NCBI GenBank assembly: GCA_963701075.1
Contig: OY969559.1
Location: 288,001-352,000, forward strand
Direction: 5' to 3'
DNA: 64,000 nt
Source of the DNA: an uncultured Nitrososphaerota archaeon
Lineage (GTDB): Archaea > Thermoproteota > Nitrososphaeria > Nitrososphaerales > Nitrosopumilaceae
The translations under genes were made by a program, and so were the position numbers. Positions 1-64,000 of this stretch are shown here, in pieces; position 1 is the first letter of the stretch; each line of letters starts with the position of its first letter. Below the pieces are notes generated by a model. It made no database searches, was not told the DNA's origin, and saw nothing but the letters and a program-made list of their open reading frames with translations.

Positions 1-2341
1 ATTGCAAGTTTTGGCTGGTAAGCTGGTTCAGGAGACTTAACCCATTCAAGTGTTTTTGTTGAATATCAGTATTATTTGAAATTCCTATGCCATTGATGGT
101 CTGATTTTGGACAGCCGTGAAGCCTGTAGGCATCTGGTTCAAGTTAAAAAGGGTCTGCAACCTGTTGTTGTGTATCACATCAAGGTGGACGATATGGGCA
201 TCCGCAGGTATCTCCATAGCCAAGTCTTGTGTCTGGTTTGTCAGAGTGACGTTTTGAACCCACATCACCGGCTGGTTGATTAGGATTTTGTTGTGTCTTA
301 GGAAGAGTCCTCCCATCGTACCATTTCCTACGGCAAATACGGTCGAGTTTGCAGGAATAGTGGAATTGTTGAGAGTAGAATTCGGATAGTCAGAGGTTAG
401 TGGGTTCGTAGAATTTGTGTTTTGAATAGAGGTAGAGTTGGTAGACGTGAAGTTTGATATTCCTGTTGCAAGTGTGGGATAAAATGTAGAGATGTTTTGA
501 CCATATACTTCTGAAATTTGAGTAGGCGTCAGTAATGAGTCATAAAGATTGACGTTGCTCAAAAGACCCGAGAACTGGCTTTCTGCTTCATTTCTTATGT
601 TGTTGTAATATGCACCGATGACGACATCTGCATTAGACGAGATATCCGTATAGTTCTTTGTAGCAAGGTTGCCGTTAACAGCTATTGTTGGGATGCCCGT
701 TATTGGCATCGAGGACTGGAATGTGCCGTTTACGTATAGTGCAATCGATGATCCATTGAAGGTTGCAGCAAGATTGTTCCAGCTCTGTCCAATGGGCACG
801 GTTGAGCTTACTGTATCCCATTTTATTCCGTCAAAGACTGAGAACTGTGCTGTCTGATACGGTGGGATCTCGTTGTTAATTGATAGGGTAAATTCATTTT
901 CTTTGCTAATAACCGTGAAGACTGGAGCCCCCTGTGTATAGTCTGGTTTTACCCATGCAGATAGTGTGAGATCCTTAAGATCCTTTGTGGCAGAGCCGTT
1001 TGCCGTTAGAAATCCATTTCCTTGCAGTTGCAGTACTGTCTTGTTAGTCTGGTTTGTAAGGCCAATCTGGCCAACTGTCGTGGTATCGTTGTTCTGAGCT
1101 CCAAAATTCCAAGACTGGATTGAACTTGGAAGTGTTGGCAATTGTATGGAGTTGGAATGGTTGTTAAACTGTAATTGTGTGGAGTTGGAATAGTTGTTAA
1201 ACTGTAATTGTGTGGAGTTGGAATAGTTGTTAAACTGTAAATGTGTGGAGTTGGAATGGTTGTTAAACTGTAATTGTTTGTAGTTGGAATAGTTGTTAAA
1301 CTGTAATTGTTTGAAGTTGGAATAGTTGTTAAACTGTAATTGTGTGGAGTTGGAATAGTTGTTAAACTGTAATTGTTTGAAGTTGGAATAGTTGTTAAAC
1401 TGTAAATCACTACCACTGTTATTGCCAGATGGTTGGATATCTGTGCCGGACCCATTATTTTGTGAATAGGCGTATACCAAAAAGCTTGGAGATATAGAGA
1501 CCGGTTCAATAACAGCAGATGAGATTAAAATTGCAATAAAACAAAAAGAGAGAGCTTGTCTCGAATTAGAAACTCTTAATCTTGCACCCTCAGCTCGAAC
1601 GAGGATGTATCCCGAAAGGGGAACTAGCAACAAAAATATTGTTGGGTTTTTTCCATTTACAGAATCGTGCGCTGTAGCTGATACAAAATTTTTCACAATA
1701 ACCAGGTCATCAGAAAGTCTGTAGACCAGCCCTTGTACAGAAGAGCCATGTGTAGACTCTGACAGGTAGTTTAACAGATTTTCATTTATTTTTCCAAAAT
1801 TGTTTACTACATTCTGATTCAATAATCTGGATGGGGATAATTCTAGATTTTTCAAAAATGTAATTGGTTCCATGTTTATATTTTTAGACGGTATACCGTT
1901 ATTGATAACAATTGATCTTCCATTAAATCTAATTCTGTCAGAATTTGATATTCTTTCCATTGTTGTTACAGTATCAGAGTTTTGTTTCAAAACAAGAAAT
2001 GCATTCTGTCCAGGGATATTGTCATAGATTGAAAGATTTTCGAACAGATTAATTTGAGTGTTAATTGATGATCGGGTGTTAGCAGAATTTGAAATTTCAT
2101 TTTGTGGTTGGTTGTTGTTTGAATTATCATTGGTGCTGGTTCCCATACTTTCTGAAAGGTCTACCTCGATTTTTTTAGCTTGATGATTTGATACACTGGT
2201 AGTAATTATTTTTTGATCTGGTGTCATTGTCTCAGTTTTTTGAAGATCAGGTAACCCAAGCGTTCCAAACTCTGCATTTGCCATTCCAAGTGACGAAGCG
2301 ATTATCAATCCAATTAGTATCAATGAGGAAATTTTTATCAT
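1..2341 (-). CDS. Giant secreted/surface protein with LamG (concanavalin-like) domain; 3' end runs off the window
   Basis: Translated by hand; absent from the ORF track because it has no stop in the window. Open from ATG 2341 (MIKISSLILIGLIIASSLGMANAEF, signal peptide) to position 2. LamG signature DLTLSAWVKPDY...WNNLAATFNGSSIALYVNG...VVIGAY...FSGLLSNVNLYDSLLTPTQI. Internal pair of hydrophobic segments at about 1450-1645. Confidence 0.9.
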   Translation of the reverse strand, partial: MIKISSLILIGLIIASSLGMANAEFGTLGLPDLQKTETMTPDQKIITTSVSNHQAKKIEVDLSESMGTSTNDNSNNNQPQNEISNSANTRSSINTQINLFENLSIYDNIPGQNAFLVLKQNSDTVTTMERISNSDRIRFNGRSIVINNGIPSKNINMEPITFLKNLELSPSRLLNQNVVNNFGKINENLLNYLSESTHGSSVQGLVYRLSDDLVIVKNFVSATAHDSVNGKNPTIFLLLVPLSGYILVRAEGARLRVSNSRQALSFCFIAILISSAVIEPVSISPSFLVYAYSQNNGSGTDIQPSGNNSGSDLQFNNYSNFKQLQFNNYSNSTQLQFNNYSNFKQLQFNNYSNYKQLQFNNHSNSTHLQFNNYSNSTQLQFNNYSNSTQLQFNNHSNSIQLPTLPSSIQSWNFGAQNNDTTTVGQIGLTNQTNKTVLQLQGNGFLTANGSATKDLKDLTLSAWVKPDYTQGAPVFTVISKENEFTLSINNEIPPYQTAQFSVFDGIKWDTVSSTVPIGQSWNNLAATFNGSSIALYVNGTFQSSMPITGIPTIAVNGNLATKNYTDISSNADVVIGAYYNNIRNEAESQFSGLLSNVNLYDSLLTPTQISEVYGQNISTFYPTLATGISNFTSTNSTSIQNTNSTNPLTSDYPNSTLNNSTIPANSTVFAVGNGTMGGLFLRHNKILINQPVMWVQNVTLTNQTQDLAMEIPADAHIVHLDVIHNNRLQTLFNLNQMPTGFTAVQNQTINGIGISNNTDIQQKHLNGLSLLNQLTSQNLQ
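1140..1405 (-). repeat. 33-bp tandem repeat, about 8 units, in frame in the LamG protein
   Basis: Plus-strand unit GTTGGAATAGTTGTTAAACTGTAATTGTGTGGA with variants; encodes LQFNN(Y/H)SN(S/F/Y)(T/K)(Q/H). Confidence 0.95.
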
Positions 2342-2879
2342 CAAATTTTCATCTCCGTTGGTATCATTGGAAGATTAGTCAGTGGAATCTCAGAACCACA
2401 AAAGAAAATTTTAGAATCTATGATTAGAATTAGAGATTCTATTCTAGCGGTTGAGATTATCCCCTGTGTCATGATTAATAATTCTAGATTGGGATGACCA
2501 TTAAGCGGGCTGGAAATGGTGGTTCCAAAAGAGGTCCAGACTGGAAATTGAGGCTTTCCCGGCTGCCGTTTTGGAATACGCCCTTTTTGGCATAAAATTG
2601 CCCGTTTTTTGGTTTTGCCAAGAAATCGAAGAATTGCTGATTGTTGTTTCTAATTAATCTGAGGATTGATCACAATTTCAATCCAATTTAATACGGTTGG
2701 TAACAATTTCACTTAATAATAATTTTCAAGAGATGATCTTTCACTGCTTCTATTAATTCAACTTGTCAGGGTTGATTTTTTTTAATAAGAATCAGGCAGA
2801 TGTTTTATTGCAAGTAGTCTTGTAGAAACTATAGATTTTTGAAAGATTGTAGGTACTATTCTGTGGACAGATCTATAGC

Positions 2880-3128
2880 TTGCAAAGTGAATTCAGCATA
2901 CCGTGACGCATTTTGGTGCATGTGAATGTCTCGGGCCATATTGCAGAAAGTAAATAAGGCAAGAAAACTAAGCGAGGCAATATTTGAGTAAAGAGAAAGT
3001 TGCGCAAACACATCATGTTAAGGTGTATTATGATACAGAAAGTAGAAGCGCTATTTCGAGTTATTACATACAACTGCTACAGGATTACTAGGGATTATTT
3101 TGTAATTTATGGAAGGTTTCTACACCGT
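2880..3128 (+). pseudogene. Probable IS5-family transposase 3' remnant
   Basis: About 3030-3125 reads MIQKVEALFRVITYNCYRITRDYFVI and ends GGTTTCTACACCG, resembling the E-x-x-F-R-x-I-x-Y-N C-terminus and right end of archaeal IS5 transposases; the upstream part is broken and its boundary is approximate. Confidence 0.4.
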
Positions 3129-3358
3129 TGTACAAATCTTATTTGTTGAAAATATTTGCACCAAAAATGATTCCAATCTTACTATTGTAAAGTCTGCAAT
3201 TAATATTACATGATACAATTCAAAGCAAATTATGTTGTTGATTTGTCATTAGATTTAGAATTAGTGACACTGAAAAATTCCTTTTGACAGTCTTTATTTT
3301 GATTCGTACATAAATTAATGAGGCAAATCTTTTATGACTACAAAATCAGGCAAATAAC

Positions 3359-3477
3359 TTATTCGGAAGAGCTGATCTTGGACAGAACTTCTTTATACTT
3401 TTCATTAAATTCATCAAACCTAGAATCAGTGCATATAGACATCATTGAAACAAATCTAGGATCTGTACAGTCATCAT
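3359..3477 (-). pseudogene. Orphan C-terminal fragment of a paralogue of the 3691-4239 gene, inverted
   Basis: Reads DDCTDPRFVSMMSICTDSRFDEFNEKYKEVLSKISSSE*, versus NDCSDPRFYEMMSVCKNSNFEMLSQK in 3691-4239. Confidence 0.8.
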
Positions 3478-3690
3478 GTTCATTGTAAATGCAGAGGGTG
3501 TTAGCAATACCAACGATGATGGTGGTGCCGTGAAGTTGGTTGATGGAACAGGTACTGCTCCAACAAGATTGGCAAAAAGGCTAGTAAATGGCAGGTCCAA
3601 TTCTTGACAAGGCTATTATACTAAAAGGAAAATTTTGTATAACTGTACCGGCTCACAAACACGTTAATTTATTGGTACCCGAATGACTTT

Positions 3691-4239
3691 TTGTTGAACT
3701 CTAGGATAATTCTAGCATCTGCAGGAGGTGTGATTGCAATAGTTGTCTTGATAGTAATCATGACATCCATGATAAATCCTGCACCGCAAAATAACGACCA
3801 GCTTTATACTAAAGCAGGGGTTAGCCCTTCAACACAGAGTTTTCCCTTGCCCGTAAATTATACCTCGAACCAACTCTTAGATTATTGCTCACAAAATGAA
3901 ACACTAGTTTACAACGATGTATGTATACGTGGGTTGTGGGACGTTAGTGACGAATGCAAGAACGCTAACTTTTCATCTGCCAATTCTGTTTGCACAGACC
4001 CACGATTTGGGCAGTTTGAGGACAAGGTAACAAAAGAGATGCAGGATCTTGACAATTCATTAACAAGATTTGTAAATTCGTGCATGAACGCGACATCAAA
4101 TGACGATATTCAGAATTGCTCTGTCAATATCGAGAGAATAAAAAATGATTGTAGCGACCCAAGATTTTATGAAATGATGTCAGTGTGTAAAAATTCTAAC
4201 TTTGAAATGCTTTCACAAAAAAATTACAATGGCACATAG
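3691..4239 (+). CDS. Membrane-anchored Cys-rich extracellular protein
   Basis: N-terminal TM helix; paired cysteines with an internal repeat (ECKNANF...VCTDPRF / DCSDPRF...VCKNSNF). Confidence 0.8.
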   Translation: MLNSRIILASAGGVIAIVVLIVIMTSMINPAPQNNDQLYTKAGVSPSTQSFPLPVNYTSNQLLDYCSQNETLVYNDVCIRGLWDVSDECKNANFSSANSVCTDPRFGQFEDKVTKEMQDLDNSLTRFVNSCMNATSNDDIQNCSVNIERIKNDCSDPRFYEMMSVCKNSNFEMLSQKNYNGT

Positions 4240-4360
4240 GAAGTCAGATATTTGAGCAACAGTTCATTGAATACCTTATTGAATTTTACTTTTTTCAGTA
4301 AGTGATGATAATAAAATCATTTGCTCAGATCTTTTTCTTCTTTACAAAAGATGAATAAAT

Positions 4361-4535
4361 TTAATATTCCTGTAAAAACCACTGAAGGTTTCTTATAGTA
4401 CAAGTTCCAGCAGCATTCAATCTTGCAAGGGCAATATCAAAGAAATATTTTGTACCCACAGTAAAATGTTGGCCTGCAACTGTAATTGAGAATGTTTGGT
4501 TTACTGTATCCCAATTAGAGCCCCAATAGCCCAAG
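4361..4535 (-). pseudogene. Orphan alternative C-terminus of the tail-fibre-like gene
   Basis: FTVGTKYFFDIALARLNAAGTCTIRNLQWFLQEY* aligns with LTPGTTEYVDLAAARTTSGSTCVLYNTEWLLQEK*; begins right after that gene's stop, with no credible start of its own. Confidence 0.8.
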
Positions 4536-5861
4536 TTATTTCTCCTGCAATAACCACTCGGTATTATAAAGAACGCATGTACTGCCAGATGTAGTTCTTG
4601 CGGCGGCCAAATCAACATATTCCGTGGTTCCCGGAGTAAGTCCTGTTATCTCGCCAGTCCTTGCAAATGGAATTGGATCACCGGATGTCGGTATCTTGAC
4701 ACTGAGATCACTTCCTAATTCCGTTCCTGCCAATGTTGCACCGTTTATGCCCATATTTGAAGTCGAATATCTAATTTCAATAACACACCCACCTCCATTC
4801 GATCCAGTGTCGACATAGCCTGAAATTGTCACCTCTACATTTCCTGTAACCTCTGGAGTTAGAGTTGCATAATCTCCCATCATTACAACAGTTGCAGCCG
4901 TTGGTCCTGTTGCGTTTCCTAATGCTGCATGTCCTACAGTATAATTAATCTGCGGCCTTACTGCGAATGTTTCAGTCTCTTTGGTAAGAGGTAAGTTTAG
5001 GGTTTCGTTTGCAGCCACTGCGGCATTACTAATTTTAGTGGTAAACGTACTTGCTGGATTTCTTATTATTATTCCACCCGAACCAAACTTCATTGTATTA
5101 TTTCCAGTCCAAGTTTGTATCATGTTTAATGCACCAAGAGTATCAGATCCAGTGATCAATGGTAAGTTGAGAGTTTCATTTGCTGTAACTGCTCCCCCTG
5201 CAAGAGTTGTGGCATGTGTATTAGCTGCATTAGAAACGACCAGACCTGTATTTGCTGCTGTAAATGTATTTGTGTCATGACTAAATGTATTTGCACCAGT
5301 CCAAGTTTGAGTAAGACCTAGAGTTCCAAGAGTATCACCCGCCGCAATATTTGGAATTGCAAGAGCCTGAGTTGTTGTCTGGGCTGATGAAAGTGTAAGA
5401 GTTTTTCCTGCAGTCATTCCAGATAATGAGAACGTTAGTTGTTTACTGGTTGTTGTTGGGTCGGTTATCGTTGTACCTCCTGAAAATGTATTGGCGCCAG
5501 TCCAAGTTTGAGAAAGACCTAGCGCACCAACCGTTTGAGTACCCGATGATGCTTGGTATTTCAAAGTGTTTGCTGTTGTAGTACTTAGCCACAGATCTCC
5601 ACTAGCAAGTGAGGAGGGATCAGCCGAGGAAGCAAGATTAAGGCCTGCAGTAGTACCAGAGTTTTGAAATGTTTGTTTGTCTCCAGCTGTATACGTATTT
5701 ACAGTATCAGTAAAAACAGTCGTGCTAGGAAGGTCACTCTCCAGAAATTGCCCGACCGTTGATATTGCCTTTTTTGGAATACCTGCTGCATCAGCAGCAC
5801 TGACAGCAACTGCTGTGACTATTACCAATATTACAATTAAGGTATAATCCCTGTTTTCCAA
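4536..5861 (-). CDS. Secreted phage tail-fibre-like repeat protein (probable TTG start at 5861)
   Basis: Signal peptide (DYTLIVILVIVTAVAVSAADA); three (L/V)G(A/T)LxxxQTWTG(A/N)NT(F/M) repeats; ANETLNLPL repeats; PSSLASGDLW motif; C-terminal beta-rich tip domain. Confidence 0.8.
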   Translation of the reverse strand: MENRDYTLIVILVIVTAVAVSAADAAGIPKKAISTVGQFLESDLPSTTVFTDTVNTYTAGDKQTFQNSGTTAGLNLASSADPSSLASGDLWLSTTTANTLKYQASSGTQTVGALGLSQTWTGANTFSGGTTITDPTTTSKQLTFSLSGMTAGKTLTLSSAQTTTQALAIPNIAAGDTLGTLGLTQTWTGANTFSHDTNTFTAANTGLVVSNAANTHATTLAGGAVTANETLNLPLITGSDTLGALNMIQTWTGNNTMKFGSGGIIIRNPASTFTTKISNAAVAANETLNLPLTKETETFAVRPQINYTVGHAALGNATGPTAATVVMMGDYATLTPEVTGNVEVTISGYVDTGSNGGGCVIEIRYSTSNMGINGATLAGTELGSDLSVKIPTSGDPIPFARTGEITGLTPGTTEYVDLAAARTTSGSTCVLYNTEWLLQEK

Positions 5862-6113
5862 CAATATTATTTTGTATTTTAAGAGATAAGCTTTTGGGTA
5901 AAATGGATGAAAAATGAATTCCTTTTTGGCAATAAATTCAACGTGGTAGGCAGGTGAAGAGAAATGTCCTGACCCGAATAGTGAAAGCACAGGAAGCCTA
6001 CCCTTTTGGTGTAATTATTTTATATTCCCAAAAGCACACAAGGTCTACAAAAAAATTCCTAACAACTCCTAGAGTCTATAAGAAAAATAATGAACTCGTT
6101 TTTAATGACGAGT

Positions 6114-6755
6114 TTAGGTTGTGGTTATAGTCCAGGTAACTGTTAGCGAGTCGCCGCTATTTAGGCTGACAGCACTGGCAAATTTTTGGTGAGCCAGCAT
6201 GTCTCCTGCCCCCTCAGTTGTGGAATCAAACACTCCTGCCTCTGCAATGCCGGCTACGGATGTGGTTGAAGTGTATGTATTGGCTATTGTAACTGTGGTA
6301 GTACCTGAAGCTGCTGCCGAGTCTGTAGCAGTAGCTTTTGCTCTCGAATCTGAAGCACCCAGACCAAAGTCATTTGCATTTATCTCAGTTCCTAGTGCAG
6401 TATCAGTGGCTGCTGGAGCTCCAGTCCCGGTTCCAAGTGCAATTACATCAAAGACAGCGGTTCCATTCACACCACAGGAATGCGATGTGTGTCCACTAAA
6501 CAAATCTCCTGCAGTACAGTCCACCCCGGTATTTGTTATCAAGTTGTCAGTCTGTTGATAAGACTTGATGTTTCCATGAGAGTCTCTCTCTACCAGTGTT
6601 ATGTGCCCCAACATATTGGTCGTTGCAGGCAGGGTTTTATCTGTGGTATCTTGAGAAGGAGAGTAGCTCGTTGCAAATATGCCGTCAAGCCCCATTGAAC
6701 TTACCACGGCAACAATAGCTATTCCCATCAAGGCCACAGTTGTGCTTTGTTTCAT
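6114..6755 (-). CDS. Secreted protein resembling phage tail-collar/baseplate-attachment (DUF3751-like) domains
   Basis: Signal peptide; motifs NLITNTG, IALGTGTGAPAATDTALGTE, IAEAGVFD, GDMLAH, GDSLTVTWTIT. Confidence 0.75.
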   Translation of the reverse strand: MKQSTTVALMGIAIVAVVSSMGLDGIFATSYSPSQDTTDKTLPATTNMLGHITLVERDSHGNIKSYQQTDNLITNTGVDCTAGDLFSGHTSHSCGVNGTAVFDVIALGTGTGAPAATDTALGTEINANDFGLGASDSRAKATATDSAAASGTTTVTIANTYTSTTSVAGIAEAGVFDSTTEGAGDMLAHQKFASAVSLNSGDSLTVTWTITTT

Positions 6756-6833
6756 TGCACTATGTTTAATAGCATAATTAATAGAGCTTACGGCATTTGT
6801 CTGAATTTTCCAGTTCCAAAGTGGATCCTATTG

Positions 6834-7082
6834 TCAATGTTGGGTAGGTGTTGTGCCTAGCGTCTCATTTAGGCCTATTGTAAAGTGCTTATGGGTAGAG
6901 TTAGTGTTCGTGTTTTCTTGACTGCTGTTACCATTATTGCTATTGATGGTACCATTACTGCTGCTATAATCTATTTTATGACCTTGATATGACGCCAGTG
7001 CTATTCCAATGATAACAATAATGACTGCAACAATTGCTATTGCAAATTTTTTGTCCAAAGATATATCGTGAGATTTTATCAT
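6834..7082 (-). CDS. Small membrane-anchored protein with Asn-rich linker and C-terminal HFTIGLNETLG motif
   Basis: One TM helix, NxS/T-rich stalk, short terminal beta-like motif; start uncertain (7082 or 7058). Confidence 0.75.
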   Translation of the reverse strand: MIKSHDISLDKKFAIAIVAVIIVIIGIALASYQGHKIDYSSSNGTINSNNGNSSQENTNTNSTHKHFTIGLNETLGTTPTQH

Positions 7083-7153
7083 ATTTGCAATATAAACATG
7101 GTGCAAAATGTAATAGTCAATATTTTTATCAACTGTAAGGCTAGGACGATCAC

Positions 7154-7888
7154 ATGAAAAAATATTATTTTGCCGTGGCAGTTTTTTTTCTTATTTTGTT
7201 TCATATTCCAAATGTATTTGCAATAGAGCCCATAATGATAACAATTTCAAACGATATGAATAAGGTAATTTTTGATGGAAAGTGGTCATTTATGACAGAA
7301 TGGAAGCACTCAAGTCTTAATACACTGTCCTATGACGATGGAACCACAATTGAATTAAGGACGGCTTGGCAAGGTGATTTCATTTATGTCTTCATGGATG
7401 ATATCAGTACCAACAGATGGGCAAGCGGAGCAGACAGAGCAGTCGTTTGTTTTGACAAAAATAATGACAAAAACTTGACAGCTAATGCAGATGACTATTG
7501 TTTTGTAAACATACTTTCTGGCAAAGAGCCATTTACTCTGCAAGGGGGATCTGCCCTAGGTTTTACAAGCAATTTCAAGAAAATTCCAAATCCAGAAGGG
7601 TTTGTTGCAGTAGCTGGCATCTCTGATCAAAATGATCGTTACACCCCGGTTCCACATCCTGGATATGAGTTTAGAATTCCAACGGATCTGGTTGGAAGAT
7701 CTGCGGACTATGGATTCTATGTTGAAGTTTATCATTCCTTATCAAATAAGGTCTATTCGTGGCCCCAAGACATAGATCTGACAACGCCACTTGAAATTCC
7801 AAGTCCAAGCCAGTGGGGTGATTTAGTATCCCCGGATAATTCTCTTCCAGAGTTTCAATGGCCTATGATACCATTGCTTTTAGTATAG
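7154..7888 (+). CDS. Secreted DOMON/CBM-like beta-sandwich protein with PEF-CTERM-like sorting signal (tail frameshifted)
   Basis: Signal peptide; FDGKW...EW motif; ends LPEFQWPMIPLLLV*; another frame continues IAYVIWFTQRKQISLN* to about 7935. Confidence 0.7.
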   Translation: MKKYYFAVAVFFLILFHIPNVFAIEPIMITISNDMNKVIFDGKWSFMTEWKHSSLNTLSYDDGTTIELRTAWQGDFIYVFMDDISTNRWASGADRAVVCFDKNNDKNLTANADDYCFVNILSGKEPFTLQGGSALGFTSNFKKIPNPEGFVAVAGISDQNDRYTPVPHPGYEFRIPTDLVGRSADYGFYVEVYHSLSNKVYSWPQDIDLTTPLEIPSPSQWGDLVSPDNSLPEFQWPMIPLLLV

Positions 7889-7954
7889 CATATGTAATCT
7901 GGTTTACTCAAAGAAAACAAATCTCTTTAAACTAATTATCAAGAAAATCTCTCA

Positions 7955-8632
7955 ATGAGAGGTATTAAAGAAGATATTCGTATTCTAAATCAGAAGATAG
8001 TCAGATGTAAAAAATGTCCAAGGCTTGTCTCATACATACATGACATATCCGAAAAAAAGGTAAAGAGGTTTGAGGATGAGAAATACTGGGGTAGACCATT
8101 GACAGGCTTTGGAGATTTTCATGCACGATTATTTATCATAGGTCTTGCTCCCGCTGCACATGGTGGAAACAGGACAGGAAGGATGTTTACGGGAGACAGT
8201 TCTGGTGATTGGGTTGCCAAGACCCTTTATGAGAATGGTTTTGCTTCTCAGCCAACAAGTATTAGGGCTAATGATGGGCTCAGACTAGTTGATGCCTATA
8301 TCACGGCATCAGTCAGATGCGCCCCGCCAAAAAACAAACCAACAAGAGAAGAGTTTGAAAATTGCTTTCCCTATTTGATAGAAGAGTTTTCTTTGCTAAA
8401 AGAAGTCAAAGTAATAGTATGTCTTGGCAGAATAGCCTTTGATACATGTTGCAAGATGTTGCACATAAAGGGCGTTGATTTTGCTCATGGTAAATCATTT
8501 ACACACCAACATTTGACAATAATATGTTCATACCATCCAAGCAGACAAAATACCCAGACAGGCCGGCTAACATGGAAGCAGTGGTCAATGATATTTGCAA
8601 AGGCTAGAAAATTTCTTTATGACATCAAATGA
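7955..8632 (+). CDS. udg: Uracil-DNA glycosylase, family 5
   Basis: CxxCPRL Fe-S motif; GLAPAAHGGNRTGRMFTGD; YHPSRQN. Confidence 0.93.
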   Translation: MRGIKEDIRILNQKIVRCKKCPRLVSYIHDISEKKVKRFEDEKYWGRPLTGFGDFHARLFIIGLAPAAHGGNRTGRMFTGDSSGDWVAKTLYENGFASQPTSIRANDGLRLVDAYITASVRCAPPKNKPTREEFENCFPYLIEEFSLLKEVKVIVCLGRIAFDTCCKMLHIKGVDFAHGKSFTHQHLTIICSYHPSRQNTQTGRLTWKQWSMIFAKARKFLYDIK

Positions 8633-8729
8633 GATCTATGATGGTACTACATCAAGATAACAAAAAAATCAGAATTTCTTTATAATATAAAAAGAAGACG
8701 TTCTCGCCCATCTCCCCATCCGAGCTTCC

Positions 8730-9371
8730 CTACTCGTATGTTGATTGTGACGATACGCCGGAGGGTGATGGAACTGATGGGAATCTGTCGCCGATCTGTT
8801 GTTCTGCAACTGCGGATGCTTCTTGTAGTATCTTGTCTGTCTCTTCGCTTGATACGTCGGAGTCCACATTGAAGTCTCCTCCTGCTAGCGAGTCCATCAT
8901 TAGTCCATTGAGTGTCTGGGTCATAGAGTTCAGTTCGGAATCTGCCTCTGGCATAAATCTTCCAAGGGATGATTTGAGTCCCTTCATTGTAGACATTGCA
9001 GGAGCTATTGCTACCATTGCGTCTCCTAAGTCGTGTATTGTTGTTAGACGTAATTGTACTTGCTCTAGTGCCATTCGGGCATTTCCTAGCATCTTTGTGA
9101 CCTTTCTTATCTCGGCAAGCTCATTGGACAGAACTCTGCTTGTGCTCGCATCGTGCTGTTGCATGGCGGTTACGATTCGCTTGAAAAGCTGTTCATCTCT
9201 TTGTCTCAGCTTTGTCAGCATAGAATCCATCTTCGATATTTGACCCTGTAATTTGTTCACAGCGCCCTCAATTCTAGGTTTGAGTGCTCCCTGTGGTTTT
9301 ACAGTTTCACGTAATTTTTCGGTTAAACCTGCAGACTCGGGACGAGTCCAGGTCTTATCGAAGCCGGTCAT
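8730..9371 (-). CDS. cdvB: ESCRT-III / CdvB-family cell division protein (Snf7)
   Basis: Snf7 helical pattern SNELAEIRKVTKMLGNARMALEQVQLRLTT...KILQEASAVAE...FPSVP. Confidence 0.92.
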   Translation of the reverse strand: MTGFDKTWTRPESAGLTEKLRETVKPQGALKPRIEGAVNKLQGQISKMDSMLTKLRQRDEQLFKRIVTAMQQHDASTSRVLSNELAEIRKVTKMLGNARMALEQVQLRLTTIHDLGDAMVAIAPAMSTMKGLKSSLGRFMPEADSELNSMTQTLNGLMMDSLAGGDFNVDSDVSSEETDKILQEASAVAEQQIGDRFPSVPSPSGVSSQSTYE

Positions 9372-9391
9372 GGTGGCTAGTTTGAAAGTTA

Positions 9392-9412
9392 GTTCTTAAT
9401 TGCCGGTGTATA
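9392..9412 (-). promoter_or_regulatory. BRE/TATA-type promoter of cdvB (TACACCGGCAATTAAGAAC)
   Basis: AATTAA lies 25-30 nt upstream of the ATG; 17/21 identical to the motif upstream of the other cdvB paralogue, at the same spacing. Confidence 0.65.
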
Positions 9413-9446
9413 TTATCGTCAACTTCAGGCTAAATTAAGCTCACAA

Positions 9447-10764
9447 TCTTCTGTCAAATCTCTGTTGCAGGTATTACGATATGTATGGTAATGATAACAT
9501 AACCAGACTCTTTTGTTTGTTGTTCTGCCCAACACATACATACAGAAATGACTTCCATTGCAATCCAATCTGTTAAACAGCGTCACGGTATTAATGATCG
9601 TAAAGTTATCAACTTTTTGGAGATATTCAGATACATGGTAAATCACAGTATCAGGATTGGATTGCAAAATAATTGCTCTACAATGAAAAAGCTTTGCATG
9701 TTATCTTATCATGAACTTAAACAATATGATATCCCAAGCTACTACAAACTATGTGCCATATCAAAGGCAGCTGGGATCCTAGCATCAAGGAATAAATCAA
9801 TTAAACGTGGTTATCCGGTCAAGAATCCATATATGAAAAAACCAGTACTTGTTTCATGTTACGGATTCAAGTACCAAGATGGAACCCTAAAGATTCCTCT
9901 TGGAGACAGAACGTATCTTGATGTATCATTAAATCATTATTGTAAGGAAATTTTATCAGAAGATCCTCAAATCAAAATCAGATCCTTTACACTTACTGCC
10001 AGTCATATCAGCATATCATATTCAAAAGAGATCACTCAAATCAAATGTGATAGTACTGTAGGAATTGATAGGAATCTTGGAAATCTTACCCTTGGTAACT
10101 GTACCAAGGTAATTCAGTTTGACCTTTCAAAGACTATACAAATTGCTGAAAACACAAAATCAATCTATTCCAGTTTCAAACGTAATGATTGCAGAATCAG
10201 AAAGAAAATTTATTCCAAGCATGGAAAGAGGAGAAAGAATAGAGTAGATCAGATCTTGCATAAAGTTTCAAAGACTGTTGTTGAGTATGTGATAACGAAC
10301 AAAACAGCTCTGGTGTTTGAAGATATCAGGCATATTAGAAAATTATATCAGAAAGGCAATGGACAAGGAAGAGAATATCGTGGAAGGATGAATGGTTGGT
10401 CATTTTCAGAAATAAAAAGACAGATAGAATACAAGTCAAGATGGAAAGGTGTTCCAATCATTCAGTTATCAAAAAAGGAAACAATGGGTACAAGTTCACG
10501 CTGTCCTATATGTGGGGAGAGACTCCGAAAGGACATGCAAACGAGGAACTTGTCATGTGATGTTTGTAAGAAGAGATGGGATCGTGATGTTGTCGCAGTC
10601 ATGAACCAGTCTCTTCGAGGGTGGGTTAGGTTCGCTCATTCAAAAGGTCCTGCAGATGAAGCGATGATACAGGAACCTGGGTCTGTTGTCATAACAATAA
10701 CATCCCCAGTAATCCTGAGAGTCGATGCAGGAAAGTCGTGTCTTCAACAGGAGACGACAGAATC
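9447..10764 (+). mobile_element. tnpB-only element with imperfect TIRs and 9-bp direct repeats
   Basis: AGCTCACAA at 9438-9446 and 10765-10773. Left end TCTTCTGTCAAATCTCTGTTGCAG versus reverse-complemented right end GATTCTGTCGTCTCCTGTTGAAG. Confidence 0.8.
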
Positions 10765-10825
10765 AGCTCACAAAATAAATCCAACAAGGTCGGTTCGAAA
10801 TCGTGTCAAGGATAGCGGTATTTGA
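9548..10825 (+). CDS. tnpB: RNA-guided endonuclease TnpB
   Basis: RuvC I GIDRNL, RuvC II VFEDIR, zinc finger CPICG...CDVC, RuvC III DRDVVA; catalytic D/E/D intact. Confidence 0.92.
   Translation: MTSIAIQSVKQRHGINDRKVINFLEIFRYMVNHSIRIGLQNNCSTMKKLCMLSYHELKQYDIPSYYKLCAISKAAGILASRNKSIKRGYPVKNPYMKKPVLVSCYGFKYQDGTLKIPLGDRTYLDVSLNHYCKEILSEDPQIKIRSFTLTASHISISYSKEITQIKCDSTVGIDRNLGNLTLGNCTKVIQFDLSKTIQIAENTKSIYSSFKRNDCRIRKKIYSKHGKRRKNRVDQILHKVSKTVVEYVITNKTALVFEDIRHIRKLYQKGNGQGREYRGRMNGWSFSEIKRQIEYKSRWKGVPIIQLSKKETMGTSSRCPICGERLRKDMQTRNLSCDVCKKRWDRDVVAVMNQSLRGWVRFAHSKGPADEAMIQEPGSVVITITSPVILRVDAGKSCLQQETTESAHKINPTRSVRNRVKDSGI
10620..10785 (+). ncRNA. Predicted omegaRNA (reRNA) scaffold plus guide of TnpB, overlapping the tnpB 3' end
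   Basis: Nested stems TCCTGCA 10648-10654 / TGCAGGA 10726-10732 and CAGGA..CTGGG / CCCAG..TCCTG; hairpin GTCGT...ACGAC 10735-10758; position typical for TnpB RNAs; boundaries approximate. Confidence 0.6.
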
Positions 10826-11558
10826 TTCTGGTCTGGGTTCCCTTTCCATAATAAAACCAATTCAAAAAAAGATCAAGACTGAGATTATCTATTTTGCTGA
10901 TCAGGACAATTTTCCATATGGCACAAAATCTACTAGCAAGTTAAGAAAGATTATCAAGTCAACCATTAGAAAATTGGAAGAAAAATTTGAACCAGATTTG
11001 ATAGTGATTGCTTCAAATACACCTTCACTTTTGCTAAATCCCAAAAAACAATCAAAAATTTTAGGGGTTTATCCACCATTAGAAGATGCGGTAGAGAAGA
11101 CAATTACAAATTCAATAGCAGTTCTTGCCACCAAATCAGTTGTTGAAAGTAAAGAACTAGAAAATTACATCAAAAAACAAGTTCCCAAAAGAATTAGAGT
11201 GATTAAAATTAACGCGTCGTCACTTGTAGATCTCGTAGAATCTGGAAAGTTTATTTCTAAAAAAGAATTGTGTAAAAAAAAGATTAGAGCAATCCTACAA
11301 CTAATACAAAAGGAGAGAGTTGATGTGGTAACCTTGTCTAGTACACACCTTCCATTTCTTCTGCCAATGTTAAAGGAGATTTTTCCTAATGTAACATTCC
11401 TTGATCCAGCAGATGCTGTAGCCGATAAGATTGCAACATTACTACATGGTAAGAAGGAAAGTAGGTACAAACTAAAGATCTTTGCCTCTGGCAATACCAC
11501 TACTTTTCAAAAAAAGTTACAAAAATTGGGAATTAAAAACAAAGTATTTCCGCTATGA
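10803..11558 (+). CDS. murI: Glutamate racemase family protein (both catalytic Cys replaced by Ser)
   Basis: IAVFDSGLG, ADQDNFPYGTK, VIASNT, LSSTHLP. Confidence 0.85.
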   Translation: MSRIAVFDSGLGSLSIIKPIQKKIKTEIIYFADQDNFPYGTKSTSKLRKIIKSTIRKLEEKFEPDLIVIASNTPSLLLNPKKQSKILGVYPPLEDAVEKTITNSIAVLATKSVVESKELENYIKKQVPKRIRVIKINASSLVDLVESGKFISKKELCKKKIRAILQLIQKERVDVVTLSSTHLPFLLPMLKEIFPNVTFLDPADAVADKIATLLHGKKESRYKLKIFASGNTTTFQKKLQKLGIKNKVFPL

Positions 11559-12320
11559 AATTACTTTGGCCTTTCGATATCCATGGCTGAAAGTTTTGTC
11601 ATAAAGTTTAGAATATTCATAATGTTTCGGATTTACAATTTCTCCAATGATTATGATTGCAGTTTTTGTAATTTTTTCGTCTCTGATTTTTTTTGTAATG
11701 TTTTCTAATGTTCCAGTTATTACCTTTTCATCTTTCCAGCTTGCTCTATAGACAGCTGCTACAGGAGTTGATTTAGAATATCCGCCTTTGATTGCTTCCT
11801 TAACAATATCGGATATGAGATGAACGCTCAGATAGAATATCATAGTGGCTTTATGCTTTGCAAGCTCTGAAATTTTTTCTCTTGTTGGTACTTTTGTTCG
11901 CGATTCTGCCCTTGTCACAATAATGGTTTGGGTGACGCCGGGCAGGGTAAGCTCACACCCTAGTGCTGCAGCAGATGCCAGAAAAGAAGTGATTCCTGGC
12001 ACTATCTCAAATCCAATTCCATCTTTTTTGAGGTTGTCAGTCTGCTCTCTTATTGCGCCATAGATTGAAGGATCGCCGTCATGTAATCTCACAACTAGTT
12101 TTCCTTTCAATGCGTTATCCCGTAGAATCTTGAAAATATCTTCTCGAACTAGTTTTGCAGCATCATGCAATTCTGCTCTTTTACAGAGTTTGACTATTTC
12201 AGGCGGGATTAATGAACCCGAATATACAACTACATCAGCTTTCTGGATTAATTTTTTGGCCTTTACCGTGATAAGTTCCGGGTCACCCGGACCGCAACCA
12301 ACAAAGTAGACTTTACGCAC
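11553..12320 (-). CDS. cbiF: Precorrin-4 C11-methyltransferase (CbiF/CobM)
   Basis: VGCGPGDPELITVKA; RLHDGDPSIYGAIREQ; ELTLPGVTQTII. Confidence 0.93.
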   Translation of the reverse strand: MRKVYFVGCGPGDPELITVKAKKLIQKADVVVYSGSLIPPEIVKLCKRAELHDAAKLVREDIFKILRDNALKGKLVVRLHDGDPSIYGAIREQTDNLKKDGIGFEIVPGITSFLASAAALGCELTLPGVTQTIIVTRAESRTKVPTREKISELAKHKATMIFYLSVHLISDIVKEAIKGGYSKSTPVAAVYRASWKDEKVITGTLENITKKIRDEKITKTAIIIIGEIVNPKHYEYSKLYDKTFSHGYRKAKVIS

Positions 12321-13035
12321 GTTTTACCACCATGATTGAAAAATATTTGCTAGTCAATGTGTCTTTTGTGACTTCGCCAAGTGTTAATTTCTTTACAATC
12401 TCTTCGTTTGTTCCTACGTCTTGGGCTATAGCAAAAAGTGAACTGTCAGGAAAGCCAGCCTCTCTGAGTAGTACGATAACCTGATCAAAATATCTACCAT
12501 CTTTTAGAAATATCATGGTATCGCAGTTTTTTGCAGTCTCTTTTACTCTAGAAAGGTCATAGCATGCAGGTATCACGGCAACTGTTTCATCTCCTTCTGC
12601 TATGCTGATTCCCACTTTGGAGGCAAAAGCAAACATGGATACTATTCCAGGAACTACTGTTATTTTGATTTCAGGATATTTTGACTTGAGCTCGCGTTGC
12701 AGGTAAATCCATGTACTGTATAATGATGGATCTCCTACTGTAAGATATACAACATTTTTCCCATCTTTTACTTTATTCACTATTATGCGTGCATTAGTTT
12801 CCCAAGTGTTCTCTAAGGTTTCCCTGTCCTTTACCATAGGAAATACAAGATTCAAAATGTCAGGTTTTTTGGAATTATCAACCAGTGACGATATTATGGA
12901 ATATGCAATGCTTTCTTTGCCTTCCCTTGAAGTGGGACACATGATTACGTCTGCACTTTGAATGGCCTTTACTGCCTTTACGGTAAGAAGATCTGGATCT
13001 CCAGGACCACAGCCAACGCATGTCAATTCAGCCAT
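12313..13035 (-). CDS. cbiL: Precorrin-2 C20-methyltransferase (CbiL/CobI)
   Basis: GPGDPDLLTVKAV; LVFPM; TVGDPSLYSTW. Confidence 0.92.
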   Translation of the reverse strand: MAELTCVGCGPGDPDLLTVKAVKAIQSADVIMCPTSREGKESIAYSIISSLVDNSKKPDILNLVFPMVKDRETLENTWETNARIIVNKVKDGKNVVYLTVGDPSLYSTWIYLQRELKSKYPEIKITVVPGIVSMFAFASKVGISIAEGDETVAVIPACYDLSRVKETAKNCDTMIFLKDGRYFDQVIVLLREAGFPDSSLFAIAQDVGTNEEIVKKLTLGEVTKDTLTSKYFSIMVVKRA

Positions 13036-13235
13036 TTATAAAAAAATCGCCATTAGCACCTAATTAAAATCTAGATTTCATGGAAACGTTCCATAATAGG
13101 CACGAAATGGGATCCTCATGAATATTTTCGAATACAATTTTTTAGCATAACCTTAGGATTCAGAATTAATCCGGATAATTTGGACTTGACTAATGAGAAT
13201 CCTTTTTAGTCAATTAGTGGTAGAACAATTATTAG

Positions 13236-13484
13236 ATGGAAACTAAAACAGTATCGCATCAAGAAATTAAAAAAATTATGAAGGAAATTCACATTTACAA
13301 GCGAACCACGGAAAAAGAAATAAGACTTTTGAACATGAAGATTGCCAAATTACAGAAAATGATAGAGAAAAGCTTCATACCAGAAGATAATCCCGACGCA
13401 TATGAAATTAAGGCAATAAAGGATTTCGAATCCAAGAAGAAGAAAGAAGATATCAAGTTCGTACCATTGGATCCGTTAAACTAA
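13236..13484 (+). CDS. Putative antitoxin of a type II TA pair
   Basis: 82-aa helical protein ending KFVPLDPL, directly upstream of a RelE-like gene. Confidence 0.7.
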   Translation: METKTVSHQEIKKIMKEIHIYKRTTEKEIRLLNMKIAKLQKMIEKSFIPEDNPDAYEIKAIKDFESKKKKEDIKFVPLDPLN

Positions 13485-13493
13485 CTACTAGAC

Positions 13494-13781
13494 TTGCCAA
13501 TCAAGGTTTTAATCAAAAAAGAAATCTATGATGAGATTAATAGATTTCCTTCTGATCTTAATAATAGGATTAGGGGAGTGCTGAAGGAGCTTGAGACTAC
13601 ATGGCCTATGTCTAGACTTGACATAAAAAAATTAAAGGGATTTGACAATCATTACAGAATTCGTGTTGGAGATTATAGAATTCTCTTCTTACGTGAGTCA
13701 GGTACTGCAAAAATTTACGATGTATCGCATAGACGTGATGTGTATAAAAGAAAAGACAACTTTTATGCAAAAAATGAGTGA
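13494..13781 (+). CDS. relE: RelE/ParE-family toxin
   Basis: DIKKLKG...YRIRVGDYRILF...HRRDVY. Confidence 0.9.
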   Translation: MPIKVLIKKEIYDEINRFPSDLNNRIRGVLKELETTWPMSRLDIKKLKGFDNHYRIRVGDYRILFLRESGTAKIYDVSHRRDVYKRKDNFYAKNE

Positions 13782-13827
13782 ATTTAGGAAATGTCATCAG
13801 CAGATAGAAAATGACAAAAAGTGTGTG

Positions 13828-14418
13828 CTAGATTTTCGTTGCAGAGATTATGGTGACTGGATTTCTAGCAAGCATCATTGTACCAGTAGATGTCTTGCGG
13901 CTCTTGGATATTGTAACTTGTGTAATGTCAACAGATGAAAACTTGAGTTTTTCTATAGCTGAGAGCACAGAATAAAGGGTTTCAATCAAAATGGTTCCTA
14001 TTACTATTCTTCCTCCTTGCTTGAGTCTGCCTTCACAGAGTTTTAGTATCTCAGATGTCTCGCCTCCTGTTCCCCCGATAAATATTGCATCAGCTACAGG
14101 AAGCTCTGAAATCTTTTCTAACGCATTTCCTAAAATGACTGTAACATTTAAGATCCCAAACTTGGACAGATTTTTCTTGGTAAGTTCTACTGCTTTTGGA
14201 TCAAAATCAATTGCAAAAACTTTTCCGGATATACCTATTTGATGTGCTGCCTCTATTGATACAGACCCGCTTCCACATCCAATGTCATATACAGTTTGGC
14301 CCTCATCTAGTCTGCCTTTACTAATTTGTACTGTACGTACTTCTTCTTTTGTAATTGGTACCTCTTCTACTCTCTCAAATAGTTCATCTGGAATGCCAGG
14401 TGTTCTATATTTCCACAT
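13828..14418 (-). CDS. cbiT: Precorrin-6B C15-methyltransferase (decarboxylating), CbiT
   Basis: TPGIPDELF, ITKEEVR, DIGCGSGSVS, MMLARNPV. Confidence 0.93.
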   Translation of the reverse strand: MWKYRTPGIPDELFERVEEVPITKEEVRTVQISKGRLDEGQTVYDIGCGSGSVSIEAAHQIGISGKVFAIDFDPKAVELTKKNLSKFGILNVTVILGNALEKISELPVADAIFIGGTGGETSEILKLCEGRLKQGGRIVIGTILIETLYSVLSAIEKLKFSSVDITQVTISKSRKTSTGTMMLARNPVTIISATKI

Positions 14419-14456
14419 CTAGTCTGAATGAGATTTTATTTTATATTTAGAACTAC

Positions 14457-14897
14457 CTAATGCACTGTTGCAATGCTGCTAATATGTGGATTGATTATCG
14501 TATATACCAGAATCCAGCTAACCAAGAACATCAAAAAATAGCTTCCAATACCAGTCATGACAAGTTTTCTCTTATCAGACAACGGCAGCGGAACTCTTAG
14601 TGCTTTTGCTATTCCATATGATATAATGAATAACACAATTACAATCCCCAATCCTGTATACGCTCTTTCATGAGCATGCAACATAGTACTTCCAATTATG
14701 GCAGAAATAGATCCAGCTAGTATACCCAGACCAACGCGCAGCCAGAACACCTTGTCAAGGCCACTTTTTATCCTAGATTCGTCAGTCTCCATAGCACGTG
14801 GTTCTTCAGGAGGCATATCCTTTGCAGTGTTGTCATTTGGCTCTGGTTTCTTATCGTTATCTTTGCCTTTTGGATGTCTTACCAAGTAAATTTTCAA
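14457..14897 (-). CDS. 3-TM membrane protein, EMC6/Rab5ip-like
   Basis: WLRVGLGILAGSISAIIG...TGIGSYFLMFLVSWILVYTI resembles the EMC6 pattern; start may be 14885. Confidence 0.6.
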   Translation of the reverse strand: MKIYLVRHPKGKDNDKKPEPNDNTAKDMPPEEPRAMETDESRIKSGLDKVFWLRVGLGILAGSISAIIGSTMLHAHERAYTGLGIVIVLFIISYGIAKALRVPLPLSDKRKLVMTGIGSYFLMFLVSWILVYTIINPHISSIATVH

Positions 14898-15034
14898 ACT
14901 TACTCAGGGAAGCCTGTGTAAATATTTACCGTTATGAGATTAAGGCATGAATTACTGGAATTTAATACCAAAAATATCATGTCCAAGTGTAGAAATGTCC
15001 TTTTACTTCAAAACTCTAAACTCTTGCAATCCTA

Positions 15035-15267
15035 GATGTCAGACTACTGGTACTGGAGTGATAGTATAATCTATGAGAAGTGGTGGATTGTCAAGTCCGT
15101 ATTCTCAGTATTGAAGAGTTTTCGGTGATCACGTGATGGCACACGAGTGACAGAACAGGAAAAGGAACTAGAATTGAAGATCTCCTTGTCAACAGATTCA
15201 TGAACATGTAATAGGGAGGATAGGATGATGCGATCTGCTTAAACTATGTGGAGTTGGTCGACAAAGC
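15035..15267 (+). pseudogene. IS5-family transposase 3' remnant with right TIR
   Basis: Broken frames give YEKWWIVKSVFSVLK..FGDHVMAHE...KELELKISL..NRFMNM*; GAGTTGGTCGACAAAGC at 15251-15267 resembles an IS5 (IS903-like GCTTTGT...) end. Confidence 0.65.
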
Positions 15268-15284
15268 ATGTTATAATTACCAGC

Positions 15285-15438
15285 CTTTCATATTCTTGCA
15301 AGTATCATAATCTTTGTTGAAGGTATTCAAGTCAATGAAACAATTGATTTGGTTGGAAATTTCTTGAATACATCATATTTCTGGGATATAGCAGATCGGG
15401 TTACATTAGATGTATTGAAGTGGCATATGGAGGCTTGA
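15285..15438 (+). pseudogene. tnpA: Eroded, internally deleted IS200/IS605 tnpA (Y1 transposase)
   Basis: YSCKYH (TnpA N-terminal motif) and FLNTSYFWDIADRVTLDVLKWHMEA* (compare FWxxSYF...VTLDVLKKYVE); the catalytic Tyr position reads His. Confidence 0.6.
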
Positions 15439-15442
15439 GGTA

Positions 15443-16585
15443 GTGCGTAATTACAAATTCAGACTGTATCCTAACAGCGTCATCAAAGCAAGGCTCGGTG
15501 CCACATTAGAAGCCTCTCGCTGGCTGTACAACTACCTTTTGAGTAAGAACTTACGGTCCAAGCAGGACATGCAGTTTGCACTCACAGAGCTCAAGGAGAC
15601 CGAGACGTGGTTGAAACTATACCACAGCAAGATGCTCCAGATGATACCACACAGGATAGACAGTGCAAGGAGATCATTGATAGAAAAGAAAAAGAGGGGA
15701 TATGTTGTGGGTCAGCTACAATATGCAACAAGGGATGAATGGAACACGTTTGTCTACAACCAATCCGGATTCAGCATCGAGAAGCATGGTAACGCTGATC
15801 TACTCTGGCTCTCAAAGATAGGATGGGTGGAGATAAGATTACACAGACCAGTAGATGGTAATATCAAACAGATAACCATGACAAAGAAGGTTGGTAAATG
15901 GTATGCCATAATTGCTGTAGAGATACAACCCGTCTTGCCTAAACTCATCGATATAAAGAAAAGTGTTGGTATCGATGTTGGTATTAAGAACTATACATAC
16001 GACTCGGATGGAAATGTAACACCAAATCCACAAAACTTGGAGAGGATGTTAAAGTCACTGGCAAGGGCACAGAGAAAGATGTCGAGAAGGGTCAAGGGTT
16101 CAAACAACTACAAGAAGGCAAAACGATGGTATCAAATTGTTCATGAACGCATTACCAACAGGAGAAGGGATTTCCAGCACAAACTTTCTACGCACTATGC
16201 CAGAAAGTATGATGTTGTCTTCATGGAAAAACTGCACCTGCAGAACATGGTAAAAAATCATAATCTTGCTCGAAGAATTATGGATGCAGGATGGGGTTCA
16301 TTCAAAAATATGATTGAGTACAAATGTATGGAAATCGATGTCGAATCACGAAATTCAACAATCGATTGTTCCAGATGCGGGCACAAAGTCCCAAAGACGC
16401 TTGCCATAAGAATTCACCATTGCGACCAATGTGGTTTATCCATTGATCGCGACCACAACGCAAGCCTCAATATACTCAAGCGAGGACTGGCGTTGTGGAA
16501 CTTACCGATGGAACATCGGGAAGTCACGCCTGTGGAGATCTCACAGAGATCACAGAAGCAGGAAGAATCTCTATCTGTAGGGTAG
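15443..16585 (+). CDS. tnpB: IS200/IS605 TnpB RNA-guided endonuclease
   Basis: MRNYKFRLYP HTH; GIDVGI; FMEKL; CSRCG...CDQC; DRDHNASLNIL; tail REVTPVE...KQE typical of omegaRNA overlap. Confidence 0.95.
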   Translation: MRNYKFRLYPNSVIKARLGATLEASRWLYNYLLSKNLRSKQDMQFALTELKETETWLKLYHSKMLQMIPHRIDSARRSLIEKKKRGYVVGQLQYATRDEWNTFVYNQSGFSIEKHGNADLLWLSKIGWVEIRLHRPVDGNIKQITMTKKVGKWYAIIAVEIQPVLPKLIDIKKSVGIDVGIKNYTYDSDGNVTPNPQNLERMLKSLARAQRKMSRRVKGSNNYKKAKRWYQIVHERITNRRRDFQHKLSTHYARKYDVVFMEKLHLQNMVKNHNLARRIMDAGWGSFKNMIEYKCMEIDVESRNSTIDCSRCGHKVPKTLAIRIHHCDQCGLSIDRDHNASLNILKRGLALWNLPMEHREVTPVEISQRSQKQEESLSVG

Positions 16586-16653
16586 AATAGTTCACAATGT
16601 TTGGTTGACCCTCAATAGCAAAGAGTATAATTTTGGACTGTTAACGACTCATT

Positions 16654-18584
16654 ATGACACTTGCAGGAATTGAACTATCTTATCTGGTAAACGAAATATC
16701 CAGCAAGACAAAGGACTATTATGTCAGCAACATTTACGGTATAACTCGCAATAGCCTTCTCTTCAAATTGCATCATCCCGAAAAACCAGATCTTTTGCTC
16801 ATGTTTTCCACATTTGGATTTTGGATTACCAATGTAAAGATAAGCCAGATGGAGGAGAACAGACTGGTAAAGAGACTCAGAAATGATCTTCTTCGCGCCA
16901 GAATTATTAATGTTGAGCAAATTGGTAGTGAGAGAATAGTCCAAGTTACATTTAGCGGTTTCAACCAAGAATTTGTTCTGATTGGGGAATTTTTTGGTGA
17001 CGGTAACATACTTTTGTGCAATAAAGAGATGAAGATCTTATCGCTTCTTCATTCAATTGATGTAAGACATAGAAAGTTAGGGGTTGGCCTAACATATGTT
17101 CCTCCACCATCAAGTGGCTCAGATATTTTCAAAGTGACACAAAAAGATCTAGAGGAGATAAAATCCGCATCTACTGTAACAGTTAGGTGGATTGGCAGAA
17201 CCCTAGGATTACCCTCCAAATATGCTGAGGAGATAATGAAGAGATCCAATGTAGATGGTCAGAGATTGGGAAATACATTGTCTAGCGAAGAAGTTGCCAG
17301 GATATATCAAGCAACAAGAGAGATGATTGAAAAAGTTGTCAGTGGAAAACATGATCCATGCATTGTCCGTGATGATAAGGGAGCAGACGTGTATCCCATA
17401 CCGCTTGGAGACGTTTCACAAAAAAATGTCAGTCAAGTATCTAGTTTTATGGAAGGGTTAGATTCACTATTTTCTGAAAATCTTCTAGAACAGGGAAAGA
17501 CATCACAAACTGATACCGTAAGCCAAAAGATAATAGAGATGGAGCATAAACTTGAGGAGCAAAACAAGGCAATCTCACTGGTTAAGCTGAAGAGCTGAAT
17601 CAATATCCAAGGTTGCCAAAGCTCTCTTTGGTTTGGCATCAATTGGAGTTACATCTATCGAGGATTCAAGAGTTCCACCACTATTGCAAGAACACAATTC
17701 CTCTCTGATGAGAGAAAGTGGCATACTAATGATAAATATCGAGGAAGATAAAGTAAAGATCAACCCACAGTCATCAATTCAAGCCATAGCTTCTATCTTG
17801 TTTAACGAATCAAAACGACAATTAAAAGCAATTGAAACAATAGGGTCAGAAAAAATCAAGACTGAAAAGAATTTGGAGGCATTCAGAAAACAGGCTACCA
17901 TCACACAAAATTCTATTGTTTTTGCAATACAGAAAAAGAAAGAATGGTATGAAAGGTACAGATGGTTTTTCACTTCAGATGGACTTTTGGCAATTGGAGG
18001 ACGAGACGCATCATCCAATTCTTCGGTAATAAGAAAACACCTAGGTAAGGATGACAGAGTCTTCCACGCAGAGATAGTAGGATCACCGTTTTTTATCCTA
18101 AAAGATAGTGAAGATGAGATGACATCAAGTATAACAGAAGTAGCACAGGCTACAGTCTGTTTTAGTAGAGCTTGGAGAGAAGGATTGTACGGATTAAATG
18201 CCTATTGGGTAAAACCAGATCAGATCAAGATGGGAGCACCTACGGGTCAATTTCTTGCAAAGGGCGCATTCCCAATAGAGGGGACTAGAAGTCTTTGTTC
18301 AAGTTTCAAACTTGCAACTAGCCATAGGATTATATCAAAAAAATGACAGTTATGCAATCATGTCTGGTCCACTGTCAGCAGTAAAGATGAGATGCTTGTT
18401 TTATGTAATTATAGAGCCAGCAGGAACTGATATGACGGATCTTGCAAAAAAGATAAGATTAGAATTTTTAAAACTTGCAGAAAATCAAGATGTTGTTAAA
18501 GCATTTAATATTGATGATTTCATACGTGCACTTCCTGCAGGCGATAGCCACATAGTAGAATCAGGTATTGGTCAAGGATATTGA
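16654..18584 (+). CDS. rqcH: Ribosome quality control protein Rqc2/NEMF (NFACT), split by two +1 frameshifts (about 17590 and 18294)
   Basis: NFACT-N (EFFGDGNILL), coiled coil, NFACT-R (WYERYRWFFTSDGLLAIGGRDA, FHAEIVGSP); the three ORFs join after removing one base at each site. Confidence 0.9.
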
Positions 18585-19072
18585 GTACACATAAGCCTAG
18601 TTTTATTGTAGATGCAATGCTTGGGAACTTGGCAAGAAAATTGCGTATTCTTGGCTATGACTCCAAATACGAATCTTCAATTGAGGATTCAGAATTGATT
18701 AAATTTGCAGAGAATCAGAGGCGCGTCATAGTTACAAAAGACGAAAATCTTTCCAAAAGTGCTGAAAAGATAGGCGGCATTACGACAGTACTCATTAGAG
18801 GAAATGATGAAATTGAACAGATTGTACAGATTGCAAAAAAGATCGGTCTTTCAAATTTTGTACTTGATACCAACTCTTCAAGATGTGGAGATTGCAATGA
18901 GAAAATTGAAGCGATTGATAAAATAAGGATCATGGAGAAGGTTCCCCCCAGAATTTATGAAAGACAAGAAAAATTTTGGCGCTGTAAGGGTTGCAAGAAA
19001 ATTTATTGGGAAGGAACTCATTTGGTGAAGATTAAAGAGTTTGTAGAAAAACTAAACCAGCGATTGAGATGA
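18581..19072 (+). CDS. Mut7-C RNase domain protein (DUF82)
   Basis: FIVDAMLGNLARKLRILGYD; RCGDCN; CKGCKKIYWEGTH. Confidence 0.9.
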   Translation: MSTHKPSFIVDAMLGNLARKLRILGYDSKYESSIEDSELIKFAENQRRVIVTKDENLSKSAEKIGGITTVLIRGNDEIEQIVQIAKKIGLSNFVLDTNSSRCGDCNEKIEAIDKIRIMEKVPPRIYERQEKFWRCKGCKKIYWEGTHLVKIKEFVEKLNQRLR

Positions 19073-19671
19073 GTGTAATATCTGATCACGATGGAGAGTT
19101 ACTTGTTAGGACAGCAAGATCAGTTGCCAGGGAATATATCGAAACCGGAAAGAGGGCAACGCTTTCTAGTGAAATCAAATCTAGATTTTCCTTCAATTCT
19201 GGAGTATTTGTTACTCTAAACAAAGAAGAAAATCTCAGAGGATGTATAGGATTTCCAACACCAGATAGAAAACTATACCAATCTCTTGTGGATGCATCTA
19301 TAGCATCAGCAACAGAAGATCCTCGGTTTTTACCTGTAGAATATGATGAATTGGACAAGATTACTTTTGAAGTAACAGTTTTGACTCTTCCAGAAGTGGT
19401 AAAGGTAGAAGATCCATCAAAGTATCCATCTAAGATAAGGGTTGGTAGGGATGGATTAATTGTAAAATGGGAATTTGGTTCTGGTCTTCTACTTCCTCAG
19501 GTTCCTGTAGAATATGGATGGAATGAAGAAGAGTTTCTAAACCATACATGTGAGAAGGCAGGTGCCCCCTTTGATCATTGGAAACAAAAGAGTACGATGA
19601 TTTTACGATTTGAGGGGATTGTATTCAAAGAAACAAAACCAAATGGCTCAGCAGTACGAATAGAATTATAG
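19069..19671 (+). CDS. AMMECR1 domain protein
   Basis: GVFVTL...LRGCIG; DPRF; GLLLPQV. Confidence 0.93.
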   Translation: MSVISDHDGELLVRTARSVAREYIETGKRATLSSEIKSRFSFNSGVFVTLNKEENLRGCIGFPTPDRKLYQSLVDASIASATEDPRFLPVEYDELDKITFEVTVLTLPEVVKVEDPSKYPSKIRVGRDGLIVKWEFGSGLLLPQVPVEYGWNEEEFLNHTCEKAGAPFDHWKQKSTMILRFEGIVFKETKPNGSAVRIEL

Positions 19672-20049
19672 TATTTTGCCTTCTATTGCATCAACTGTGA
19701 TCTCTTGACCATCTTTCAAGGATTCATAGTCTTTCTTTTCTGCCACAACCAATGGAATATTTGAAATTGCACACCCCGATGCTGTTGTAATATCTGCCTT
19801 GAGACATATTATTGCAAGTGGTGCACATTTGTTGTATTTTAATGAGTAAATTGTGTATGCACCGACACTACTGCCTATACCTTTTGGAAAGACAAGAATC
19901 TTGTCTCCTACAAATTTGTCAAAGAGATCATGATTCTCATCCCGTATCCTTCCTGTCATCTTGTCTACACCCCCAAGGAAATTCACGGGATTTTTTGCGC
20001 AAAGTACAGTGCCTTTTGCTTTTCCCTTGACGATTATCCTAACATTCAT
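19666..20049 (-). CDS. Aconitase X swivel domain (DUF126); phosphomevalonate dehydratase small subunit
   Basis: NFLGGVD; ILVFPKGIGSSVGAY; adjacent to DUF521. Confidence 0.88.
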   Translation of the reverse strand: MNVRIIVKGKAKGTVLCAKNPVNFLGGVDKMTGRIRDENHDLFDKFVGDKILVFPKGIGSSVGAYTIYSLKYNKCAPLAIICLKADITTASGCAISNIPLVVAEKKDYESLKDGQEITVDAIEGKIL

Positions 20050-21203
20050 TTTGTTTCCTCTTGAATAATTTGATCAAGATTTTTTAGATTGACATCTACA
20101 CCGTTTGATGTTCTCAGATAATATGCTCCCTTGACGCTGTTTGTAATAACAGAATCAACATCTTCTTTGTCTACAAGTGGCGTCAAACATATACAGCAAT
20201 CATAGAGTACTTCTGCACCGGCTCGGCTTAGCTCTTTGTCATAATTTAGATTTCTAATCTGTCCCTGTATAGCACGTGGACAGAAAATCATACAACGTTT
20301 TCTAAATGATCGTCCTTTTAGTTTAGTTGTCAGATCTGATATTTCCTCTAGTCCGAGTTGTGGACTTCCTAGTGTAATAACATCGCCTGATTCTGCCGTA
20401 TTGAGTTCGTCTTTGACGTTTTTCATTTCTTTATCATCAAAGTCTATCTTTTCTCCCTTCTCCTCTTCTCCAAAAGTAAACATACCACAGCTCCCAGACG
20501 TTCCCATTCCTGCGCATAATGATTTGCAGTGACGTCTGTCTAGTTCTTTTACGCCAGATATAGCAACTGAGCTTCCTGCTTCCTTTCCCGCAAAATATCC
20601 CAGCAATCCGTACGTCAGTTCATCTTTCTGTTTTGTCTTCATTCTTATGGTAAGATTTGGTTTTCTGCCTTCATCGTCTCGCAAATCAGAGTAGATATTC
20701 TTTCCAGTGAGCGCACTTGCCAGTGCACTAAACGCACTTTCCTTGTTAGTTTTTAGAGCAGAAATTGAATTTGCATAAATGGCAGCATTGCTTTCTCCAA
20801 AAGATACTTGGGTTCCTTTTTTTGGGAGCTCAAAGATTTCATATGGAATGCAAGAAAAAGACGGGATGGCACCCATCTTCTCGTATGATTGTTTGATACT
20901 ATGTTGTTTTTTGATAAATTCCTCATCAAGTTCAAACTTTGAAACACTATCAGAATCAAATCCCATTGGATTTACAGTAGTTTTTATCTTAAATTTTGCA
21001 TCTTTGCTAAGATGTGAAAGAAATTCCTCCCCTGCATCACCTATTGTATTGTAATTTACTCCAGATAGATGAGCCCATTCTACTGGAATTAGTTTGTCTG
21101 CCCCTGTAGCCTCCCCTATTGCCACGAGAACTCTGTATGCAAGCGCAAGAGTTTCTCCGTGTTTTCCAGCAAGTGCAGATTCTTCTTCTTTTGTTAGCTC
21201 CAA
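20046..21203 (-). CDS. Aconitase X catalytic subunit (DUF521); phosphomevalonate dehydratase large subunit
   Basis: AHLSGVNYNTIGDAG; SCIPY; ESNAAIYANS; TNSVKGAYY. Confidence 0.9.
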   Translation of the reverse strand: MELTKEEESALAGKHGETLALAYRVLVAIGEATGADKLIPVEWAHLSGVNYNTIGDAGEEFLSHLSKDAKFKIKTTVNPMGFDSDSVSKFELDEEFIKKQHSIKQSYEKMGAIPSFSCIPYEIFELPKKGTQVSFGESNAAIYANSISALKTNKESAFSALASALTGKNIYSDLRDDEGRKPNLTIRMKTKQKDELTYGLLGYFAGKEAGSSVAISGVKELDRRHCKSLCAGMGTSGSCGMFTFGEEEKGEKIDFDDKEMKNVKDELNTAESGDVITLGSPQLGLEEISDLTTKLKGRSFRKRCMIFCPRAIQGQIRNLNYDKELSRAGAEVLYDCCICLTPLVDKEDVDSVITNSVKGAYYLRTSNGVDVNLKNLDQIIQEETK

Positions 21204-21237
21204 TATGATGATCTTGTTATAACAGATATAATAGTTT

Positions 21238-21915
21238 ATGATAAAATATAGTCAGTTGGATAAGATAGGAAAAATTCTAGACGGAATGATAAAGACAATG
21301 GATGCAGTCAAGCCACCTAGAATGACTGCGTTGCGGCAATTACGCGAAGCCGAAAATGGAAGCCCCTTGAGCATTCTTATTGGAACAATACTTTCAGCAC
21401 GAACAAGAGATGAAAATACATCTGCAGTGGTCAGAAAATTATTCTCACAATACAAGACAGCCCGTGCTCTTGCTAGCGCAAAGATTTCAGATATTGAAAA
21501 GATTATCAAATCAACAGGATTTTATCATGTAAAGGCAAAGCGCATAATAGAAGTAGCGGCCATAATAGATTCAAAATATTCTGGTAAAGTACCACAAACA
21601 TTAGATGAACTAGTTGAGCTGCCAGGCGTGGGTCGAAAAACTGCAAATTGTGTTCTGGTTTATGCATTTGACAAGCCTGCTATACCTGTAGATACACATG
21701 TGCATAGAATCTCAAATAGGATTGGACTTGTTCAGACAAAGACTCCTGAAGATACAGAGATTGAGATGATGAAAAAAATTCCAAAAAAGCATTGGATTCG
21801 GATAAATGATACATTTGTCATGTATGGTCAAAATATCTGTAAACCAATATCTCCAATGTGCACAGTCTGTCAGATAAAAAGAGAGTGTAATTATTACAAG
21901 ACTATCTCTTCTTAG
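21238..21915 (+). CDS. nth: Endonuclease III
   Basis: LSARTRD; LPGVGRKTAN; VDTHVHRI; C-terminal 4Fe-4S cysteines. Confidence 0.95.
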   Translation: MIKYSQLDKIGKILDGMIKTMDAVKPPRMTALRQLREAENGSPLSILIGTILSARTRDENTSAVVRKLFSQYKTARALASAKISDIEKIIKSTGFYHVKAKRIIEVAAIIDSKYSGKVPQTLDELVELPGVGRKTANCVLVYAFDKPAIPVDTHVHRISNRIGLVQTKTPEDTEIEMMKKIPKKHWIRINDTFVMYGQNICKPISPMCTVCQIKRECNYYKTISS

Positions 21916-22588
21916 TCTTTATTAAAACGCCAATCAAGACTCCAGTTACTCCAACTACAATAAATGGCAGGTAAAAGATCGGGTTTTGTGCAGGATCTCC
22001 TGAAACTATATTTATGGACACGCTTCCTGAGGATGCGGCTGGAGGGTCAGAAGCTGAATCCAGCCCAGATGCGGCAATATCCCTTACTGTAAATCCTGCT
22101 ACATCCAAATTATCAACAAGCACCTGTTGACCTATTGACGCAGATAGTCCGCCATTACTTGTATGTTGCACTGTTACAATCTGTCCAGGGGTCCATCCAC
22201 CCGTCCTTTCATCTATAATCACAAAGTATCCATCGCTTGGAGTATTGACAGCTACCCATAATCTATAATCTGGAGGACTGCCCATTCCAACCTCGATGAA
22301 TTTCTGTACCGTGGGATCTTCATAGAGTCTGATTATGGCAGTACCATTTGGGTTTGCATATGTGAGCTTATTTTCTATGGTGAGTTGCCAATTAGTAACA
22401 TGTTCATGAGGTAGCTTGAAAATAGTACCATTATCTCTTGGAACATTAAATGCAGCAGCAGGTATCTCAACTGAATCATAATGGACAGATGGGTTCATAG
22501 TAGCTTCTTGGGCATATACCGGTAAAAGTGGCGTTACCAGTAAAAGTACAGCAAGTATCACGCTACGCATAAGATGAGCTGGGTTCAT
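21902..22588 (-). CDS. Hypothetical secreted beta protein with C-terminal TM anchor
   Basis: Signal peptide, beta-rich body, C-terminal TM plus KTKKR. Confidence 0.8.
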   Translation of the reverse strand: MNPAHLMRSVILAVLLLVTPLLPVYAQEATMNPSVHYDSVEIPAAAFNVPRDNGTIFKLPHEHVTNWQLTIENKLTYANPNGTAIIRLYEDPTVQKFIEVGMGSPPDYRLWVAVNTPSDGYFVIIDERTGGWTPGQIVTVQHTSNGGLSASIGQQVLVDNLDVAGFTVRDIAASGLDSASDPPAASSGSVSINIVSGDPAQNPIFYLPFIVVGVTGVLIGVLIKTKKR

Positions 22589-22600
22589 TTCAATAAAAAT

Positions 22601-23732
22601 CTAGTCTACAAACGGATTATTCCAGTTCATAAGGATCTTTGATACCTCTGGTCGGATCATGTATTCTGATGGACTTTGTTTTTCAAGGATCATTGTCCTA
22701 AGCTTGGTGCCACTAAGTTGTTCCTGAAATTCCTGTCCGTGTGGACAATTTCTTTCACTTGCAAAGGACAAGCATTTTTTGCAATAGAAAAAGGCAGGAT
22801 AGAAGATAGGTTCAATTCCAATGTCAGGATAATCGTCAAATATTTTCTGTGAAGCAAAGGGATCATAGTAATTGCCCACACCAGCGTGATCTCTGCCTAT
22901 TATGATGTTAGTACATCCAAAATTCTTTCTCATTATGGCATGATGAATAGCTTCCTTTGGACCTGCGTACCTCATCTCGGTGTGTAGTGTAGCAAGGTGA
23001 CATCTATTCTGCGGATAGTAGTACTTGATCAGCGTCTCATAGGCTGCAACTATTACTTCATCTTTATAATCGCCTGACTTTTTCTTCCCTATCAGAGGGT
23101 TAACAAAAAGTCCATCGTGTGTGTTCAGTGATGCCTTTTGAAGCATCTCATGTGCAACATGAGGCACATTCCTAGTTTGAAATCCAACTATTGTCTTCCA
23201 CCCTGCCTTCTCAAATAGTTCTCTTGTTTCTCTTGGAGTCTTTCTGTATCTACGAATTGGCGTTTCTGCTGGTCTTGTAATATAATCAATTTTGCCTCCA
23301 ACCAGAGATTCCTTCATTGACATGGTTTTTGCTACTCCGGGATGTTTTTCATCAATTGTGCCATAAACTCCCTTTGCTGTTGCATTTTTATCAAAGGTGT
23401 ATACTTCTTCTACATGCAAGACCGCAAAATTTGTACCGTTAACACTTAGAGCAACATCTTTTGCATCTTTCATCTTTGTTGCAGTTTCTTTATCAACATC
23501 AAGTACTATTGGAATTGTCCAAGGAAGGTCATTTGCTAATCTTCCCTTTGTGATCACTTTCTCAAAATCTTCTCGTAGAAGAAATCCCTCAAGCGGACTG
23601 AAAATACCGTCAGATATATTTTCAATATCGCTTGCCAGATCAGCATTGACTTGTATCGAAAACAGGTTATCTTGGTTTTTGCTTGTAGATCTGTCTACTC
23701 AGCTTACCGCCATGTGGTTGTGCAGTACCCAT
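22601..23732 (-). CDS. sat: Sulfate adenylyltransferase; +1 frameshift near 23699
   Basis: [11 protein letters not shown](V)DR joins ...[10 protein letters not shown]; [12 protein letters not shown]; MRYAGPKEA; GRDHAGVG. Confidence 0.93.
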
Positions 23733-23750
23733 ATCATATTACCTATAATG

Positions 23751-24470
23751 TTACTTTCCGTGTTCCGCATGCAATCCACATTCTTTTTGAGGATCTGTTT
23801 CCCACCACCAGCGTCCTGCCCGCAATGGTTCCCCCGGTTTGATTGCACGTGTACAAGGCTCACATCCTATGCTAGGATATCCCTTGTCGTGAAGTTTGTT
23901 GTAAGGTATGTTATTATTCTTAATGTAGTCCCAAGTTTGCTCCCATGTCCATTCAATTATCGGATTTATTTTTATGATGCCGTTGTGTTGCGGATCAGTC
24001 TCAATTCTGTGGACGTTAGACCTCACTTCGGTTTGGTCAGCTCTTAGTCCAGTAATCCATCCATCTACAGTTGAGAGCATCTTCTTGAGTGGATGGACTT
24101 TTCTGATGCCACAGCACAGTTTACGATTTCCCATACTTTGATAAAATAAGTTCATGCCATTGACACGAACCATTTCTTCAACTTCATTAGAATCTGGAAA
24201 CATTACTTCGATGTTCATGTTGTACTTGTTTCTTATCTCATCCATAACATCGTATGTCTCTTGATTTAATCTACCAGTATCAAGCGTAAAGATTCTAGCT
24301 TTTGGATTTATTTTCATCATCATATCAATTACTACAACATCTTCTGCTCCAAAACTTGATGCCATGGCTATTTTGGGATGAAGATTGTCTAATGCCCATT
24401 TGAGAACATCTTGCGGCGTCTTCAGTTTTTCGTTTAACTGCTGTATCTGCTCAGCAGTAAAGTTATGCAT
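23751..24470 (-). CDS. cysH: APS/PAPS reductase (CC...CxxC, Fe-S type)
   Basis: SSFGAED; LCCGIRKV; SIGCEPCT; ECGLH. Confidence 0.93.
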   Translation of the reverse strand: MHNFTAEQIQQLNEKLKTPQDVLKWALDNLHPKIAMASSFGAEDVVVIDMMMKINPKARIFTLDTGRLNQETYDVMDEIRNKYNMNIEVMFPDSNEVEEMVRVNGMNLFYQSMGNRKLCCGIRKVHPLKKMLSTVDGWITGLRADQTEVRSNVHRIETDPQHNGIIKINPIIEWTWEQTWDYIKNNNIPYNKLHDKGYPSIGCEPCTRAIKPGEPLRAGRWWWETDPQKECGLHAEHGK

Positions 24471-24556
24471 AAGAAAACGCATTCATTTTGGTCATATAAT
24501 TATTTAGGTTGATTTTCTATCCTAGAATTATAAATAGTCAAAACACTGGAAATAGA

Positions 24557-25681
24557 ATGAATGAGAAGACTGTACTGGTTGTTTTTCCATCCATTTTCTC
24601 ATTAAATAAGATGGATGGTTTAGAAACAAGTATCTCAACGATTCTCAAGATCAAGAAACAGAGTTTCACTTGTGTGCGAAAGAATAATTCTGTGATAATA
24701 ATAGAAGCAAATGATCCTGTTTTTGCTTCCTCTACGATTGGATCACTTTTTGGTATTGATCGAATAGCTATTGCAAAAGAAGTTAAGAATCAGTTTGATA
24801 CGGTACTTTCTACAATTACAAGTACAAGTATGAATTTGTTGTTGAAAGGTGAGAAATTCTACATCAAGGTTGAAGGAAAATCTGCAGACTACTTGACAAA
24901 AGATTTGGAAGTTGCAGCAACTTCATCTTTAATCGAGAAATCCATCGATCTACAAGTAAAGCCTGGTTTGGAATTAGATCATAGCAGATTGCTTTACACA
25001 TATCTTACAGAATCACATGCTTATGTTTGCATTTTTGTAGATAAGGGACTGGGAGGAATTCCATATAATTCTCAAAAGGAAACTATACTTTGTTGCATAT
25101 ATGACGAGTTATCTGCAATAGCATGTCTGCAAAGCATCAAAATGGGTTTTGATGTAAAGATGATCGTAAGTTACTCAAGTGATTCAGATCTTCTTAAGAT
25201 ATCTAAAATGATAAACAGGATGTTACCATCAATTGTTCAAGAAAAAATTATACTTCAATTCTGTAAAATGCCCAAGACTCAAGATCCATTAATGAAAATT
25301 TTAGTAATGATTTATCTCATGGTGTCAATTGCCTCGTCCAGAAAAATCAAGCGTGTAGCATTACCAATCTTACCCTTTGTATTACCTGTATGGTTTGTAG
25401 AAGAAGGTACGAAAACTGTTTTTCAGAAGAACTTGGTACCATGGCTTCCACTTGCTGGCATGGACTCTAGCATTCTTGAAAATGCTAGGCAAATAGGATT
25501 AGAGAAGTATCTTACAAATCTAGAGAACTTGTGTAAATCAAAATTTACCAAAAGAAACATTCCAAAAAAGAAAATTCAAAAAAACGTTAGCGATGCGTTG
25601 AAAAGCCTTGAATCAATATCGCTAACTGCGGGACCAAAAAATGTATATGATATAATTGATTCTCTGAGAATGAATCATTGA
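24557..25681 (+). CDS. ThiI-like THUMP domain protein with degenerate PP-loop
   Basis: THUMP-like N-terminus, GLGGIP; no SGGxDS motif. Confidence 0.65.
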   Translation: MNEKTVLVVFPSIFSLNKMDGLETSISTILKIKKQSFTCVRKNNSVIIIEANDPVFASSTIGSLFGIDRIAIAKEVKNQFDTVLSTITSTSMNLLLKGEKFYIKVEGKSADYLTKDLEVAATSSLIEKSIDLQVKPGLELDHSRLLYTYLTESHAYVCIFVDKGLGGIPYNSQKETILCCIYDELSAIACLQSIKMGFDVKMIVSYSSDSDLLKISKMINRMLPSIVQEKIILQFCKMPKTQDPLMKILVMIYLMVSIASSRKIKRVALPILPFVLPVWFVEEGTKTVFQKNLVPWLPLAGMDSSILENARQIGLEKYLTNLENLCKSKFTKRNIPKKKIQKNVSDALKSLESISLTAGPKNVYDIIDSLRMNH

Positions 25682-25712
25682 GAATTTAAGTAGGACTAAT
25701 TTAGTTGCATGC

Positions 25713-26945
25713 ATGAAAAAGATAGGCGGGTTCATTAATCCATGGGGAAATGGCCATTTCACCAGAATGATGGCCCTTGATGATGTAATTCGTAAAAACG
25801 TAGAGGATGATCTGGATATTCATTATTCAAGTAGTGGAGAGATTTACCAAAAACTCCTCAAGAGATTCCCTGCAAAAAAGGAGAATCTTCACAATATAGT
25901 AATTCCTACGCCCATCGATGGCAAATGTGGTCCAAGCATTACTTTATCTCTATTTAACATTCTTCTTCCTGTTGCAGGAAGGCAACCTCTTGTTTCAGTG
26001 ATGGCAAAATACCTACTCGCTGAAGGAAAATTGTATGATAAGCAAAAATTTGATCTTGTTATTAATGATGGTGATGTAGGTTCAAACATCATAGCGGAGA
26101 AGAGAAATGTCAAGTCCATCTTTATTACAAATCAATTCAGACCTAAGCTTTGGGTATCACGATCCTTTTTTTATCCTGCAGTAATGTACATATCAAAGAA
26201 GATTGCAAAGGCTACAAAGATAGTTGTTGCAGATTCTCCTCCTCCTTATACTATATGTGAGTACAACCTCAACTTTCCTGAAAGATTAAAGAAAAAAGTA
26301 GTATATGCTGGCCATTTTTCAAGCGGCACTACAATTAATCATGGTCCAAAGTCAGATTTGGAGAAATTGATTGAAAATGTAGATGGTTTTGGATACTGGA
26401 TGATAACTGGTAACAAGTCAACAAATAAGGCAACGTCCACCAAATATGAAAAGGTCTTTCATGCAACTAGAATGAATAATGAGAGAAGGATTGTCTCACA
26501 TGCAAAAAATGACCCTTCCTTGGATAAGGTACTTGGCAAGGACGGTAAGACATACTCAATTTCTGAAGCTTTTGAGAAAAATATTGATTGGATCCAGATA
26601 GATGTGGGATTTCTCTCTGAACAAGAAAAAGACACTGTCTTGAGTTTGTGTAAATATGCTGTGATAAATGGTTCTCATACTGCAATGGGAGAGATACTAG
26701 GAACAAAGGCAAAGCCAATCATAGGAATTCCTGTCTATGACGAACATACAAATCAGATAAAATGGGCTGAAGAGAGAAATCTTGGCATTCTTGCTACCAA
26801 CGTCAAGCAAACAGTGAGTGCAGTTTTTGAAATACACAACAACTACAACAAGTATCAAGAAAATCTGGTAGAATTTGCCAAAAATTATGACAGAGGTGGA
26901 ACCAAGAAAACTGCAAAGATCATTTCAGAAATGCTCGAAGATTAG
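25713..26945 (+). CDS. GT-B glycosyltransferase (GT28/MJ1255-like)
   Basis: WGNGHFTR; NGSHTAMGE; PVYDEH. Confidence 0.8.
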   Translation: MKKIGGFINPWGNGHFTRMMALDDVIRKNVEDDLDIHYSSSGEIYQKLLKRFPAKKENLHNIVIPTPIDGKCGPSITLSLFNILLPVAGRQPLVSVMAKYLLAEGKLYDKQKFDLVINDGDVGSNIIAEKRNVKSIFITNQFRPKLWVSRSFFYPAVMYISKKIAKATKIVVADSPPPYTICEYNLNFPERLKKKVVYAGHFSSGTTINHGPKSDLEKLIENVDGFGYWMITGNKSTNKATSTKYEKVFHATRMNNERRIVSHAKNDPSLDKVLGKDGKTYSISEAFEKNIDWIQIDVGFLSEQEKDTVLSLCKYAVINGSHTAMGEILGTKAKPIIGIPVYDEHTNQIKWAEERNLGILATNVKQTVSAVFEIHNNYNKYQENLVEFAKNYDRGGTKKTAKIISEMLED

Positions 26946-26978
26946 AAAGGATTATAATTTTTAAAATAGAATTTCAAA

Positions 26979-27049
26979 TTCTGGTACGCGGCATTTATCG
27001 ATGGGCGAACTGACCAGTTAGGGATGAAGACATAGACCGCGTACCAGAA
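26979..27049 (+). ncRNA. Candidate small RNA with 13-bp terminal stem and CUGA/GAUGA k-loop (box C/D-like)
   Basis: TTCTGGTACGCGG / CCGCGTACCAGAA perfect stem; internal CTGA-CC-AGTTA-GG-GATGA; TTATAA about 25 nt upstream. Confidence 0.55.
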
Positions 27050-27078
27050 ACTAGCAAAAGCTTTTATGGATAACTCTA

Positions 27079-27312
27079 GTGATCGCGTCATTGACCGAGT
27101 GTCCTGAGTGTGCAGCCAAGGAGGTTCAGATAGAAATGAAATTTGATCCTAACACAAAGCATTTCATTTGTAAAAAATGCGGATTGTTTGCAACCAGAGA
27201 ACAGATAAGCGATATCAAATACAAATTAAATAAACGTGAGAAGACACGAGAAGACAAACATGATGAATATCGTGACTGGTGGCAATCAAGTAAGAAAGAA
27301 AAACAGGGTTAA
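27079..27312 (+). CDS. Small zinc-ribbon protein
   Basis: CPEC...CKKCG. Confidence 0.8.
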   Translation: MIASLTECPECAAKEVQIEMKFDPNTKHFICKKCGLFATREQISDIKYKLNKREKTREDKHDEYRDWWQSSKKEKQG

Positions 27313-27330
27313 TTACAAAGGTGAGCAGAG

Positions 27331-27726
27331 ATGACTAAAGAAATTCCAAAGTGGGTACAAGATGAGATAAAGAATGCTAAATTTGGAAAACCAGAGTCCA
27401 TTACAAGAACAGGTTACATACTTGAGATATACGACAAGGATATGAAAATAGACGCGCAGGTTTACGAAGCTGTAGAAGATGGCAGAAAAATCATAGAAGG
27501 TATGAGTTTGCCAAAAAAGATCAAGCCGTCAGACCTTATGAAAGGTGTCGTCTACGAGTTCACAATCAATGCTTGCAAGGCTCCTTTAGGCAAAAAGCTC
27601 ATAGAATTCCTCAAAAAGGAGATGGAAATCGATATGGATGCAATATATCAATTTGATCTTGCAAGCCTTGAGATGATGGACGTTGATTCTGATTCTGCAA
27701 GTTCTGATGAATCTGAAGAGGAATAA
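27331..27726 (+). CDS. Hypothetical protein with acidic tail
   Basis: Clean 131-aa ORF, co-oriented with the upstream gene, AGGTGA SD-like site. Confidence 0.8.
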   Translation: MTKEIPKWVQDEIKNAKFGKPESITRTGYILEIYDKDMKIDAQVYEAVEDGRKIIEGMSLPKKIKPSDLMKGVVYEFTINACKAPLGKKLIEFLKKEMEIDMDAIYQFDLASLEMMDVDSDSASSDESEEE

Positions 27727-27730
27727 AGCA

Positions 27731-28525
27731 TTAAAATTTCTGGTTGGCTCTTGATCTTCTAAAAATTCCACCAACTATTGGATTTATCAGGTATGGAAAT
27801 GTCTGCTTGAACCATATTGCTATCCTTACAAATTGAGGAACCACAATCTCAAGTCTAGGCGAAGATGCAGCTCTTACAACAGCTTTTGCTACAGTATTTG
27901 CGCTAAGAGCGACGGTATATCGTGGCATTTTATTAAATGAATTATGATTGAAGAAGTTAGTTCGTACCATTATTGGGCTTACGACTGTTATTCCTACACC
28001 ACTTCCTTTCAGTTCATGATATAGCGATTCTGAAAAACCCAACATTGCAAACTTGGATGCACAATAACCCACCATTCCAGGAATGCCAAAACTTGCAGCG
28101 ACTGAAGCCACGTTCACTATATGACCAGATTTCTGTTCTAGCATTTTTGGCAAAAAAGTCTTGGTGCAATATACCATACCTAGATAATTTGTTCCCATCT
28201 GCGATTCTATTTCTTCTACTTTTAGATCATTGAAATTACCATAAATTCCAAAGCCTGCATTATTTACAAGTACATCAATGGTGCCAAATTTTTCCAAAAC
28301 TTTCTTGTTCATTTGATTTACTTGGTCCTTTTGAGATACATCGCAAGAGCACACAAGAATTTGAGTTTGATACTTGGAGAGTTCTTTTGCAACTTCCTCA
28401 AGCTTGTTCGTGTCCCTTGAAACAAGCACAACAGAAGCGCGTAATTTAGCAAATTCTAGAGCAGATTCTTTTCCAATACCACTTGATGCACCAGTGATTA
28501 CGACTATTTTTCCTGAGTAATCCAT
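27731..28525 (-). CDS. Short-chain dehydrogenase/reductase
   Basis: TGASSGIG; NNAG; YCASK. Confidence 0.93.
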   Translation of the reverse strand: MDYSGKIVVITGASSGIGKESALEFAKLRASVVLVSRDTNKLEEVAKELSKYQTQILVCSCDVSQKDQVNQMNKKVLEKFGTIDVLVNNAGFGIYGNFNDLKVEEIESQMGTNYLGMVYCTKTFLPKMLEQKSGHIVNVASVAASFGIPGMVGYCASKFAMLGFSESLYHELKGSGVGITVVSPIMVRTNFFNHNSFNKMPRYTVALSANTVAKAVVRAASSPRLEIVVPQFVRIAIWFKQTFPYLINPIVGGIFRRSRANQKF

Positions 28526-28561
28526 AATAAAAAAGTAAAGATGGTGAAGATAAAGTGCTTT

Positions 28562-29578
28562 CTATACAGCCTTTTGATTTTTGATACTTGGATAGACTAC
28601 CTTCATGAGAAATAGCCAACTTATGACTAGACCTACATGATAAGTTGCGATCCTCCAAGCTATGATGATATTCCACTGAAGGCTGTTCTTTGCAGCTTCA
28701 TACGTTAATGTATTCAGATGCCCAAGGTAGGCCCATATAGCAAACTCGGTCAGACCAGAACCACCAATAGTTATGGGGAGATTTCCTATCGCATTTGCGG
28801 CCATTGTAGCCATTAGAGAATGGAAAAAGTCTGTGACATAACCTGCCCCATTTGCAATTATCATAAATGAAAGTCCATAAAATGACCAAGTAAATACCGA
28901 GATTATCATTGATACTACAAAGGCTTTTTTCATTTGTTGATTGTGTCGTGTTTCCCTACTCATATCACAAATTTCTTTCATCCAAAGGTTTGTCTTTTCA
29001 ATATATTGCAAAGAACGGCCTTTTCCCACTCTTGCAGCAACTTTTGAAATCCATCTTGGTACCTGAAATGTTCTTTTAGACGATAAGAAAAATAGCGAGG
29101 CCCAAACCCCGGTTATGGGCAAACTAACTGCAAGTATAGCTATACCTACTACATATGCTCCATAGGCAAAGGAAAAGGCCGCAGCAGTAATAGCAAATAT
29201 TCCGGATACCAAAACCTCTGTTACGATCTCTACAATTGTAACATAGGATGCTTTTCCAACTGGTACTCCTTTCTTACTTAACCACATAATTCTTACCAAC
29301 TCGCCCCCGACAAAAGATGGGGTTGTTGATGTAACAAACTCACTTCCAATCCTTACCGAAATTGTTCTCCAGCTTACATCGATGGGTCCTAAAAATTTCC
29401 TAACTAAATAATTGAATTTCAAACCTTGAGTGAATAGCTTGCAGGCCATAGCAAATGCGGCTCCAATAAATGGTACCATGCCTACCGCAAGCAGATTTGC
29501 AAGACTAACATTAAACGTAGCAGCAATAATCAGAAAGGGTATTACACTTACAGGCAGTGCCAATAGCTTCCAATTCAT
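28562..29578 (-). CDS. Lysylphosphatidylglycerol synthase TM / UPF0104 flippase-like protein
   Basis: TTPSFVGGE; PITIGGSGLTE; WRIATY; multiple TM helices. Confidence 0.85.
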   Translation of the reverse strand: MNWKLLALPVSVIPFLIIAATFNVSLANLLAVGMVPFIGAAFAMACKLFTQGLKFNYLVRKFLGPIDVSWRTISVRIGSEFVTSTTPSFVGGELVRIMWLSKKGVPVGKASYVTIVEIVTEVLVSGIFAITAAAFSFAYGAYVVGIAILAVSLPITGVWASLFFLSSKRTFQVPRWISKVAARVGKGRSLQYIEKTNLWMKEICDMSRETRHNQQMKKAFVVSMIISVFTWSFYGLSFMIIANGAGYVTDFFHSLMATMAANAIGNLPITIGGSGLTEFAIWAYLGHLNTLTYEAAKNSLQWNIIIAWRIATYHVGLVISWLFLMKVVYPSIKNQKAV

Positions 29579-29634
29579 CGCATGCTCTACTCATGGATGG
29601 AAATATAAGCTCAACATAAAATAGTTGATCAAAA

Positions 29635-30399
29635 ATGAAAGTGATTTTTCTTGTAGGAACTGCAGGATCTGGTAAATCTCTACTGGCTTCAAAAATTCTT
29701 GATTATTATACTAGAAATAACCACTTTGTTGGAATGTTAAATTTGGATCCCGGAGTAGAAAATCTTCCATACACATGCGATGTAGATGTGAGAGATTATG
29801 TGGACATGGTATCAATAATGAGACAGTATGACCTAGGTCCAAACGGAGCCATGATCATGGCAAATGATCTAGTTGCTTCCAAGATTGATGAATTACAACG
29901 TGATCTTGATAACGTAAATCCAGATTATTTAATAGTGGATACCCCGGGTCAGATTGAATTATTTGCATACAGAGCTAGCGGGCTCTTTTTTGTGCAAAAC
30001 CTAAATGCGGAGCAAAAGACCTCGGTGTTTCTTCATGACGGCTCTCTCATTACAACAGCAGTTAATTTTGTATCAATAGCATTACTTGCAACATCTGTTA
30101 AACTGAGATTAGGTTTACCCCAAGTAAATGTGATAACAAAAGTAGATCTTATAGAAGACAAAATTAAAGACATACTAAAATGGTCTTCAAACATGGCAAG
30201 TCTTGAAGAAGCCATTGCAAAAGAATCAGATGGCGAGAGTTATACCCTTGCTTCAAGTCTTTTGAGGAGTATGAATTTAGGAGGATTTGCCCAAGGGTTG
30301 ATTCCAATTTCAAACGCTACAGGAGATGGCATGATTAACCTTCATGCAGCGTTGAGCAGAATTCTTAACATGGGAGAAGAGATGGAAGATTATGGTTGA
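29635..30399 (+). CDS. GPN-loop GTPase
   Basis: GTAGSGKS; NLDPG; LGPNGA; DTPGQIELF. Confidence 0.95.
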   Translation: MKVIFLVGTAGSGKSLLASKILDYYTRNNHFVGMLNLDPGVENLPYTCDVDVRDYVDMVSIMRQYDLGPNGAMIMANDLVASKIDELQRDLDNVNPDYLIVDTPGQIELFAYRASGLFFVQNLNAEQKTSVFLHDGSLITTAVNFVSIALLATSVKLRLGLPQVNVITKVDLIEDKIKDILKWSSNMASLEEAIAKESDGESYTLASSLLRSMNLGGFAQGLIPISNATGDGMINLHAALSRILNMGEEMEDYG

Positions 30400-31309
30400 A
30401 AGCGTAACTGTAAAAGCTCCATGTTCTACTGCGAATCTTGGTCCAGGGTTTGATGTTTTTGGACTAGCATTGGATGCATATTATGATCAAGTCCAGTTAA
30501 AAAAGGAAGGCAAGGGAATCAAAATTCAAAGTCTTGATCCTGTTCCCATTGAACCAGAAAAAAATTCTGCAGGCATTGTAGTAAAAGAGATGGCTAGAAA
30601 ATTTAAAATAAAAACTGGCCTAGTTTTGAGAATTAAGAAGGGTGTGCCAACAGGCTTTGGAATGGGTAGCAGTGCAGCCTCAGCAGCTGCTGCAGCGGTT
30701 GCCTTTGATGCTTTGTTCAGATTGAAACTTGATGGAAATAACTTGGTCAAATATGCAGGGCTAGGCGAGATGGCTAGTGCAGGGTCAGTTCATTATGATA
30801 ATGTTGCTGCATCAGTTCTAGGGGGATTTGTCATAGTAAGAACAGATCCGTTTAATGTAATAAAGATCGATCCTCCCAAAGACTTGGTTCTTTGTGTGGC
30901 AATTCCAAAAATTCACGTACCCAAAAAAAAGACAGAAGTATCAAGAAAAGTTCTTCCAAAACAAGTAAAACTCTCAGATCATGTCAAGAATCTCTCAAAC
31001 GCATCGGCATTAACTGCCGGATTTATGAGAAAAGATGTTAAATTGATAGGTAGTTCCATAAATGACATAATAGTGGAACCGGCAAGAAAGCATCTGATTC
31101 CAGGTTTTGATAAAGTAAAGAATAATGCCCTAGATGCAGGTGCTATTGGAGTAACAATTAGTGGGGCTGGACCGTCAGTAATTGCTTTTACATCAATATC
31201 CAGCAATCCTAGAAAGATATTGAACTCCATGAAAAAGGGATTTGCTTCAGCCAAGACAGATTGTACAGTGGTAATATGCAAACCAAGCAGAGGAGCTACT
31301 GTTATCTAG
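30392..31309 (+). CDS. thrB: Homoserine kinase
   Basis: STANLGPGFD; GMGSSAAS; HYDNVAA; ISGAGPS. Confidence 0.95.
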   Translation: MVESVTVKAPCSTANLGPGFDVFGLALDAYYDQVQLKKEGKGIKIQSLDPVPIEPEKNSAGIVVKEMARKFKIKTGLVLRIKKGVPTGFGMGSSAASAAAAAVAFDALFRLKLDGNNLVKYAGLGEMASAGSVHYDNVAASVLGGFVIVRTDPFNVIKIDPPKDLVLCVAIPKIHVPKKKTEVSRKVLPKQVKLSDHVKNLSNASALTAGFMRKDVKLIGSSINDIIVEPARKHLIPGFDKVKNNALDAGAIGVTISGAGPSVIAFTSISSNPRKILNSMKKGFASAKTDCTVVICKPSRGATVI

Positions 31310-32062
31310 TTATTTTTTATGTAGAAAAGAATTCATCCTATCTTCTCTTTCCTTGGTTGAAAAACAAAGAGACCATGAATAAATTTCGAGCTTGAGCCCA
31401 GTATCTAAACTTGCATCCATTCCCTTATTAACAAGCATTTTAGATATACCAACTGCAAAGTTACTGTTTTTTGCAACACTTTCAGCGTAAGATTTAGTTT
31501 CGGAAAGTAGAGTTTCAGATGGAAAAACTTTGTTAACTAGACCCATTGACAGTGCTTCCTCTGCACTGATTCGTCTACCTGAGAAAATCAAGTCTTTTGC
31601 TCTTGCAGGACCAACAATTCGCAATAACCTTTGCGTACCACCCCATCCCGGGCAGATACCTAATGTTACTTCTGGTTGGCCTAGTTGTGCATTTGGTGAT
31701 GCAAACCTAAGATCACAAGAGAGTGCCAGCTCACAGCCACCTCCAAGTGCATAACCGTTTATTGCAGCTATTACTGGTTTTTCCAATTTTTCTATCTTGT
31801 TTAGAACCTCATGTCCCCTGAGTGCATATTTTTCTGCTTCTGTAGGCCCAATCTTGCTCATGTATTCAATATCTGCACCTGCAGAGAATGCTTTTTGTCC
31901 GGCTCCTGTAATTATGATCACTTTTGAGGAGTCTTTCTCCAATTCATCTAAAACCGAAATAAACTCATTCATGACTTCAAGACTCATCGCGTTTAGCTTA
32001 TCTGCTCTATCTATCGTAATTTGGACAATGTCATTCTCTTTTTCTACCTTGAGATACTGCAT
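31310..32062 (-). CDS. Enoyl-CoA hydratase/crotonase (3HP/4HB-cycle type or a paralogue)
   Basis: AFSAGADI; ALGGGCEL; GQPEV; PGWGGTQRL. Confidence 0.9.
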   Translation of the reverse strand: MQYLKVEKENDIVQITIDRADKLNAMSLEVMNEFISVLDELEKDSSKVIIITGAGQKAFSAGADIEYMSKIGPTEAEKYALRGHEVLNKIEKLEKPVIAAINGYALGGGCELALSCDLRFASPNAQLGQPEVTLGICPGWGGTQRLLRIVGPARAKDLIFSGRRISAEEALSMGLVNKVFPSETLLSETKSYAESVAKNSNFAVGISKMLVNKGMDASLDTGLKLEIYSWSLCFSTKEREDRMNSFLHKK

Positions 32063-32151
32063 ATCAAAACATCATGAATCTCCAAATTAAACTTTAGAAC
32101 TGAAAGAAAATAGAAACTGAGTTATACCTCACTTCGTACAATTGAGCTGCT

Positions 32152-32979
32152 TTGAATTCGTTGGGCTTACTATCTGCTGTTGGTGCAGCCATATGTTGGG
32201 GAAGTTTTTTTGTTCCCATTAGAAAAGTTAGAGTTACAGACATCTGGCAATTGCAGGGTGCTACTGGCATAGGTGTCATCCTATTTGCTATTCCAATTGG
32301 CTTTTTATGGGGGTTCCAAGTTTTGCCAGCAGGATTACTAAGTGGGGCAATATGGACAGCTGGAAATGTACTTGCTCTTTATTCTGTTAGATTGATTGGT
32401 CTTTCTAGGACATCTCCATTTCTTGCAGGTTTTAGCATTCTCGTATCATTCTTGTGGGGGATTTTGTATTTTGATGAGAAATTCAACTACATGGTTCTTG
32501 CCATTATTGCAGTGGGATTGTTGCTTGGCGGATTGATTTTTATCTCAAATACATCAAAGAACCAACCCGTACGGAAGAAGGGATATCTCATTGCAGTGGC
32601 TTCAGGATTGGTAGGAGGCTCTTACGTTATTCCTCTTCAAGCTACTCATTCACTTCAAGCCGGATTCTTTTCATCTAGCCTTTCCATCTTTGCAATTGGC
32701 ATACCATTGTTATTACTTTCAAGAAAATTTGCAAAAAGAGAAATGATGGCAGGAGTTCTTTCTGGAGGTTTATTCAACATAGGAAGCTTATCGGTCTTGA
32801 TAGCCGTTGGATTGATTGGAATTACTGTAGCCTATCCCATATCACAGACAGCTACGCTATTTGCAATCTCTTGGGGAGTTTTGTATTTTAGGGAAATTGT
32901 TCATAGAGAGAGCATATTCAGAGTCATTACTGGCGCTGGCCTAATATTGTGTGGAGCTGCATTGATCACAATTGCCTAG
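32152..32979 (+). CDS. DMT superfamily transporter (GRP/GlcU-like)
   Basis: About ten TM helices; WGSFFVP; two LWG/SWGVLYF(R/D)E repeats. Confidence 0.8.
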   Translation: MNSLGLLSAVGAAICWGSFFVPIRKVRVTDIWQLQGATGIGVILFAIPIGFLWGFQVLPAGLLSGAIWTAGNVLALYSVRLIGLSRTSPFLAGFSILVSFLWGILYFDEKFNYMVLAIIAVGLLLGGLIFISNTSKNQPVRKKGYLIAVASGLVGGSYVIPLQATHSLQAGFFSSSLSIFAIGIPLLLLSRKFAKREMMAGVLSGGLFNIGSLSVLIAVGLIGITVAYPISQTATLFAISWGVLYFREIVHRESIFRVITGAGLILCGAALITIA

Positions 32980-33017
32980 TCAAGCATTTTATTTGGTCAA
33001 AAATTACCGTATTCAAA

Positions 33018-33692
33018 TTGAAAGCAATTGTAGTATTTAGTGGTGGAATAGACTCTGTATGCACTGCCATCTATTTGCGTAAACGTTATGACATTTACGG
33101 GATCACTTTTTCATATGGTCAAAAGGCTGATCAGGAAATAAGTGCGGCAAAGCATTTTTCTAAAGTACTGAAATTTCGGGAGCATAAGATAATTGATATA
33201 GAATTCATGAAAGGATTGTATGAAAAGACAAATGCCTTGACATATTCAAAAATGAACATACCATCCAAGTTCGACTATTCGATAGTTGTTCCAATAAGAA
33301 ATGCTGTCTTTCTTTCCATAGCATCTGCTTGGGCGTTTTCAAAAAATGCTAATCTAGTGGCCTATGGAGCTCACAAAGACAATCAGCTGTATCCAGATTG
33401 TAGACCCAAATTTTCCAGATTACTTGCAGATGCACTTAATGAAGGAGAGATTGATGGCATAAGAAAAGGTTTGAGAAAGAAGATTAGAATATGGAGCCCG
33501 TTTATCGGAGGCCTTTCTAAGAGTAATCTTCTCAAGATAGGTCATGGTTTGCTTGGGGATGACATATTCAAAACTTGGAGTTGCTATTCTCAATCAAAAA
33601 TACACTGTGGAAAATGTGAATCCTGCAATAATAGAAAGATGGCTTTTCGTCAGGCAAACATGATAGATAGAACTAGATACAAAATCAACTAG
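33018..33692 (+). CDS. queC: 7-cyano-7-deazaguanine synthase
   Basis: VFSGGIDS; VPIRN; YPDCR; TWSCY; HCGKCESC. Confidence 0.95.
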   Translation: MKAIVVFSGGIDSVCTAIYLRKRYDIYGITFSYGQKADQEISAAKHFSKVLKFREHKIIDIEFMKGLYEKTNALTYSKMNIPSKFDYSIVVPIRNAVFLSIASAWAFSKNANLVAYGAHKDNQLYPDCRPKFSRLLADALNEGEIDGIRKGLRKKIRIWSPFIGGLSKSNLLKIGHGLLGDDIFKTWSCYSQSKIHCGKCESCNNRKMAFRQANMIDRTRYKIN

Positions 33693-33693
33693 T

Positions 33694-33945
33694 CTAGATT
33701 TTTAGTGCTGGTCTTTTTAAAAGGAGCGGACGCACGATAAGGTAGTATAATGGATATGGTACGCCGACAAGACCCCAAAAGATCCAATTAGTCATGGATT
33801 CATCAAAACCTAATTTTTTAAAATAATCCATTGAATTTGCTGCAAGTAGCATTCCAACTGCCATTATGATGAAGAACTCTACTGCATACCATGCAAAGGC
33901 TGGCCAAGAGTCTTTTGGAATAAAGATATTGTTATGTACAACCAC
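33694..33945 (-). CDS. Small 2-TM membrane protein
   Basis: Two hydrophobic helices; co-oriented with folE. Confidence 0.7.
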   Translation of the reverse strand: MVVHNNIFIPKDSWPAFAWYAVEFFIIMAVGMLLAANSMDYFKKLGFDESMTNWIFWGLVGVPYPLYYLIVRPLLLKRPALKI

Positions 33946-33984
33946 GTTTGTTGTGAATTAGATGTTATTATTTAGTTTTTCAGA

Positions 33985-34548
33985 TTAGACGATATTTGGT
34001 CTGGATCTACCGCTATAAATTAAACTTAGAACATCAGTTCTTGCTTCTTTTGTATCATAAACGCCTCTTGAGGCAATAGTTGTAACCGTAGAGTCATTTC
34101 GTACGCCACGCATTTTCATGCAAAGGTGTTCTCCTTCTGCTATCACTAATACCCCCTTTACTCCTTCAGAATGCAATTCATCTGCGATATTTTTTGTAAT
34201 TCTCTCTTGGATTTGCAGTCTAGCTGAGTATTTTTCTACAAGACGAACTAACTTTGATATGCCAAATACCTTACCGTTTGGAGCATATGCTATTGTAATC
34301 TTACCAAAGAATGGCAACATGTGGTGTTCACACATTGAGTAAAATTGTATATCTTTTGCTATAACCACGTCAGAATCTTCGGAGAATTTAACTGAGAGTT
34401 CTGACTCTGCATCATATCCTTTGAAGATCTCTTCATACATGTCTGCGATTCTGCTTGGAGTGTCCACTAGACCCTCTCTTGTCGGATCTTCGCCTATCTC
34501 GGCAATCAATTCTCGAATTAGTTTTTTTACTCTCTCTTTGTTCATCAT
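33985..34548 (-). CDS. folE: GTP cyclohydrolase I
   Basis: SMCEHHMLPFFG; RLQIQERIT; HLCMKMRG. Confidence 0.95.
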   Translation of the reverse strand: MMNKERVKKLIRELIAEIGEDPTREGLVDTPSRIADMYEEIFKGYDAESELSVKFSEDSDVVIAKDIQFYSMCEHHMLPFFGKITIAYAPNGKVFGISKLVRLVEKYSARLQIQERITKNIADELHSEGVKGVLVIAEGEHLCMKMRGVRNDSTVTTIASRGVYDTKEARTDVLSLIYSGRSRPNIV

Positions 34549-35258
34549 GGCGCTCCTATGAATTTGTGTAACTGAGGTATGATACGTACTTCTTCATAAT
34601 AAACGTGAACCGCGTCATAGAAGTCTAGAAGTTGCTTCAAATCTGGCTCTTCCATACCATACGTGGGCTGTATTATAAATCCTGCAACTTTGGACTTTGA
34701 TGTGATATCAAAAATGTTCTTGAGAAGCTGTCTGAAGTGTTCGATCTTGGTTCTTGAGCTCACAACTATTTTGATGTAAGTCACTTTACCAGAATCGATG
34801 GCAAGTTTCAAACATTGTAATTCATTTTCTAAAAGTTTAGAATAATGATCTTCATCTACAAATTCAGAATCAAGAGTTTTGAACTCAATTTTGATGTAGT
34901 CAAAGTAGGGTAAAACTTGGCCAAATCTCACAGAATCAAAACAAGATGACTCTAGGTAGGTTGGAATTTTCTTTTGTTGTACAAATTTTGCCAATTCAGA
35001 TACCGCTTCAGATTGGATAAGCGGATCTCCCCCAGTAAAATTTACTTTGTATGTATTTTTTGCCAGACTGTTTTCAATTAGCTTTTTTGCCTCATCCAAC
35101 GAATATTCTCTTCCTGATGTCATAGGTAATGCTTCTTTTGTATCACAGTAGAAACATTTGAAAGGGCACCCTGCTAGCCTAACAAAAAGCGTCTTGGTAC
35201 CATAGAGAATTCCTTCTCCTTCCACTGATGTGAATATTTCGTACAGTCTTACCTTCAA
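34545..35258 (-). CDS. queE: 7-carboxy-7-deazaguanine synthase (radical SAM)
   Basis: EIFTSVEGEG; CPFKCFYCDT; IPQLHK. Confidence 0.93.
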   Translation of the reverse strand: MKVRLYEIFTSVEGEGILYGTKTLFVRLAGCPFKCFYCDTKEALPMTSGREYSLDEAKKLIENSLAKNTYKVNFTGGDPLIQSEAVSELAKFVQQKKIPTYLESSCFDSVRFGQVLPYFDYIKIEFKTLDSEFVDEDHYSKLLENELQCLKLAIDSGKVTYIKIVVSSRTKIEHFRQLLKNIFDITSKSKVAGFIIQPTYGMEEPDLKQLLDFYDAVHVYYEEVRIIPQLHKFIGAP

Positions 35259-35356
35259 GTATTCGATCTCTGTTTGTTCAGTATTTATTTAATTGGATTC
35301 CATAATGAACAATTTTTACCAAAATGATTTATTTGATTAGAGAGAGGGATCACACA

Positions 35357-37811
35357 GTGAGAAAAATAATTCTCCTGTTCATATTTGCAATTTCAATAAT
35401 TTTTATCACTTACCAACAGGCAAGTGCCATAACCATCACTACAACTCCCATAAATATCACTGCAACTCCCCGGACTCCTGTTTTTGGTCCAAATGACCCG
35501 ATATTTGTGAATCTTAAAATTCAAGGATATAATGGAGGTCCAGTAGCTCTGGATAGCCCATAGGCCAAATAATTCCACAATATCAGGTAATCTTACCCAG
35601 ATAAGAGGAGATGGATCTGCTGTACATGAAATAGTAAGAAATGCTTTTGACAATTATTTTGGAAATTGGTCGATTGATTACACATACGACGGCGTAAATC
35701 AAACAGCTAGTTTCAAGGTAAATCCAATCGTGTTAACTGTTTTCACTGGAAAGGATCTCTATTATGAACCAGATATGATGAACATTAACATCACCACTTC
35801 ATATTACGTACCAGCTGTACAGCAAGCAGAATTTTTCTATCTAAATTTTTATGACCAAAAGGGAAATATTGTAAAGGACATACCTCAGATCGAAATAAGA
35901 GCAACTCAGCCTAGCATAATTTACAATTTTCATATGACAGAACTTGCAGATTACCATCCACCTGGACTGTACAAGCTAAATATTCAGTATTATAACACGG
36001 TGGTCCAAGTACCATTTCTTTTGGGTAAATATTCTGATCTCATGAAAGTATCCGCACAGACAGACAAGAGTACCTATCAAGTAGGTGATGTTGTTAATAT
36101 GGAATTATTATTCACTAGGGTTACACAGTCTGGAGGCACAATAACAATAACAGGTCCTTCTGGAGATGTCACTACTCACAAGTTTCGTGTATATTCTGTA
36201 CACACCCCTCTAGTTTTAGATAATGTAACAAAGAATATTGGAACATACAATTATGTAGTCCAGTACGGAGGCGTTAGTCAATCAGGCTCGTTCAGTGTCA
36301 TTGCAAATCCAGCACCGCTACCAAATATAGAATTTGATGTATTTCTTGACAAGTTAAACTACAGGCCAGGGGATATTATTCATGTAAAGATTCACACCTC
36401 TCAGGTCATCACAAATTCGACAAGCCTTTGGGTTATAGATCCGTACTCTATAGAATATCCAAGATTATCTTTGCCAATAACTGCAATTGATACAATATTG
36501 TCACATAAGATAGGTAAGAATGCTATTTCTGGTCAATGGGAACTTTACATAGATTATGATGGAATAGTCAGATCTACTCCTTATTTTGTTAGTGGTCCCT
36601 CAGTGGATAATATAGAAATGCTCAATGCAAATCATTCTGGTGTACCTGTTTTTGTATCAAACTTTGCAACAAACTTTACTGCTCCAACCGGAATAGCTAT
36701 TGATTCTAATGGTGACATTTATGTTGTAGATTCTGGAAGCTCCCAAGTAAAAAAATTCGATTCTAATGGAAAATTGTTGTTATCATGGGGAAGTCTAGGA
36801 TCAGGGAATGGTCAACTATTACATCCACATGGAATATTTGTTGGAACAAAATACGTCTTTGTTGCCGATACAGGAAACGCAAGAATAGATGTGTTTGATA
36901 AAGATAATGGAGATTTTATTTATTCTTGGGGGAGTTATGGCGATAACAGAGGAATGTTTCATACTCCAGTTGGGCTTGCTGCAGACAGTCAAGGAGATCT
37001 TCTCGTTGCAGATTCAGGAAGAAACACGATTCAAGAATTTAATAAAAATTTTACTTTCATGAATGAATTCAAGCCTTTACGTACAGACTATGGTAATTTT
37101 ACAGCAACTAATGGAATAGCGCTTGATTCCAAAGGCAATATCTATGTATCTTCGCCAGATGACAAGATTCTAGAATTCTCAAGCATTGGTAATTTCATGA
37201 ACTTCTTTGGTTCTCAAGGCTCAGAAGAGGGGAGATTCAACAACCCTACAGCAATAGCAATAGACTCGAATGGTAACTTTTACGTTGCGGATACTTTGAA
37301 CCACCGCATTCAAAAATTTGATCCTTATGGAAATTTTGTTTTGAGTTGGGGATTGGTAGGAACTTCAGCAGGTCAATTTGGGGACCCTGTTGGACTTGCA
37401 ATAGACCAGTCAAATAGTATCTATGTGGTAGACGAGAAAAACAATAACATTCAGAAATTTTGGTTATATGGAATGGCTTCCCCGGCAATACCTGCACCAA
37501 CACCATCAACTCAGCCTACACCAACACCTCCATCTCCACCTACAAACTCAACTGTACCCATTACACCACCCACACCAGCTGTCAACTCAACTGTACCCAT
37601 TACACCATCAACTCAGCCTACACCAACACCTCCATCTCCACCTACAAACTCAACTGTACCCATTACACCATCAACTCAACCTACACCAACACCACAACCA
37701 ATCCCGCAGACATCAGAAGAAACCAAAGGTTCAAACGAATATGTCGATCCAAAAGAAAGGAGTTTGGTGCTTGGAATGATCAGTCAATGGGAGAAGAACA
37801 ATTTACATTAA
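35357..37811 (+). CDS. Secreted protein: Ig-like domains, NHL beta-propeller and Pro/Thr tail; +1 frameshift near 35549
   Basis: The signal-peptide ORF 35324-35563 joins the 35730-37811 frame via WIAHRPNNST; NHL repeats PTGIAIDS..IYVVD..KFD. Confidence 0.85.
37500..37693 (+). repeat. 69-bp duplication (37500-37568 = 37602-37670) plus partial copies, encoding TPSTQPTPTPPSPPTNSTVPITP
   Basis: Direct sequence comparison. Confidence 0.9.
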
Positions 37812-37912
37812 AAGGAAAACCAATATGCACAGTGATTGGTTTATAGACAAACTCCAGATTCGATAGAACTCGGAATCTTATTAAATATCGACTTTATAGG
37901 TTGATGTAGGTA

Positions 37913-38656
37913 ATGAGTAGCTCAAATTTTGAGGAAACTGGCAGTGCGTTATTGTCATCAAAAGAATTAAGAAAAATATCAGATGATATGAAAAATGATC
38001 TGGAAGTTATAACCAAATTTATGGAAGATACAATAAAATACTCTGTAGAAGAAAAAACCAAGGCAGCTGCGCTCAAATCCATGGTAATTGAAAAGGAAGA
38101 CGAGGTAAGAAAAATATCAGAAGAAATTGCTTCTGGAGAAAAGAGAATAACCAATAACGAAAATATTATTGCTATGCTTGAAAAAGAATTGAATAACCTT
38201 AAAACCGCAATGGAAGGAATCAAAGCTATAACATCCGATCTCGATTCACTAGATGCGGAAAAGGCTGTTGGATCATTAAAAGGAACTCTGATAAAGAAAC
38301 AGACAGATCTTGAGAAAGCCAGAGGCGAGCTTAATTCATCAAGGAAACTCAAAGACCTTGCCACTAGAAGGCTTTCCGAGGCAGAAACATCACTTCAAGA
38401 TACAAAAAAACATTATTCAGAAAAAATGTCAAGTGCAGATCTACTTGCAGAGAATGTTGAAAAGTCCATTTCCCACATAGTACAAACATACGGTGATGTG
38501 ATGACTGTGGCAAAGGAGTTATTGATGGAAAATTTAGGATCACGATATTCAACTCAACCGGAAGTTGGCCTGAAACAACAAACAGTTGCTGGAACAACAG
38601 GAAGTGGATTCCAATCTAAAGACTCAGGAAAGGACAGAGAACCCCTTGCCATATAA
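37913..38656 (+). CDS. Coiled-coil protein
   Basis: 247-aa E/K-rich heptad pattern. Confidence 0.75.
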   Translation: MSSSNFEETGSALLSSKELRKISDDMKNDLEVITKFMEDTIKYSVEEKTKAAALKSMVIEKEDEVRKISEEIASGEKRITNNENIIAMLEKELNNLKTAMEGIKAITSDLDSLDAEKAVGSLKGTLIKKQTDLEKARGELNSSRKLKDLATRRLSEAETSLQDTKKHYSEKMSSADLLAENVEKSISHIVQTYGDVMTVAKELLMENLGSRYSTQPEVGLKQQTVAGTTGSGFQSKDSGKDREPLAI

Positions 38657-38713
38657 AAAACAGTCCAAGTTTTTTAAGTCAACAAAACACACCTTGTGTA
38701 AAAGATAAGACCT

Positions 38714-39184
38714 ATGTTAAATGATAATGATGCACATCAGCTGAGAATCAGGAAATTGCAGGAAAGACTTTCCAGCATCTCAAGTGGACTCAGGAAGGAC
38801 ATAACAACTGAAATACAAAACCGGAAACAGAATGAGATTAGTACTGTTTATTCCCCTACTATATCTTCCTCAGAGCAGATACAACAAAAACAACCTTACG
38901 ACAAAGCAAAAAAGGAATCATCTGTCGAGGAAATATTGCAACAGCTTAAACATATAGTAGAACACGAACGATTAGAAACAAGAACCATGGAAACTCAACA
39001 AAAACAAATACCCCATGATAAAGAGCCAGACAGAGGTTTGAAAACACAGGAATCGAATCAATCTCTTCCTGAACAAAACGTTGTACAGGATAGTAAACAG
39101 TGGCAACCTTGGAAATTTATTCCAAGGGAAAAATTAAGTTATCTGGAGAAAAAAACACTAAACAAATTCTTTAAAAAACACTGA
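38714..39184 (+). CDS. Hypothetical Q/E-rich protein
   Basis: Clean ORF co-oriented with its neighbours. Confidence 0.65.
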   Translation: MLNDNDAHQLRIRKLQERLSSISSGLRKDITTEIQNRKQNEISTVYSPTISSSEQIQQKQPYDKAKKESSVEEILQQLKHIVEHERLETRTMETQQKQIPHDKEPDRGLKTQESNQSLPEQNVVQDSKQWQPWKFIPREKLSYLEKKTLNKFFKKH

Positions 39185-39366
39185 TCGTACAATTTATTTT
39201 GGAACTTACTGTTGTGCCAGAAAATATGAAATTCTGTTCTTGAAAATGACAATCCTAGATTTCACATTTGCTAACATCCAGGTTTACTTTGCCTTGAGTT
39301 AAGCCATAAAATTCTTTAAGAACTGATTTAAGAGAGATAGATTTTAGAAAAGGAAGGTAAAATGAC

Positions 39367-40362
39367 ATGACAAAAATAATTTTGGCTGCGATTATTGTGG
39401 CAATCTCGGTAGCTTTCATAGGTTTTCCACATTCCTTTTCCGATCCGCTCGCTAATACAACTGTATCAGTTAAAACAGATAAAACCTCATACAACATTGG
39501 AGACACTATAGAGATAAGCGGATCTACGACAAATGCTACATCTGATAAATTGGTTTTAAAAATATTCAATAGTAAGGCAGAATTAGTCTGGCTGTTTCAG
39601 GTAGATTTGGGTAGAAACAATACATTCGAAACAGCCTTGCCACTATCAGACCCAGCTTGGAAAGAATCAGTATTTTATGTTTTGACTGCAAAAACAGGTG
39701 AAACAATAGGCGCAACGTCATTTGAAATAAACCAGGCTCCTAGTTCCCAAGAAACAACAACCTCAATAGTATCAAAAACATTTGATAAATTTCTTCAAAA
39801 CATATTCTTTCTTCCAATTGTTGGAATCTTCATAATAGGAATAACGGTCTATGTTCTATATTCAAGAAGAGTCCAAAAAAACGTTGGAAGCTTAAAGCAA
39901 GAATCCCTACCATTAATAACATTTGATACTCCTTCTCCTGCTAAAGTATACCTGAGCCGTGGCACAAGCATGAGTTACGAAGGATGGAATAAAATTCCAG
40001 AAGATCAGAGACCAGAAATTAATTCCGTTGAGTTCTGGATTGCAATTAAAAATATTGGAGGAAATACCGCTAAAAATATTACAGCTTTGTTTCTTCAAAA
40101 AGACGAAATGTTTTCAAGGCAGGACATGGAAAAAGAAAAAAATGCGGATAAACAGGTATCGCTCCCAGAATTAACTCTAGGCGAATTTTATTATTGGAAT
40201 TTTAAAATTTCTTGGGATAGATTTGTTAGACTGGAAAAGAGTAATCTTTTTGTTGGATTGTTAATATCTTATGATAAACACAAGACTAGGGATCATTCTG
40301 GCATAATTTTTGGGATTGGGAAAGGTGGTGGTTATACGATGGATGAATGGTTTACACATTAG
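39367..40362 (+). CDS. Single-pass membrane protein: extracellular Ig-like domain, TM, cytoplasmic beta domain
   Basis: Signal peptide; VSVKTDKTSYNIGDTIEISG; TM; IKNIGGNTAKNI. Confidence 0.8.
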   Translation: MTKIILAAIIVAISVAFIGFPHSFSDPLANTTVSVKTDKTSYNIGDTIEISGSTTNATSDKLVLKIFNSKAELVWLFQVDLGRNNTFETALPLSDPAWKESVFYVLTAKTGETIGATSFEINQAPSSQETTTSIVSKTFDKFLQNIFFLPIVGIFIIGITVYVLYSRRVQKNVGSLKQESLPLITFDTPSPAKVYLSRGTSMSYEGWNKIPEDQRPEINSVEFWIAIKNIGGNTAKNITALFLQKDEMFSRQDMEKEKNADKQVSLPELTLGEFYYWNFKISWDRFVRLEKSNLFVGLLISYDKHKTRDHSGIIFGIGKGGGYTMDEWFTH

Positions 40363-40504
40363 TGTTCAAACCTACAACTATCGCGAACCCATTATCTCTG
40401 TGGAATCACATACATTGACTTCTTTTTTTCGGCAGGTTTTAGAGCTCTGAATCCTTTGCAATAAATTGTCAATTTTCCTTCATTTCTGTTGGAATTTTGA
40501 AAGT

Positions 40505-40702
40505 TTAAGATACAATTTGCTTGGTCTTTCTTGCAAACAGTCCTGCAATGAATATCAGAGCACCAAGAATTCCGATAAGACTTCCAACAAACTCTATGGT
40601 ATCACTAAGATTGAATTGCATTGGAGCAAGAAATACGGCAAGTATTGCACCTATTACAATCATTGGTATCCCAATACCTATTGAGATTTGTTTTGAAACC
40701 AT
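40505..40702 (-). CDS. Small 2-TM membrane protein
   Basis: Two hydrophobic helices and a basic tail. Confidence 0.7.
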   Translation of the reverse strand: MVSKQISIGIGIPMIVIGAILAVFLAPMQFNLSDTIEFVGSLIGILGALIFIAGLFARKTKQIVS

Positions 40703-40835
40703 CAGCTATGCTCCAATCAAAAATCTATATGAATTTTATGAAATGCATCCTGTGTAGAAAACAATAGTTTTAGTCTAAATAAAGACCATATACAGGATCA
40801 AGATTTTTTATTAATTTTGATGGTGATTTTGGATT

Positions 40836-41816
40836 TCAGGTTTTTTTGTGATAGTTGTGTCCTGCACCTTGCCCTGACGCCGTAATGTTTGTAGGTGAAG
40901 ATGGGTATGTTGGAATAGGCGGGGGTGTATTGTGTACAGTCGAGTTCGTATGTGAAGATATCTCTACAGATTTCTCAGTTAACTGGGCTTTTTGATAAGC
41001 TTGAATTATCTTTATCAGATTTATTGCTTGGTCTACTTTACCCTCAGATACTAACTGCTTGAGTTCTGTAACCATATCTTTGGGATTGTTTTCTGCAGTA
41101 ATGTTAGAATTGTTTGTAATAGATGCAGCACGAGACGAATTCATGGGTATGAGGTTTTGTGTGGCATTAAGTTGACTAGTATTATTGAGTTGCACAATTT
41201 GGTTTTCAGCAAAATTTTTCTCCCTTTCAGAAATTCTCTCTTGTGCGATATTAGTTAGAGAGTTATGTGTTTCAATAACAAAGTCGTTAGCATTTTGTAA
41301 TTGTTTTGATGCGTCATCAGAATTTCCAGAATCAAGATCTTGGGTGGCGCTCTGAATCATTTCATCAAAGTTTGTAAAATTAATATCTATATTATTTTCT
41401 GATGTGATTGACTTTAGAAGGCTTTCTATATTCTCTAGTCTAGATATCTCTCCTCTCAGTTGTATTATCTTCGTTTTTTGCTGATCATTTGATGATGTTG
41501 TATTAAGTGAGTTTATCTGATCATTTGTTTCTTGAAAGAATTTCATAGCAGCAAGAAAATGTTGTTTAGCTGAATTAGTATCATTTTGGTTTATTGCCTC
41601 TGCTAATGCATCAGTTTCATTGGAACCTTGACTGTAGAGCTGGTTAATTTCATCGGTCACATTACTAATTTGTGATATTGTTATGCTGAGATTATCTCTG
41701 GCTTGAGTAGCAATATTGAGCAAAGTGTCTAACTGCGGATCAGCATAAGATTGGATTGGCATACCAAACATCATGCTTCCAACCAATATCAAAAGAAATG
41801 GTGATAGTGTTTTCAT
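40836..41816 (-). CDS. Secreted helical-bundle protein
   Basis: Signal peptide (SYA-DP); repeated amphipathic helices (AKQHFLAAM). Confidence 0.8.
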   Translation of the reverse strand: MKTLSPFLLILVGSMMFGMPIQSYADPQLDTLLNIATQARDNLSITISQISNVTDEINQLYSQGSNETDALAEAINQNDTNSAKQHFLAAMKFFQETNDQINSLNTTSSNDQQKTKIIQLRGEISRLENIESLLKSITSENNIDINFTNFDEMIQSATQDLDSGNSDDASKQLQNANDFVIETHNSLTNIAQERISEREKNFAENQIVQLNNTSQLNATQNLIPMNSSRAASITNNSNITAENNPKDMVTELKQLVSEGKVDQAINLIKIIQAYQKAQLTEKSVEISSHTNSTVHNTPPPIPTYPSSPTNITASGQGAGHNYHKKT

Positions 41817-42953
41817 TCTTGGCTCTCCTCAACTTTTCGCAATTTTATGAGATTCTGCTGATCTACTTTTTCTATTTCAACAATTCCTTCTCGTTCTAAT
41901 CGTTTTACTGCTCGCCATGTTGTAGTACGTGGTAGAAGGAATTTCTTGCGAAGTTCACTTTCAAAAACTCTTCCGCCCTTTTCATAGATAAACACTACAA
42001 TGTCTTTGTCTTCCTGACGTAGTTCTGGTTTGAGTCTAAATATTGTTTCTTTATCTGGAGGTGCATAGTTGCTCTGTGGAATCTGAGGTACAGGTATTTC
42101 CTTTGTTATTCTAGATCTTTTCAATATAATAAACATGGCAGCTACTGCTGCTGCAGCACCACCTACAGCTAAAATTGGAATAGTATCATTATTGTTTCCA
42201 GTTGAAATTGGACCAGTGTTGTTGTTTCCAGTTTGTTTTGTAGAAAGAGTTGTTTGTTGTTCCTGAATGGCTGAGTTCTTGGCATCATCGGCGAATGCTT
42301 CTGCATCAGAATATCTTCCTTCATTAAAAGTCTGTATTTGCTTCAGCAAGTTTTTCAGAAGCAAGAGGAGTGCTTATGCCTTCAGAATTTACGGTATTTA
42401 TGAAATCTTGAGCATGTTGAATTGCCAAAGTTGCTGTCTGGCTTGTGCCTAATACACCAAATATGTAACTAATATCTACAGAACCACTTGGAAATGAAAT
42501 GAGTGATTGGCCATTCACAACCTGCAAGTCTGATGGAGTCGTGCTCATGCCTACAATTACAGTATTTGCAGGTAAGAGTATAGAATAACCAACAGGAGAA
42601 TTTACATGAAATGTCCAAGTCTTTCCGCTCTTAGATACAAGATCGGGAGTGTCGTAGTCAACTTTGATTGCAGATGCTCCGAGAGTTTCGACATCTACAT
42701 TATTTGTGTTCATTTTGCTTGAAAGTAATGTTCCATTTTGATCTTGTACAACAAAGTTATCGGTGGTGTTGCCATACAAGCCTAGTATGAAATCAGGGGA
42801 TTGTGGGTCAACGTCGGTTTGATAAAAGATGTGTGTGGTACCATCAGTGTAAATAGTAAATTCGAGCACCTTGGCCGAGCTTAGTGCATACTGAATACAA
42901 GAAGAAAAAGCAAGCAAAAAAAGGCAGACAGCAATTAGCGGGGCCCTTACCAT
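41813..42953 (-). CDS. Membrane-tethered winged-helix regulator (COG2512-like); +1 frameshift near 42326
   Basis: Signal peptide plus beta ectodomain joins, via ANTDF-NEGRY, a TM and C-terminal wHTH (ESELRKKFLLPRTTTWRAVKRLEREG). Confidence 0.8.
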
Positions 42954-43041
42954 CGTTGTCAAGATATATGTGATCCTTACAAAAAGCATTGCTTCCGCTT
43001 GCACTTCTGTTGCGATCACCAAAGTTTTCTGGTACATTCTT

Positions 43042-43338
43042 CTAGTACCTTAGGTTAAGTCCCTGAGCTACACCTTGGAATCTCTGGAATTCCTGAAAGA
43101 ATTTGATGCCCTTCTCTGTAATCCTAAATAGTCGGTTCCTGCCAGCTTTTATTGATTCTACCAAGCCTGCATCTATTAGCTTCTGGCACTTTTCCAATAC
43201 TGCGTAGTGAGAGAGATTTGCTCTTCTGGAAATAGCAGAGACTATTACTCCTTGTATTCCACCATCCATGGTTACACCTAAGATATCAGCAATGATACCC
43301 ATTTCTGACCTGTATTGTTGTTTTGACATGGACATCTT
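43042..43338 (-). CDS. Winged-helix transcription regulator (HTH_45-like)
   Basis: YRSEMGIIADIL; ISRRANLSH; FRITEKG. Confidence 0.88.
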   Translation of the reverse strand, partial: KMSMSKQQYRSEMGIIADILGVTMDGGIQGVIVSAISRRANLSHYAVLEKCQKLIDAGLVESIKAGRNRLFRITEKGIKFFQEFQRFQGVAQGLNLRY

Positions 43339-43539
43339 ATAGTATGGATGTTTTATCAGGGACAGCATGAAACATCATAGCGGAACACCTAGCGGAATAG
43401 ATATTTTATGCTCTGAAATGGCCTAAAATTATGCATTTACGAAGCGGGGGAGAGTATCATCAACAGTACATTTTAGCAATTATTTGAACAGATTTTATAT
43501 TGTACTATTGTAGGTTTGATAACAAAAGGAGGTGCAACA

Positions 43540-43866
43540 GTGAGCTTTAACGACTCTGGTTTTGGCGAGAGCCCAAGACAAGGATATAGTGGAAATAGAG
43601 GATACGGCGGAGGTCGAAGATTCGGAGGCGGCGGACGACGTTTTGATGATAGACCTAAGCCAGTAGAAATTGGCAAAGAATATGATGTATCCATAACAGA
43701 AATCAGTAGAAAAGGAGACGGTATTGCAAGAGTAGAAGGTTTTGTCATATTCGTCAAAGGTGGGCAAGTAGGCCAGAACGCAAAAATAAAGATTACGCAG
43801 GTCGGCGAACGCTTTGCTACTGCTGATTTAGTAGAAGAAGGAACCCCACAGACAGAAACAGAATAA
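43540..43866 (+). CDS. TRAM-domain RNA chaperone with Gly/Arg-rich N-terminus
   Basis: PKPVEIGKEYDVSITEISRKGDGIARVEGFVIFV. Confidence 0.92.
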   Translation: MSFNDSGFGESPRQGYSGNRGYGGGRRFGGGGRRFDDRPKPVEIGKEYDVSITEISRKGDGIARVEGFVIFVKGGQVGQNAKIKITQVGERFATADLVEEGTPQTETE

Positions 43867-43897
43867 GACTGGTTGTCTAGACGGCGTTTCTAATTTC

Positions 43898-44281
43898 TTA
43901 CAAATTACTAGTTTTCTTTTTTATATTTTCTATAATTTCCAATTTTCTTGTGATATCCATGTTTGGTTCCATGGTAACATAGACTGTTCTGTGTTTTGGA
44001 TAGACAACTATCTGCGTAACCTTTTGGCGTTCTATATGTACATAGTTGACAGAACCTAAACTCCTGTCAAATTGCTTTCGGATCTTTCTTCTTATGGCTA
44101 CCTGTTTACAAAAATGTTCTTCCTCTTTTTGTGACTTGAGGGATGTTTTACCTTCTTTCATTATGGCTTCTGATATGTTCCCTTTAAGATCTATAATTGC
44201 AGCAAACCGCATCATTGGATCTAGTTCTAAGATATCCTCTACTATGGGAAGTAGGTTTATCTTGTGATTATTCTTTTTCAA
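43898..44281 (-). CDS. Roadblock/longin-like small protein (DUF6659-like)
   Basis: ILELDPMMRFAAIID; FDRSLGSVNYVHIERQKV. Confidence 0.7.
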   Translation of the reverse strand: MKKNNHKINLLPIVEDILELDPMMRFAAIIDLKGNISEAIMKEGKTSLKSQKEEEHFCKQVAIRRKIRKQFDRSLGSVNYVHIERQKVTQIVVYPKHRTVYVTMEPNMDITRKLEIIENIKKKTSNL

Positions 44282-44448
44282 TTAACGAAGAGCAAAAGAA
44301 CTTGATTCTAAATATATCTTGGTTTAAACTGACCTGATCGCTAAATCATGCCTAAAAGAGGGTCTTTCTCCACTTTAGTAAATAATCCGAGTAATTCTGT
44401 AATCTATTAACTTTTTATATATTACACATTACAGTAGTTATAAGCAAT

Positions 44449-45039
44449 ATGTTTGAAAAGTTTCGAAAGAAAAAGGATGAATTTGAACCAGATTCCACTA
44501 AAAAGGAAGAAGAAGGTGTCATAGCTGAAACCACGCAACATAAACCCCAAGAAATAGAACCAGAGAAAACCCCTAATGTTGTTGAACAACCTAATCCTAA
44601 GCCTTCTGAACAGGTAAAAATACCGGAACCTATACAGCAAAGAACAATGAGCACTTCAGGAGAAGATATAGGAATTGGAGCCCTCATGGATAAGCGAAAC
44701 AAGCTTGAGGAGACAATCGATTATGTGGGTTTAATGATCAAGAATTTGAAAGATAAGAGGACAAATTTAGAAAAGAGCATAGAAGACGAATCTGTAGATA
44801 TTAAGAATCTCAAGGAGAAATTGGTTAAGGTAGGTCAGTATATAGAAGAAGAAAAACAGGGAATAAGGACCCTGCAACAAAAGAGAAGTAATGTTGAAAG
44901 AGAGGCAGATGATGTTGCTGCAATTATCAACAATCTGCGCGAAAAATTATTGAGTATAGATAGAGTAGTAAACGAAGAAGGTAGTAAGATAGAGAAATTT
45001 AAAGATGCTCGACCTAAGTCAGAATCTTCCTTCAGCTAG
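44449..45039 (+). CDS. Coiled-coil protein with disordered N-terminus
   Basis: MFEKFRKKK, P/E/Q linker, long heptad run. Confidence 0.8.
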   Translation: MFEKFRKKKDEFEPDSTKKEEEGVIAETTQHKPQEIEPEKTPNVVEQPNPKPSEQVKIPEPIQQRTMSTSGEDIGIGALMDKRNKLEETIDYVGLMIKNLKDKRTNLEKSIEDESVDIKNLKEKLVKVGQYIEEEKQGIRTLQQKRSNVEREADDVAAIINNLREKLLSIDRVVNEEGSKIEKFKDARPKSESSFS

Positions 45040-45410
45040 AAGGTAAAACCTTCTTTCAGCATACTATTCAGATTTTCCTTTATTTCTTCTTCGGATGACA
45101 ATGAGTCAAGGTCTCTGATTAGTACCTCTGTTGCAAGACATTGGTTCTTTGAGAACTGATAATAACAGTCTAGTTTTTCCTGGTAGGTTTTTGCATTATA
45201 ATAGATAGTCCAAAAATTTTCTGTGGAATGTTGTACATAAAGTAAAAACTTTCGAATGACTATCTCAATTTTATGAGAGGGATTGTCTTTCATTAGTCCA
45301 ATTAAAATCTGCTCTAGTTTACTGTCCAGATTAGATTCGTAAATGAGTTGGTAAATATCCCCGTCTTTTGCCACAACCGCTTTACGCGACTGTATCATAA
45401 AAGCTTTCAT
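45036..45410 (-). CDS. Hypothetical helical protein
   Basis: Clean 124-aa ORF. Confidence 0.7.
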   Translation of the reverse strand: MKAFMIQSRKAVVAKDGDIYQLIYESNLDSKLEQILIGLMKDNPSHKIEIVIRKFLLYVQHSTENFWTIYYNAKTYQEKLDCYYQFSKNQCLATEVLIRDLDSLSSEEEIKENLNSMLKEGFTF

Positions 45411-45521
45411 CGATAATTTTCAAAAAATTCGCCATTTGTATGTAACAATTTGAGTTATCTTAAAAAAATTAAGATTTCAACTATAAAATTATTCACAATA
45501 CTTAAATAATTTGCATGCGTA

Positions 45522-45710
45522 TTAATTATCCCTGCCAAAGGAAATCCTCCCAAGACAGGCATCATGCAGCAGACATGTGATACGGTCAGGGTCAAATCCC
45601 TCCGCAGAAGTTCCAAGGAGAAATTCCGAGGATGTGGCGACAATGGTCGTCATCTCTTTGAATGCCACGGCATTCTCACATGACGTGTGAATCACACACG
45701 TCTGCATGAT
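45522..45710 (-). other. Small ORF (61 aa, MQTCVIHT...FDPDRITCLLHDAC) coincident with a strongly base-paired RNA
   Basis: ATG at 45707; AT-rich TATA-like sequence upstream; ATCATGCAGACGTGTG pairs with CACATGTCTGCTGCATGAT; GC-richer than the flanks. Confidence 0.5.
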
Positions 45711-46016
45711 AGAATTTTTTCCAATCACAACAAACCAAATTATAATTTTTTATAATGATAAAAGTTTGCGTCGGTGAACGCTATCAATTATTTTATCAAA
45801 TCCTAGTTACTGGATTTTCTATTTTTAGCATCAAGTTCGGTCATCTTTTTCAAAAGTATACTACAAGGTCTTGAAGGAAAATATCTGAAAGTTAACAGTG
45901 TTATGATTGGAATAATGTTTTTGTAGGTTCGCTTGTAACTGATGAACTCACAAAGTTATTTGATTACTTGATACTATTCTTTTACAATATTGGTTGTTTT
46001 CCTAGTTCTGTTCAAG

Positions 46017-46890
46017 CAACTCATCCTAAAACTGATCATTTAGTAAATTTTTGACGATCACTGGATCTATCAGATGGAATAATCACACTGATTCCATGAA
46101 ATTCCAAGAAATCTCAGACAAACAATGGGAAACAATACAAAAACACCTTCCATCGCCTGCCAGAACAGGCAGACCAAGGTGTGATGACCGTACCACAATA
46201 AATGGAATCATGTTTATTCTGGTTACCGGCTGCAGGTGGGAGGAGATGCCAAAAAGATACGGCTCAAAATCAACTGCTCATCTCAGATTGCAGAAATGGC
46301 AGCAAAAAGGAATCTGGCAAAATATCTTATCTGATGCAATAAAATCAGCACACCATTCAGGGAAGATACAGCTGCAAAAGGTATCGGTTGATTCGTCAAC
46401 TGTTGCAGCCAAAAAAGGGGAGATGTGACAGGATACGACGGATTCAAAAGAATATCAGGCACGAAAATACATGTTGCAGTAGATTGCAATTCACTTCCAG
46501 TATCAATAATTATTGGTCCTGCAAATGAGCATGATTCAACAAAGCTCATCGATGTGATGGAAAACATCTCTGAATATCTTGATGATGATTCCATAGAACA
46601 GATCGTAGCTGTATATGCAGACAAGGGTTATGATGCAAAAAAGATTAGAGAGTATCTAAAGAATAGAAACATCAGGGACTGCATTCCATCCAGAAATTTC
46701 AAAAATAACAACAATAAGAAAAGTCAGAGTAATTACAACAGGACAAGATACGTGGTGGAGAGATTCTTTGCATGGCTCAAATGTGGATTCCACAGAATTA
46801 GAATCAGATATGAGAGAATTGCAGAAAATTATCTGGCATTTCTTAACATTACTGGAATAATGATGTATTGGAGGGTTTTAGGATGAGTTG
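46017..46890 (+). mobile_element. IS5-family insertion sequence, apparently intact
   Basis: Perfect 16-bp TIR CAACTCATCCTAAAAC (46017-46032 / 46875-46890); 3-bp direct repeat AAG on both sides. Confidence 0.95.
46096..46886 (+). CDS. IS5 transposase, two ORFs joined by a -1 shift at AAAAAAGGGG (46411-46420)
   Basis: ISDKQW...TGCRWEEMP; VDSS; AKKGGDVTGYDG; ADKGYD; RYVVERFFAWL. Confidence 0.92.
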
Positions 46891-46927
46891 AAGATATATT
46901 TCTGCACAGACTATCTCACAAGACTGC

Positions 46928-47563
46928 CTAGATAAAGCTGGAAGATGATTGACTGCCGGCAGGCGTTGAAGGCAACTTGTCATTGACAGCCGCCTCTGCA
47001 ACTGCTGCAGCCTCTTGAATGATCTTCTCTGATTCCTCGTCTGAAACTCCGGAATCTATTCCAAATTCTCCGCCATGGAATGTATCCGTCATTAATCCTC
47101 CGAGCATATCAGTCATTCCTGATAACTCACGATCTGCTTCTGGCATGAACTGTACCAGAGATGATCTTAGACTCTTCATCAAGCCGATTGTTGGCATGAT
47201 TGTAGTGACCATATCGCCTAGATCGTGGAAGGTATTTAGTCTAAGCTCGATTTGCTCAAGTGCAATCCTGGCATTTCCTAGGAGCTTGGTAACTTTCCTG
47301 ACCTCAGCTAACTCTTTTGATAAAACTCTGCTAGCCGTAGTATCGTGCTGTTGAGTAGCAATTACAATTCTTTTGAATAACTTTTCATCTCTTTGTTTTA
47401 ATTTTGTAAGCATTCCGTCAAGTTTTCCAGTTTGGGCCTGAAGTCTTTTTACTGCTTGTTCCATTCTTGGCTTCAGAGGACCTTTTGGTCTTATTGTATC
47501 ATTAATTCTTTCATTAATACTTGGTGTCTGTGGTCTTTGCCAACTCTTATCAAACGTTGTCAT
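46928..47563 (-). CDS. cdvB: ESCRT-III / CdvB-family paralogue
   Basis: Clear paralogue of 8730-9371 (LKQRDEKLFKRIV...ELAEVRKVTKLLGNARIALEQIELRL). Confidence 0.92.
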   Translation of the reverse strand: MTTFDKSWQRPQTPSINERINDTIRPKGPLKPRMEQAVKRLQAQTGKLDGMLTKLKQRDEKLFKRIVIATQQHDTTASRVLSKELAEVRKVTKLLGNARIALEQIELRLNTFHDLGDMVTTIMPTIGLMKSLRSSLVQFMPEADRELSGMTDMLGGLMTDTFHGGEFGIDSGVSDEESEKIIQEAAAVAEAAVNDKLPSTPAGSQSSSSFI

Positions 47564-47583
47564 GGATACGACTGATAAAATCT

Positions 47584-47604
47584 GTTATTAATTTCAGGTG
47601 TAAA
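47584..47604 (-). promoter_or_regulatory. BRE/TATA-type promoter of the second cdvB (TACACCTGAAATTAATAAC)
   Basis: Same motif and same spacing to the ATG as 9392-9412. Confidence 0.65.
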
Positions 47605-47744
47605 ATGTGATTCACAGTATGCTAAATTTAGCTAACAAAACTTTGTATAAACATGGGCAATGCTGGTCTTCGATATAATTAAAAAATCAAAATTTTTGGA
47701 TAACCTATATTGGACATATCCTACGTTAACCCCACTGCAGAAAC

Positions 47745-47855
47745 CTATTGCATTACTTGAATTGCAATACTTCTCTGCGGGTGGATCTTCTGTATGTGAA
47801 TCGCGAGCGCGTTGCTTGATGGCTGTGATTCACAGCAAAGTGGACATTTTTCCAT
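47745..47855 (-). CDS. 36-aa C2H2 zinc-finger microprotein
   Basis: MEKCPLCCESQPSSNALAIHIQKIHPQRSIAIQVMQ* = C-x2-C-x12-H-x4-H; TTAAATA about 32 nt upstream. Confidence 0.75.
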   Translation of the reverse strand: MEKCPLCCESQPSSNALAIHIQKIHPQRSIAIQVMQ

Positions 47856-48249
47856 TTTATTTATTGCCTGTCATCCAAAACTAACGTATTTAAGGTTTTG
47901 GTTGAATCACTCTGACAACAAGAAAATTACCAAATTTTTGAAAGTTTTTTCTGTCTCTAAAAAAAGACGAGATGAAAACATTTTTTGAAAAATAAAGCAG
48001 TCAAAAAAATGTTTTCCAAAAATAAAAAATCATTTTCAAAAATTTAAGTTACAAAAAAAATTGATAATGATGATCCAGATCAGATTCTTGCTTTATGATA
48101 TTGGGGCATTGTGATTCAAGTTTTTACAATTAATTCAATATTATAATATAGAATATATAATTTTATTAGAAAACTCTTCTAATTTTACTAATTTCACTTA
48201 TAGTTAAACCTTTTTATTTATGTTAACCGAAATTCTTATAAGATATTAT

Positions 48250-49164
48250 ATGACTCGCGAATCCTTCGGTTCTGGTGGACGTTGCCCTCGTTGTGGAAAA
48301 GGTCCAATGGTTACAGACAGCACTACAGGTGAAATGTTTTGTGGTGGCTGTGGATTTGTTATGACAGAACGTGTCGAGGAATCTGGCCCAGAATGGAGAT
48401 CGTTTTCCAAAGAAGAACATGAAGATCGAAGCAGAACAGGAACCCCAACATCGCTTGCAATGCATGACATGGGACTAGCAACAATAATTGGTCCAGCCGA
48501 TAAAGATGCGTCAGGAAAACCGCTTTCTGCATCAATGAAGAGTACCATTGAACGACTCAGAACTTGGGACAGTCGAAGTCAAGTTCATGAACCAGTAGAT
48601 AGAAACTTTAGACAAGCTTTCAGTGAACTCGATAGACTAAAAGACAAACTTGCATTATCAGATGCAGTAATAGAAAAGACTGCATACATCTATCGAAAGG
48701 CACTTGATAAAGGCCTTGTCAGAGGAAGATCAATTCCTGGACTTGTAGCTGCTGCACTTTATGCAGCATGTAGAGATACCGAGACACCAAGAACTTTAAC
48801 TGACGTCGCAAGTGGAATCAACATTAAGAGAAAGGATGTTGCACGATGCTACAGACTTTTGCTCAGAGAACTGGATCTCAAGATGCCGGTGGTTGATCCA
48901 ATAAAATGTGTAGCAAGAATTGCAAGTAAAGCTGGATTAAGTGAAAAGACAAAAAGAAAGGCTCTGCAAATTCTAAAAGATGCGGCAGAGATTGAAATTT
49001 CTGCCGGTAAAGATCCAATGGGACTTGCGGCTGCAGCACTGTATCTCTCTTGTGTAATGAATGGAGAGAATAAAACGCAAAAAGATGTGGCACAAGCTGC
49101 TGGAGTAACCGAAGTAACAATCCGAAATAGATACAAGGGATTAAAAGAATCCCTAAAACTCTAA
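48250..49164 (+). CDS. tfb: Transcription initiation factor IIB
   Basis: Zinc ribbon CPRC...CGGC; GPEWRSF; GLVRGRS; TEVTIRNRYK. Confidence 0.97.
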   Translation: MTRESFGSGGRCPRCGKGPMVTDSTTGEMFCGGCGFVMTERVEESGPEWRSFSKEEHEDRSRTGTPTSLAMHDMGLATIIGPADKDASGKPLSASMKSTIERLRTWDSRSQVHEPVDRNFRQAFSELDRLKDKLALSDAVIEKTAYIYRKALDKGLVRGRSIPGLVAAALYAACRDTETPRTLTDVASGINIKRKDVARCYRLLLRELDLKMPVVDPIKCVARIASKAGLSEKTKRKALQILKDAAEIEISAGKDPMGLAAAALYLSCVMNGENKTQKDVAQAAGVTEVTIRNRYKGLKESLKL

Positions 49165-49330
49165 ATTTTTCAAAATTAATTCTAGTTTCTTGATTGCAAC
49201 TTGTTTGATCTTGAAAAATAATCTCATGATAATTAGTTGCACCATCAATTACAATTGAAAATTTATCGAGAAGGCAAACACCAAATCATCTAAGAATCTA
49301 CTGTTCACCATAAAATTATTGTAAAACAAT

Positions 49331-49418
49331 GGGGCGTGGCCATTACCGCAGACTTACAGAGATTACCTCTTACAATCCACAAAGTGGATTCATGCTAAGG
49401 TCTGCGAAGCCACGCTCT
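49331..49418 (+). ncRNA. Candidate multi-stem structured RNA (or tiny MITE)
   Basis: Nested stems GGGGCGTGGC/GCCACGCTCT and CGCAGACTT/AGGTCTGCG enclose hairpins AGAG-ATTAC-CTCT and AATCCAC-AAA-GTGGATT; G-U pairs favour the + strand. Confidence 0.6.
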
Positions 49419-49685
49419 CTAGGCAGTAGATTTTACATCCTTCTGCATTAATTTCTATAGAAGTTCAAAGTATTTATCATTTTATATATATTTTTTAATA
49501 TTTTTGATTACAATTATGAAAATTATTTGAAAAAGAAGTCAGAACAATACACAATTGCATAAACTACTTGTACAATATTTACAAGAATTTAGAAACAGCC
49601 CAACAACTCAAATTATGATTTAGTGGTATGATGAATCAAAAAAAGATTTAGCATTTATTAATGCACATAAGATTGAAGAGCTTCA

Positions 49686-50114
49686 ATGACAATAGGCGAA
49701 CATGATGAGTCTGGTAGAGTTTCGCTTTTTGCTAAACATGCATTCAAGTATTATGTAGTTGGAATAAGTGGAGTACTAGTAAATCTTGGAATTTTGTATG
49801 TTCTAAAAGAGTATATTGGGTTGTGGTATCTTGTTTCTTCTGCAATTGCAATCTACATATCCATGACAACAAACTTCTTTCTGAATAAAGCTTGGACCTT
49901 CAATGATACAATGGTGAAACAGTCAGCAGTTTTTATGTATGTCAAGTTCATTGGAATAAGCATTATTGGTATGTTAATTCAACTTGGATTCAACTATCTG
50001 TTTGTGGATAAAATACATTTGTACTATCTTCTGGCAGCGCTTATTTCAATAGTGATTGCATCAGGTGTGAATTTTGTTCTAAATAGACACATAACATTTG
50101 GAATAAAACTCTGA
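49686..50114 (+). CDS. GtrA family flippase-like protein
   Basis: KYYVVGISGVLVN; NFFLNKAWTF; NFVLNRHITF. Confidence 0.9.
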   Translation: MTIGEHDESGRVSLFAKHAFKYYVVGISGVLVNLGILYVLKEYIGLWYLVSSAIAIYISMTTNFFLNKAWTFNDTMVKQSAVFMYVKFIGISIIGMLIQLGFNYLFVDKIHLYYLLAALISIVIASGVNFVLNRHITFGIKL

Positions 50115-50126
50115 GATGTAAAACAG

Positions 50127-50867
50127 ATGAAATTTTCTGGAAAAGTTGTAATCATTACAGGAGGTAGCAGGGGCATAGGAAAAGCGGCAGCCAACCTTTT
50201 TGCAAAAGAGGGAGCAAATGTTGTGATCACAGCAAAAAACAATACAAGGCTTCAGTCAACAGCCAAAGAACTAGGAGTAATTGGTATTTTAGGAGATATT
50301 AGGAGAAAGGATGATGTTAATGGTGTTGTAAAAAAAACTCTGGACAAATTTGGCAAGATAGACATATTGGTAAACAATGCAGGAATATTTCCAGATGTAA
50401 AGCCGTTACATGAAACCTCTGAAGAAGAATGGAATGAGATAATTGATACAAACCTGACAGGACAATTTCGTTTTACAAAGGCAGTCATCCCACACATGAT
50501 GAAAAATGGAGGATGTATCATAAATATCTCATCAGATGCTGGGCTCAAATCATTTGAAAATTTTGAAGCTGATTCGTATTCAGCCACAAAGGCTGCCTTA
50601 ATACACCTAACAAAGGCCTGGGCAATAGAATATGCCAAGTACAAGATTCGAGTGAATTGTATCTGTCCTGGCATAGTTGAGACAGATATGACAGAACCCT
50701 ATCTTAGAACAGAAACAGATAGAGCCATGGCAATAGCTGAACACCCAATAGGAAGGATTGGCAATCCAGAAGACGTTGCAAGGGCTATACTATACTTTGC
50801 ATCTGAGGATTCATCATGGATTACAGGGGCAATTCTATCAGTAGATGGCGGAGTAGCAACAAAGTGA
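50127..50867 (+). CDS. Short-chain dehydrogenase/reductase (FabG-like)
   Basis: TGGSRGIG; NNAG; YSATK; VDGG. Confidence 0.93.
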   Translation: MKFSGKVVIITGGSRGIGKAAANLFAKEGANVVITAKNNTRLQSTAKELGVIGILGDIRRKDDVNGVVKKTLDKFGKIDILVNNAGIFPDVKPLHETSEEEWNEIIDTNLTGQFRFTKAVIPHMMKNGGCIINISSDAGLKSFENFEADSYSATKAALIHLTKAWAIEYAKYKIRVNCICPGIVETDMTEPYLRTETDRAMAIAEHPIGRIGNPEDVARAILYFASEDSSWITGAILSVDGGVATK

Positions 50868-50909
50868 ATCAGCCATATCAAATTAATAGAACTACCCCTT
50901 ACTTATGGC

Positions 50910-51134
50910 ATGGACGCCAAGAGGAAACAATCGCTTAAGATAATCATTACATTAGCTATAGTCTGGTTTGCTGCCGCTTTACCAGTACCATTTCTGTGGT
51001 CAAATCCCGATCCTCAACACCCAGAACAGTACAAAGTGTACCTAGAGATTGCAGCAATAGTTTCAGTTCCCTTCATAGCGATGGGGATTGTCTGGACCTT
51101 AAAACCTGAGCTTGCCACAAGAGGATCTAGATAA
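50910..51134 (+). CDS. Small 2-TM membrane protein
   Basis: Two hydrophobic helices. Confidence 0.7.
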   Translation: MDAKRKQSLKIIITLAIVWFAAALPVPFLWSNPDPQHPEQYKVYLEIAAIVSVPFIAMGIVWTLKPELATRGSR

Positions 51135-51870
51135 GAAATTCGACTGCGCCATTTCCTTCCGGCGTAATCTTTATCCAACGAGTTCTCCCTATCCTCTCAA
51201 TCTCAACAAACTTCCATTCATTTAAGAGTGGTTGTATTATGTTTTTATCGAGGCTTGCAAACCTGGCTTGCTGAAAGTTTTCCTCTTTTGCATTTATCAC
51301 AATTAGCTTTTTTTCTTCCGCAAGCCTTGCCATTTCCTTTTTTGTTATTTTACCACCATTTTGTTTTATTATTTTTAGTGCTTGAACCAATACTGGTTTT
51401 GGTGTATGAATTTCATATGCAGGTAGCTTTACCACCGTCTTTAATCCTGAAGAAAGTTGTTCTCCCTTCACACTAGCATAGCTTTCTGGCTCTGCATAGT
51501 ATGGAGTAAGCTTTGTCTTTCCTTGAAACATCATACATGCCATCATACATGCAATTGCCTGAATTTTTGAACCGGAAGAACAATTTACAAATATGTCATT
51601 GTCTTTTTCTTTCTCTACAATCTCTCTAACTGATTTGAGTATCTTGAAGAGATCAAATCTATCAGAATATTCTACGCGAACTTCGATCTTTTCTTTTCTT
51701 AATTGTGCCCTTATCTTTTCCATGTAACCTTGGGCCCTATCTTTTGTCGGCTCGCCATGCATCAAAAGCCAGACTCTGTCTGCCTTCATCTGCTTTGCAG
51801 TAATCGCAATTCTGTCAATCTCAAAGCCTACTGGAGCAATGTGCACTCGAAGATTTACAATGGTACTCAT
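51127..51870 (-). CDS. HFX_2341/DUF6293-type regulator (CARF-like Rossmann domain plus wHTH)
   Basis: RVHIAPVGFEIDRI; FVNCSSGSKI; C-terminal wHTH ending ITPEG. Confidence 0.85.
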   Translation of the reverse strand: MSTIVNLRVHIAPVGFEIDRIAITAKQMKADRVWLLMHGEPTKDRAQGYMEKIRAQLRKEKIEVRVEYSDRFDLFKILKSVREIVEKEKDNDIFVNCSSGSKIQAIACMMACMMFQGKTKLTPYYAEPESYASVKGEQLSSGLKTVVKLPAYEIHTPKPVLVQALKIIKQNGGKITKKEMARLAEEKKLIVINAKEENFQQARFASLDKNIIQPLLNEWKFVEIERIGRTRWIKITPEGNGAVEFLI

Positions 51871-52009
51871 GATATTATGTATAGTTTGCATACTAAGGTG
51901 ATGATATATAATAATTGTGAATTCATACCTAAATCATGCAACAAAAATACGAACTGGAACAATGCAAAGTTTCATTTTATCCAAAAGTAAAGTCTGTCTT
52001 TGAAGATTA

Positions 52010-52552
52010 CTAATTTTTCATCCAGTAAGTTTGTTCCAGATAATCTAATGACTTGATCATCTCATCAAGTTTTGCCACAACGGCATTAACTGCACGAAAT
52101 TCTTCATACATCATTTTTTCCTCTTCAGGCGACAAGATTTGTTTTTCTGCAGTATCAAAAAACTTGTCTTCCTTTGTCATGTGATCATTTAGATAAACTG
52201 CATAAGTTTTAAGAAATCTTGCAACTGGTTCCCTTTCACTTTCTCCCTCTTTCCATTTCTTCAAATATACCGAGATGTTACTTGCAATACGACGACTAAA
52301 CTCATGCTCGATCATAAATGCTTGTATCTCTTCTTTTAGGGATCCGTAGCTTCCAACGCAGGCAAAGTACGCATCCTCCTCTCTAGAATAATGAATGGCA
52401 TCAAGAAATTCAGACATGATTATGACTATTTTTTCCAGATCTGAAAATGGAATGTCTTGTCCAACATAGAGTTTTGTATAGCATTGAATAATTATCTTTT
52501 CAAGTCGGCGCATCTGTTTGTGGTCGTTTCTTAGTATTTCGGTGGCACTCAT
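52010..52552 (-). CDS. Hemerythrin-like (HHE) domain protein
   Basis: DH; HYSREE; EHE; HMTKED metal-ligand pattern. Confidence 0.88.
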   Translation of the reverse strand: MSATEILRNDHKQMRRLEKIIIQCYTKLYVGQDIPFSDLEKIVIIMSEFLDAIHYSREEDAYFACVGSYGSLKEEIQAFMIEHEFSRRIASNISVYLKKWKEGESEREPVARFLKTYAVYLNDHMTKEDKFFDTAEKQILSPEEEKMMYEEFRAVNAVVAKLDEMIKSLDYLEQTYWMKN

Positions 52553-52570
52553 AGTTTATCCATCCTAGTC

Positions 52571-53410
52571 TCAGGTATATACTGTAAACAAAATTACTCT
52601 CTTTGGGTCATATTGAATAATCGCAAAATGAGGAACCTCGGAATCTTTTACATAGTGACCTTCAGGCCCACCAATGCCCAATCTGATAAGATAGTTGTTA
52701 GAAGAGTTAATTTCGATTTCCTTACTCTCAAGAATGCGACCGGAAATCTTTTCCTTTATGGACTTCAAGGCTGGATAAATACTATGAATGTGGCTATCCT
52801 GCATTATTATCTCCTCTCTATGTTGATGGCCACACAAAATGATATGGTTTCTCACATGTTTTTTGGCCTCATCAAAAGCAGAAGAGGCCTTGTAATGATA
52901 CCCAGAATAAGTGAAGAACTCAAAATCTTCTTCTGTTAGCCTCTGCCAAGACCTTTGATATAGCCAGGCTTCTTCGTTTTGGATGGTTTTTGGCTTTATT
53001 TTTTCTGGATCAAGTGGACCTCCATGGACGCAAAAAAGACCATGTTTTTTATCGATAAATTCCTGGTTTCCAAATGTTCCATCACCATTTTCTTTGAAAA
53101 ACGAGATATCTTCTGAATTTAGCTTTGCATGTTCATCCATGCTCTCAATCGAGCTTCCACCTACCAATCTATTATACAAAAATGCTTCATCATGGTTTCC
53201 CATTACAGAAAAAAGCTGATAACTCGTTTCAATTGACTTTAATCTGGAAAGGACTTCTTTTGGATGGGTTCCCCTTTCAAGAACATCTCCCAGATTTATT
53301 ATTCTTGAAAAAGTACCATACTTTTTTGTAAACTCTAGACTTGACGCCATGCCAAATATAGCATCCAGAGCATAAATGTCTGCATGAATATCAGAAAATA
53401 CTAGATCCAA
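52571..53410 (-). CDS. Calcineurin-like metallophosphoesterase
   Basis: SDIH; LGD; GNHD; VHG; GHQH. Confidence 0.9.
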   Translation of the reverse strand: MDLVFSDIHADIYALDAIFGMASSLEFTKKYGTFSRIINLGDVLERGTHPKEVLSRLKSIETSYQLFSVMGNHDEAFLYNRLVGGSSIESMDEHAKLNSEDISFFKENGDGTFGNQEFIDKKHGLFCVHGGPLDPEKIKPKTIQNEEAWLYQRSWQRLTEEDFEFFTYSGYHYKASSAFDEAKKHVRNHIILCGHQHREEIIMQDSHIHSIYPALKSIKEKISGRILESKEIEINSSNNYLIRLGIGGPEGHYVKDSEVPHFAIIQYDPKRVILFTVYT

Positions 53411-53680
53411 TGACCTATCTGATATATCTCCTAATTTGTAATTTTTCGTTATCTGTTTGAATACAAATGTACCCCAACTATTACAGCCATATCACCAATT
53501 GATAACTAATTTGAGAAAAATTCATCAGAGAGATTCAATAGGCTTGCGATATTCTCGAATCTTAGAATAAGAAAGTAAAAGGTTGACTCAAGATAAATAA
53601 AAGATAGGGCAAGTAAATGCTACCAAGCATTTGGAGTCACTTACATCCTCAATCTACCCAATGAGGATGTCAGGACATTT

Positions 53681-54607
53681 TTACAATTCAGAGTCTATTT
53701 TCTGGATAGAATTCTTTGGAACCTGCAAATCTTTGAACGTGTCAGGATTGATTATCTTTGCCAAGATCTCAAGTCCTATTACAGTTCTTGGCCCTGGTTT
53801 GCTAAAGTATTCGTTTGCATTCACTGCATAAACTTGGCCTTGTTTTACTGCTTTCAATGATCTCCATTTTTCCTTGTCTGCAAGTTTTTCATACTCTTGC
53901 ATGGTTCGGTTTACATCAAAGCCACATGGCATAAGCACGATTATGTCTGGGTCAAACTTGACAATCTCATCTAGATCCATTCTTCTTGACTGATCTCCTG
54001 TTGCACTAATTCCATTTATTCCTCCTGCTAGTTCCACCATCTGTGGAACCCAGTGGCCCGCAGTAAACAGCGGGTCAAGCCATTCAATACAGATAACTCG
54101 GGGCTGTACAATTTTCTGTCGGTACTGTATAATTTTGATTCTAGTCCTCAAGTTATGAACAAAAGCTTGTGATTCATTGAGTTTTCCTACTTTTTTGCCA
54201 ACCTCAATTATATTATCAAGTATGTCACCGAGGCTTCTTGGGTCTAGAATTAGAACTTCTGGCTTTACTACAAGTATGGCTACTGCCTTGTTGATTTCTT
54301 TGGTAAAGGGTGAACAGACCTCACAAATACCTTGAGCCACAATAAGATTTGGATTTGCATTTTTTAGTACTTGTTCATCCAGTACATAGATGTCCTTGCC
54401 TGCTTTCATAAGATCTACTACTTTTCTGTCAATTTCTTGGCTTGTCATCTTTTCAGGATCAAAGACAGAATGAATCACTTTTGGCTTGGCCTTTACCTCT
54501 GAGGGATAATTGCACTCGTGTGTTACTGCAAGTACTTGGTCTCCCACCCCAAGTTCATACAATATCTCAGTTGCACTTGGGAGAAAGGAAACTATCCTGT
54601 TTTTCAT
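53681..54607 (-). CDS. Cobalamin/iron-siderophore binding protein family (BtuF-like)
   Basis: RIVSFLPSATEIL; VTHEC; EWLDP; GHWVP; YFSKPGPR. Confidence 0.85.
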   Translation of the reverse strand: MKNRIVSFLPSATEILYELGVGDQVLAVTHECNYPSEVKAKPKVIHSVFDPEKMTSQEIDRKVVDLMKAGKDIYVLDEQVLKNANPNLIVAQGICEVCSPFTKEINKAVAILVVKPEVLILDPRSLGDILDNIIEVGKKVGKLNESQAFVHNLRTRIKIIQYRQKIVQPRVICIEWLDPLFTAGHWVPQMVELAGGINGISATGDQSRRMDLDEIVKFDPDIIVLMPCGFDVNRTMQEYEKLADKEKWRSLKAVKQGQVYAVNANEYFSKPGPRTVIGLEILAKIINPDTFKDLQVPKNSIQKIDSEL

Positions 54608-54694
54608 TCATCTTATTTTGTAAACGTCTTCTTTAAACATACTTGGTATTGTCATACTAAAATTCCTCAAAACTTAAGAATAGCCCTTTGCTCG

Positions 54695-55579
54695 ATGAGT
54701 CTGTTGGCTAGCTTTACTGTTCTAGGAGGACCTTCGTCTGAGCAGCTTGCTAGAAAAATAGCATCAAGGCTAAAATCAAGATATATCCCCTCCGAGTTGC
54801 GAATTTTTCCAGACGGTGAAAGTAAGGTAACTCTGAAGGGAAGACCAAGCGGAAAGATAATCGTGGTCCAGTCCATCTATCCCCCCGTTGATTCAAATCT
54901 TATTCGTGCCCTGGCTCTTGTCTCGCAGGCAAGAAGATATTCATCTCAAGTCTATACAGTAATTCCCTACTTAGGATATGCAAGACAAGATAGGGAATTT
55001 CTCCCAGGCGAGATTGTCACAATATCACTTGTAGCAAAGATGTTCAAGTCAGTTGGAGCAACAAGAATAATCATAGTTGATATTCACAGCTTGGTAGCGC
55101 TCAATCTATTTCAAATTCCTACAAAGAATGTATCCGCAATAGAAGAGCTTGTAAAATATTTCAAGAGATTAAAGCTAAAAAATCCACTCGTGGTCTCTCC
55201 AGATATTGGTGGAATACAGAGAGCAAAAAACTTTGCACGTTTGCTTGGAACAGACTTTATCGCATTAGAGAAACAAAGAGACAGAAGGACAGGAGAGGTG
55301 GCAATAAAACAAGGAGATTATCATGATGTAAAAGGAAGAGACCTAATTCTAGTTGATGATATGATAAGCACTGGTGGCAGTATAGTAAAGGCTGCAGAGT
55401 ATTTGAAGAAGCAAAAGTGTGGGAAGATATACGCAACATGCACTCATGCTCTTTTGATGGGAGATGCAGAAAAGAAGATCAAACGAGCCGGAGTGACAAA
55501 GATTGTCAGTACCAATACCATACCTGGCAAGACAGGCATTGTTGATGTCTCTTCCGTAATTGTAAAGGCAATTAGTTGA
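54695..55579 (+). CDS. prs: Ribose-phosphate pyrophosphokinase
   Basis: FPDGE; PYLGYARQDR; VDDMISTGGS. Confidence 0.95.
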   Translation: MSLLASFTVLGGPSSEQLARKIASRLKSRYIPSELRIFPDGESKVTLKGRPSGKIIVVQSIYPPVDSNLIRALALVSQARRYSSQVYTVIPYLGYARQDREFLPGEIVTISLVAKMFKSVGATRIIIVDIHSLVALNLFQIPTKNVSAIEELVKYFKRLKLKNPLVVSPDIGGIQRAKNFARLLGTDFIALEKQRDRRTGEVAIKQGDYHDVKGRDLILVDDMISTGGSIVKAAEYLKKQKCGKIYATCTHALLMGDAEKKIKRAGVTKIVSTNTIPGKTGIVDVSSVIVKAIS

Positions 55580-56515
55580 ATGCCGCAAAGTCTTTTCATT
55601 CTATCTGGTGAACAACCAGAACTTGCAAAAGACGAACTAGTTTCCATATCGAAGAGCTACGATCCCAAAACAACGCTGACAGGAGAATCAAGGCTTGCAA
55701 TAATCAAGTCTGCTGTACCATGGGAAAAAATTGCCAAAAGAGCCACGTTTGTCAGAGCTGGTGGCACTATAGTAAGCACTTTGGACGACCTATTAGAGAC
55801 TAGATCGCATCTGTCAAAACCAAAAACATTTGCTTGCAGGGTCATCAACCTATCTTCGAAAAAAATCAACAAAATACAGATGGAAGGTGAGACAGGAGCG
55901 GTACTCAGGGAAAGGTGGAACTCCAAGGTATCGCTCTCAAACCCTTCGGTTACTGTATATCTCATTATTACTAATAACAAAAGGTACCTTGGCTATGCAG
56001 AAAGCATGGTAGAACAAGTGCGGCCCAGAAAGACAATCAAGTACCCAACTGAGCTTGACTGGAAGCTTGCACGATGTATGATTAACTTGTCGCAGCTAAA
56101 GGAAGGAAAAACTATCTGCGATCCTTTTTGTGGAACTGGAACAATATTACTGGAGGCTGAATCTATGGGGATTCATTCCATAGGAATTGATTTTGATGCA
56201 AAGATGTGCAATATTGCAGAAAAGAATCTTGCAGAGAACGGATATGATTCCAAGGTGGTAAACTCTACCTATCATGATATACAAAAAATCAAAGACAAAA
56301 TAGATGCCATAGTAACCGATCTTCCTTATGGAATTGCATCAAAATCATCCCTGTCACCCAAAAGAATACTCCAAGATTTTCTATCCATAGTACCAAAGAG
56401 AATGAAACTCGTTATCGTATACAAGAAAGGTCTTGATGTTGATGAGCTAGACAAAGCAAAAAAATACGAAATCTTTAGACACAGGAGTTTGACTAGAGTG
56501 ATTGCTGTAAAATGA
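55580..56515 (+). CDS. tRNA guanine-N2 methyltransferase (Trm11/TrmG10-like, THUMP plus MTase)
   Basis: [10 protein letters not shown]; TDLPYG; HRSLTR. Confidence 0.85.
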
Positions 56516-57411
56516 AATTGGTATTCTTGGGTACATCAGCTGCACAGCCAACAATAGAGCGTGGCATGACATGCATCTGCCTAATTCTAGACAAGGAGAT
56601 CCTGATGTTTGATGCAGGAGAAGGCGCCCAGATTGCATTCCAAAAGGCAAAACTTGGATGGAACAAAAAGATGAAGATCTTTGTTACACATTTACATGGG
56701 GACCATTGCGTTGGGATTCTTGGCCTACTGCAAACAATGTCACTACAAAACAGAACAGAATCACTTGACATCTTTGGCCCGCCAGGAATTGACGAATTTC
56801 TTGCAGCTAACCTGAAGATACTAAACTTTGGACTTACGTTTCCTGTCAGAATCACCAGAATAAAGGAAGGCCCTGTTTTTGATGATCCAGCATATACAGT
56901 TCATGTTTGTGAGGCAGAACACTCCATTCCAGCCTATTCATACCTCTTTGCAGAGAAGGATAGGCCAGGCAAGTTCTATCCTGAAAAGGCCAAACAATTA
57001 GGGGTTCCCGAGGGGGATCTTTGGCATGAGCTTCAAAGTGGCAAGGAGGTAAAGGCGGGTGAGAAGACGATTAGGCCGTCGGATGTAATGGGCGAGAAAA
57101 GATCTGGTAGAAAAATAGGCATATCAGGCGATACAAGACCTACAAAGAAGCTGGAGGAATTTTTCAAGGACTGCGACTATATCACATTTGATTCTACATA
57201 TTCTGATACATTACGTGACAAGGCAAAAGAGAACTATCATTCAACATCAGTCGAAGCTGCTGAGCTTGCAAAAAGAGCTGGAGTTTCAAATCTTATCCTG
57301 ACACATTTCTCTGCAAGATATGATGATGCCGAAGAGCTAGTAAAGGAGGCAAAGGTAGTTCATGATTCCGTGATTGCAGCAAAAGACCTCATGGAAATTG
57401 AGATCAAGTGA
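56512..57411 (+). CDS. rnz: Ribonuclease Z
   Basis: LGTSAAQP; THLHGDH; SGDTRP; LTHFSARY. Confidence 0.95.
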
Positions 57412-57412
57412 C

Positions 57413-58126
57413 ATGTTGGAACAAATATCTGACAAGCTAAAGCAGGCAGAAAAGATAATCTTTGTTACCGGTGCAGGAATTTCTCAGGAATCTGGTATTC
57501 CAACCTTTAGGGGTAAAGATGGATTGTGGCGAAAATATGATCCCATGAAGCTTGCTACAATAGATGCCTTTTACGAAGACCCAAAGCTTGTCTGGGAATG
57601 GTATGAGGAAAGGAGAAAGAACATACTTGCTGCCAAGCCAAATCCGGGACATCTTGCAATAGTACAGCTTGAAAAGAAAAAACCAGTTCATGTATTGACA
57701 CAAAATATTGATGGCTTGCATCAGAGAGCTGGGAGTAAAAGTGTCTACGAGCTTCATGGAAGTATTATTACAATCAAATGTACAGTATGTGACTTTAAGG
57801 ATAAGATATCAACAAGTTTTTCTGAACTTCCTCCTCTATGCAAATGCGGAAATATTCTAAGGCCAGATGTGGTGTGGTTTGGGGAATCTCTACCGCAGGA
57901 TGTCTGGCAGGATGCCATTTCTCAGGCAATCTCATGTGATGCCATGATAGTAGTTGGAACGTCACTTGCAGTATCGCCTGCGAATTTATTGCCAATTTAT
58001 GCCAAGCAAAATGGCGCGATATTAATTGAGGTCAATCCAGAAGAGACTCCCATGTCTGGAACCATGGATATTTCGATCCGCTCATCAGCTGCAAAAGCAT
58101 TGCCTGAGCTTGTCGCTGTATTTTAG
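57413..58126 (+). CDS. cobB: Sir2-family NAD-dependent deacylase
   Basis: GAGISQESGIPTFRG; TQNIDGLH; RPDVVWFGE. Confidence 0.95.
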   Translation: MLEQISDKLKQAEKIIFVTGAGISQESGIPTFRGKDGLWRKYDPMKLATIDAFYEDPKLVWEWYEERRKNILAAKPNPGHLAIVQLEKKKPVHVLTQNIDGLHQRAGSKSVYELHGSIITIKCTVCDFKDKISTSFSELPPLCKCGNILRPDVVWFGESLPQDVWQDAISQAISCDAMIVVGTSLAVSPANLLPIYAKQNGAILIEVNPEETPMSGTMDISIRSSAAKALPELVAVF

Positions 58127-58551
58127 AGATAAGTTATAAAAAATTATTCAAAAAAAGGAGCTGTCTCTTCATTGAATTGTTATTATAGATCAAAGAATTA
58201 TTGAAAAACCTATACTTAGTTGTGATAATTATGACTAATTGTTAAATATCATGAAGACGTATAGTAATTAATGAGAAAATACGCAAATTCTATCGACTGA
58301 ATTTGCGTGGTCCTGTGAAAAACAGTACATAGTAGAGTGCACAAAGGTGCGCGAGTGGCAAGAGAATGCTTTTGCCTATACAGGATCACGCCCTTACATT
58401 TTCCAAATTATTCTGCAAACAATTCTAGTCTGTTTTATCAGGTTGCAATTTTTCGTAAATTGTGTTCTGTGCAATTGTTTCTACGCGATACAAGTTATGG
58501 GATTAAACCTATTTTGGTGCAAAATTGCAAGGGGAGTAAATTAGTAAAACT

Positions 58552-58965
58552 CTAGCCCACAGACTCGGGAGCAAGCCAGTCAACTAGTTTTTCCAGATCT
58601 TTGCAGTGTATGATTACCTTGATTGGTCCCATTGGAGACTCTTCGGCCTCATCACAAATAGCAATGACATCAACATATGCTGCCTGCTTGTTAAGATAAA
58701 ACCAAGTGGTATCGCCTTTTGTATTGTATCGCATCTGTCTTCGGTATACTCTGTTTACTCTACGCTTCTGTATTGTTTCCTGAATCTTTGACAGAGAATG
58801 CAGATCTCTAGAGATTGCCTTTATGCTTCCATCTTTGTATTCATAATCAGTATCCAACATTACATTAGATACGGCAGCCTTGATCTTCTCTGGATCTTCT
58901 GATGGATTGACTGCGGCGTATGTTTCTATCTTACATGCAATATTAGGAACTTTCACTTTATCCAA
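58552..58965 (-). CDS. UPF0201/DUF54 RNA-binding protein
   Basis: NPSEDPEKI; LNKQAAY; SPMGPI. Confidence 0.88.
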   Translation of the reverse strand: MDKVKVPNIACKIETYAAVNPSEDPEKIKAAVSNVMLDTDYEYKDGSIKAISRDLHSLSKIQETIQKRRVNRVYRRQMRYNTKGDTTWFYLNKQAAYVDVIAICDEAEESPMGPIKVIIHCKDLEKLVDWLAPESVG

Positions 58966-59501
58966 CCTTTGATGATATCGTATGCGGTATTCACAAGATG
59001 TTCTATTGTTAGATTGTTATTAGAGATTGTTTCATCGGCAAGGGCAATTGATTCACTCATGCCAACCCCAATTTCCCTAGAGTCCCTTTTTGTAAAATCT
59101 TCCTTATCAGATGGAGCGTCTGATCTACCTCGTCCTGTCAAGAACTTGAATCTGGTATCACCGGATGCATGTATTGCAAGAACTTTCACGGTACCAATTT
59201 TTTTTAATACCTCAACTTCTGCAAGTGATCTTACTCCATCAACTAGCACAACATCTGAACTTGAATTTAGTATCTGATCTTTGATCAACTCTGCTACTGC
59301 ACCGGGTCCGTTCTTTTCTCTAAGATCAAGCATAAGTTTGCCCAAGTTTGCACCGGTAGGTTCAATTTTTCTTCTTGTTGCCTCTGCTCTTACAGCATCT
59401 CCCATTGTTATCTTGTCAAATCCCTTTGAACTTAGGGCCTCAGCTATGGTAGTCTTGCCAGCACCTGGCATTCCCGTCAAACAGACAATAAGCTTTGCCA
59501 C
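58953..59501 (-). CDS. UPF0200 P-loop kinase (dephospho-CoA kinase-like)
   Basis: GMPGAGKT; MGDAVR; DGVRS; RDSREIGVG. Confidence 0.88.
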   Translation of the reverse strand: MAKLIVCLTGMPGAGKTTIAEALSSKGFDKITMGDAVRAEATRRKIEPTGANLGKLMLDLREKNGPGAVAELIKDQILNSSSDVVLVDGVRSLAEVEVLKKIGTVKVLAIHASGDTRFKFLTGRGRSDAPSDKEDFTKRDSREIGVGMSESIALADETISNNNLTIEHLVNTAYDIIKGWIK

Positions 59502-59572
59502 ATTCGCAAATTCAACCCTCCAGTCTATGAAGCTACCGAAAAATCATTATAGACTCTGGATTCTGAATTTCT

Positions 59573-60115
59573 ATGATGCGTACATTTGTAGCAGTAGAAG
59601 TTCACAGTAAAGATGTACTAGATGCAATAGCTAATCTACAAACAGATTTTGACATAAAGGCAAGTCCTGTTAGTAGACAAAACATGCACTTTACACTGCT
59701 TTTCCTCGGAGAGGTAACTGATGATACCGCAGAAGACGTAAAAAAATCACTTTCGAGTATTGTCTTTAGACCAATTGAATTGAGTTTTACTCATCTTGGT
59801 GCATTTCCAAATCCAAAATTTCCTCGAGTGATTTGGATTGGTGTGGATAAAGTTGCTTCTGAACAGCTTGTGGGACTTGCTGCTCAAGTCGAGAAAAAAC
59901 TTGCGCCCCTTGGATTCAAGTCAGACAAGCCATTCAAGCCCCATCTTACCATATTTAGAGTAAAGAACAAGATAGATGATATTTCAAAAAAGATAGAAAA
60001 ACACATGCAGGTAAGCCTTGGAAAAGATGTCATTTGTGAGCTAAAGTTCAAGAAAAGTGTCTTAACTTCAAATGGGCCAATATATTCTGATTTACAGGTG
60101 ATAAAGGTACAATGA
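59573..60115 (+). CDS. thpR: RNA 2',3'-cyclic phosphodiesterase / 2'-5' RNA ligase
   Basis: Two HxT motifs (HFTL, HLTI). Confidence 0.93.
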   Translation: MMRTFVAVEVHSKDVLDAIANLQTDFDIKASPVSRQNMHFTLLFLGEVTDDTAEDVKKSLSSIVFRPIELSFTHLGAFPNPKFPRVIWIGVDKVASEQLVGLAAQVEKKLAPLGFKSDKPFKPHLTIFRVKNKIDDISKKIEKHMQVSLGKDVICELKFKKSVLTSNGPIYSDLQVIKVQ

Positions 60116-61447
60116 CTCGCATCTTAGAGCAGGCAAGAAAGATCTCTGTTCCTACAAAAAAGGAAGAGGAAAAGATGAAGAAGCTAGCCGATTCCCTAGT
60201 AAAGCAGGTAAGAGATGAGGCCTCAAAATATTCTCAGGTCGTAACAGTGGAACTTGGAGGTTCTTATGCAAAGGGAACTTGGCTCAAGGGACAGATGGAC
60301 CTAGACATATTTGTCAAGCTAAAAACCGATACTGATGAAAAAACATTTGAGGATATTGGAAAGAAAATTGGCTTCAATTCCATGAAAAAACACAAGCCGT
60401 TTGTAAGATATTCTGAGCATCCATATGTAGAAGCAAAAGCGGAGGGGACTCGAGTAAACGTGGTACCGTGCTATGATGTAGAAAAGGGACAATGGAAGAG
60501 TGCAGCTGATAGATCTTCATTTCACACAAGATTCATTTTAGAAACATTTGATGAAAATAAAAAAAATGAGGTACGTCTTTTAAAAAAATTCCTAAGAGGT
60601 GCAGGAATTTATGGTGCAGAAATTGCTACAGAGGGCTTTGGTGGATATGTGGCAGAGGTTCTGGTATATCACTATGGAACATTTATGGGAGCTTTAGAGG
60701 CCGCATCAAACTTTGTTCAAGGTCAGATAGTAGGAAACCCGGCAAAGAAATTTGAGACAGCACTTGTACTAATTGACCCAGTTGACAGCAATCGAAATCT
60801 TGGTACGGCAATCTCTGGTCAAAATGTTGCAAAGTTTATTCTAGCTGCTAGATCATTTCTCAAAAAACCTTCAATTGCATTCTTTTCTGGCAAGAAAAGA
60901 AATCCTAATGCAAAGAATCTGAAAAATACAATAATTATAAAATTCAACTACAAAAGGCGAAGCCCAGATATAATTTGGGGACAGATAAAACGTAGCACAA
61001 CAGCATTAGCAGGCCAGCTTGAGCTTGGAGGGTTTGACGTTCTGCGTAAGAGTGCAATAACTGATGAAGAATCAGAAGCAGCTGATGATCTTCCTTCTTG
61101 ATTCACCTGTAATTGAAAAATTCATGGTCAAAAATGGTCCTGAGGTATACAGAAAGTCAGACTCGGAGCATTTCATTGCAAAAAATTCAAAGAACGTTAT
61201 GACCTGGGTTGATGACAGCGGAAAGGTCTTGTCCATGCAAGAAAGGGAATTCCATGATGCCAGAAAGTTCCTAGAGTCTCTCTTGAGAAAGAACTTGGCA
61301 AACTCTGGTGTGCCAAGCGGCATCATACCAGACATCAGGCGTGGCTTTAGGGTACTTTACGGAGACCAGCCAGTAAGCAAATCCATTAAAAAGGCATTGG
61401 CTGTGCTTACCTCTACCGATGGACTCGTCTTTAGTACCAACAAGTAA
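60112..61447 (+). CDS. cca: Archaeal CCA-adding enzyme; +1 frameshift near 61084
   Basis: GSYAKGTWL..DLDIF; YSEHPY; SAADRS; DPVDSNRN; the C-terminal ORF joins at EAA-MIFLLDS. Confidence 0.93.
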
Positions 61448-62186
61448 GCTTGGAAAGGAACCATATTCTCTTGTTTTAGGATATCCAAGAGCTACAAAAA
61501 AAGAACTTGAAAGAAGGGTTGCTGAGCTTAAAAAACTTGGAATTAAGAGTGTGTTATTTGAGGGTCCCACCATTCTAAATAACGTCCCTGTCTTAGGCAA
61601 GGGCTACGTCGGTGTTGTAGTAGTTGCCAACCAAGGCAAAAAAAAGGTGGCCCTCAAAATACGTCGAATAGATTCAAGTAGGGAAGAGATGCAAAGCGAA
61701 GCAAGATTTCTAAAGCTGGCAAACAAAGTAAATGTGGGTCCAAGAGTAATAGATAGCAGTAAAAATTTCATAGTAATGGAATACGTGGAAGGAAAAAAAA
61801 TAATTGATTGGGTAAGGGAGTTAAAGGGCAGGGGTAGCGCTGCAAAACTCAAAACTACAATACGAAAAGTATTGGAAGATTGCCATAATTTAGACAAGAC
61901 TCATCTTGATCATGGTGAGCTCAGTTACTTGCACAAGCATGTCATTGTAGGAAGATCTCCGTGCATAATCGATTTTGAAAGTGCAAGTGTAAACAGGAGA
62001 ACATCCAATGTAACCTCTGCAACTCAAGGCATCTTCATTGGATCGGGTCTTTCAAATATTGTTAAAAAAATCATAAAGGTTCCGAGCACAAAACACATGA
62101 TTGAATCTTTGAAAAAATACAAACATGCCCAGTCCCGCGAAAACTTTGATGATGTGCTAAGAGTATTGGGGTTACACAAAGTTTGA
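61419..62186 (+). CDS. RIO/Bud32-like Ser/Thr kinase
   Basis: LGKGYVGVV; ALKIRR; HGELS; IIDFESAS. Confidence 0.88.
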   Translation: MDSSLVPTSKLGKEPYSLVLGYPRATKKELERRVAELKKLGIKSVLFEGPTILNNVPVLGKGYVGVVVVANQGKKKVALKIRRIDSSREEMQSEARFLKLANKVNVGPRVIDSSKNFIVMEYVEGKKIIDWVRELKGRGSAAKLKTTIRKVLEDCHNLDKTHLDHGELSYLHKHVIVGRSPCIIDFESASVNRRTSNVTSATQGIFIGSGLSNIVKKIIKVPSTKHMIESLKKYKHAQSRENFDDVLRVLGLHKV

Positions 62187-63538
62187 GCTTGCAAAATATC
62201 AAAACAAATGCATTGAGACTCTCTTTGTGCATAATACTATCTGCCTTTGTGATAGAGATTCTTATTGGAATTTTATCAAACAGTCTTGCACTAGTCACCG
62301 ATAGTATTCATGCAGTACTTGATTCCGTGGTTACTGCGATACTGCTTGTAACAGCAAGATGGGCTGCAAAGCCACCTGACCGTGAACACACGTATGGTCA
62401 TGGAAAGATAGAGACCATGGGAAGTTTCATCGGCGGTATCATCATACTTATCATAGCTTGCTTTTTCATCTTTGAGTCAATCTCAAGATTGCAAGAGCCG
62501 CGGCCTGCTGTATTGCCAGGTATACTTGCAGTGGGTGCTGCTGTTTATACCCTATGTTCAGATTTTGCCAGAATTGCTATTTTATCCAAGGCATTGAAAA
62601 AAACAGAAGGCTCAGCACTGAGGGTTGATTTTTACCATGCCTTTATGGACATAGGTTCTACCTCAGTAGCTCTTGTAGGTATCGTGCTTGTCATGATGGG
62701 ATTCTATCAAGGCGACTTTGTTGCCGCATTGATACTAGGAGCTTTACTTGCTGCATTGAGCCTGAAACTCATCTACAAAAATGCAATGGAGCTTACCGAT
62801 GCCGTACCTGAAAGCATGGTAAAAACAGTTCATGACATAGTAGATGACACCGAAGGAGTCATGAAAACAGAGTCTGTACAGATACGAAGATCGGGAAGTG
62901 ATATTTTTGCCGAAGTTACAATATCTTTGAAGGGCACCTCAAGTTTTGAAGAAGCTCACAAGATAAGTGCAAATGTAGAAAAAAACATCAGAGACAACAT
63001 TGCAAACAGTAAGGTTACGGTGCATTTTGAGCCCACTTGGAAAGACGTACCAATTGATTATATCATAAATAATGCAGCTTCTTCGGTCAAGGGAGTGGAG
63101 GGTATTCACAACATAAGCTACACCACAAAGGACGGAATTTTTATCAGCTTACATGTATTGGTTGACCGAAACATGTCTCTTGAAGACGCTCATAAAGTCT
63201 CAGATGAGATTGAAGTCCAGATAAAAAAATCAGTTGAAAATGTAAACCATATTACAGTTCATCTTGAACCTTATGTATCGATTCCAAAAAGTGTTCCTGT
63301 AGAGGATCTGACAATTGAGGAACAGGTAGCGAACATCACCAAAGAATATCCAAGTGTTAAAAAAATTGGGCGAGTCATTACATTTCAGCTGCAAGATATT
63401 TTCAAGGTAGACATTGATTGTTCCTTTGATGGTAACCTTACAATAGAAGAAGTCCATGGCATTATCTCTGAAATAGAGTACAAGATAAAAAATCAAATTA
63501 AAAATGCCATAGTAACAATACATCCTGAACCAAGCTGA
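62183..63538 (+). CDS. Cation diffusion facilitator with three C-terminal metal-binding/dimerisation domains
   Basis: DSIHAVLD; HTYGHGKIE; three repeats ending HFEP/HLEP/HPEP. Confidence 0.92.
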   Translation: MSLQNIKTNALRLSLCIILSAFVIEILIGILSNSLALVTDSIHAVLDSVVTAILLVTARWAAKPPDREHTYGHGKIETMGSFIGGIIILIIACFFIFESISRLQEPRPAVLPGILAVGAAVYTLCSDFARIAILSKALKKTEGSALRVDFYHAFMDIGSTSVALVGIVLVMMGFYQGDFVAALILGALLAALSLKLIYKNAMELTDAVPESMVKTVHDIVDDTEGVMKTESVQIRRSGSDIFAEVTISLKGTSSFEEAHKISANVEKNIRDNIANSKVTVHFEPTWKDVPIDYIINNAASSVKGVEGIHNISYTTKDGIFISLHVLVDRNMSLEDAHKVSDEIEVQIKKSVENVNHITVHLEPYVSIPKSVPVEDLTIEEQVANITKEYPSVKKIGRVITFQLQDIFKVDIDCSFDGNLTIEEVHGIISEIEYKIKNQIKNAIVTIHPEPS

Positions 63539-63539
63539 T

Positions 63540-64000
63540 ATGGTATTACATGATGGGGTGAGGTTTCTCAAAAAAGACCCTATATTAGGAAAGATCATTG
63601 GTTCTGTGGGAGATTATTCGCTAAAGAAGAGAAATCATCACTTTGCAGTCTTGGTAGAATCCATAGTATCACAGCAACTTGCAACAAGGGCTGCTGAGGC
63701 AATCTTTTCTAGGTTCAAGGACATTTATCCAAAGTTTCCAACTGCGGCTGATATTCTTGCTACAAAAAAGTCTAAACTTCGCTCGGTGGGGCTTTCAAGC
63801 ATGAAGATAGAATACATCAAGGATTTGGCAAAAAAGGTAGACCAAGGAGAGATCAAGATGAGGACGTTGTCGAAGATGAGCGATGAGGAGGTGGTCTCAC
63901 ATTTAACACAAGTGAAAGGAATTGGAAGGTGGACTGCCGAGATGTTTCTCATATTCTCGCTTGGAAGACAAGACGTTCTGCCAGTTCATGATCTCGGGCT
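63540..64000 (+). CDS. alkA: DNA-3-methyladenine glycosylase (AlkA family), truncated by the window end
   Basis: Translated by hand from ATG 63540: LVESIVSQQL; VKGIGRWTAEMFLIFSLGRQDVLPVHDLG. Confidence 0.9.
   Translation, partial: MVLHDGVRFLKKDPILGKIIGSVGDYSLKKRNHHFAVLVESIVSQQLATRAAEAIFSRFKDIYPKFPTAADILATKKSKLRSVGLSSMKIEYIKDLAKKVDQGEIKMRTLSKMSDEEVVSHLTQVKGIGRWTAEMFLIFSLGRQDVLPVHDLG

Follow-up and report, generated by a model that had tools for sequence, protein, structure and literature searches.

The tnpB gene in the window, by which we mean the whole 64,000-nucleotide stretch of DNA from an archaeon of ammonia-oxidising type analysed here, very probably forms with its guide RNA a cassette which lies within terminal inverted repeats (TIRs) of the archaeal IS6 family, was moved in trans, and whose TnpB would target the empty allele of the insertion site. 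The cassette entered the spacer between a CdvB-like gene and a racemase gene and thereby duplicated the 8 bp GCTCACAA. We propose that an IS6-type transposase encoded elsewhere would bind the shared ends and mobilise the cassette in trans. Transcription would continue past the right tip into the flank, so that the guide is predicted to consist of the duplication and the downstream flank. The sequence TR (mostly TTG or TTA) just upstream of the left duplication would act as TAM, enabling TnpB to recognise and cut the unoccupied allele, and this cut may favour copying of the cassette by recombination, leading to homing or retention.

The element and its insertion site

The complete non-autonomous element comprises 1318 bp (9447 to 10764, plus strand) and is composed of the left TIR, tnpB, the guide-RNA scaffold and the right TIR. 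It is bordered on both sides by AGCTCACAA (9438 to 9446 and 10765 to 10773), and its ends constitute imperfect inverted repeats (left, TCTTCTGTCAAATCTCTGTTG; right, as reverse complement, GATTCTGTCGTCTCCTGTTG) which have TTCTGTC and TGTTG in common with one indel in between. The sole long open reading frame within the element is that of tnpB (9548 to 10825, plus strand, 425 amino acids), the last 20 codons of which are contributed by the flank: it extends 61 nt beyond the right end of the element, and its stop overlaps the start of the racemase gene. No reading frame of a transposase is present between 9447 and 10764. Coordinates and reading frames thus bear out the description given in the initial annotation, namely that of a transposase-less tnpB unit with exact flanking repeats and imperfect inverted ends.

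Both neighbouring genes belong to the host. The left one (8730 to 9371, minus strand), located outside the element, encodes a Snf7/ESCRT-III-like protein of the CdvB type with 213 amino acids, a tentative name as the Pfam Snf7 score of 19.7 bits stays below the cut-off of 27.3. The right one (10803 to 11558, plus strand) encodes a murI-like member of the Asp/Glu racemase family with 251 amino acids (Pfam Asp_Glu_race, 33.2 bits; cut-off 31), and the insertion is found 39 nt upstream of its start.

In all nine aligned published genomes of the same genus the spacer between the cdvB-like and the racemase gene is empty and contains a single copy of the flank word, which equals AGCTCACAA in six of them and differs by one letter in the other three. 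This is the single-copy empty allele which the initial annotation had suggested looking for. Since, in addition, the matches to the left and to the right flank overlap by exactly 9 nt in these genomes, the flanking repeat is not due to chance. An orthologous occupied site is present in a metagenome contig (L190), where the element possesses intact GG/CC tips and is flanked by an 8-bp duplication, again GCTCACAA. A staggered cut of 9 bp was considered as the source of the 9-bp repeat in the window and rejected in view of this copy. As L190 carries 8 bp at the very same site, the ninth letter is most plausibly explained by an indel of 1 nt in the mutated tip on the right. Hence, the target-site duplication claimed earlier is real, as the empty alleles prove, yet its length amounts to 8 bp and not to 9 bp; within the two 9-mers originally reported, the duplicated octamer occupies positions 9439 to 9446 and 10766 to 10773.

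The tips of the window copy have decayed. Its left TIR (9447 to 9467, plus strand) is degenerate and starts with TC where the family has GG, while its right TIR (10745 to 10764, minus strand) shows a mutated tip, ...GAATCA as compared to ...GAACC in L190. Accordingly, GG/CC is absent at both tips although the CTGT core is retained. With neither tip intact, a DDE transposase is unlikely to be able to move the window copy in trans any longer.

Compared to the closely related empty allele of G006, the right intergenic flank contains eight clustered differences within about 27 nt, while the left one contains none within 75 nt. A co-conversion tract was considered as an explanation and dropped since the spacer is hypervariable across the genus.

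Related copies and the putative transposase partner

The genome contains nine tnpB loci. Flanking repeats are exact in five of them (A, C, D, F and G), match at seven of eight positions in H and are missing in B, E and I. In copies C, D, F and G the exact repeat measures 8 bp, and the paralogues F, G and H display near-perfect 24-nt TIRs next to their 8-bp duplications (with the one deviating position in H). Three tnpB copies in another genome (G014) are 96.7–97.6% identical and each of them has its own 7–8-bp duplication, which suggests recent activity of the elements there. The right end GGTTCTGTYAA occurs widely among 160 related loci: it is present with at most two mismatches at 54 of the 69 loci from genomes and at 46 of the 61 from metagenomes, and the distance from the end of the tblastn match to the right tip mostly ranges from 10 to 92 nt. 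The left end is poorly kept (at most two mismatches at 28 of 69 loci). An exact 8-mer of the flank recurs upstream at 44 of 131 evaluable loci (30/85 and 14/46), while control windows yielded none in either set; at a few sites of the family the duplication measures 7 or 9 bp. As the initial annotation had expected of other copies, ends beginning with GGTTCTGT are therefore conserved and accompanied by 8-bp duplications which vary in sequence.

A transposase with such ends was found as well. The TIRs of copies F, G and H agree at 21–23 of 24 positions with the ends of DDE transposons in G045, in G014 and, as a remnant, in the present genome. The transposon of G045 comprises 2733 bp and is flanked by the 8-bp duplication ATAAAACA. 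The DDE protein of these transposons scores 130 bits with the NCBIfam IS6 model (cut-off 125) and 66.6 bits with Pfam DDE_Tnp_IS240. Autonomous relatives measure 2.3–2.7 kb and harbour passenger genes as well as a small ribbon-helix-helix-like reading frame. These matching ends lend support to the proposal, put forward from the window alone, that a DDE enzyme mobilises the cassette in trans via IS6-like ends. In the TIRs of the window copy itself, agreement with these transposon ends is limited to the TTCTGTC core and some further letters.

IS6 elements are described as having short, GG-tipped TIRs with a cTGTt core and as producing an 8-bp target duplication (Varani et al. 2021, Mob DNA, PMC7986276). 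All of these features recur here, the GG-tipped TIRs with their CTGT core in the clade and in L190, and the partner transposase, besides exceeding the IS6 cut-off, has an N-terminal zinc finger as do long members of the family. That a different DDE family with GG tips and 8-bp duplications, such as an IS1595-type one, moves the cassette is improbable. The DDE protein does touch the IS1/IS1595 N-terminal zinc-domain model (31 bits) and reaches 64 bits with IS1, which is below the cut-off. Against this stand the two scores of the matching-end transposons given above and the agreement of tips, core and duplication length with the published description of IS6. Furthermore, no IS1595 transposase above cut-off was found in this genome (DDE_Tnp_IS1595 18.5 bits; cut-off 27).

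The assignment to an IS6-type partner is accompanied by differences from classical members, which are 700–890 bp long and carry one gene (PMC7986276), in contrast to the 2.3–2.7 kb of the passenger-bearing relatives and to the cassette, which is devoid of any transposase. In that review only one IS6 member with a passenger gene and two MITEs appear, and no tnpB is listed. The same source describes IS6 elements as moving replicatively via cointegrates (Varani 2021, PMC7986276). Such a mode of movement would leave TnpB without an excision gap to repair, and it accounts less easily for simple insertions inside a single chromosome.

The link between tnpB and its putative partner is hardly visible from gene neighbourhoods. 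A DDE gene stands beside tnpB at one of 80 loci with 4-kb flanks and at none of 80 with 1.2-kb flanks. DDE homologues occur in 13 of 19 tnpB-positive family genomes as compared to 75 of 151 genomes overall, a weak enrichment among kin which are not independent of each other. DDE_Tnp_IS240 gives one match above cut-off in the present genome, where the DDE protein also exceeds the NCBIfam IS6 cut-off; this single intact DDE gene has a diverged end, and a left end was looked for and not found. At 30 DDE loci no inverted repeat above chance was detected in the 900 nt before and the 500 nt after the gene, as the ends of these elements, which carry passenger genes, lie further out. With wide flanks, transposon ends were found at two of three loci examined.

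It is next to inconceivable that the element is an ordinary member of IS200/IS605 (IS1341 group) or IS607, moved by a Y1 or serine transposase, with merely incidental repeats. Elements containing only tnpB are usually filed there, and Krupovic et al. 2019 (PMC6563490) list thaumarchaeal IS200/IS605 elements without remarking on their ends in the portion of the text considered. Yet the empty sites prove that the target was duplicated, TIRs and 8-bp duplications are found again and again in the clade with no hit in the controls, and profile searches of this genome, which is 94.96% complete, gave 0 matches to Y1_Tnp and 0 to Resolvase.

The nuclease, its predicted guide RNA and the occupancy of the site

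The tnpB product matches Pfam Cas12f1-like_TNB with 51.2 bits (cut-off 26.3). With the NCBIfam model guided_TnpB the window copy attains 84.9 bits as against a cut-off of 100, while paralogue F attains 104.3, and a profile of the paralogues matches solved TnpB/Cas12f chains with E values from 1e-14 to 1e-9. Asp174, Glu258 and Asp345/Asp347, which we take to be the catalytic residues, as well as the zinc-finger cysteines 319, 322, 337 and 340 are invariant in all seven aligned paralogues. This agrees with the intact RuvC D/E/D triad attributed to the protein at the outset. The DRDXN motif as described in PMC10691335 was used for placing the catalytic residues; the window copy reads DRDVV at this position.

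At the level of sequence comparison, a structured RNA is shown to be encoded in the last ~120 nt of the element and to end at its right tip. The core of this predicted guide-RNA (omega RNA) scaffold extends from 10648 to 10732 on the plus strand (coordinates mapped by hand from the first row of the underlying alignment, A3). It consists of helix 1 (10648–10654 with 10726–10732), helix 2 (10670–10674 with 10713–10717) and helix 3 (10677–10679 with 10707–10709). Within these 15 pairs 96.8% of the alignment cells are paired, compared to 27–47% once the partners are slid against each other. Compensatory changes are present in 12 of the 15 pairs, and doubly changed cells number 111 versus 10–27 in the slid arrangements, a value reached by none of 500 shuffles. 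Downstream of the core a terminal hairpin is predicted (10735 to 10758, plus strand; 10735–10742 pairing with 10751–10758 with one mismatch), the 3' arm of which coincides with the inner part of the right TIR. By eye its arms covary between subfamilies. Folding energies back it modestly (median z −1.27, with values below −2 in 7 of 36 sequences), and the hairpin was given no weight. An Rfam scan of positions 9300 to 11000 revealed no known RNA family, the only hit being a 17-bit chance match.

From the end of the scaffold and the arrangement known for TnpB (as given in PMC10691335), the template of the guide is predicted to span duplication and flank from 10765 to 10785 on the plus strand. The TAM-like motif would comprise the 3 nt preceding the left 8-bp duplication (9436 to 9438, plus strand). 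Among 39 unique sites, TR stands directly before the left duplication in 32, as opposed to 10 in which it is found on the mirror side (Fisher p about 1e-6). At the locus studied here the position is occupied by TTA in L190 and in seven of the nine aligned empty alleles, and by TAA in the window and in the empty sister G006. Taken together, the RNA fold and the TR motif fit a guide RNA and a TAM which would be directed at the empty site.

Tips that are mutated while reading frame and RNA helices remain intact might also indicate a domesticated copy in which the immobilised TnpB and its RNA have come to affect the host, for example through the expression of the racemase gene. The reading frame runs into the start of that gene, which begins 39 nt downstream of the insertion. 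We regard domestication as very improbable, considering that the catalytic D/E/D residues are retained, that all nine aligned relatives live without the element and that no sign of regulation was found.

The distribution of the element at this site bears on whether its nuclease targets the empty allele. In the host tree the window copy and L190 fall into different well-supported clades among empty alleles. Between the two the element is 86.8% identical, in contrast to 80.1% and 66.5% for the flanks. Likewise, dS amounts to 0.44 for tnpB versus 0.70 for the CdvB-like gene, whereby the lower value of tnpB may partly reflect constraint at the RNA level. A doubtful, though by no means negligible, alternative would see tnpB as inert cargo without any RNA-guided homing, the shared site resulting from one old insertion by a DDE enzyme followed by repeated precise deletions or from homologous exchange of alleles. 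In its favour, the dS of 0.44 is large, which would make the element old at this site, the TAM position reads TAA in both the window and G006, and cleavage and transposition by the element are predictions from sequence. Moreover, contigs of four sequencing runs contain only the occupied allele without polymorphism, with no empty allele and no joint across the element, bearing in mind that a minority empty allele would escape contigs. However, under vertical descent the element would have to have been lost precisely and independently some five times or more along the host tree, and it is more alike than its flanks. The asymmetric occurrence of TR and an intact, covarying scaffold which ends at the tip are, in addition, hard to explain for inert cargo. 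We therefore favour targeting of the empty allele by TnpB.

Relation to known systems and implications

The initial annotation had allowed for an undescribed kind of element. The kind had already been described by Altae-Tran et al. 2023 (PNAS, PMC10691335), who reported six DDE-associated TnpB branches (DDE-1 to DDE-6) with inverted terminal repeats as well as solo TnpBs which possess the ends of transposase-bearing elements and were read as mobilised in trans. DDE-associated TnpBs are also summarised in a 2026 review (PMC13565253). The partner families named are IS630 in the main text of the former and ISL2, IS630 and IS1031 in the latter. Thus, the pairing of TnpB with DDE/TIR transposons is already known, while neither the main text of PMC10691335, whose branch membership lists are contained in supplements, nor the consulted text of PMC13565253 mentions IS6 among the partners. 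The present cassette resembles the DDE-associated branches in that TnpB lies within inverted terminal repeats with its 3' end near the transposon end, an arrangement by which the guide would be drawn from the flank; the distance of at most 250 bp from the tnpB 3' end to the element end which defines these branches is found here, too. It differs from them in that a transposase almost never adjoins tnpB (1/80 and 0/80 loci), so that a survey based on neighbouring genes could miss the link.

With the TnpB-only elements of IS200/IS605 (IS1341 group) the cassette shares the nuclease family, a scaffold which overlaps the tnpB 3' end and ends at the right boundary (PMC10691335, PMC13565253), and a short motif upstream of the target on the left flank. 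Unlike the cassette, IS200/IS605 elements have no TIRs, generate no duplication (PMC13565253) and are moved single-stranded by a Y1 transposase; moreover, the TAM-like motif is here set apart from the left end by the 8-bp duplication. Fanzors, the eukaryotic homologues of TnpB, reside inside TIR transposons (Bao and Jurka 2013, PMC3627910) and likewise represent TnpB-type nucleases travelling as passengers of DDE transposons with TIRs and target duplications. As far as that report describes them, they differ in their eukaryotic or giant-virus hosts and in the transposon superfamilies involved, whereas the present protein is archaeal, has the usual size of a TnpB and carries a DRD motif. A homing model for TnpB has been put forward by Meers et al. 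2023 (PMC10055086).

Beyond the single site, the observations can be combined into a wider reading of five parts which, taken jointly, we put forward tentatively, giving it somewhat less than an even chance. According to it, tnpB/omega-RNA cassettes would constitute a widespread class of cargo in archaeal transposons of IS6 type, a large cargo-bearing group which has so far gone undescribed and whose members occur in Nitrososphaerota, Bathyarchaeia and other lineages. Two functions would fall to the right TIR, which the DDE transposase binds and with which the guide-RNA scaffold ends on its 3' side; the first 8 nt of the guide would stem from the duplication that this enzyme produces; and the TR TAM would determine which insertions persist. 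Finally, the nuclease would drive the cassette into the empty alleles of related lineages, even after decay of the tips, with the same spacer having become occupied twice independently.

Cas12 descends from TnpB, which also serves as a compact tool for genome editing. The biological role accepted for TnpB consists in restoring IS200/IS605 and IS607 elements once these have been excised without a scar. Should it also thrive in IS6-type transposons, in which movement is by copying and no empty donor is left, another benefit is needed, and the likely route to it would be homing into empty alleles or chromosome copies. Should the wider reading hold true, RNA-guided homing would serve a replicative DDE transposon, a situation not to be expected from the excision-repair rationale for TnpB. 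Bench experiments could test the resulting predictions, namely a TR TAM, a guide starting with the 8-bp duplication and a scaffold ending in the transposase-binding tip. Since surveys of gene neighbourhoods miss transposase partners which work solely in trans, the assignment of many archaeal elements to IS200/IS605 may be wrong.

Anatomy of the window element and its empty target site

The tnpB-bearing unit of the window comprises 1318 bp (9447-10764), possesses termini forming imperfect inverted repeats and is bracketed by the word AGCTCACAA at 9438-9446 and 10765-10773. Coordinates and ORF content confirm this arrangement, as it had been described in the initial annotation. The sole substantial ORF within the unit is tnpB (9548-10825, plus strand, 425 aa), which extends 61 nt past the right end into the start of the next gene. 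No stop lies within the element, and the ORF continues to position 10825, overlapping the GTG at 10803 with which the racemase gene starts. Such right-end read-through is also observed in copies B and H from the same genome, while copies F and G terminate within the terminal inverted repeat (TIR). Judged by its sequence, the product is a TnpB. It scores 51.2 bits against Pfam Cas12f1-like_TNB (cut-off 26.3) and 84.9 bits against NCBIfam guided_TnpB, which is under the cut-off of 100, paralogue F being over it with 104.3 bits. A paralogue profile matches solved TnpB and Cas12f chains, and all 7 aligned paralogues retain the RuvC-type D, E and D as well as four zinc-finger cysteines without change. 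The window copy (10590-10600, protein residues 345-353) and paralogues B and C carry DRDxV, while D to H carry DRDxN, given in the text of Altae-Tran et al. 2023 (PMC10691335) as the motif of typical TnpBs.

The unit is neighboured on the left by a Snf7/CdvB-like gene, the Pfam score of which is under the cut-off, and on the right by an Asp/Glu racemase gene. The insertion cuts the latter off from the remainder of its upstream spacer, so that read-through from the element may now be needed for its expression. All subfamilies share a conserved block, ...ATAACC or AATTACC followed by CTTTT, located roughly 40-70 nt inward of the left end (window 9484-9512 and matching paralogue positions). It may serve as promoter of tnpB or as an internal binding site for the transposase. 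At about 44045-44056 of the window (G000:C1:332056, minus strand), 12 nt match the TIR tip motif exactly, which may be due to chance or mark another solo end.

When the region of the window element is searched against 41 related genomes, the matches to its left and right flanks adjoin each other in same-genus genomes and overlap by 9 nt. In all nine published same-genus genomes aligned over the junction the cdvB-murI spacer is devoid of the element and the word is present as a single copy, six times exactly as AGCTCACAA and three times with one letter changed. The same arrangement is found in two unpublished genomes outside these nine (G019 and G011), which are not used to support any conclusion. 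In L190, a metagenome contig with the orthologous site occupied, the spacer holds an element which is 86.8% identical, shows tips GG...CC and is flanked by a duplication of 8 bp, GCTCACAA. At the left tip, the window copy reads TC in place of GG, and at the right tip TCA in place of CC. This comparison indicates that the 9-bp repeat is composed of a duplication of 8 bp and an indel at the tip, the ninth matching letter resulting from the extra A at the right tip, and that both window tips are damaged. A true 9-bp duplication is rejected because the orthologous L190 element has 8 bp and intact GG/CC tips. Hence, the target-site duplication claimed initially is real, as evidenced by the nine empty sites, but its length is 8 bp rather than 9 bp.

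Ends shared with IS6-type transposons

In the window's own genome (one contig, 94.96% complete), tblastn detects nine tnpB loci, with identities to the window copy of 32-47%; two of the loci are broken. Copies F, G and H possess near-perfect 24-nt TIRs (GGTTCTGTCAACTTGATGGCTCAT) and 8-bp duplications, exact in F and G and matching at 7 of 8 positions in H. Copies C and D have diverged ends and exact 8-bp duplications, and no flanking duplication was found for B, E and I. Solo ends and further remnants are also present. Outside the nine tblastn loci are a solo left-end remnant (G000:C1:220017-220070), which shares 78% identity with the window element's left end, and another decayed 3' end of tnpB, bearing a right TIR (G000:C1:1159800-1160195). 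A 55-bp mini-element with left-type and right-type ends back to back and no clear duplication (G000:C1:113330-113384) may be a MITE-like deletion derivative.

Within this same contig, Y1_Tnp and Resolvase yield zero matches and DDE_Tnp_IS1595 just one sub-threshold match (18.5 bits). DDE_Tnp_IS240 identifies one gene, encoding a protein of 385 aa with zinc-finger motifs N-terminal to the DDE domain and an NCBIfam IS6 score of 130 bits (cut-off 125); additional copies comprise three fragments. Adjoining this sole intact DDE gene is a cluster of degraded C-terminal pieces of IS6-type transposase genes together with a TIR (G000:C1:1819900-1820570; L009:2784-3406), which looks like the outcome of repeated insertions at one spot.

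Homologues of the DDE protein are present in 75 of 151 sampled family genomes. Close around the DDE gene no inverted repeats above chance were found at 30 loci, since the elements are long; wide flanks, examined at three loci, revealed the ends in two. The transposon of the related genome G045 (L053:7412-10144) comprises 2733 bp with TIRs, an exact 8-bp duplication, ATAAAACA, and a 261-aa passenger ORF with membrane-like segments, while that of G014 (L052:8164-10499) comprises 2336 bp and carries a different passenger of 295 aa. In both, a conserved 45-aa ORF lies on the strand opposite to the zinc-finger DDE transposase gene. In G045 it is located ahead of that gene and has, by eye, a ribbon-helix-helix appearance; the homologous ORF in the window's genome has no match in Pfam. 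At 2.3-2.7 kb, these autonomous transposons far exceed the 700-890 bp stated for the IS6 family in the review text (PMC7986276).

The ends of both transposons, as well as the end beside the transposase remnant in the window's genome, agree with the TIRs of F, G and H in 21-23 of their 24 nt. This agreement, present in DDE elements as well as in transposase-less units, is the strongest evidence for the tnpB cassettes using the same transposase as the IS6-type transposons, and supports the initial proposal of a tnpB unit with IS6-like ends moved in trans by a DDE enzyme. All that the window copy itself retains of the consensus is the TTCTGTC core plus a few additional letters. G014 harbours three tnpB copies which are 96.7-97.6% identical to one another, each with its own 7-8-bp duplication. 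Being near-identical and separately duplicated, these sequences point to recent movement in a genome possessing a DDE element.

Relatives are encoded in 416 stretches (one genome per species). The best 80 of these 416 stem from Nitrosopumilaceae, Nitrosotalea, Nitrososphaera, Bathyarchaeia and one Methanomethylicota MAG, and 69 of the 80 loci had both flanks. Among these 69, the right-end motif GGTTCTGTYAA recurs with at most two mismatches at 54, the left-end motif at 28 and both at 25. Exact flanking repeats of at least 7 bp occur at 8 of the 25 both-end loci (seven measure 8 bp) versus 0 of 600 mismatched-pair controls. Independently of the left TIR, the 8-mer immediately outside the right end is found again no more than 300 nt upstream of tnpB at 30 of 85 genome loci, own-genome copies included, and at 14 of 46 loci of an independent metagenome set, versus 0 in control windows. 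TIRs and 8-bp duplications are recurrent throughout this clade. A DDE gene is present at 1 of 80 loci with 4-kb flanks and at 0 of 80 loci with 1.2-kb flanks, and the cassettes are hence non-autonomous. Within the host family the tnpB clade is found in 19 of 201 genomes, 13 of which contain a DDE homologue retrieved with the DDE query used above, a weak enrichment; G011 among these genomes is unpublished.

A predicted guide-RNA scaffold and a one-sided motif

Alignment of the final 140 nt of 36 elements reveals near-invariant nucleotide blocks, while the proteins are just 40-60% identical. The RNAalifold prediction comprises three helices, each of them kept in the window copy (10648-10732), with a total of 15 pairs, 12 of which show compensatory double changes. 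On this structure 96.8% of cells are paired versus 27-47% with partners slid, and 111 cells are doubly changed versus 10-27; values this high were attained in none of 500 shuffles. An extra hairpin just before the tip, its 3' arm being the inner TIR, changes in step between subfamilies and has modest energy support. Rfam contains no matching family. On the basis of this model we read the structured 3' RNA as a putative omega-RNA scaffold, the 3' limit of which coincides with the outermost nucleotides of the right TIR.

Among pooled sites, unique by 8-mer, T followed by A or G (TR) directly precedes the left duplication at 32 of 39, the mirror side having it at 10 of 39 (Fisher p ~1e-6); in the metagenome set alone it does so at 13 of 13. 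The triplet TTG is present 11 times and TTA 9 times. A symmetric target preference of the DDE enzyme would not produce a distribution this one-sided. The arrangement fits TR being the TAM of the empty allele, in the order TAM, 8-bp word and flank, and the predicted guide would correspond to the 8-bp word plus flank directly after the TAM. The TAM-like position reads TTA in L190 and in 7 of 9 aligned empty alleles, and TAA in the window and its empty sister G006, which have the T-to-A change at window position 9437 in common. If TR is indeed the TAM, the TAA allele may resist cutting.

One spacer occupied in two host clades and relation to known elements

In the CdvB-like flank tree the window and the empty G006 are sisters (99/98) within a clade of empty alleles, and L190 is nested in the other clade (98/98) among four empty alleles. 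Vertical descent of the occupied site would require about five or more precise losses. Between window and L190 the element is 86.8% identical, the flanks 80.1% and 66.5%; synonymous divergence amounts to 0.44 in tnpB, possibly lowered by RNA-level constraint, and to 0.70 in the CdvB-like gene, and is saturated in the racemase gene. The racemase protein (window 10803-11321 versus L190:2460-2978) is 57% identical and the CdvB-like protein, on the other side of the element, 93%, which reflects either a striking rate difference or gene replacement. The sequences fit a lateral spread of the occupied allele into empty alleles, for which TnpB-guided homing would be a natural mechanism; plain homologous exchange may likewise account for it.

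According to Altae-Tran et al. 2023, six TnpB branches are associated with DDE transposases, each having inverted terminal repeats, and there are also solo TnpBs, which have near-identical ends and are taken to be mobilised by those transposases; of the families, the main text mentions IS630 alone. In the sections drawn on, a 2026 review (PMC13565253) names ISL2, IS630 and IS1031 as partners and considers DDE partners rare since cut-and-paste leaves a break anyway. The parts used of the IS6 review, our source of family traits, mention one passenger-gene member, two MITEs and no tnpB, and the pertinent passages of Krupovic et al. 2019 (PMC6563490) list thaumarchaeal IS under IS200/IS605 and other families, leaving their ends unremarked. 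No published link between TnpB and IS6 was found in the literature searched, supplements, a possible source of such a link, being outside its scope. Anatomy, empty site, shared ends, RNA covariation and the one-sided motif are seen in the sequences, while mobilisation in trans, the guide and homing are inferred. Taken together, the data support the element being a TnpB cassette that is non-autonomous, mobilised by a DDE enzyme and partnered with an IS6-type transposase. DDE-mobilised TnpBs as a kind have already been published; the partner families named in the texts drawn on do not include IS6.
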